IMG/VR virus record: IMGVR_UViG_3300042566_000740
Location: 1-25,764 of that record
DNA: 25,764 nt
Reading direction: 5' to 3' (one strand)
Source of the DNA: a virus
Taxonomy: Duplodnaviria > Caudoviricetes
The notes under the pieces were generated by a model. It saw only the letters and a program-made list of their open reading frames with translations. It did not search any database and was not told the origin of the DNA. The position numbers and the translations under genes are program-made. Positions 1 through 25,764 of this stretch are shown piece by piece; position 1 is the first letter of the stretch; every line of letters begins with the position of its first letter.

Positions 1-2
1 CA

Positions 3-158
3 ATATTTGAACAACAAGTTTTAAAACAATTGCAAGATGCTGTTGAATGCTTAAAAAAGGCTTATGTTTATGCGCACCGTGTTGATTGGTTTTTAGCTGG
101 TGACGATGGCAATGAAAATTTTATTAAGCGATTAAATGAAGAATTAAACGAATTATGA
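3..158 (+). CDS. Partial (5'-truncated) phage hypothetical protein
   Basis: Open frame 3 from the window edge: IFEQQVLKQLQDAVECLKKAYVYAHRVDWFLAGDDGNENFIKRLNEELNEL*. TGA overlaps the next ATG (ATGA). Not in the supplied ORF track. Confidence 0.75.
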   Translation: MFEQQVLKQLQDAVECLKKAYVYAHRVDWFLAGDDGNENFIKRLNEELNEL

Positions 159-529
159 AAGAACAAAACCTATACAAAGCCCTGCAAGCTAAACATTCAA
201 AGCAAGGTATTTTATTTCGAAACAATACCGGAACAGCATACCAAGGCAGGCGCGGAATAGTAAACGGCATGATAATGCTTTCAGACCCGCGACCTATTAG
301 TTTCGGGCTTTGTGTAGGTAGTTCTGATTTAATCGGATGGACTGAAATAATTGTAACACCTGATATGGTAGGTAAAAAAATTGCTATATTTACCGCTGTT
401 GAAGTTAAAAATGAAAAAGGCATGGCAACAAAAGAACAGCTTAAATTTTTGCAGGCTGTGCGAAACGCTGGGGGTATAGCACGATTAACAAGATATATTG
501 ATAACGAATTTAAAAATGAAGATATATGA
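155..529 (+). CDS. VRR-NUC domain nuclease (PD-(D/E)xK)
   Basis: LFRNNTG, GSSDLIG, AVEVK and 'ATKEQLKFLQAVRNAGGIA' match the phage VRR-NUC pattern; 124 aa. Confidence 0.88.
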   Translation: MKEQNLYKALQAKHSKQGILFRNNTGTAYQGRRGIVNGMIMLSDPRPISFGLCVGSSDLIGWTEIIVTPDMVGKKIAIFTAVEVKNEKGMATKEQLKFLQAVRNAGGIARLTRYIDNEFKNEDI

Positions 530-738
530 CAGCAATAGAATGGTTAATGCTTGAAAAGGCATTAGTTGGATATATTGATGATGAAATGGTTGAACAAGCC
601 AAAGAAATTGAAAAGCAGCAGATAATAGAAGCACACGGTATAAAAACAACACGTGGTGAACGCCAAGGAATTTCTTTTTGGGAACGTAAAACAGGAGAAC
701 AATATTACAATGAAACCTACAAAAAAAATAACTTATGA
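526..738 (+). CDS. Small phage protein, 'MTA(I/V)E(W/F)L...YYnETY' family
   Basis: MTAIEWL...EQAKEIEKQQI...EQYYNETYKK; ATGA coupling on both sides; paralogue at 4105-4308. Confidence 0.8.
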   Translation: MTAIEWLMLEKALVGYIDDEMVEQAKEIEKQQIIEAHGIKTTRGERQGISFWERKTGEQYYNETYKKNNL

Positions 739-1346
739 CTAACGAAGCTGAAAGACTATTAGAAGACTTAAAACAGGAAGCTATCCGAATGGATGCCTAT
801 ATTAAAGACGATACTAAGCGCGAAAATTACCGAAATATAAAAGAAAAACAGCTACTAACTTTACAAAATGTCATATTAGCACTTGAGGAAAAAGAACAAT
901 CAATATTTGAAAAATCAATCATTTTTCCACATAGCAAAGATTTAGAACAGATAATTTTAGGCGCTATTCTTTTAGAATCAGATGCAAAAGATAAAGTAAG
1001 TTTTTTAAAATCCGAGCATTTTTATTTTGAAAATCACAAACAAATATTTGATGTTTGCAGTTCGGTTGAAAAATGCGACATAATAACAGTAGCGGAAAAA
1101 TTAAAATATCAATGCGGCGGACCTGCTTATTTGGCTGAAATGACAAACCGCGTGGCTTCAACTGCAAATATAGAAGTACATGCCAGAATACTAATTCAAA
1201 AACACATACAGCGCGAACTAATAAAAGTATCAGTTGAAATGATAAACACAATTATGAATGATATTGAAGACGTTTTTGAAACGGTAAAAAATCACATGCA
1301 AAAAATTAAACAATTTAATGTAGGTAAACAAATCATAAGACAATGA
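735..1346 (+). CDS. Protein with N-terminal coiled coil plus DnaB-like helicase N-terminal domain (no ATPase domain)
   Basis: PHSKDLEQIILGAILLE, LKSEHFYFENHKQIF, DIITVAEKL, GGPAYLAEMT and STANIEVHARILIQKHIQRELI follow the DnaB N-terminal domain pattern; the ORF ends before any Walker motif. Confidence 0.85.
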   Translation: MTNEAERLLEDLKQEAIRMDAYIKDDTKRENYRNIKEKQLLTLQNVILALEEKEQSIFEKSIIFPHSKDLEQIILGAILLESDAKDKVSFLKSEHFYFENHKQIFDVCSSVEKCDIITVAEKLKYQCGGPAYLAEMTNRVASTANIEVHARILIQKHIQRELIKVSVEMINTIMNDIEDVFETVKNHMQKIKQFNVGKQIIRQ

Positions 1347-3058
1347 AACAAGATAAACTAATAGACTGGGAACAAAAACCAAAACAGCAGACTAAAAAAC
1401 CAAAAGCAGAACGCGCACAATCCACAGCACCCGAAACTGACAAAAAAGGTTTTATAGGCGGTTATTTTAGACCTTTAGGATGGGGAACTGAAGAGGGACA
1501 AATGCTATATTATTTTTACATTCGTTCAACTATGTCGATAGTAAAGTTTAAAGCTACAGGACTAAATAAAAATAATTTGCTTAGTATAGCACCACTTGAA
1601 TTTTGGTTATCGACTTTTCCAAACCGCGATAATAGTAATTACGATATTACTACAGCATCGGACTATTTGATAAATTTTTGCAACCACGTTGGATTTTACA
1701 ATACCGATAACATACGCGGCCGTGGTGCATGGTTAGAAAAAAACGGCGTTGTATTTCATGCAGGGCAGCAGCTTATTCAAGATAATAATAGATATGGACT
1801 TGGCAGTTTAGATACTAATTATACCTATGTGTATAATAAATGTATTGATATGCCTATTGAAAATCCACTATCTTATGGCGAAGCTGCAATGCTGCCAAAA
1901 CTATTAAGCAAGCTAAATTGGCAAACTAAAGCGGATGCAATGTTATTAACGGGTTGGTTAGCTTTAGCACCTATTTCAGGCATTTTAAAGTGGCGGCCTC
2001 ACGTTTGGATAACAGGACCAAGGGGAAACGGCAAATCATGGGTTTTGGAAAATGTAATAAATGAAGTAATCGGAAACATTGCAGTAAGCGTACAGGGAAC
2101 AGCGGCAACAGAACCAGCAGTTAGGCAAAAATTAAATAGTGATGCACTACCTGTTACAATTGATGAAGGTGAAGGGAACGATGAAAGGGCGGCACAACGT
2201 ATGCAGGAAATTATCGGATTAGCAAGGGCGGCAAGTAGTGAAAAAAGCCCTGCAATTGCAAAAGGCGGAAAAGATGGAAAGGCAATTGATTATTTTGTAA
2301 GAAGCTGTTTTTTATTTGTAAGCATAAACCCACAATTAGTAAATGATTCTGATAAGCGTAGATTTTGCGTTTTAGAACTTAAAAAGTTACCTAATCAGTT
2401 AACATTTAGCGAAGTTGAAAAACTAAGGAATAATGTAATATTTGAAGATTTCGGAAAGCGTTTTCAGGCTCGAATGCTAAACTTAGCAGATAGCATTATG
2501 AAAAGCATAAAAATATTTACACATGCTGTTTCATTATTAACTGAAGATAGGGCGGTAGGTGACCAGTTCGGGGCATTGTTGGGCGGTTGGTGGCATACAT
2601 GGAATGATAAAATAGTTAGTCCTGAGCAGGCACTTGAAGAAGCAGCTACAATTTTAGACTTAAGAAAATATGAAGAAGATAAAGAAGAACTGACAGATGA
2701 ACAAAGATGTTTACAGCAAATTTTAAGTCAAGAAATTCGCATTGAAACTGAAAACTATGTAGGAACAAAAACCATAGGTGAATTAGTCGAATATGCACAC
2801 AATTATCAGCCTTCAATTAAACCATCGCAAGCGGAGGCAAACGAAAGGTTAATGCGTTTAGGAATCCGCGTAATAAATGATGACCTTTTAATACTAAATA
2901 CATCTGTTTATGTCAAAAAAGTTCTAAGCGGAACACCGTGGCAAATATCATGGAACACTATATTATTAAGGCTTAAAGGCGCATCACGGCGAAGTAACAC
3001 GCGTTTTGCAGCGGGTATGTCGGGAAGGTGTGTTTCAATAAATTTAAAAAATTTATAA
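1343..3058 (+). CDS. Phage replicative P-loop ATPase/helicase (primase-associated, DUF927/Cch-like type)
   Basis: Walker A GPRGNGKS, Walker B VTIDEGE, sensor/Arg-finger-like SDKRRF; 571 aa; replication context. The subfamily is an inference. Confidence 0.75.
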   Translation: MKQDKLIDWEQKPKQQTKKPKAERAQSTAPETDKKGFIGGYFRPLGWGTEEGQMLYYFYIRSTMSIVKFKATGLNKNNLLSIAPLEFWLSTFPNRDNSNYDITTASDYLINFCNHVGFYNTDNIRGRGAWLEKNGVVFHAGQQLIQDNNRYGLGSLDTNYTYVYNKCIDMPIENPLSYGEAAMLPKLLSKLNWQTKADAMLLTGWLALAPISGILKWRPHVWITGPRGNGKSWVLENVINEVIGNIAVSVQGTAATEPAVRQKLNSDALPVTIDEGEGNDERAAQRMQEIIGLARAASSEKSPAIAKGGKDGKAIDYFVRSCFLFVSINPQLVNDSDKRRFCVLELKKLPNQLTFSEVEKLRNNVIFEDFGKRFQARMLNLADSIMKSIKIFTHAVSLLTEDRAVGDQFGALLGGWWHTWNDKIVSPEQALEEAATILDLRKYEEDKEELTDEQRCLQQILSQEIRIETENYVGTKTIGELVEYAHNYQPSIKPSQAEANERLMRLGIRVINDDLLILNTSVYVKKVLSGTPWQISWNTILLRLKGASRRSNTRFAAGMSGRCVSINLKNL

Positions 3059-3090
3059 AAATATTTATAAAAAAACTTGCATTTATAAAA
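3051..3090 (+). repeat. Three exact ATTTATAAAA direct repeats around an early promoter
   Basis: Copies at 3051-3060, 3063-3072 and 3081-3090; partial ATTTATAAC at 3118-3126. Confidence 0.6.
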
Positions 3091-3106
3091 AACGGTTGTA
3101 TCTTTG
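3077..3106 (+). promoter_or_regulatory. Bacteroidota primary-sigma promoter (-33 TTG / -7 TAnnTTTG)
   Basis: TTG at 3077-3079, 19-nt spacer, TATCTTTG at 3099-3106; intergenic, upstream of ATG 3148. Confidence 0.8.
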
Positions 3107-3147
3107 TATCACAATTGATTTATAACACAACAAAAAAACTTCAGATT

Positions 3148-3369
3148 ATGACAACTTTAGATGCAATCAAATTAGCAGCACAAATCCAAATCGGTTCAAG
3201 AATTCAAGGTGGCAAACAAGTTATGATAGTAACTCAAATTACACCTAAATGTATTAAAGGTTATTCGGAATATGCTTTTTTAAAATATAACACTAAATCT
3301 GAAATGTGCCTATCTTATGAAAACTTTTTAAATCCACATTACAGTAATAATTATAAAATTTTAGATTAA
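3148..3369 (+). CDS. Hypothetical protein (73 aa)
   Basis: Start reassigned to ATG 3148 (MTTLDAIK...), downstream of the promoter and an A-rich leader; the longer track start at 3028 runs through the promoter. Confidence 0.7.
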   Translation: MTTLDAIKLAAQIQIGSRIQGGKQVMIVTQITPKCIKGYSEYAFLKYNTKSEMCLSYENFLNPHYSNNYKILD

Positions 3370-3382
3370 ATTTAGTTAGGTT

Positions 3383-3409
3383 TACGGTTATCCTCAAACC
3401 GTATTTTTT
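3383..3409 (+). terminator. Intrinsic terminator-like hairpin
   Basis: TACGGTT-atcctca-AACCGTA followed by TTTTTT. Confidence 0.6.
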
Positions 3410-3431
3410 AAAACTTCAAAACTAACTAACA

Positions 3432-3641
3432 ATGGAACTAAAAATGTATTTAGCTTATGATGGTACTTTAATGATACATCAAGTTAATGAAGCGGGCAAA
3501 GATTTATTTTTTCAAGTCGATATTTCACGCGGTTATAATACCAACGAATCAGACTTGGACAATTATGAAGATGAAGCCGACTACTTCAAAGCCTTAAAAC
3601 AATCTATTGCTAACAAATTTAACTTAGAAAAAGAATCATGA
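3432..3641 (+). CDS. Hypothetical protein
   Basis: 69-aa ORF with A-rich leader; ATGA-coupled to the next gene. Confidence 0.7.
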   Translation: MELKMYLAYDGTLMIHQVNEAGKDLFFQVDISRGYNTNESDLDNYEDEADYFKALKQSIANKFNLEKES

Positions 3642-3967
3642 AAGTACAAACAGAAATAACAGAATACGATAATGATAATAAAGAATACATTATTGACATA
3701 ACAGCTGAATATTACGAATATGAAAAAGGCAGCCGTGACAGCTTTGGCGTACCTTTAGAACCTGATTACGGTGCTTATTTTGTTATTGAGGACATTATGA
3801 TAAATGGTAAAAACCATTCGCTTAATGAAATTGCTTTGCTTTTAGATTATTCTGTTGACTATGTTAATGACATTATTCAGGAAGCATTGAGCGATAAAAT
3901 AGAATCTGATTTATATTCTTATTATGACAACCAAATTGATGACTACTATGAAAAAAATTATTATTAG
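3638..3967 (+). CDS. Acidic hypothetical phage protein
   Basis: 109 aa, D/E/Y-rich, motif EKGSRDSFGVPLEPD. Confidence 0.75.
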   Translation: MKVQTEITEYDNDNKEYIIDITAEYYEYEKGSRDSFGVPLEPDYGAYFVIEDIMINGKNHSLNEIALLLDYSVDYVNDIIQEALSDKIESDLYSYYDNQIDDYYEKNYY

Positions 3968-4103
3968 TGCCTTAATTGGCATTTTATTCGGCTTAACAGC
4001 TGGTTTAACACTCGAAAAATTATATCTTATGTTAGCACTTGCATTTATTGGCGGCACATGCCTTGGAATCGGTTTAATTTTGTTAATTGATAAAAAGAAA
4101 TAA
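3948..4103 (+). CDS. Small membrane protein (51 aa, two predicted TM segments)
   Basis: MKKIIISALIGILFGLTAGLTLEKLYLMLALAFIGGTCLGIGLILLIDKKK*; fills the gap between annotated ORFs; not in the supplied track. Confidence 0.7.
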   Translation: MKKIIISALIGILFGLTAGLTLEKLYLMLALAFIGGTCLGIGLILLIDKKK

Positions 4104-4104
4104 T

Positions 4105-4308
4105 ATGACAGCAGTAGAATTTTTAATTAAGCAGGTCGGTTTAGACCATACAGATGTTTGGAAAAAAGAAATTGAAATAGCCTTAGAAATGGAAAGGCAG
4201 CAGATTGAAAATGCTTTTAATGCAGGTGTTAATAGCGAAGATTTCTTTTATTTATCTACTGGAAAATTAGAATGTGAAATATACTATGAAGAAACTTACA
4301 AAAAATAA
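4105..4308 (+). CDS. Small phage protein, 'MTA(I/V)E(W/F)L...YYnETY' family (second copy)
   Basis: MTAVEFL...ALEMERQQIENAFNAG...IYYEETYKK; ATG 4105 lies just after the upstream TAA and aligns with the paralogue start. Confidence 0.78.
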   Translation: MTAVEFLIKQVGLDHTDVWKKEIEIALEMERQQIENAFNAGVNSEDFFYLSTGKLECEIYYEETYKK

Positions 4309-4320
4309 ACTTGGCTAACG

Positions 4321-4447
4321 GCTTTGTCTAAGATTGCGCAGTCTTATGCATTAACTCAACTTTGGATTGAGGCACAAGTAACTTTCGGTGATGTTGAATG
4401 ATTAGATTCTGAAAAAACCGATGACAGCTGGAAAGACAGCATTTTTT
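4321..4447 (+). ncRNA. Candidate structured non-coding RNA
   Basis: Intergenic; several hand-found stems (4330-4345, 4355-4371, 4385-4421, 4427-4440) ending in GCTG-GAAAGA-CAGC plus a T-tract. Family not identified. Confidence 0.4.
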
Positions 4448-4466
4448 AACTTTAAAATAAATAACA

Positions 4467-4622
4467 ATGGAAGAAACAGCATTTGATTTACCAGAAACAA
4501 CAAAGTTAGAAATCATTGAAAAAATTAAAGCATTGGCTTGGGAAATAAGAAATGATTGGAGTGACCCAAGAAATGAATGTAGAAAAATTGTAGAACTTTG
4601 TGAAAAATTAAAACAATTATAA
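4467..4622 (+). CDS. Hypothetical protein (51 aa)
   Basis: MEETAFDLPETTKLEIIEKIKALAWEIRNDWSDPRNECRKIVELCEKLKQL*; conserved A-rich leader; not in the supplied track. Confidence 0.7.
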   Translation: MEETAFDLPETTKLEIIEKIKALAWEIRNDWSDPRNECRKIVELCEKLKQL

Positions 4623-4628
4623 AGTAAA

Positions 4629-4743
4629 TGTCCTGTGGCGGAATTGGTAGACGCTAAATAAGATACTGTTATAAGGGAATACGTGCTCCGCAAGAGTGCT
4701 ACAGTAAAACTAACCCATACAGGTTCGAATCCTGTCAGGACTA
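4629..4743 (+). ncRNA. tRNA-like RNA (Leu-type D arm, canonical T arm, no canonical anticodon arm)
   Basis: Acceptor GTCCTG/CAGGAC, D arm GCG-GAATTGGTAGA-CGC, T arm ACAGG-TTCGAAT-CCTGT, discriminator A, no encoded CCA; 64 nt between the D and T arms. Confidence 0.8.
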
Positions 4744-4767
4744 TTTTTTAACTTCAAAACAAACACA

Positions 4768-5364
4768 ATGAAAACCATACTATTCTTAGCATTACTACTC
4801 CTTATCGGATGTAAGGCACACCAACCCGAACCCGAACTAAATTACGAGCTTATCGATTTAATCGAGGATGACACAATAGGATACGCAACACCTTGCAATT
4901 TAAAAAACAAAGCAACTATACCGACACACGTTGACCATTACATAAAACGTTTTTTAAGAACAGCGCAAAACGAAGCTAAACTATTTAATATTCCCGTTAG
5001 CATAACACTTGCGCAGGGCATTATAGAAAGCAATGCAGGGCGTTCAAATCTTAGCCGCAAACATAACAACCACTTTGGTATTAAACACAGCGGAAAAGGA
5101 AAATATGCAGTTTATAAAGACGACACACCACGCGATAGATTCCAAGTCTATAAATCGCCGTGGTGGTCATATCGGGCGCACAGTAAACTATTAACTTCAA
5201 AACGTTACAAACACCTTACACGGTTAAATAGATTGAATTATAAAGCATGGGCACACGGTTTAAAAAAGTGCGGATATGCAACCGAAAAAAAATATGCTGA
5301 AATACTAATTTCTGTAATAGAAAAATACGACCTTTGGCAATATGATTTTCCAATTTTTCCATGA
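4768..5364 (+). CDS. GH73 glucosaminidase/muramidase (FlgJ-like) with lipoprotein signal peptide
   Basis: IPVSITLAQGIIES (catalytic Glu), NNHFGIK, GYATEKKY (YATD-like motif); N-terminus MKTILFLALLLLIG-C resembles a lipobox. Confidence 0.88.
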   Translation: MKTILFLALLLLIGCKAHQPEPELNYELIDLIEDDTIGYATPCNLKNKATIPTHVDHYIKRFLRTAQNEAKLFNIPVSITLAQGIIESNAGRSNLSRKHNNHFGIKHSGKGKYAVYKDDTPRDRFQVYKSPWWSYRAHSKLLTSKRYKHLTRLNRLNYKAWAHGLKKCGYATEKKYAEILISVIEKYDLWQYDFPIFP

Positions 5365-5584
5365 CAAAATTAAAGGCGATGAATGGTATGTAGTTGAACA
5401 ATTGCCCGGCGGCAATTATAAAGCTATTTGCACGCGTCAAACTAAAGTTTATAAATTAGGCTCAGTTAGAAACTTTTTTTTTGACGATTGCGAAATATGG
5501 ACAAAAGGAAAATTAAAACCTAATAATCATTCTTTAACACTAAAAACAAAATACAATGGTAAACCGCGTAACGCTAATCGGTAG
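5342..5584 (+). CDS. Hypothetical protein
   Basis: 80-aa ORF overlapping both neighbours in operon fashion. Confidence 0.6.
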   Translation: MIFQFFHDKIKGDEWYVVEQLPGGNYKAICTRQTKVYKLGSVRNFFFDDCEIWTKGKLKPNNHSLTLKTKYNGKPRNANR

Positions 5585-5912
5585 GGTTGGCAAAGAACCC
5601 GAACAAAAACAATTTGGCGAAAAGACATTAACAAAATTTAGCTTTGCAACTTCTGAAAGTAGCAAAGACAAAAACGGCGAATGGCAGGAAAAAACACAAT
5701 GGCATCAAGTCAGCTATTGGAATAACATAACAATTGAAAAGGGCGATATGTTATTCATTGAAGGCAAAGTAGAATACCGTGAGCATGAAGGTAAATATTA
5801 TACTGATATTATCGCATCATATTGCAGAAAAATGAACACGGGCCAAAAAGCCACGCCTGTTGAAGTTGAAATATTGCCAGTAAAAAATAATGATGCTGAT
5901 TTGCCTTTTTAA
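5556..5912 (+). CDS. ssb: Single-stranded DNA-binding protein
   Basis: MVNRVTLIGRVGKEPE, FSFATSE, TQWHQV, IEGK OB-fold motifs and C-terminal DADLPF. Confidence 0.95.
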   Translation: MVNRVTLIGRVGKEPEQKQFGEKTLTKFSFATSESSKDKNGEWQEKTQWHQVSYWNNITIEKGDMLFIEGKVEYREHEGKYYTDIIASYCRKMNTGQKATPVEVEILPVKNNDADLPF

Positions 5913-5980
5913 AACTTGTAAATATAAAATTAAAATCTTATTTTTATTACAGTTTTAGTTTTCATTAGTCTTTGGTTTGG

Positions 5981-6014
5981 ACCGCCTGTTTTTGAAGTTC
6001 AGGCGGTTTTTTTT
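5981..6014 (+). terminator. Intrinsic terminator
   Basis: ACCGCCTG...CAGGCGGT stem followed by a T-run. Confidence 0.8.
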
Positions 6015-6025
6015 AAAAGTAAGAT

Positions 6026-6451
6026 ATGTATTTAACATTTGAACAGGCATTTAACATGATTAAGCCAAACGGCGCTAAGAATGCCAACTATTCAGCAACG
6101 AGAATTAGACAGCTTATAAATTTAGGTCATTTAGTTGAGGCTAAACCTGAAATTTTTGTCGATGATAATAGCATATTTGTAAGTTTAGGCTACATTAAAA
6201 CCGAAGGCTTAGTTACTGAGGAATCAGTCAAAAGATATATTTTTGAGCGCAAAGAACTTAAAAACAAGTTAGGTAAGATTCCTAAAAAGAACCGCGAAGT
6301 TAAGGCATATTTTGAAGATGACAGCTATAGTAATTTTATGTCAATAGATGCGGCATGTTTATTTTTTGGCATATCAAGGGATAAGATAATGCGCAGTATT
6401 GAAAAGAAAAAATTTATTAAGGTTAAGAATGAATTGATAAAGTTTGTATGA
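6026..6451 (+). CDS. Putative DNA-binding protein with C-terminal NUMOD1-like HTH
   Basis: FMSIDAACLFFGISRDKIMRSIEKK resembles the NUMOD1 pattern (F.S..eAa..lgi....I); basic protein. Confidence 0.5.
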   Translation: MYLTFEQAFNMIKPNGAKNANYSATRIRQLINLGHLVEAKPEIFVDDNSIFVSLGYIKTEGLVTEESVKRYIFERKELKNKLGKIPKKNREVKAYFEDDSYSNFMSIDAACLFFGISRDKIMRSIEKKKFIKVKNELIKFV

Positions 6452-6609
6452 AACACATCGCAGCAATATCGAAAATAATAGTCTATTTTTTTATTAGCTA
6501 TTTTTTTACATGGCAGTTATCGCTTTTGATATTTTTAGCCATTTTTTTTAACAACTTAGAAAAAAACACACATGTTCAACGAATTAGCAAAAAATATCCA
6601 CGAAGGTAA
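6448..6609 (+). CDS. Small putative membrane protein (53 aa)
   Basis: MKHIAAISKIIVYFFISYFFTWQLSLLIFLAIFFNNLEKNTHVQRISKKYPRR*; ATGA-coupled to the upstream gene; not in the track. Confidence 0.5.
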   Translation: MKHIAAISKIIVYFFISYFFTWQLSLLIFLAIFFNNLEKNTHVQRISKKYPRR

Positions 6610-6928
6610 CAAAGAACGTGGATTTTGGGAAGATGACCGCAAATTAACCGAAGTTGTAATGCTTACAGTTTGCGAATTAGCCGAAGCAATAGAAGCAGAC
6701 CGCGCTGGTAAATGGTGTACCGAACAAGATATTTTACAATATAAAAATATTAGCACACCCGAACGCTTTAAGGAAAACATTAAAGATACTGTTCAAGATG
6801 AAATAGCCGATGCAATTATAAGGCTTTTAGATTTTAGCCATAAATTCAATATTGACTTAGATTTTCATATTAAGGCTAAATTAGATTATAATGCTACAAG
6901 ACCGCACAAACATGGAAAATCTTACTGA
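6572..6928 (+). CDS. MazG-like nucleotide pyrophosphohydrolase
   Basis: ELAEAIEADR and DEIADAIIRLLD give the ExxE...ExxD metal-binding pattern; C-terminal KLDYNATRPHKHGK is typical of phage MazG-like proteins. Confidence 0.85.
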   Translation: MFNELAKNIHEGNKERGFWEDDRKLTEVVMLTVCELAEAIEADRAGKWCTEQDILQYKNISTPERFKENIKDTVQDEIADAIIRLLDFSHKFNIDLDFHIKAKLDYNATRPHKHGKSY

Positions 6929-7115
6929 TAGTATTGTTGAATCGGTTGTACAGAAATTTAAACAACGTTCTGAAATAGGAATAAAAAAATACGGTAAAAC
7001 ACTTGACAGAAATGATTTAAACTTTATTGAATGGGTTAATCATTTGCAAGAAGAACTTATGGATGCTATTCTTTATGCTGAAAAATTAAAACAAGATGCT
7101 AAAACTAAATTCTAA
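6912..7115 (+). CDS. Small conserved phage protein, all-alpha NTP-pyrophosphatase-like
   Basis: RSEIGIKKYGKTLDR and WVNHLQEELMDAILY motifs; ATG 6912 preferred as start. Confidence 0.65.
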   Translation: MENLTDSIVESVVQKFKQRSEIGIKKYGKTLDRNDLNFIEWVNHLQEELMDAILYAEKLKQDAKTKF

Positions 7116-7806
7116 TTCTTTAGCCGTTGTAAGGCTACAAATGCAATTAAGACAACTTGACTTCTACAAAGGTTTAATTGATGGGTTTTTTGATGAAACC
7201 GTACGTAACGCTGTAATTGAATTTCAAAAAAAATATCAGTTAGTTCCAGATGGTATTGCAGGACCTAAAACGCTAACGGTTGCTAATACAGTTTGCGCTA
7301 ATGGATTCCATACCTTGTTTTTGCATTGTTCTGCGGGCCCTGAATTTCGCGATGCTAAAGCTGAACAAATAATAGCTATGCACACTTTGCCCGTTGCTAA
7401 AGGCGGCCGCGGATGGTCTAAGCCAGGTTATGCAGATGTTATTGAAACAAGCGGCAAACTTGTAAACATTTGGAAATACAATGAAGATAATTTAATTAAC
7501 GAATGGGAACAAACGTGGGGCGTATTAGGCACAACGCTATTAAATAGAAATGCACGCCACGTTTGCTATATCGGTGGCATGACAGCCGACATGCGAATGC
7601 CAAAAGATACAAGAACACCCGGTCAATTACTTACGATGTATAATTACATTCATGATATTGTAAAGCAGAATCCTAAAATTATTATTGCAGGGCATAACCA
7701 AGTGCAAAATAAAGCATGTCCAAGTTTTGACGTGCCTAAATATTTGGAATCAATAAATATACCTACTTATAATATCGGCCATTGGTCAAGCAAACTAAAA
7801 ATATGA
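7096..7806 (+). CDS. Endolysin: peptidoglycan-binding domain plus N-acetylmuramoyl-L-alanine amidase (Amidase_2/T7-lysozyme type)
   Basis: N-terminal DGFFDETVRNAVIEFQ...LVPDGIAGPKT (PG_binding_1); LHCSA, VCYIGG, GHNQ..KACPSFDV zinc ligands. Confidence 0.9.
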   Translation: MLKLNSNSLAVVRLQMQLRQLDFYKGLIDGFFDETVRNAVIEFQKKYQLVPDGIAGPKTLTVANTVCANGFHTLFLHCSAGPEFRDAKAEQIIAMHTLPVAKGGRGWSKPGYADVIETSGKLVNIWKYNEDNLINEWEQTWGVLGTTLLNRNARHVCYIGGMTADMRMPKDTRTPGQLLTMYNYIHDIVKQNPKIIIAGHNQVQNKACPSFDVPKYLESINIPTYNIGHWSSKLKI

Positions 7807-7979
7807 CACATACAGAGCGACATAGATTAACAAGGCTGTTAAATTATAACAAAGGCTTTCAAGATGCCTTATTATGGATTCAAAATGACCAGCCTTATGA
7901 TGAAGAAATAGAACTAAAATTAGACATTATATTACATAAAATTGAACAAATCGAAAACAGACTAAAGAATGACAAATGA
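7803..7979 (+). CDS. Hypothetical protein
   Basis: ATG 7803 overlaps the endolysin stop (ATGA); 58 aa. Confidence 0.65.
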   Translation: MTHTERHRLTRLLNYNKGFQDALLWIQNDQPYDEEIELKLDIILHKIEQIENRLKNDK

Positions 7980-8367
7980 AGAAAAAAAAGCGGCACTAAT
8001 TGCAAAAGTTGGTGAGCAAAAAGTAAACGAATTGACGCAAAACATTTGGTTGTTATTAGGGGCGTTAAGAACTGCGAAATATGCTATTGCACAGTTCGAA
8101 CCTAATAAGTTGAAATTTGAAATGAAAAAGCGTTTTTTAGATTTGCATACAGCTATAAACCTATTTGTTAATACATTTGAAAAGGCTGCAAATCCTGAAG
8201 AACGAGAATTGCTAAATACAACTTCTTATGAAAACGTTGGCGCCGTTGCTGAATTGATAGCTATGGCAATAACTTTGCCTGAATCGCAGATTGAATGGTA
8301 TTTGGATGAATGTAAAAAATTAACTTATGTAGCTTTTAATAGGTCCCAGGATGAATTGCGTAGTTGA
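7969..8367 (+). CDS. Hypothetical alpha-helical protein
   Basis: 132-aa ORF overlapping its neighbours. Confidence 0.75.
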   Translation: MTNEEKKAALIAKVGEQKVNELTQNIWLLLGALRTAKYAIAQFEPNKLKFEMKKRFLDLHTAINLFVNTFEKAANPEERELLNTTSYENVGAVAELIAMAITLPESQIEWYLDECKKLTYVAFNRSQDELRS

Positions 8368-8746
8368 ATCAGTCAATAAGCTATTTAATATTGATGTCAG
8401 TAAGTTTCCTGAACGCGAAGTAGGTTATGCAATGTGCGATATTCAGCGAATGATACCTTTGGAATATTCTGTTTGGATTGTTTACGCTAATCACACTAAA
8501 TGTATAAACTTTGATCTACTTAAGCAGCTGCCTAAATCCGAAAATTACATACCTTTATTTTTGTTTAAATCAATTATGTCAAGCCGATATAATTTGCATT
8601 GTGAATTTGCTTTATATGACCGTAATACTGTCAATATAGACGGCAAAGAATATGACGCGGATGAATACTTTAAACAGAACAAAATAATTCAAGTGGCGGC
8701 AATTATTCAATATGACACACATAAAATACTAAGCATCCTAAAATGA
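8351..8746 (+). CDS. Hypothetical protein
   Basis: 131-aa ORF; contains the only GATC I found in the window. Confidence 0.7.
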   Translation: MNCVVESVNKLFNIDVSKFPEREVGYAMCDIQRMIPLEYSVWIVYANHTKCINFDLLKQLPKSENYIPLFLFKSIMSSRYNLHCEFALYDRNTVNIDGKEYDADEYFKQNKIIQVAAIIQYDTHKILSILK

Positions 8747-8919
8747 AAAATTTACCGACATTTGAAGAAACTTTTGAACGGCAATTATTTGAAGCTGGCG
8801 AAAACAAAAAGTTTTATAATAACGGCTACATAATAGTAAATGAATTATGGCTTAGAAACTTTCACAAGTTAGCACAAACAGAAAAACCGCTGCCCAAAAA
8901 AGACAGCGGCCACACATGA
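8743..8919 (+). CDS. Hypothetical protein (58 aa), last gene of the + arm
   Basis: MKNLPTFEETFERQLFEAGENKKFYNNGYIIVNELWLRNFHKLAQTEKPLPKKDSGHT*; ATGA-coupled; not in the track. Confidence 0.6.
   Translation: MKNLPTFEETFERQLFEAGENKKFYNNGYIIVNELWLRNFHKLAQTEKPLPKKDSGHT
8882..8910 (-). terminator. Terminator of the virion operon
   Basis: On the - strand CCGCTGTCT-loop-GGGCAGCGG (9 bp with G-U pairs) followed by TTTTT, about 35 nt after the holin stop. Confidence 0.7.
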
Positions 8920-8944
8920 AAACACAAAAGAGCAAAACAGTAAT

Positions 8945-9406
8945 TTATTCGCCTGCAGGTTTATCACTTGCAGGTTTTTTTAGCATATCTTTAGGATTTG
9001 GAATAAAGCCTTTAAAGTAACCGATAATGTCCACGCCTGTTGTTTGTGAAACGTTTTCAAAAATTGATTTTAGTTCAATACCACAAACAAACATAGCAAC
9101 GTAATAACTAAGCGTAAATTCTAAGTCTAACATCCATGTAAAAACTTGACTACTTATAATTGCTAAACAATAGTCATTCATTTTATTTATTGTACGTCTA
9201 AAACCGCGCGACTGTATTTTTTCGCCAAGTGCTTTTGCTTTACGAACACCTGTTAAAAAGTCTACTAATAACAAAAATGATAGGCAAATAATAAGCGGCT
9301 TTAAAATAAAAAGTTGCTGTTTAATTTCTGGCAATACTTTCATAAAAAAGTTAAGCGAATCAGATGCAATACGTAACGAATCGGCGGTAATAGTCAGGGA
9401 ATCCAT
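8945..9406 (-). CDS. Holin (Phage_holin_4_1-like)
   Basis: LLVDFLTGVRKA...IQSRGFRRTINK...IELKSIFEN pattern with hydrophobic segments. Confidence 0.82.
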   Translation of the reverse strand: MDSLTITADSLRIASDSLNFFMKVLPEIKQQLFILKPLIICLSFLLLVDFLTGVRKAKALGEKIQSRGFRRTINKMNDYCLAIISSQVFTWMLDLEFTLSYYVAMFVCGIELKSIFENVSQTTGVDIIGYFKGFIPNPKDMLKKPASDKPAGE

Positions 9407-9894
9407 TATGAGATTTTAATATAACGTGAAATAATAACCGCTGTTGGTGTACCTATGAAGATATACCACCACGGCAGGGGAACAAATATAATAAAGAATG
9501 TAAATGTAAATAGTGACACCCATGTTCCAAAACAAATAGGGCAGGCGCCAAGCATTGACCAAGGGTTATTTTTCATATTGTTTTCGACATCATTATAAAC
9601 GTGTTCAACTTGCTGCAAATAGTCTTTGTAAATACTATCTGCTTGTTCAGCTGTTTTATTTTGTAGTTGACCATTTAATTGAATATCACGTTTTATTTTC
9701 CACGCGTTATATTTTGCCCAAACGCGGTTTTTTTCTTTCTGTTCAAAGTCTAAGTAGCGTTTAGAAATAAACTTGCCATAAGCCGAAAATATACGGCCTG
9801 TATAATATTCGCCCTGCACAGGCGAACCGATGCAATAATGCAAAAACTTAATTATGCAGGCTGCAAATATTGAAAGTGTTATAAGGGATAGCAT
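9406..9894 (-). CDS. Membrane protein with CPxC motif (DUF1360-like), adjacent to holin
   Basis: N-terminal TM segment, soluble helical middle, LGACPICFGTW followed by two TM segments. Confidence 0.55.
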   Translation of the reverse strand: MLSLITLSIFAACIIKFLHYCIGSPVQGEYYTGRIFSAYGKFISKRYLDFEQKEKNRVWAKYNAWKIKRDIQLNGQLQNKTAEQADSIYKDYLQQVEHVYNDVENNMKNNPWSMLGACPICFGTWVSLFTFTFFIIFVPLPWWYIFIGTPTAVIISRYIKIS

Positions 9895-9895
9895 A

Positions 9896-10198
9896 TTAGT
9901 CTACGATTGCAGCGTTATATCCTAATTCAGTAAATACTGTTTGCATGTACAAAAGTGCAACTTCTAAAGATTGCGTTTCTGTTTCCAAAATCACAAAATC
10001 ATAAGGTATATTCATAATATCGGTTGCTATTTCTTTACCTGCTAAAAAACTATCATGATTAAGATAAGTTTTGTAGGTAACTGATAATGACCCATCCAAA
10101 TTACATGTAAAAACAATGCGAACATAAATAGAATTTAGTTCTATTTCTGTGCCTTTAACGTTTATTTGTGTAGTGTTTTTTGTAAGTAGTAAACCCAT
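9896..10198 (-). CDS. Hypothetical protein, possible fibre chaperone/assembly factor
   Basis: 100 aa, immediately downstream of the fibre gene; function inferred from position only. Confidence 0.55.
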   Translation of the reverse strand: MGLLLTKNTTQINVKGTEIELNSIYVRIVFTCNLDGSLSVTYKTYLNHDSFLAGKEIATDIMNIPYDFVILETETQSLEVALLYMQTVFTELGYNAAIVD

Positions 10199-10199
10199 T

Positions 10200-12086
10200 T
10201 TAGTCTATACGTTTATATTTTAAAATTGAACCTTTCCAAGTGCGAGCAACGCTACCTGTACCAGAAATAATTGAAAATTGTAATTTTAATGTTGCATTAG
10301 CTGAAGCATAAAATCCAAAATCAGCAGTTGTGGTAATTATGCCACTATTAACAGGTATTGTGCCTCCAATTTGACCTATTTGAACATTGTTAGTATTTGC
10401 AGCAGTTAAAGCACTTAATACTGTTTGAGTTGCTACATTTGTTGAATTTCTATGAAAAGCATTTCCAATACCATTTATAGTGCCTGCACTTACTGCAAAT
10501 CTATATTGATAATCATTAACACTACTACTTGCACTTGTAGCTAAAATAACTTGTAACATATAATTTCCAGCCGCAACTACTGAAAACTGCAACTCAGTAT
10601 CATCTGTTAATGTTGATGTTGAAACATCCTGATTAGCTGATTTAACAATAACTGTCCATCCTTCAGGATTAGAAATTGTAAATGTTCTATTTGCGCTTAA
10701 ATCTTGCGTACTTCCATTTATTGTAAGTGTTCTCGTTTGAGGAACAGGAGTAAAACCAAGGGCATTCTGTTTATTATTAAATATAGTCCAATCTGAACTA
10801 CTTAAAAATCCATTAGTCGAACCGTTAGCTTGACTTATACTTAACGTTCTATCGGCTGTTAAATCACCACCACCGCTTAAAGGCGAAGTTGTATTTATAA
10901 GCCTTGCAGCACTTGCAGGCGTATAACCTAAAACCGTTGCAATGCTTTTCTTTTCCCATAGTTGAGTAGCAGTATTAAAAAATATTCCATCTTTATCCGC
11001 TGGGCTTTGTGCTGCTACATTATGCAATTCGTCAAGTTCATATCCATTCTGCACCCTGACATACATACGACCTGCATTACCATTACTTGCAGTAGTTACA
11101 ACACCTAAATAAACCAAATGATTAGGGGCGTAAGGTTTAACATTTGTTATGCTGCCTGCTGTAGCACCTAAATAAATAGTATCGCCATCGGAAAAAGTTG
11201 AAGTTGGCAAGATGCTTAAATTATCTAATAAGCCTTGCATCATTATAATGCCTTTTTGATTTACGCCTATTGAAGTAGATAATACTAAACCAACTGTTTG
11301 TGCGGATGTTGCATCAGTTGAATTATTAGCCCTTTTAACGGTCATTCTATCCCCCGTACCACCAAAAGCATAAACGGGCATTCCTTTAGTTAATGTAACA
11401 CTATCAGCATTAGTTACATAAGAAAATAAAGCATTTGAAGTAGTGCCGATACATTGAAAACCGTTAATAGTAGAATTATAAACGCATAGCATTTCAGCTC
11501 CTGCCCAAATATCACCACCAATTACAGCGCCGTCATTATTTCTATATAGTGTTTTTGCGCCAAGGCTATTAACATTTAGCGTGGCAGTAGTTGTATTGCC
11601 ATTAGGAAACCTAATTAAATATGCATCCCCATCGGCATAAGATGTTACACCTGTTAATGATACTGTATAAGTATCAGTTCCCGATGCTGTGCCATGCAAA
11701 ATACCGCCACCGCCTGCAAAAGTTGATAATTCATCAATTGCATCTTGTACATTTGTTGAAATTAAACCCGAAGTACTATTATCATAATTGACATCAATAG
11801 CGTCAATCGTTTCGGTCATTTCAAAAAAAAAATCAGTCGCTAAAATATCAGCAAGGTCAGCACATGAACCTGAAAAAGGTATTGCAGCGGCTGGCAAAAC
11901 TTGTGTATTAGCTACTAAATTTGGGTCGAAAAACTCAAAATTATCATTATTTTGAACAACTCTTAAATTGCTATTTGTATCGCAGTGCATTTCAATAATT
12001 GCAGGCGATAAGCTGAAAAGAAAATCACCCGAAGTATTGTCATAAATTGCGACATTGCCATTTAAAAGTTTTACAATATTTATCAT
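10200..12086 (-). CDS. Tail fibre / receptor-binding protein (mosaic)
   Basis: G/S/T/N-rich; fibre modules GTASGTDTY...NTTTATLNVNSLGAK, YELDELHNV, PLSGGGDLTADRTLSI, LSSSDWTIFNNKQ, RTLTINGSTQDLSANRT. Confidence 0.78.
   Translation of the reverse strand: MINIVKLLNGNVAIYDNTSGDFLFSLSPAIIEMHCDTNSNLRVVQNNDNFEFFDPNLVANTQVLPAAAIPFSGSCADLADILATDFFFEMTETIDAIDVNYDNSTSGLISTNVQDAIDELSTFAGGGGILHGTASGTDTYTVSLTGVTSYADGDAYLIRFPNGNTTTATLNVNSLGAKTLYRNNDGAVIGGDIWAGAEMLCVYNSTINGFQCIGTTSNALFSYVTNADSVTLTKGMPVYAFGGTGDRMTVKRANNSTDATSAQTVGLVLSTSIGVNQKGIIMMQGLLDNLSILPTSTFSDGDTIYLGATAGSITNVKPYAPNHLVYLGVVTTASNGNAGRMYVRVQNGYELDELHNVAAQSPADKDGIFFNTATQLWEKKSIATVLGYTPASAARLINTTSPLSGGGDLTADRTLSISQANGSTNGFLSSSDWTIFNNKQNALGFTPVPQTRTLTINGSTQDLSANRTFTISNPEGWTVIVKSANQDVSTSTLTDDTELQFSVVAAGNYMLQVILATSASSSVNDYQYRFAVSAGTINGIGNAFHRNSTNVATQTVLSALTAANTNNVQIGQIGGTIPVNSGIITTTADFGFYASANATLKLQFSIISGTGSVARTWKGSILKYKRID
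11823..11832 (-). repeat. T10 homopolymer (A10 on +) inside the fibre gene
   Basis: GAT TTT TTT TTT GAA ATG at codons 85-90. Confidence 0.9.
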
Positions 12087-12421
12087 AAGTTTATTTCAGT
12101 ATTATATAATCCTACTTTAGTGCTAAATTCAATGCAATCGTATTCAATGCCATCTTTTTCGATGTTTACAATTTCACCACTTGGCGAAATTATTTGACCT
12201 GTGTATGTGTAGTTTTCGTTTAAGTTTGGCATATCAAAAATAATAGCATCACCATCTTTTACATCTATAAAATATGTAATAGAAATAGAACCAAATGTTA
12301 ATATTAAATACCATCTACCTTCAGTTATTGCATCTGCTTTAATGCCAGTATCAAATACAGCATTACAACTATTAATGCAGCCCAAAATTAACGTATTTTC
12401 ACAACAATTACAACAAGCCAT
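12083..12421 (-). CDS. Putative virion protein with Cys-rich N-terminus
   Basis: MACCNCCENTLILGCINSC; beta-rich; within the structural operon. Confidence 0.65.
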   Translation of the reverse strand: MACCNCCENTLILGCINSCNAVFDTGIKADAITEGRWYLILTFGSISITYFIDVKDGDAIIFDMPNLNENYTYTGQIISPSGEIVNIEKDGIEYDCIEFSTKVGLYNTEINL

Positions 12422-12443
12422 ATATATAAAGTTACAAGTTTTT

Positions 12444-12474
12444 AAAATAACGGGGCTATTTATTCCAAGCCCCG
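12444..12474 (-). terminator. Intrinsic terminator-like hairpin
   Basis: CGGGGCT-loop-AGCCCCG followed by TTATTTT on the - strand. Confidence 0.65.
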
Positions 12475-12519
12475 ACTAATTGCCCCAAGGTAGCGAAATT
12501 TGGCGGCATAGTGAATCTT

Positions 12520-13392
12520 TTATACAATTATTATACTATTACTCATTACGCTTGATGAGCCTATTACATTAGTAGCGGTTACCTCGCAGATTATTTTTGT
12601 TCCTAAATCAGCTAATACAGTTGTATATTGATTATTTATTTCGCCTTTAATATTTATTCCATTTCTTTTCCATTGATAAGTGTATGTTATTGGCGTTATA
12701 CTTGTCCAAGTTCCATTATCAATAACTTCTAATTTAGAATTAACAATATCATTACCATCTATTTTTGGTAAAATTGTATTAACTGGTAATCCTGTATTTG
12801 GTTGCGGTTTATAACTATCTGTGCATATAGCAAACGGTTTGCATTTTTCTGTAAGACTAAAATCATAACGTAATTCAAAATCTAAACTAACTATTTGCAT
12901 CAAACTTAATAATGTTTTAGGGTCTTTGCCCGTTTCAGCTGCGTAAACAGTCCATGGTAATATTTCATTTGATACCGGGAACAAGCGCGGATTAACTATA
13001 GCGTATTGCCATTGAATGCCTTTAAAATTCGCACCGTATAGCGCAAACTTAACCGAATCTAACAACATACGCGGGTCAGCGCAAAGATGCCAAAAAACTA
13101 ATTTAAATGGAACACGCACATCAAGTTCGATACCACAACTTCCCCTTTTAGTATTCGCTGCTTTTCGTACTTCTGAAATAGTACCATTAGTACGGATATA
13201 ATAGCCCGTTCCCGAGGTATCTGTGATGCCAACATAATTACGGTGTCCATTTTGTGTAACATTCAAAGTAACAACCTGACCAGCAGTATCTTTTACAGCA
13301 ATGCCATTACCGTTTACGTTTACATTTACGGCTGCCATTGCAATATCAATCTGCTTAATTAGTTCGGTTATTATGTTTTGTGTTACGTACAT
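12520..13392 (-). CDS. Putative neck/tail-terminator protein with C-terminal Ig-like domain
   Basis: C-terminal PVNTILPKIDG...GTWT...YTYQWKRNG...YTTVLADLG..IICEVTATN is an Ig-like pattern; the N-terminal role is inferred from position. Confidence 0.55.
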   Translation of the reverse strand: MYVTQNIITELIKQIDIAMAAVNVNVNGNGIAVKDTAGQVVTLNVTQNGHRNYVGITDTSGTGYYIRTNGTISEVRKAANTKRGSCGIELDVRVPFKLVFWHLCADPRMLLDSVKFALYGANFKGIQWQYAIVNPRLFPVSNEILPWTVYAAETGKDPKTLLSLMQIVSLDFELRYDFSLTEKCKPFAICTDSYKPQPNTGLPVNTILPKIDGNDIVNSKLEVIDNGTWTSITPITYTYQWKRNGINIKGEINNQYTTVLADLGTKIICEVTATNVIGSSSVMSNSIIIV

Positions 13393-13958
13393 TATAGTAA
13401 ATCGATTTCTTCTAAAATTGCTAATAGTTCATTTCGTGCGGCTACTTCGCCTATTTCGCGTTCATCTGTTGAAACGGTTGAAATATCTTTTCCGAAACGT
13501 GCTTCATTTGTTTCCATTATACCTGCTAATTCATCATTAGTATAAGTAATAGCGCTAACAGTTCCGCTTTCAGTTACTTTAATACTTTCAAATAATGAAC
13601 CGCTAAAATTTAAATCTACCTTGTCTGATTGTCGGCCCGTTAAATTACGTAATTCAGCATAACCCTTTGTTAAATATTTAGTTTTATGCGGATTTCCATT
13701 TTTAAAAACTATATCACCGTTTTTACCTTCTGGCTTTATGCCGCCTGCTGAAACAGTTGTCAAACTTAACGGATTTATATAAAATGGATTAACTGAATAT
13801 TGACCTATTGCACTACCACTTGAATCTAAACCATCAAAAAATATCCTTTGTTTATATTCTGCAATAACTTGAATAGCGGCAACCTGCGAAATTCTACGGG
13901 CCGTGTTGTCATTATTTACAACTTCTGATAATATTTCTAAACGTTCAGATAAAGTCAT
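13392..13958 (-). CDS. Putative neck / tail-completion (virion morphogenesis-like) protein
   Basis: GYAELRNLTGRQSDKVDLNFSGSLFESI motif; position after the head genes. Confidence 0.55.
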   Translation of the reverse strand: MTLSERLEILSEVVNNDNTARRISQVAAIQVIAEYKQRIFFDGLDSSGSAIGQYSVNPFYINPLSLTTVSAGGIKPEGKNGDIVFKNGNPHKTKYLTKGYAELRNLTGRQSDKVDLNFSGSLFESIKVTESGTVSAITYTNDELAGIMETNEARFGKDISTVSTDEREIGEVAARNELLAILEEIDLL

Positions 13959-14938
13959 TAGCCTGGGAACATTGGATACATTCTCAATCTTGGTTCACAT
14001 CTATAGCAAAAGCGGTCAGATTCTAATAACTGAATAATATTATCAATTTCGTTATCTAAGGCCTCAATACTTGCATTCTCCCATTCACCTATTTTAACAT
14101 TAGCCCACTCGTTACCATGTGTTTTTATTAGGTTCAAACGGTTATTAGGCGATACCCATTCTTTTAAAATTTGCACGCCTGTTTGATACAAAATTGCCAT
14201 ACCTAAACGGTCCAAAAACTGACAGATAATATCAGTATCGACACAATCGACACGTACACACGCGCCTAAATAACCCGAAGGCTGCGCACTAACACCGTTC
14301 CAACCTTCTACATTTAACACATTATCGCCGCAAGGTTTGCAATTAAATACTTGATTGCATGTGTATAAATAAGGTGCTATATTAGTAGTGTCAATTGTTA
14401 TTAACAATACATCTTCATTAAATGATTTCTTAACAAAAATGTGCATTTCAGTATCGGCATAACAAGTAACAGCTTGTTGAAATAATTTATTACCTACAAA
14501 ATCGGTAACATAAACTGCCGCAGTACCATTTACCGTACTTTTAAAACGTACTGAATCGACAAAAATACGGCTTTGAGGACTATCAATCCATTTCTTAGAT
14601 ACCTTTATTCCACGATTTACAGCTACGGGAATATCAGATATATTTGAAACACCGCAAACAGTATATAAATTACCAATGCTGTTTAGCTTTATGCCACGCG
14701 CATTTAAAACGGCTTTTAAACGTTTTTCAACTATATCGGCCGCAAAGTACATTTTTTCGCGAACCGTTGCCGTTGCTGATATTAAAGCCTCACTACTAAC
14801 AGCGGCTACATTATTTATAGTTAATCCTTCAAGATTTTCTAAATAATAGCCCGAAGTCGGAACTGTATCATTTGGATAACAGCCGTTAAGCGATATGATA
14901 TAATTATCTAAGCAATTAGGTGTATTAAGATTCAGCAT
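13958..14938 (-). CDS. Putative head-tail adaptor / structural protein (Cys-rich)
   Basis: 326 aa, downstream of the capsid gene; several CxxC-like clusters; function inferred from synteny. Confidence 0.5.
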   Translation of the reverse strand: MLNLNTPNCLDNYIISLNGCYPNDTVPTSGYYLENLEGLTINNVAAVSSEALISATATVREKMYFAADIVEKRLKAVLNARGIKLNSIGNLYTVCGVSNISDIPVAVNRGIKVSKKWIDSPQSRIFVDSVRFKSTVNGTAAVYVTDFVGNKLFQQAVTCYADTEMHIFVKKSFNEDVLLITIDTTNIAPYLYTCNQVFNCKPCGDNVLNVEGWNGVSAQPSGYLGACVRVDCVDTDIICQFLDRLGMAILYQTGVQILKEWVSPNNRLNLIKTHGNEWANVKIGEWENASIEALDNEIDNIIQLLESDRFCYRCEPRLRMYPMFPG

Positions 14939-15299
14939 CTATTTGTTTTTTACGACCGCGTTTTTTAGGCTGTTCAGTTTCGGTTATTTCTTCGGCTTCA
15001 AGGGCTTCAATGGTTTCGGTTTCGATGGTTTCGGGTTGTTCGTATTGTTGTACATTTTGTTGAATTTTAACTACTGATAACATACCTTCAGAATAATAAA
15101 CATCCTTTGGGAAATCTTGTTGTTTAACAGCTTTTTCAATAGCCTTGTTTATCTTTTCAGAACCGATTGTTTTTTTCTGATTGCTATAATCAAACAAATA
15201 AATTACATCTTCATTATCGGTTCTTTGCACATTAACAGCGCTGTAATATTTGCGGATAATGTTTAATGCTTCGTTTAATTTTTTACTTTGATTTTTCAT
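14925..15299 (-). CDS. Hypothetical protein with acidic linker and KKRGRKK tail
   Basis: 124 aa; E/T-rich repeat then PKKRGRKK, a type often found right after capsid genes. Confidence 0.65.
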   Translation of the reverse strand: MKNQSKKLNEALNIIRKYYSAVNVQRTDNEDVIYLFDYSNQKKTIGSEKINKAIEKAVKQQDFPKDVYYSEGMLSVVKIQQNVQQYEQPETIETETIEALEAEEITETEQPKKRGRKKQIDAES

Positions 15300-15311
15300 T
15301 GTGTTATATTT

Positions 15312-15334
15312 AAAAAGGGGAGGCGAACCTCCCC
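15312..15334 (-). terminator. Strong intrinsic terminator after the major capsid gene
   Basis: GGGGAGG-TTCG-CCTCCCC followed by TTTTT. Confidence 0.88.
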
Positions 15335-15347
15335 CGAATCATTAAAA

Positions 15348-17066
15348 CTAAATAGTACCGTTAAAAGTATCATTGCATGATGCGCTATCAGTTATGATAA
15401 GCTGTGCAGCACCTGTATTTATACTTTTTGTGTAGAAATTTCCATAAGTTCCAAAAACGCTATTTAAACCTATAACTTGGTCATTTGGCGCGCCATCAAA
15501 ACTTGCTGAATCTAAAACCCAATCAAGGTTAGTAAGGCTTGCACCTGTTGAAGGCGTTGAAGCGCTGTAAACATTGTAAAGTGTTTCAGTAGTAACTGAA
15601 AGCGCAACATCTGAACCAGTAGCAGAAACAATAACAACACTTGCAACGGTTGAATTACCGAAAACATAAATTGTTAAGCCTGTACCATCAAAACCACCTG
15701 CAACTGTGTAAATAGAACCTACACTTGCAAGCGCAGCTTGTGCAGCGGCAACAAAACCATTAGCACCACTTAAAGTTCCTGTATCAAAAGAACCGCCTAC
15801 GCTAAATGGCAAACCGTTAATTTGAATTGCTACAGCATCAGTTACATCGATTTCATCACCTGCAAACAATTCACCTGTTACAGATTTAGAATAGAATACA
15901 GCATTACATGCTACATCGCAAGAATCGGCAGATTCGCAGAAAACAGCATCAGTAGCAACAGGCGCACCTGCAGCACCGCAAGCTGGTTCAATATCGCAGT
16001 ATCCTGTATCAGCGCAAACAACTTCATATTTGAATACGTCAAGAACGCCATCAAACAAACAGTCATTTACGGCCCAACATTTAGGCATACCAACAACCGC
16101 CCAATTAGTAGCGAATTGAATGTATAGTTCGATTTCGTCATTACACTTAACGTAAGACATTACTACGTCATGCTCAATGCCTAACCATGGGTCTACAACT
16201 GTAGTGCGCATTTGGTCTTCAAAGTCATAAGTGAATTGACCTTTATTTTTTGCGTAAGTAACAAGTTGAAGCGCACCCGGTGCCATTGCAATAATTTCAT
16301 TGGTATTACCAAGTGCAGCAGGTAGGTTAGTATCGTAGTAAATTGAACGGGTGATGTCAAGTAGTGACGCGTCAAAACCGTTATCATTACCAGCTGCAAT
16401 AGCACGGGCTTTACGATATTGGTCAAGCAAAGTACCACCGATAAGAATCATTTGCTGTTCGATTTCAGCTTGTTTGCGGTCGCTATCAAGGATAGATTCA
16501 CCAACAGGGTTTATGCCTAAACCACTTGCAAGGAACAAAGGCAAAGACTTAGAAGTAACAGCAGGGGCGTTACATTCGCATTTAACGAATTGACCGATAA
16601 AGCCGTTATTAGCTACAACAGTAGAAACTTCTTTACCAAGTTTGTTAATGTGGTTTCTTAGAACTTCATTAACATAGCTGTTTTGATAATCGGCGCGGCT
16701 TTCTTTGATACAACGGATTAACTCATCGTCAATCTTAATTTTCTGAGAAACTGTCTTATTAGTAATTTCAATTTCATCGTAAAGCGGCTTAACAACATCG
16801 CCATCAGTTGGGCAATATTCAAGTGAAGTTGCATTAGATTCAGAAAGACGTGGGAAAAAACGGCGTGAAACTTTGTAAACTTTACCGTTACCTTGTTCAA
16901 CAGCCTGAACGTTACCAAGTTTAACTTGTGAAGCGGATTTATTAGCAGCTGAAACAAGCAATTGCAATAGTCCGATATTTGGCGATGGCATGGAGCGCAT
17001 ACCGCTGTTATTATTCAGCGAAATGTCTATAATTTTCCAAGCATCAGCTAATTTTATTGTTGACAT
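15348..17066 (-). CDS. Major capsid protein with C-terminal decoration extension
   Basis: Follows the scaffold gene, has its own promoter and a strong terminator; about 350-aa core, Cys-rich linker, then an A/G/S/T/V-rich beta domain. HK97 fold is inferred. Confidence 0.75.
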   Translation of the reverse strand: MSTIKLADAWKIIDISLNNNSGMRSMPSPNIGLLQLLVSAANKSASQVKLGNVQAVEQGNGKVYKVSRRFFPRLSESNATSLEYCPTDGDVVKPLYDEIEITNKTVSQKIKIDDELIRCIKESRADYQNSYVNEVLRNHINKLGKEVSTVVANNGFIGQFVKCECNAPAVTSKSLPLFLASGLGINPVGESILDSDRKQAEIEQQMILIGGTLLDQYRKARAIAAGNDNGFDASLLDITRSIYYDTNLPAALGNTNEIIAMAPGALQLVTYAKNKGQFTYDFEDQMRTTVVDPWLGIEHDVVMSYVKCNDEIELYIQFATNWAVVGMPKCWAVNDCLFDGVLDVFKYEVVCADTGYCDIEPACGAAGAPVATDAVFCESADSCDVACNAVFYSKSVTGELFAGDEIDVTDAVAIQINGLPFSVGGSFDTGTLSGANGFVAAAQAALASVGSIYTVAGGFDGTGLTIYVFGNSTVASVVIVSATGSDVALSVTTETLYNVYSASTPSTGASLTNLDWVLDSASFDGAPNDQVIGLNSVFGTYGNFYTKSINTGAAQLIITDSASCNDTFNGTI

Positions 17067-17178
17067 TTATTAAAAATTATTTGAATTAAAAAAAATTGTT
17101 TAGGCATTTTCCACGCTGCCAACTGCGTTCTGTTTTTTTTCTGTGCCTTAGCACCCTATTTTGTGAGAGGTCGTACTG

Positions 17179-17186
17179 CAAAGATA
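17179..17186 (-). promoter_or_regulatory. Bacteroidota -7 promoter element upstream of the capsid gene
   Basis: TATCTTTG on the - strand in the intergenic region, downstream of the scaffold terminator; no clear -33 TTG. Confidence 0.7.
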
Positions 17187-17238
17187 ATAAGTATTTATTT
17201 TAATAAAATTATTATTTTTTTATAAAATGTTTACAATT

Positions 17239-17264
17239 AAAAAAGCAGCCCCAAAAGACTGCTT
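17239..17264 (-). terminator. Intrinsic terminator after the scaffold gene
   Basis: AAGCAGTC-loop-GGCTGCTT running into TTTT. Confidence 0.7.
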
Positions 17265-17284
17265 AACAAACTATTTAACCAAAT

Positions 17285-18109
17285 TCAAATGAGACCGTTT
17301 TCCTGCATGTATTTTAAACGCGCTGGGTGTATTCCTGTTTTTGATTTTTCATCAATTTCAAATGTTTTTGTTTGACCGCCGTTTGATTGCTTTTCAAAAT
17401 TATATTCAGTTGCTATAATTTCAAATAGTGTTTCATACTTTAAATTTTCAGTTGGCTTAGTCGGATGCTTTACGCGGTTGCCATCTTTATTAACCCAAAT
17501 ATTCCCGTCGGGGTCAATTTCAAAATCCAAGCCACGTTCACGAATTTCAGCTTCTAAAATTGCACGCATTTCTTTAGGTGCTAATCTTGCATTTTTTACA
17601 GTTTCAACTAATGAACCGCGGACCTTTTCAATTTGCTGATTTTTAATGTAGCTTTGAAATTTGCCCTGTTCTTCTTTAATAGCCTGTTGCATTAGCATTT
17701 CTTTTTCAGTTAGTTTAGCGTTGGCAAGTTCTAACTGTTGCGTAAGCTGTTGAAGTTTTTGCGCATCGGCGGATGTATATTCCTGCTTTAGCTTTTCCAA
17801 AGTTTCTAATTGACTATTTTTTAAATCAGAAACAATAGTTTTAAACCTATCTTTTTTGTCTACTAATTCATATTTCTTTAGGTCAATAGCAAAAGCTTCA
17901 GCAATCTGTTTTTCTGTTTTCGCATAAGCGGCACCAAATAGCTCGGCGCTTTTAGCTTCTTCAATCTGTTTGCCGATTCGTTCCTGAACTGTTTTTTCAA
18001 GTTTAGAAACATAACCCGTAACAGCATCGTCAAGGCTAATTTCGTTCGATTCAAGTTTTTGAATCAGTTCGGGTTCTATACCCAATTTTTCTACAAATTT
18101 GTCAAGCAT
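17285..18109 (-). CDS. Capsid scaffolding protein
   Basis: E/K/Q-rich coiled coil, GGQT linker near the C-terminus, directly upstream of the capsid gene; start reassigned to ATG 18109 (MLDKFVEK). Confidence 0.72.
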   Translation of the reverse strand: MLDKFVEKLGIEPELIQKLESNEISLDDAVTGYVSKLEKTVQERIGKQIEEAKSAELFGAAYAKTEKQIAEAFAIDLKKYELVDKKDRFKTIVSDLKNSQLETLEKLKQEYTSADAQKLQQLTQQLELANAKLTEKEMLMQQAIKEEQGKFQSYIKNQQIEKVRGSLVETVKNARLAPKEMRAILEAEIRERGLDFEIDPDGNIWVNKDGNRVKHPTKPTENLKYETLFEIIATEYNFEKQSNGGQTKTFEIDEKSKTGIHPARLKYMQENGLI

Positions 18110-18467
18110 TTTCAGGTGTGTTAATATTAAAAAATAATTTAGTAAATTGTTCAAAACTTATACTTAGCGGCAATTCAAAACCGCTTTTTAAAATAACCTT
18201 AGTAAATTCATCACCATTTTCCCATTCTGATTTATAAAATGTTGCAACTTCATCAAGGTCAACAAAACAATAATCTTCAAGTTCATAAACAGTTTCACAA
18301 TCGGAACTATTGTTTTTAATGTGTAAATCAATTTCTTTTTTTATTTCAGCTGCCAGCTTATAATCTTCAATACTTACAGCATCATCAAATTCACTTTGCA
18401 ATTCTTCAAGTGTCGGCGCTTCGGTATTGTATTCTAATTGAATTACAAATTTATAAAATCTTGGCAT
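18102..18467 (-). CDS. UVR (UvrB/UvrC) motif-containing protein
   Basis: LEELQSEFDDAVSIEDYKLAAEIKKEI matches the UVR coiled-coil consensus (A...EDYE.AA.IRD.I). Confidence 0.7.
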   Translation of the reverse strand: MPRFYKFVIQLEYNTEAPTLEELQSEFDDAVSIEDYKLAAEIKKEIDLHIKNNSSDCETVYELEDYCFVDLDEVATFYKSEWENGDEFTKVILKSGFELPLSISFEQFTKLFFNINTPENA

Positions 18468-18468
18468 A

Positions 18469-18660
18469 TTATCTACGTTTATTTGCGCAGCCGCAGCCGC
18501 GTTTTGGGGTTACTGTTCTTTGAATAGGTTGTGCAGGTTCGGCAACGTGAATAGTACCTAAATAATTATAATTGCCCGTTTGTTGTTCTGCATACCATTG
18601 CGCAGGGGTGAACTGATATTCAGTACCTGTTGTTTTATGCTTTGCTTTTATGACTAACAT
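18469..18660 (-). CDS. Small hypothetical protein with KRGCGC tail
   Basis: 63 aa, tightly packed in the head module. Confidence 0.65.
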   Translation of the reverse strand: MLVIKAKHKTTGTEYQFTPAQWYAEQQTGNYNYLGTIHVAEPAQPIQRTVTPKRGCGCANKRR

Positions 18661-18666
18661 AATGTT

Positions 18667-19518
18667 TTATTTTTTCTGATAATTAGCCGACCGTACCGGG
18701 TAAGCTATATGCCTACAATTATAACCACCGCGATTTTGGCAAAAGTTTTCTGGCGTTGTATTTGGTATCATACCCGTGCCTTCATTTTCTGCAAATAAAA
18801 TTTGTTCTTCTAATTCCTCAAATAATATTAAACCTTTTTTACCGTTTTTATCATAATTGACCCATTCCTCACATTGCAATCGGCTATCCTTTACTAAACT
18901 GCCAACGTATAATAAGGCATCTAATTTATAACTTTTGCGCACCGCTTCGTTTACTATTCCATCGTATTGTAATAACGCGTCACGTGATGCCTGTAAACTA
19001 ATTCTTTTTAAAACGCCTTGACGTGCTTCGCTTGTTGTTAATTGACCTGCAATTGAAGTAACAACATCTGTAAGGCTGCTGCCCTGATTTACTGCTATTA
19101 GTAGTTCATTCTTAAGCGGATTTATTAAATTAGTATTTAATCCCTGCCCTTGCATTGCAGCAATTACATTATTAACAGCATAGCGTTTAAATGGATTCAA
19201 AAAACTTTTTGTAATTTCTAAGCCGTTTAGTTCCTGTTGCGCAAGCTGAGTATTCGCCCCTATTTCGTCAAAGTTTTCTAAAAAACCTGAAACCATTACA
19301 TTATAACCAGCCTTTTCTAAGAACCTATTTATAGCAGTTTTAAACGAACCTAAACGCGCTAAATTTTCCTTTGACCTTACTAAATTGCCCGATGTTGTTC
19401 TAAACTTACTAATCCAATCGACAACCTGTTTTACAAATTTAGGTTCTACTTTATCAAACCGCTTTTGTAAAATTTCTAATGCTTTTTGGTTAATTCTTTC
19501 GGGTTTATTGAAATCCAT
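18667..19518 (-). CDS. Minor head protein (SPP1 gp7 / Mu F-like)
   Basis: YVGSLVKDSRLQC and RGGYNCRH motifs; directly downstream of the portal. Confidence 0.8.
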   Translation of the reverse strand: MDFNKPERINQKALEILQKRFDKVEPKFVKQVVDWISKFRTTSGNLVRSKENLARLGSFKTAINRFLEKAGYNVMVSGFLENFDEIGANTQLAQQELNGLEITKSFLNPFKRYAVNNVIAAMQGQGLNTNLINPLKNELLIAVNQGSSLTDVVTSIAGQLTTSEARQGVLKRISLQASRDALLQYDGIVNEAVRKSYKLDALLYVGSLVKDSRLQCEEWVNYDKNGKKGLILFEELEEQILFAENEGTGMIPNTTPENFCQNRGGYNCRHIAYPVRSANYQKK

Positions 19519-21308
19519 TAGTTGTTATCTTCGTCGTTATCGTCGTTATTGTCTTCGTCATTATCCGAATTATCCGATTTATCCGAATTATTAAATTCAT
19601 CCATATTAACTTCGGGAACTACATTACTTGCAACAGCATCAAAACGTGGTGCTAACTTTTCATCAATAGCGTTTTTAATAGCTGTATAGTCATTATTCAT
19701 AATATCAAAGCCTTCATCATAATATAGTTCAGTAACAGCATCAAAAACGAATTGAGCGCTAATTGCATCCTTTTCAGTTATTTGGCCACTTGCTAAAAGC
19801 TGTACACGTTCATCTACTGTATAAAGATAAGCGCTGTTATACATAGCGCAAATGGTAGCTATTTGGCGTGCCACAGCATCGGCATTATATCGGCGGTCAA
19901 TATAGCTAATATATGATTCGTAACGTATAGCAGTCGGCAAACCTTGCTGTGATAGTGCAAATTCTGCCATCAGTTCCGTTTCGGTTTTTAGGTCAAAACT
20001 GATAGGCGGATTTACAAAAATATTGCTTTCAGTATCCATAAAAACAATAGCCTGAATAATACGCAAAACATCTTTATAACGCGCATAAACATCATCAGAT
20101 ATTTTACCAACTTCTATATATTCAGGTTCACGGTCTAATTCTTTTGCAACGCCCGATTGTGCAGCTTTTAAACTACGGTTTATGTTTAACACCTGTTCGG
20201 CTTTTCCTAATGCTTCGGTTGCTACTTTGTTTGTTTCCTGAATAGTCGAAACATCAGGGCTGTAATAGCGTATCGGTTCAACTTGTTGCTTATCGCTATC
20301 CCCAAATTTAGAAGTAGTTGGGTTTAAGTTATAAGCCGCAAGTGGTGTTATGCTTAAAGTTTTGCCATGACCACTACATGTTTTACATGTTATACTTGTT
20401 TCGTAATCATTAGGGTCAGGAACGCGGCCCACACCATTACAGCTGTTACAATCAACACCCTCAACAAATTTAATAGGAAAACACGTTGCCAGCATAACCG
20501 ATTTGTGCTGATTATCAAATATAGCAGCATCATTAAGGTAAGGTATCGCAGGGCTAAAATCAGACTTATAAATTTTAAACGTATTGCCATAAGTATCGTA
20601 TTTAGGAACAACGCGACCGCCTAAAGTAACCCATGGCATTATGCCGCTGTTATGTTCGTAAATAACTTCAAACATTGTTTTGTCACCGTATGCACGCGCT
20701 TGTGCATAAAACATATCGGTAACTATATGATAGTAAAAAGGATTTTCAATACCTAAGTTAGCATATTTATTTTTGCTTATGCCTTTATATATTAACAGTC
20801 GATATTCAGGGTCATTAAAAACAATTCTGTCAGACTGGATAACTTTCATGTCAACATTAACCCTTACATTATCTGTTTCAATGCCATCGCCTTTTGGCTC
20901 AATTAACAAAACGGCGTTAGGGTCCAAAACGCGATTAGGAATAAATACAGAAAATAAAAATGACTGCAAATTGTTTTCGCCAAACTTTTCATTTTCGGCG
21001 AATTGTTGCATGTCCATGTTTTCAAACCTAACAGAATGTTTAGCAGAACTTAGCAACCTATGCAGCTCAGTAATAGCCTTAACAAGTGGCGATTCTGTTT
21101 TAGGCTGATAGGTATTTTTTCTATAATTTAATATCTGTTCATCTTCATTTGGAAATGCCTTATCCAATGCAGGCGGCACTTCACCGTAAAAATGTGGCTT
21201 GATACTTTCATAAATACGCTTCCAATCCGATTTAAAAGGATGCACGGGCGGATTAAGTATTGTAGCACTTACAGAATCTAAAAATTGATAAAACTGTTCT
21301 AAGTTCAT
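19518..21308 (-). CDS. Portal protein with inserted DnaJ-type zinc finger
   Basis: 596 aa, upstream of the gp7-like gene; AQSGVAKELD motif, acidic tail, CNSCNGVG...CKTCSGHG insertion. Confidence 0.78.
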   Translation of the reverse strand: MNLEQFYQFLDSVSATILNPPVHPFKSDWKRIYESIKPHFYGEVPPALDKAFPNEDEQILNYRKNTYQPKTESPLVKAITELHRLLSSAKHSVRFENMDMQQFAENEKFGENNLQSFLFSVFIPNRVLDPNAVLLIEPKGDGIETDNVRVNVDMKVIQSDRIVFNDPEYRLLIYKGISKNKYANLGIENPFYYHIVTDMFYAQARAYGDKTMFEVIYEHNSGIMPWVTLGGRVVPKYDTYGNTFKIYKSDFSPAIPYLNDAAIFDNQHKSVMLATCFPIKFVEGVDCNSCNGVGRVPDPNDYETSITCKTCSGHGKTLSITPLAAYNLNPTTSKFGDSDKQQVEPIRYYSPDVSTIQETNKVATEALGKAEQVLNINRSLKAAQSGVAKELDREPEYIEVGKISDDVYARYKDVLRIIQAIVFMDTESNIFVNPPISFDLKTETELMAEFALSQQGLPTAIRYESYISYIDRRYNADAVARQIATICAMYNSAYLYTVDERVQLLASGQITEKDAISAQFVFDAVTELYYDEGFDIMNNDYTAIKNAIDEKLAPRFDAVASNVVPEVNMDEFNNSDKSDNSDNDEDNNDDNDEDNN

Positions 21309-21321
21309 TATATTTGATTTT

Positions 21322-21354
21322 AAATAGGGCGGCTACATTATAAGCAACCGCCCT
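21322..21354 (-). terminator. Terminator-like hairpin after the tail tube gene
   Basis: AGGGCGGTTGC-ttataat-GTAGCCGCCCT (11 bp with G-U pairs); weak U-tract (ATTT). Confidence 0.6.
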
Positions 21355-21367
21355 TAAAACTATCTAA

Positions 21368-22246
21368 CTATGGAGTAACAGTAATTACAAGTGAACCAGT
21401 AACACCCGAAGCATCATTAGCCGTTGCAATAACAGTAACTAAGCCTGCACCTGTAGCAGTAAGTAAACCACCTACGCTAATAGTAGCAGTACCCGTTCCG
21501 TTAACAACCGACCATGTAACAGTAGCATCAGTAGCATTTAATGGCAATACAGCCGCAAGCATTTGCAAAGTATTTCCATCCGCTACAGTTGTAACGTTAC
21601 CTGTTCCTGTTACAACAATCGAAGTAACCCAACATGAGTTATAAGATTGTGTCAATAGGAATGAAAGTTGCTGCTGAGTAAATGTACCAAGCTGTTCGTT
21701 ATATCTGAATTCAATTGTCCAGTAAGCATCGTCTTCATCAGTTTCTGCAATCTGATAAAACGGTCTTACTGTTACGTTTGAATACCAACCTAAGAAACGA
21801 CCATCGCAAGTAACAAAACCGAATTCATAACCCGAAGCATTAGCAGGGTTAGCTAAGAAATTGTAAAGCGCATCAATAGTAAAATCATTGTCGTTTTCAG
21901 CATCAGTAAGCGATACAACACGGCTTTGTTTTACGACTTCTTCCTGACCGCATGAGCCGCGTTTTTTAGTCGTAAATTCAGGCGCAGGAAGACCACCACT
22001 AATACGGCTACCATTAACGCGCCCAAAAACTTGTTTAGTTGCAATAGCAGTTTCCCACTCAGTTGAATCGGTAATATCACTAAATTCATAAGAGCATTTT
22101 TTAGCAAACCAACCTGCGATACCACCTGAATAAACAGTTGAATCGCATGGGTCGCATAGGTAGTTAGGTACGTTTTCATCATCCACGCATGGAGGGCAAA
22201 CACCGAAAGCGCCTAAAAAACCGTTAAGAAAAGAAATATTATTCAT
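21368..22246 (-). CDS. Putative major tail (tube) protein with C-terminal Ig-like (Big_2) domain
   Basis: C-terminal TLQMLAAVLPLNATDATVTWS...ATISVGGLLTATGAGLVTVIATA is a Big_2 pattern; about 205-aa beta-rich core; followed by a hairpin. Confidence 0.65.
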   Translation of the reverse strand: MNNISFLNGFLGAFGVCPPCVDDENVPNYLCDPCDSTVYSGGIAGWFAKKCSYEFSDITDSTEWETAIATKQVFGRVNGSRISGGLPAPEFTTKKRGSCGQEEVVKQSRVVSLTDAENDNDFTIDALYNFLANPANASGYEFGFVTCDGRFLGWYSNVTVRPFYQIAETDEDDAYWTIEFRYNEQLGTFTQQQLSFLLTQSYNSCWVTSIVVTGTGNVTTVADGNTLQMLAAVLPLNATDATVTWSVVNGTGTATISVGGLLTATGAGLVTVIATANDASGVTGSLVITVTP

Positions 22247-22287
22247 ATTTTTTGTTTTTAAAATATTATGTAAATGAATTCACGACC

Positions 22288-23241
22288 TCACCTACATTGT
22301 TTATTATCAATTCGACATCTTTTATCAAATGTCAGGTCCAACAAAAACATTCGGTTGTCTTCGGGTTTAGAATCATATCTAAAGTTTTGATACTGCACAC
22401 CATCTACAGTTACGTAATTGCCTCTCACAGCTTGTTGAAGTAACTTAATGTAAAACGGTGGAACGGCACCCGAAATAATACCGTAATTTTCTGTTATATC
22501 TTTACTAATAACTACATTTCTGTCATTTTCTACAATTGATTCAGTATCTCCAAAAAATTCTACATTTCCAAAGATTCTAAGCGAATTATAAAACGGTGTA
22601 TTATTAGAACCTAAATAGTTTGTCAAAGTTCCATAATAGTTACCGTTGCAATCATAATTTGAGTATGTACTATAAATCAAAGACGTGTCATTTAAATTGC
22701 CACAGCCTTCGACTTTTTTATAGTATTCAGTAAATAACCTTTTATCTAATTCAGGTTCTAAGGTTATCTGATTTATTTTGTAATAATCAATATACAATCT
22801 AAAACAATCCAAATCAGCAGGGAATAAACCCGTATTAACAAACCATGTTTGTATGCTACCCGTTGCAAGGCTTTGACCTACATGGTAACTATCTGAAAAG
22901 TCATCTATAAATTCACTTATTAGTGTACCGCAACAATCATACAAACTAACTACAACATAATGCGAAGTGCTTGTGCTTGTTTGAAATCCTGCCACTAAAA
23001 CGCTGTTAGGTTGATTGTAATTATCTGCAACTTGCGTTTGGAATGGTATAACATCACCCTGAACATAAGGAATATAAAACGGCAAATCAGAACCGCAAAG
23101 ATTACAATTCCAAGCATCGGTAGCGTTTTGCATTAAGTTACCCGGTAAAATAGGGCAGGCATACCGAATCGGTACGGGCTGCCTAAATGAATAGGTTCTG
23201 CTAATTTCAGCTGAATATGAAACAGGATAAATTACTAACAT
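22288..23241 (-). CDS. Putative tail/structural protein
   Basis: 317 aa from ATG 23241 (MLVIYPVSY); Y/N/C-rich; the track start at 23259 lies across a promoter element. Confidence 0.6.
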   Translation of the reverse strand: MLVIYPVSYSAEISRTYSFRQPVPIRYACPILPGNLMQNATDAWNCNLCGSDLPFYIPYVQGDVIPFQTQVADNYNQPNSVLVAGFQTSTSTSHYVVVSLYDCCGTLISEFIDDFSDSYHVGQSLATGSIQTWFVNTGLFPADLDCFRLYIDYYKINQITLEPELDKRLFTEYYKKVEGCGNLNDTSLIYSTYSNYDCNGNYYGTLTNYLGSNNTPFYNSLRIFGNVEFFGDTESIVENDRNVVISKDITENYGIISGAVPPFYIKLLQQAVRGNYVTVDGVQYQNFRYDSKPEDNRMFLLDLTFDKRCRIDNKQCR

Positions 23242-23248
23242 ATATTCG

Positions 23249-23256
23249 CAAAGATA
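23249..23256 (-). promoter_or_regulatory. Bacteroidota -7 promoter element
   Basis: TATCTTTG, 7 nt upstream of ATG 23241. Confidence 0.6.
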
Positions 23257-23281
23257 CAAATAAAAATTAAATTAAAAAATT

Positions 23282-25732
23282 TTATCCCAAATCGCTACAT
23301 TTATACGTATTATCAAAAGTAACTATAGGTATTAAACTTGGTGCAGGTATTGGAACAGGCATTAAAATTTCATGTCTTATTGTGTGCGGTCCTGTGCCTG
23401 GGTCAAAGTCAGCATCAACTATAAACCTATAATAAGCTATTGGAATTGTATCGCTAATCTTTATTGCAGTAACTACATTGCCTGCATAACTTAAAACGCC
23501 TATGGGACTATTAGCATTATCGACAAAATTATTTTGTACAACATTTAAACCGCCTACATAATCTGGATGTGCTAATATTTCAGCTATTACAGCCGTCGGG
23601 TTTCCTGTTATGGTCCAAAGTGGTAATACGCCAACAGTTCTATAAGTTGATGTACTTGTAAGCGCAACCAAACCAATAGGGCAATAATCAGGAACCTGCT
23701 GATATGCAATACCTGTAACCCAATAACGTTGGCCTTGTGTTAATTGTTGCACGTTTATTTTAAAATTAGCTTCGTTAGATGGCGAAAATGAAGCATCGAC
23801 ATCGTCAAGTTTTGCACTAACTAACTGTTGCATTTGTATTACAACAGGCTGCCAACTTGATTCTTCTTCAATAGCATTATTATTTGTATCGCCTAATTCG
23901 TTAGCAGGGTAAATAGTAGCAATTAAATTTATTGAACCTGTAAACGCTGGGTCTTTTTCTACTTGTGCTATTATTTGGTCAGCATCGCAAATGTCTATAA
24001 TTTCGGTTTTAATGCCTAAAATATAATCAGCTAAATCGTAAAATTTAACGCTTACTAAGTTAGGGCTAACCGCATCATTTTCAAAAACATCGACATCTAA
24101 TTTTTGTACATAATCTATTTGTGTAAATTGTGTTATGCCATTTGTCGAAGTCGGCTGATTTAAACTAATAGTCCATGTTATTTCAGTTAATGTGCCTGCA
24201 TATTCTTCAGCTATTCTAAAGATACAATCTAAAACTAAATCGGTTGCATCATTGGTTACTATTGTCATATCAGCCGTTGTAATTGGCGGTGCTGCAGGTA
24301 TATAACTTTGCACTTGATTAACAACGCCCGGCACGTTTGTAAGTTTGCAGATAATGCCTGCTAAACTTCCATCAAAACTACCTACCAAACCAATAGCATT
24401 TAAAGCTGTAACATAGCTTGCTTTATCAATTGATAAACGGGCTTTAATACGTTGATGTGGTGCAATAGTTAAATTATTGCCGCTGTATTGTGTGTTATAT
24501 GTACTTAAAAAACCTGTTAATATTGGTATTGCAGGCGCTGTATAAGTAGCAACTAATAAAGGGCTTAAATGCGAAGTTACATATTCAGGATTTGCAGCGT
24601 CATGAATATTTACCACTATATAATATTGACCGTTTATTTGTAGCTGTGAACCATCGATAGTAAATTGCACTTCTATATCATCGGGATTTGGTACGTCTTC
24701 AAACCAATCCGAAGGCGAATAAATAGCACCGTTTAGTTGACCGCTGCCAGGTGTTGCCTGTGGTATTAAAGCATCAGATAATTGTAAGTCAGTAACAAAG
24801 TCTGTATTGTTTACAACCGTATCAACCCTAAAAAGCAAAACGCGAATATCACTAATAGCAGGATTTGCAACTGAACCGTTAAATGCTTCGCCCCTTAATA
24901 ATATTCTAACTGAATTATCCTCACCTACTGCCAACTGATTATTAGCAACAGTAAAAATAGCATTTGGTATTGTTGATGTATTTGGTTGTGCGGCTGTTGC
25001 TGTTGCATTAGTTAATAGTGGCAAACTTGCAGCTAATTGTGATGTTGAACTAATTTCAAGTTCACGAATATATCGCATCAATAAACTATACCCACCATAA
25101 TCGGAATTGTACCAACGTGCATGAACAGGTATATTTGCAAATCTTCCGCCTACGGGTGTAGTTACAACCATGTCAAAACCCGATGAATCAAAAACTTTGC
25201 AACCTAAACTTAAATTTTTGGTTTGGTTGTAAACTATTTGACCTATGTTATTAGGCAAACCTAAAGCACTTGACGCTAAAAATCTATTGATATTTGAATT
25301 AGATGAATTGCCAAATATAAAATTAGTAGTATCATTTGTAACGTAAAATTCAAAAACTACTGTAGCCTCATCATGTGGTGCAGTATTCTTTGACATTTCA
25401 CAATAGATATTTTGCAGCGGCGGTATAGGAACGTTTAAAACAGCTTGTTGCGGCGTTGTGCTTAATGGGTTTAATGTTTCATAGCCAAAATCTAAAGCGT
25501 TTAAAGGATTTGATAAAACATAAAGCCCCGGGTTAAATCTTAGTTGTTTATTTAAAAAGCTATTAGCGCCCGAACTGTTTATAGTAAAAGTTAGTCGAAC
25601 TTTTATGCCTATTGCCAAACCTTCAACGGGCACGGCTGGAATTGTAGCAGCCGTAAACGTTGCAATGTTATATAAAACAGTTCCGCTGCTATCTATGCAA
25701 TCTAATTGTATATTATCGTAAGTATAAGACAT
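23282..25732 (-). CDS. Large virion structural protein (tail/baseplate-like, beta-rich)
   Basis: 816 aa, rich in P/T/N/V/I and poor in basic residues; in the structural operon; no family recognised. Confidence 0.6.
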   Translation of the reverse strand: MSYTYDNIQLDCIDSSGTVLYNIATFTAATIPAVPVEGLAIGIKVRLTFTINSSGANSFLNKQLRFNPGLYVLSNPLNALDFGYETLNPLSTTPQQAVLNVPIPPLQNIYCEMSKNTAPHDEATVVFEFYVTNDTTNFIFGNSSNSNINRFLASSALGLPNNIGQIVYNQTKNLSLGCKVFDSSGFDMVVTTPVGGRFANIPVHARWYNSDYGGYSLLMRYIRELEISSTSQLAASLPLLTNATATAAQPNTSTIPNAIFTVANNQLAVGEDNSVRILLRGEAFNGSVANPAISDIRVLLFRVDTVVNNTDFVTDLQLSDALIPQATPGSGQLNGAIYSPSDWFEDVPNPDDIEVQFTIDGSQLQINGQYYIVVNIHDAANPEYVTSHLSPLLVATYTAPAIPILTGFLSTYNTQYSGNNLTIAPHQRIKARLSIDKASYVTALNAIGLVGSFDGSLAGIICKLTNVPGVVNQVQSYIPAAPPITTADMTIVTNDATDLVLDCIFRIAEEYAGTLTEITWTISLNQPTSTNGITQFTQIDYVQKLDVDVFENDAVSPNLVSVKFYDLADYILGIKTEIIDICDADQIIAQVEKDPAFTGSINLIATIYPANELGDTNNNAIEEESSWQPVVIQMQQLVSAKLDDVDASFSPSNEANFKINVQQLTQGQRYWVTGIAYQQVPDYCPIGLVALTSTSTYRTVGVLPLWTITGNPTAVIAEILAHPDYVGGLNVVQNNFVDNANSPIGVLSYAGNVVTAIKISDTIPIAYYRFIVDADFDPGTGPHTIRHEILMPVPIPAPSLIPIVTFDNTYKCSDLG

Positions 25733-25764
25733 TAAATTAAGCCTTGAATAGTTAATGAATTATT
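25732..25764 (-). CDS. C-terminal end of an upstream gene (partial)
   Basis: ...NNSLTIQGLI* with TAATG overlap onto the 816-aa gene start. Confidence 0.5.
   Translation of the reverse strand, partial: NNSLTIQGLI

Follow-up and report, generated by a model that had tools for sequence, protein, structure and literature searches.

A tRNA-Leu-like phage element in which an exchangeable insert takes the place of the anticodon arm

We describe a phage element that has the body of a leucine tRNA, i.e. an acceptor stem, a D arm and a T arm, and carries a 64-nucleotide insert in place of the anticodon and variable arms. It occupies a 145-nucleotide intergenic gap, on the coding strand, of a 25.8-kb phage contig (25,764 nucleotides, here called the window) whose genes include a primase, SSB, endolysins, a holin and tail-type genes. 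We give about an even chance to the reading that the Leu-tRNA body without its anticodon arm is a natural scaffold. The RNA would be stable and non-decoding, and would present its exchangeable 64-nucleotide insert (the cargo) to a host factor, as a decoy or an aptamer. The parts of the element are as follows.

4629 to 4635, plus strand: 5′ strand of the acceptor stem; U1 mismatches U72, and in other bodies with the same cargo both partners of pairs 5:68 and 6:67 are altered.
4636 to 4654, plus strand: U8-G9 and a Leu-type D arm (A14, A15, G18, G19, A20a), with the D-loop core of canonical tRNA-Leu genes.
4655 to 4718, plus strand: the 64-nucleotide cargo that replaces the anticodon and variable arms; its final base is U48, the partner of A15, and it is near-identical in contigs L304-L307.
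4719 to 4735, plus strand: T arm with A49-U65, C50-G64 and A51-U63, pairs of the family type that are atypical for canonical Leu-type tRNAs.
4736 to 4743, plus strand: 3′ strand of the acceptor stem and the discriminator A73; CCA is not encoded.

All the parts (acceptor, D arm, insert, T arm and A73) and coordinates that an earlier, sequence-only reading of the window had named proved correct. The canonical tRNA-Leu features that are present are a paired acceptor (4629-4635 with 4736-4742, 6 of 7 pairs, with U1xU72 as the mismatch), the D arm, the T arm, A73 at position 4743 and A15-U48. A canonical anticodon arm, with a 5-bp stem, a 7-nucleotide loop, Y32-U33 and a purine at 37, is absent. 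In the loci that we fetched, canonical Leu-type tRNAs have 29-35 nucleotides between the D and T arms, so the insert is about twice the canonical length, as the earlier reading had also said. Across the 25.8-kb window there is only one copy of the D motif and one of the T-loop motif. The Rfam tRNA model matches the element with 31.8 bits (cut-off 29, E-value 0.0042) and no other Rfam family overlaps it up to an E-value of 1; the Rfam 15 covariance models gave no Y RNA, riboswitch, ribozyme or type III antitoxin match over the element at E ≤ 1. ARAGORN, whose use had also been proposed, reports neither a tRNA nor a tmRNA in the element, with or without introns allowed. The tmRNA resembles the element in having tRNA-like ends without an anticodon and a folded middle. 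The element differs from it in having U3-A70 and not G3-U70, only 64 nucleotides between its arms, no tag reading frame and no ARAGORN or Rfam tmRNA match.

Could the element be a tRNA-Leu with a small intron, which is spliced to give a working tRNA, as has been proposed for tRNAs of Lak megaphages? Oversize Lak phage tRNAs are interpreted as intron-containing (10.1101/356790). One of our own loci also resembles a tRNA-Leu with an insert in the anticodon loop: L087:290-419 is a tRNA-Leu(CAA)-like gene with a 44-nucleotide insert within an intact anticodon stem, unlike the family described below, and is a candidate mini-intron. For the window cargo and two variants of it, no excision of at least 8 nucleotides that starts at cargo positions 6-14 rebuilds a canonical anticodon arm. 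Moreover, the bases that would have to form the anticodon stem vary among the cargo copies, and ARAGORN with introns allowed, which finds nothing in the window, assigns scattered anticodons to members of the family. We therefore hold splicing to be very improbable. The proposal of a non-decoding tRNA scaffold is supported, with its intact outer arms, its missing anticodon arm and no excision in this range that restores one.

The evidence for exchange comes from two directions, the first of which is the occurrence of one cargo in different bodies. The window insert is found on four metagenome contigs from one metagenome scan. Three of these (L305-L307) match the window over the whole element, and the fourth (L304) is 97% identical over window positions 4660-4736 and is truncated ahead of the D arm. 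Their cargos differ from the window at 2-4 positions, which lie in the hairpin and close to the 5′ end; the L307 cargo also has 2 extra nucleotides. By blastn, no part of the flanks of the four contigs matches the window, except for a second body in L307. The acceptor pairs 5:68 and 6:67 are altered on both sides in bodies with this cargo, so that one cargo is found in three acceptor variants. The near-identity of the cargo copies may result from recent transfer and not from selection. Across the family, 6 of the 22 cargo families with at least two elements are found in bodies with two or more differing acceptor positions.

The second direction is the variety of cargos at one position. The features that define this slot are listed here.

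4206 to 4938, plus strand: variable block, of which the complete relative G003 has only the T arm and the end of the acceptor; the blastn blocks are 3378-4205 and 4939-6449.
4467 to 4622, plus strand: open reading frame of 51 amino acids that belongs to the swapped block and stops 6 nucleotides 5′ of the element.
4768 to 5364, plus strand: glucosaminidase gene (PF01832, E-value 4e-33), which begins 24 nucleotides past A73.

A search with the glucosaminidase gave 32 related loci. One (L180) was omitted because the slot is not covered, which leaves 31 relatives, two of them (L150 and L157) with just 367 and 169 nucleotides upstream of the gene. Six of the 31 (L149, L152, L156, L165, L166 and L177) have bodies 5′ of the glucosaminidase, seven in all, that host four unrelated cargos of 42-68 nucleotides, none of which is the window cargo. 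The other 25 have no body detected at the slot. L152 lies in G003, a complete 46-kb genome that is 95-97% identical to the window in the main blocks and bears an additional body without a counterpart in the window. A RecE-like exonuclease is encoded in G003, and a RecT-like protein 1.2 kb from the body in L305; these proteins may carry out the cargo exchange.

These comparisons also bear on whether the element is simply a decayed tRNA-Leu that carries a random insertion. The U1xU72 mismatch, the lack of CCA and an insert no more stable than shuffled sequences are what decay could leave behind. That said, the anticodon arm leaves no trace, the insert recurs in other bodies, and the slot in relatives is filled with other inserts or with none. 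An ordinary tRNA-Leu in close relatives had been named in advance as an observation that would count against a scaffold, and the relatives hold none at the slot. The mismatch itself recurs, twice in locus L142 and once in RNA1 of phage T5 (in the canonical register), and bodies with U1-A72 exist, so it can arise by joining the halves of two variants. In L142 it stands beside both U1-A72 and A1-U72 variants, and this points to a shuffling of 5′ with 3′ halves. Decay, against which the sequence-only reading had already argued, is largely refuted and is the explanation to which we attach the least probability.

A cis-regulator specific to the glucosaminidase was considered and rejected, as the same cargo precedes other genes, and the same gene has other cargos or none. 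The suggested connection with a MazG-like gene did not hold up either, since that gene lies at a distance of 1.8 kb and relatives that lack the element have it too. The 51-amino-acid reading frame has no match in Pfam or PHROG. A promoter and terminator scan stayed close to shuffle level and gave no specific signal, and the best match of the primase among cultured phages is 35% identical and gives no host clue.

Codons 1-47 of the glucosaminidase (window 4768-4908) are unlike those of most relatives, whose matches begin at residue 48 or later; by this comparison, the N-terminus was exchanged along with the variable block. A second non-coding module (window 4309-4441, plus strand) ends in a hairpin with a GAAAGA loop (4423-4441) and a T run. 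It has no Rfam match and a folding z-score of -0.19. The same end hairpin occurs in eight relatives behind a different middle, and a similar hairpin lies directly 5′ of bodies in gut Bacteroides prophage loci. We take it to resemble a boxB antitermination hairpin. A third conserved non-coding module, not present in the window, is found 5′ of the glucosaminidase in L149, L151-L156, L158, L160-L166, L174, L178 and L179; it ends in an A-rich stretch and may form a pseudoknot. The slot has the look of a small-RNA island. Some of the bodies in relatives (L152 with its T arm at 3566, L156 at 1323, and L177) have altered elbows, in which a D loop that lacks part of G18G19 and an 8-nucleotide T loop occur together; these are possibly a second elbow design. 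G003 also encodes its own sigma factor (L403:12083-12916).

The search for D-arm and T-arm pairs with a long spacer, which the sequence-only reading had recommended, shows that the element has many relatives in plan. About 630 viral stretches fit a pattern of D-arm core, 52-82 nucleotides and T loop, an estimate from 13 of the 64 parts of the viral collection; a prokaryote genome collection gave 82. In 120 fetched viral loci (100 distinct, unfiltered), an acceptor with 6 or 7 pairs is found in 112, compared with 24% for mismatched partners; all three outer T-stem pairs are found in 116, U48 in 117 and A73 in 95. None of these four features was part of the search pattern. A pattern with longer spacing gave 120 further loci, 112 of them with a paired acceptor. 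Of these 112, 64 have inserts of 81-137 nucleotides and 5 have short inserts, while 43 are canonical-length tRNAs that were matched via a neighbour. The longest insert in the family set has 161 nucleotides.

The statistics are based on 179 elements, all distinct, whose loci are viral or metagenomic. We left out the loci from the genome collection (61 elements, including the copies in L142, which were merged with the identical L316) as well as elements in which an arm looks canonical, the D arm is duplicated or the insert is shorter than 35 nucleotides. The 179 elements host 169 distinct inserts in 132 families, 113 of which are single. In L191, L271, L285, L292, L300 and L345 the cargos are about 120-133 nucleotides long and enclose another tRNA-like unit, which has a D loop and a T loop of its own. 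Four loci from Pseudomonadales genome bins (L331, L344, L361 and L364) are tRNA-like, with a 7-bp anticodon-like stem, a variable loop triplet and a long extra arm. A family member identical in sequence to L007 lies, unannotated, between a DUF2303 gene and ninG in the cultured Bacteroides phage BS-TP2 (L405:2501-2608).

The positions of the bodies also fit a different role, in which the body serves as punctuation and as a cassette joint. It would be an RNase P and 3′-processing signal at which the long phage transcript is cut and which determines where the following mRNA begins, its constant arms would anchor the shuffling of small genes, and the insert would be filler. An open reading frame starts within 50 nucleotides downstream of 87 of 172 bodies (median 26 nucleotides; 24 in the window), compared with 3 of 31 canonical tRNAs, and this proximity means that a processing role fits too. 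The bodies are interleaved with small reading frames in L127, L142, L143, L148, L152 and L307, and the window element sits within the swapped block, as a joint might. A processing signal has no need for an insert of 40-160 nucleotides, yet the inserts are structured as a class and one family covaries. Furthermore, whole inserts move intact between bodies, and 25 of the 31 relatives have the same glucosaminidase region without a detected body. We regard punctuation as a serious but doubtful alternative to the display of a cargo.

A neutral or selfish mini-element is less probable again. In this case the body would spread by recombination or copying and tolerate any insert, with no benefit to the phage. 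Such an element would be expected to be patchy, as the bodies are (6 of 31 relatives), to occur in multiple copies per genome, and to include copies with altered D and T loops, as some do. It would not account for the two-sided acceptor changes or for the specific T-stem signature, no target-site repeats were seen, and T5 RNA1 is retained in 487 phage records.

The body has the bases that the leucyl-tRNA synthetase of E. coli recognizes. In E. coli the identity of tRNA-Leu lies in A73, A15-U48, G18G19, A20a and the tertiary pairs that link D loop and T loop, and variants without the anticodon and variable arms can still be charged (PMC9976931, PMC2377443). By these E. coli rules, the complete set is present in the window (A73, U8-A14, A15-U48, G18G19, A20a, U54-A58, U55 and C56). 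In the family, A73 is found in 153 of 179 elements and U48 in 176. As this identity is independent of the anticodon arm, it would explain why a leucine body is a suitable scaffold. The D arm was part of our search pattern, therefore the frequency of Leu-type D arms is not evidence on this point, nor does it show other bodies to be rare. The U1xU72 mismatch of the window may weaken processing or charging.

The family differs from the 33 canonical Leu-type tRNAs in the same loci in other parts of the body. A1-U72 is found in 86 of the 179 bodies and in none of the canonical tRNAs, and an encoded CCA in 8 and 11, respectively. The T-stem pairs C50-G64 and A51-U63 occur in 136 of 179 bodies and in none of the 33. 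With the values in Table 2 of PMC3239215, the T-stem term for EF-Tu is predicted to be +0.40 kcal/mol for the family and +0.01 for the canonical tRNAs (+0.4 for the window), a small predicted difference of 0.4 kcal/mol between sequences that are not independent. The T stem is thus predicted to bind EF-Tu weakly. A51-U63 also marks the non-ribosomal tRNA-Gly of staphylococci (PMC7826273).

These conserved parts raise the possibility that it is the body which is active. An abundant tRNA look-alike might absorb defence enzymes that read the acceptor, T arm or CCA, or might tie up LeuRS; the insert would then remove the anticodon loop and vary against recognition. Cas12a3 is such an acceptor-reading enzyme (PMC12851939), and the conserved parts are exactly the acceptor, the T arm and the region of the CCA end. 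What this idea leaves unexplained are the 132 insert families among 169 inserts, the presence of several inserts per genome and the intact transfer of inserts. It is unlikely, less so than a selfish element and more so than punctuation. A related suggestion from the sequence-only reading, a decoy for anticodon nucleases, we also consider unlikely, because these enzymes read the anticodon loop (PMC12851939) and this loop is missing here.

For the cargos, the evidence of folding is clearer for the class than for the window. The features predicted in the window cargo are the following.

4664 to 4706, plus strand: predicted stem P1 (4664-4669 with 4701-4706) around a hairpin at 4683-4699, from the minimum-energy fold; invariant or with one wobble change in 5 copies.
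4675 to 4716, plus strand: possible 3-bp pseudoknot between GGG 4675-4677 and CCC 4714-4716, after an A-rich linker, inferred from a descriptor match.

The two inner stems that had been drawn for the insert are indeed in its minimum-energy fold, yet the cargo is no more stable than shuffled sequences (-8.1 kcal/mol, z-score -0.05, with 87 of 200 shuffles equally stable). Between homologues the stems show one U-G/C-G change and no two-sided changes, in a set too similar for a test. Type III antitoxins fold as an H-type pseudoknot with an A-rich linker. A descriptor of this kind matches the window cargo and also 15% of its shuffles; the cargo can be drawn in the pseudoknot layout of the family, with a second stem of 3 bp only. 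As a class, the cargos have a mean folding z-score of -0.74 (169 cargos), compared with -0.20 for 166 3′ flanks. A terminal H-type pseudoknot with an A-rich linker is found in 62 of the 132 families, where 44.6 ± 4.8 are expected, and a control with reversed strings is likewise raised (54 against 44.4); across families, the enrichment of crossing stems is not above that of non-crossing stems (p 0.29). The best sign of a selected cargo fold is the family of L007, L325 and L011, in which the second stem is made by three different sequences, each with 7-8 complementary pairs. No cargo matches a non-tRNA Rfam family at the cut-off (40 sources scanned).

Searches for distant copies and for targets of the window cargo were negative. 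In a blastn search of 50,697 phage records, all matches to the element were of arm length only, and none extended over 80% of it. A hairpin pattern had 3 chance matches in unrelated coding DNA of viral contigs, and a 3′-end pattern had 2 matches, a copy of the L305 element and one by chance. These patterns thus gave no distant cargo homologue on which a covariation test could draw. In a sample of 401 Bacteroidota genomes, 15 match the cargo at E ≤ 0.1, all over 17-29 nucleotides, which is chance level; this phylum, that of G001, was sampled as many family members are in Bacteroidota records, and it may not be the phylum of the host. Within the window and G003 the best match elsewhere is 12 nucleotides long, and no antisense target was found.

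How does the element compare with RNAs that have been described? The nearest is RNA1 of phage T5 (NC_005859, 30501-30644), annotated as a misc_RNA, ‘tRNA-like stable RNA with unknown functions’. It has a Leu-type D arm, an 80-nucleotide insert that ends in U, a T arm, a paired acceptor with U1xU72 (in the canonical register) and no anticodon arm. The window element, once put forward as undescribed, is therefore not so in the strict sense. There are differences: the T5 insert is not homologous and falls outside the cargo cluster of the window (blastn, E 1e-4), and T5 RNA1 lies within a tRNA cluster and has no A at 73 in this register, whereas the window element is alone before a protein gene. 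T5 RNA1 is also matched in 487 phage records, with 80% or more of its length covered, while the window element is optional and its insert is exchanged whole. T4 species 1 RNA (rnaC) and T5 RNA2 are likewise stable phage RNAs that have a T arm at the 3′ side and a folded central part, but their 5′ arms are not Leu-type D arms and, unaligned and judged by eye, they have no sequence similarity to the window element.

The ‘enigmatic introns’ of Lak megaphages are oversize tRNA genes with inserts, one of them nesting a second tRNA, that are identical across cohorts (10.1101/356790). Similar nesting is found in our family set. The Lak inserts are read there as introns in tRNAs with an assignable anticodon, whereas no excision yields an anticodon arm in the window; some of the Lak introns may be the same kind of RNA. 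In the engineered tRNA scaffold (PMC3753655), the acceptor, D and T arms are kept, the anticodon arm is the insertion site, and the cell processes and protects the RNA. That design retains a hairpin stalk at the insertion site, whereas in the window both the anticodon and variable arms of a Leu-type body are replaced. A literature search found no description of a family with exchangeable inserts in tRNA bodies, with the old T4 and T5 RNA papers largely beyond its reach, and the cited passages of PMC9693318 do not mention the family.

We propose the following route for the scaffold that displays a cargo. The element would be transcribed within a phage transcript, from which RNase P and a 3′ nuclease would release it. 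Host enzymes would add CCA, and the host would probably leucylate the RNA, which would bind EF-Tu weakly and take no part in decoding. The body would then present the cargo, as the engineered scaffold does, in a fold that is a prediction for the window, and the cargo would serve an anti-host or anti-defence job. Cargos would be exchanged by recombination via the constant D and T arms. We favour the role of decoy or aptamer because genes in conflict with a host would be expected to be optional, to vary widely in cargo and to be exchanged laterally, as is the case here. A bolder version is possible, though clearly less probable than the scaffold as such. The phages would share a natural RNA display library, in which a host-matured, leucine-charged tRNA-Leu body is kept off the ribosome and recombination between unrelated phages exchanges the folded cargos, of which many are pseudoknots. 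Each cargo would target a defence or regulatory protein of the host, as a decoy or an aptamer. By analogy, and just as tentatively, such a library might be the RNA counterpart of anti-defence protein cassettes.

In summary, the sequence-only reading was partly borne out, and what it missed is that the insert is mobile and exchangeable and that the element belongs to a family of hundreds. The plan of the T4 and T5 ‘stable RNAs of unknown function’ is that of a family of hundreds of phage genes, which ARAGORN misses or to which it assigns arbitrary anticodons. The locus offers a two-way test: one cargo in three bodies and one slot with five different cargos allow body and cargo to be tested separately, and a cultured carrier exists in Bacteroides phage BS-TP2. 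Even if the cargos are inert, some calls of ‘intron-containing’ or odd-anticodon phage tRNAs would need revision. If they act on host proteins, the family would offer a large and so far unused source of functional RNAs from nature, and would be the natural equivalent of the laboratory scaffold.
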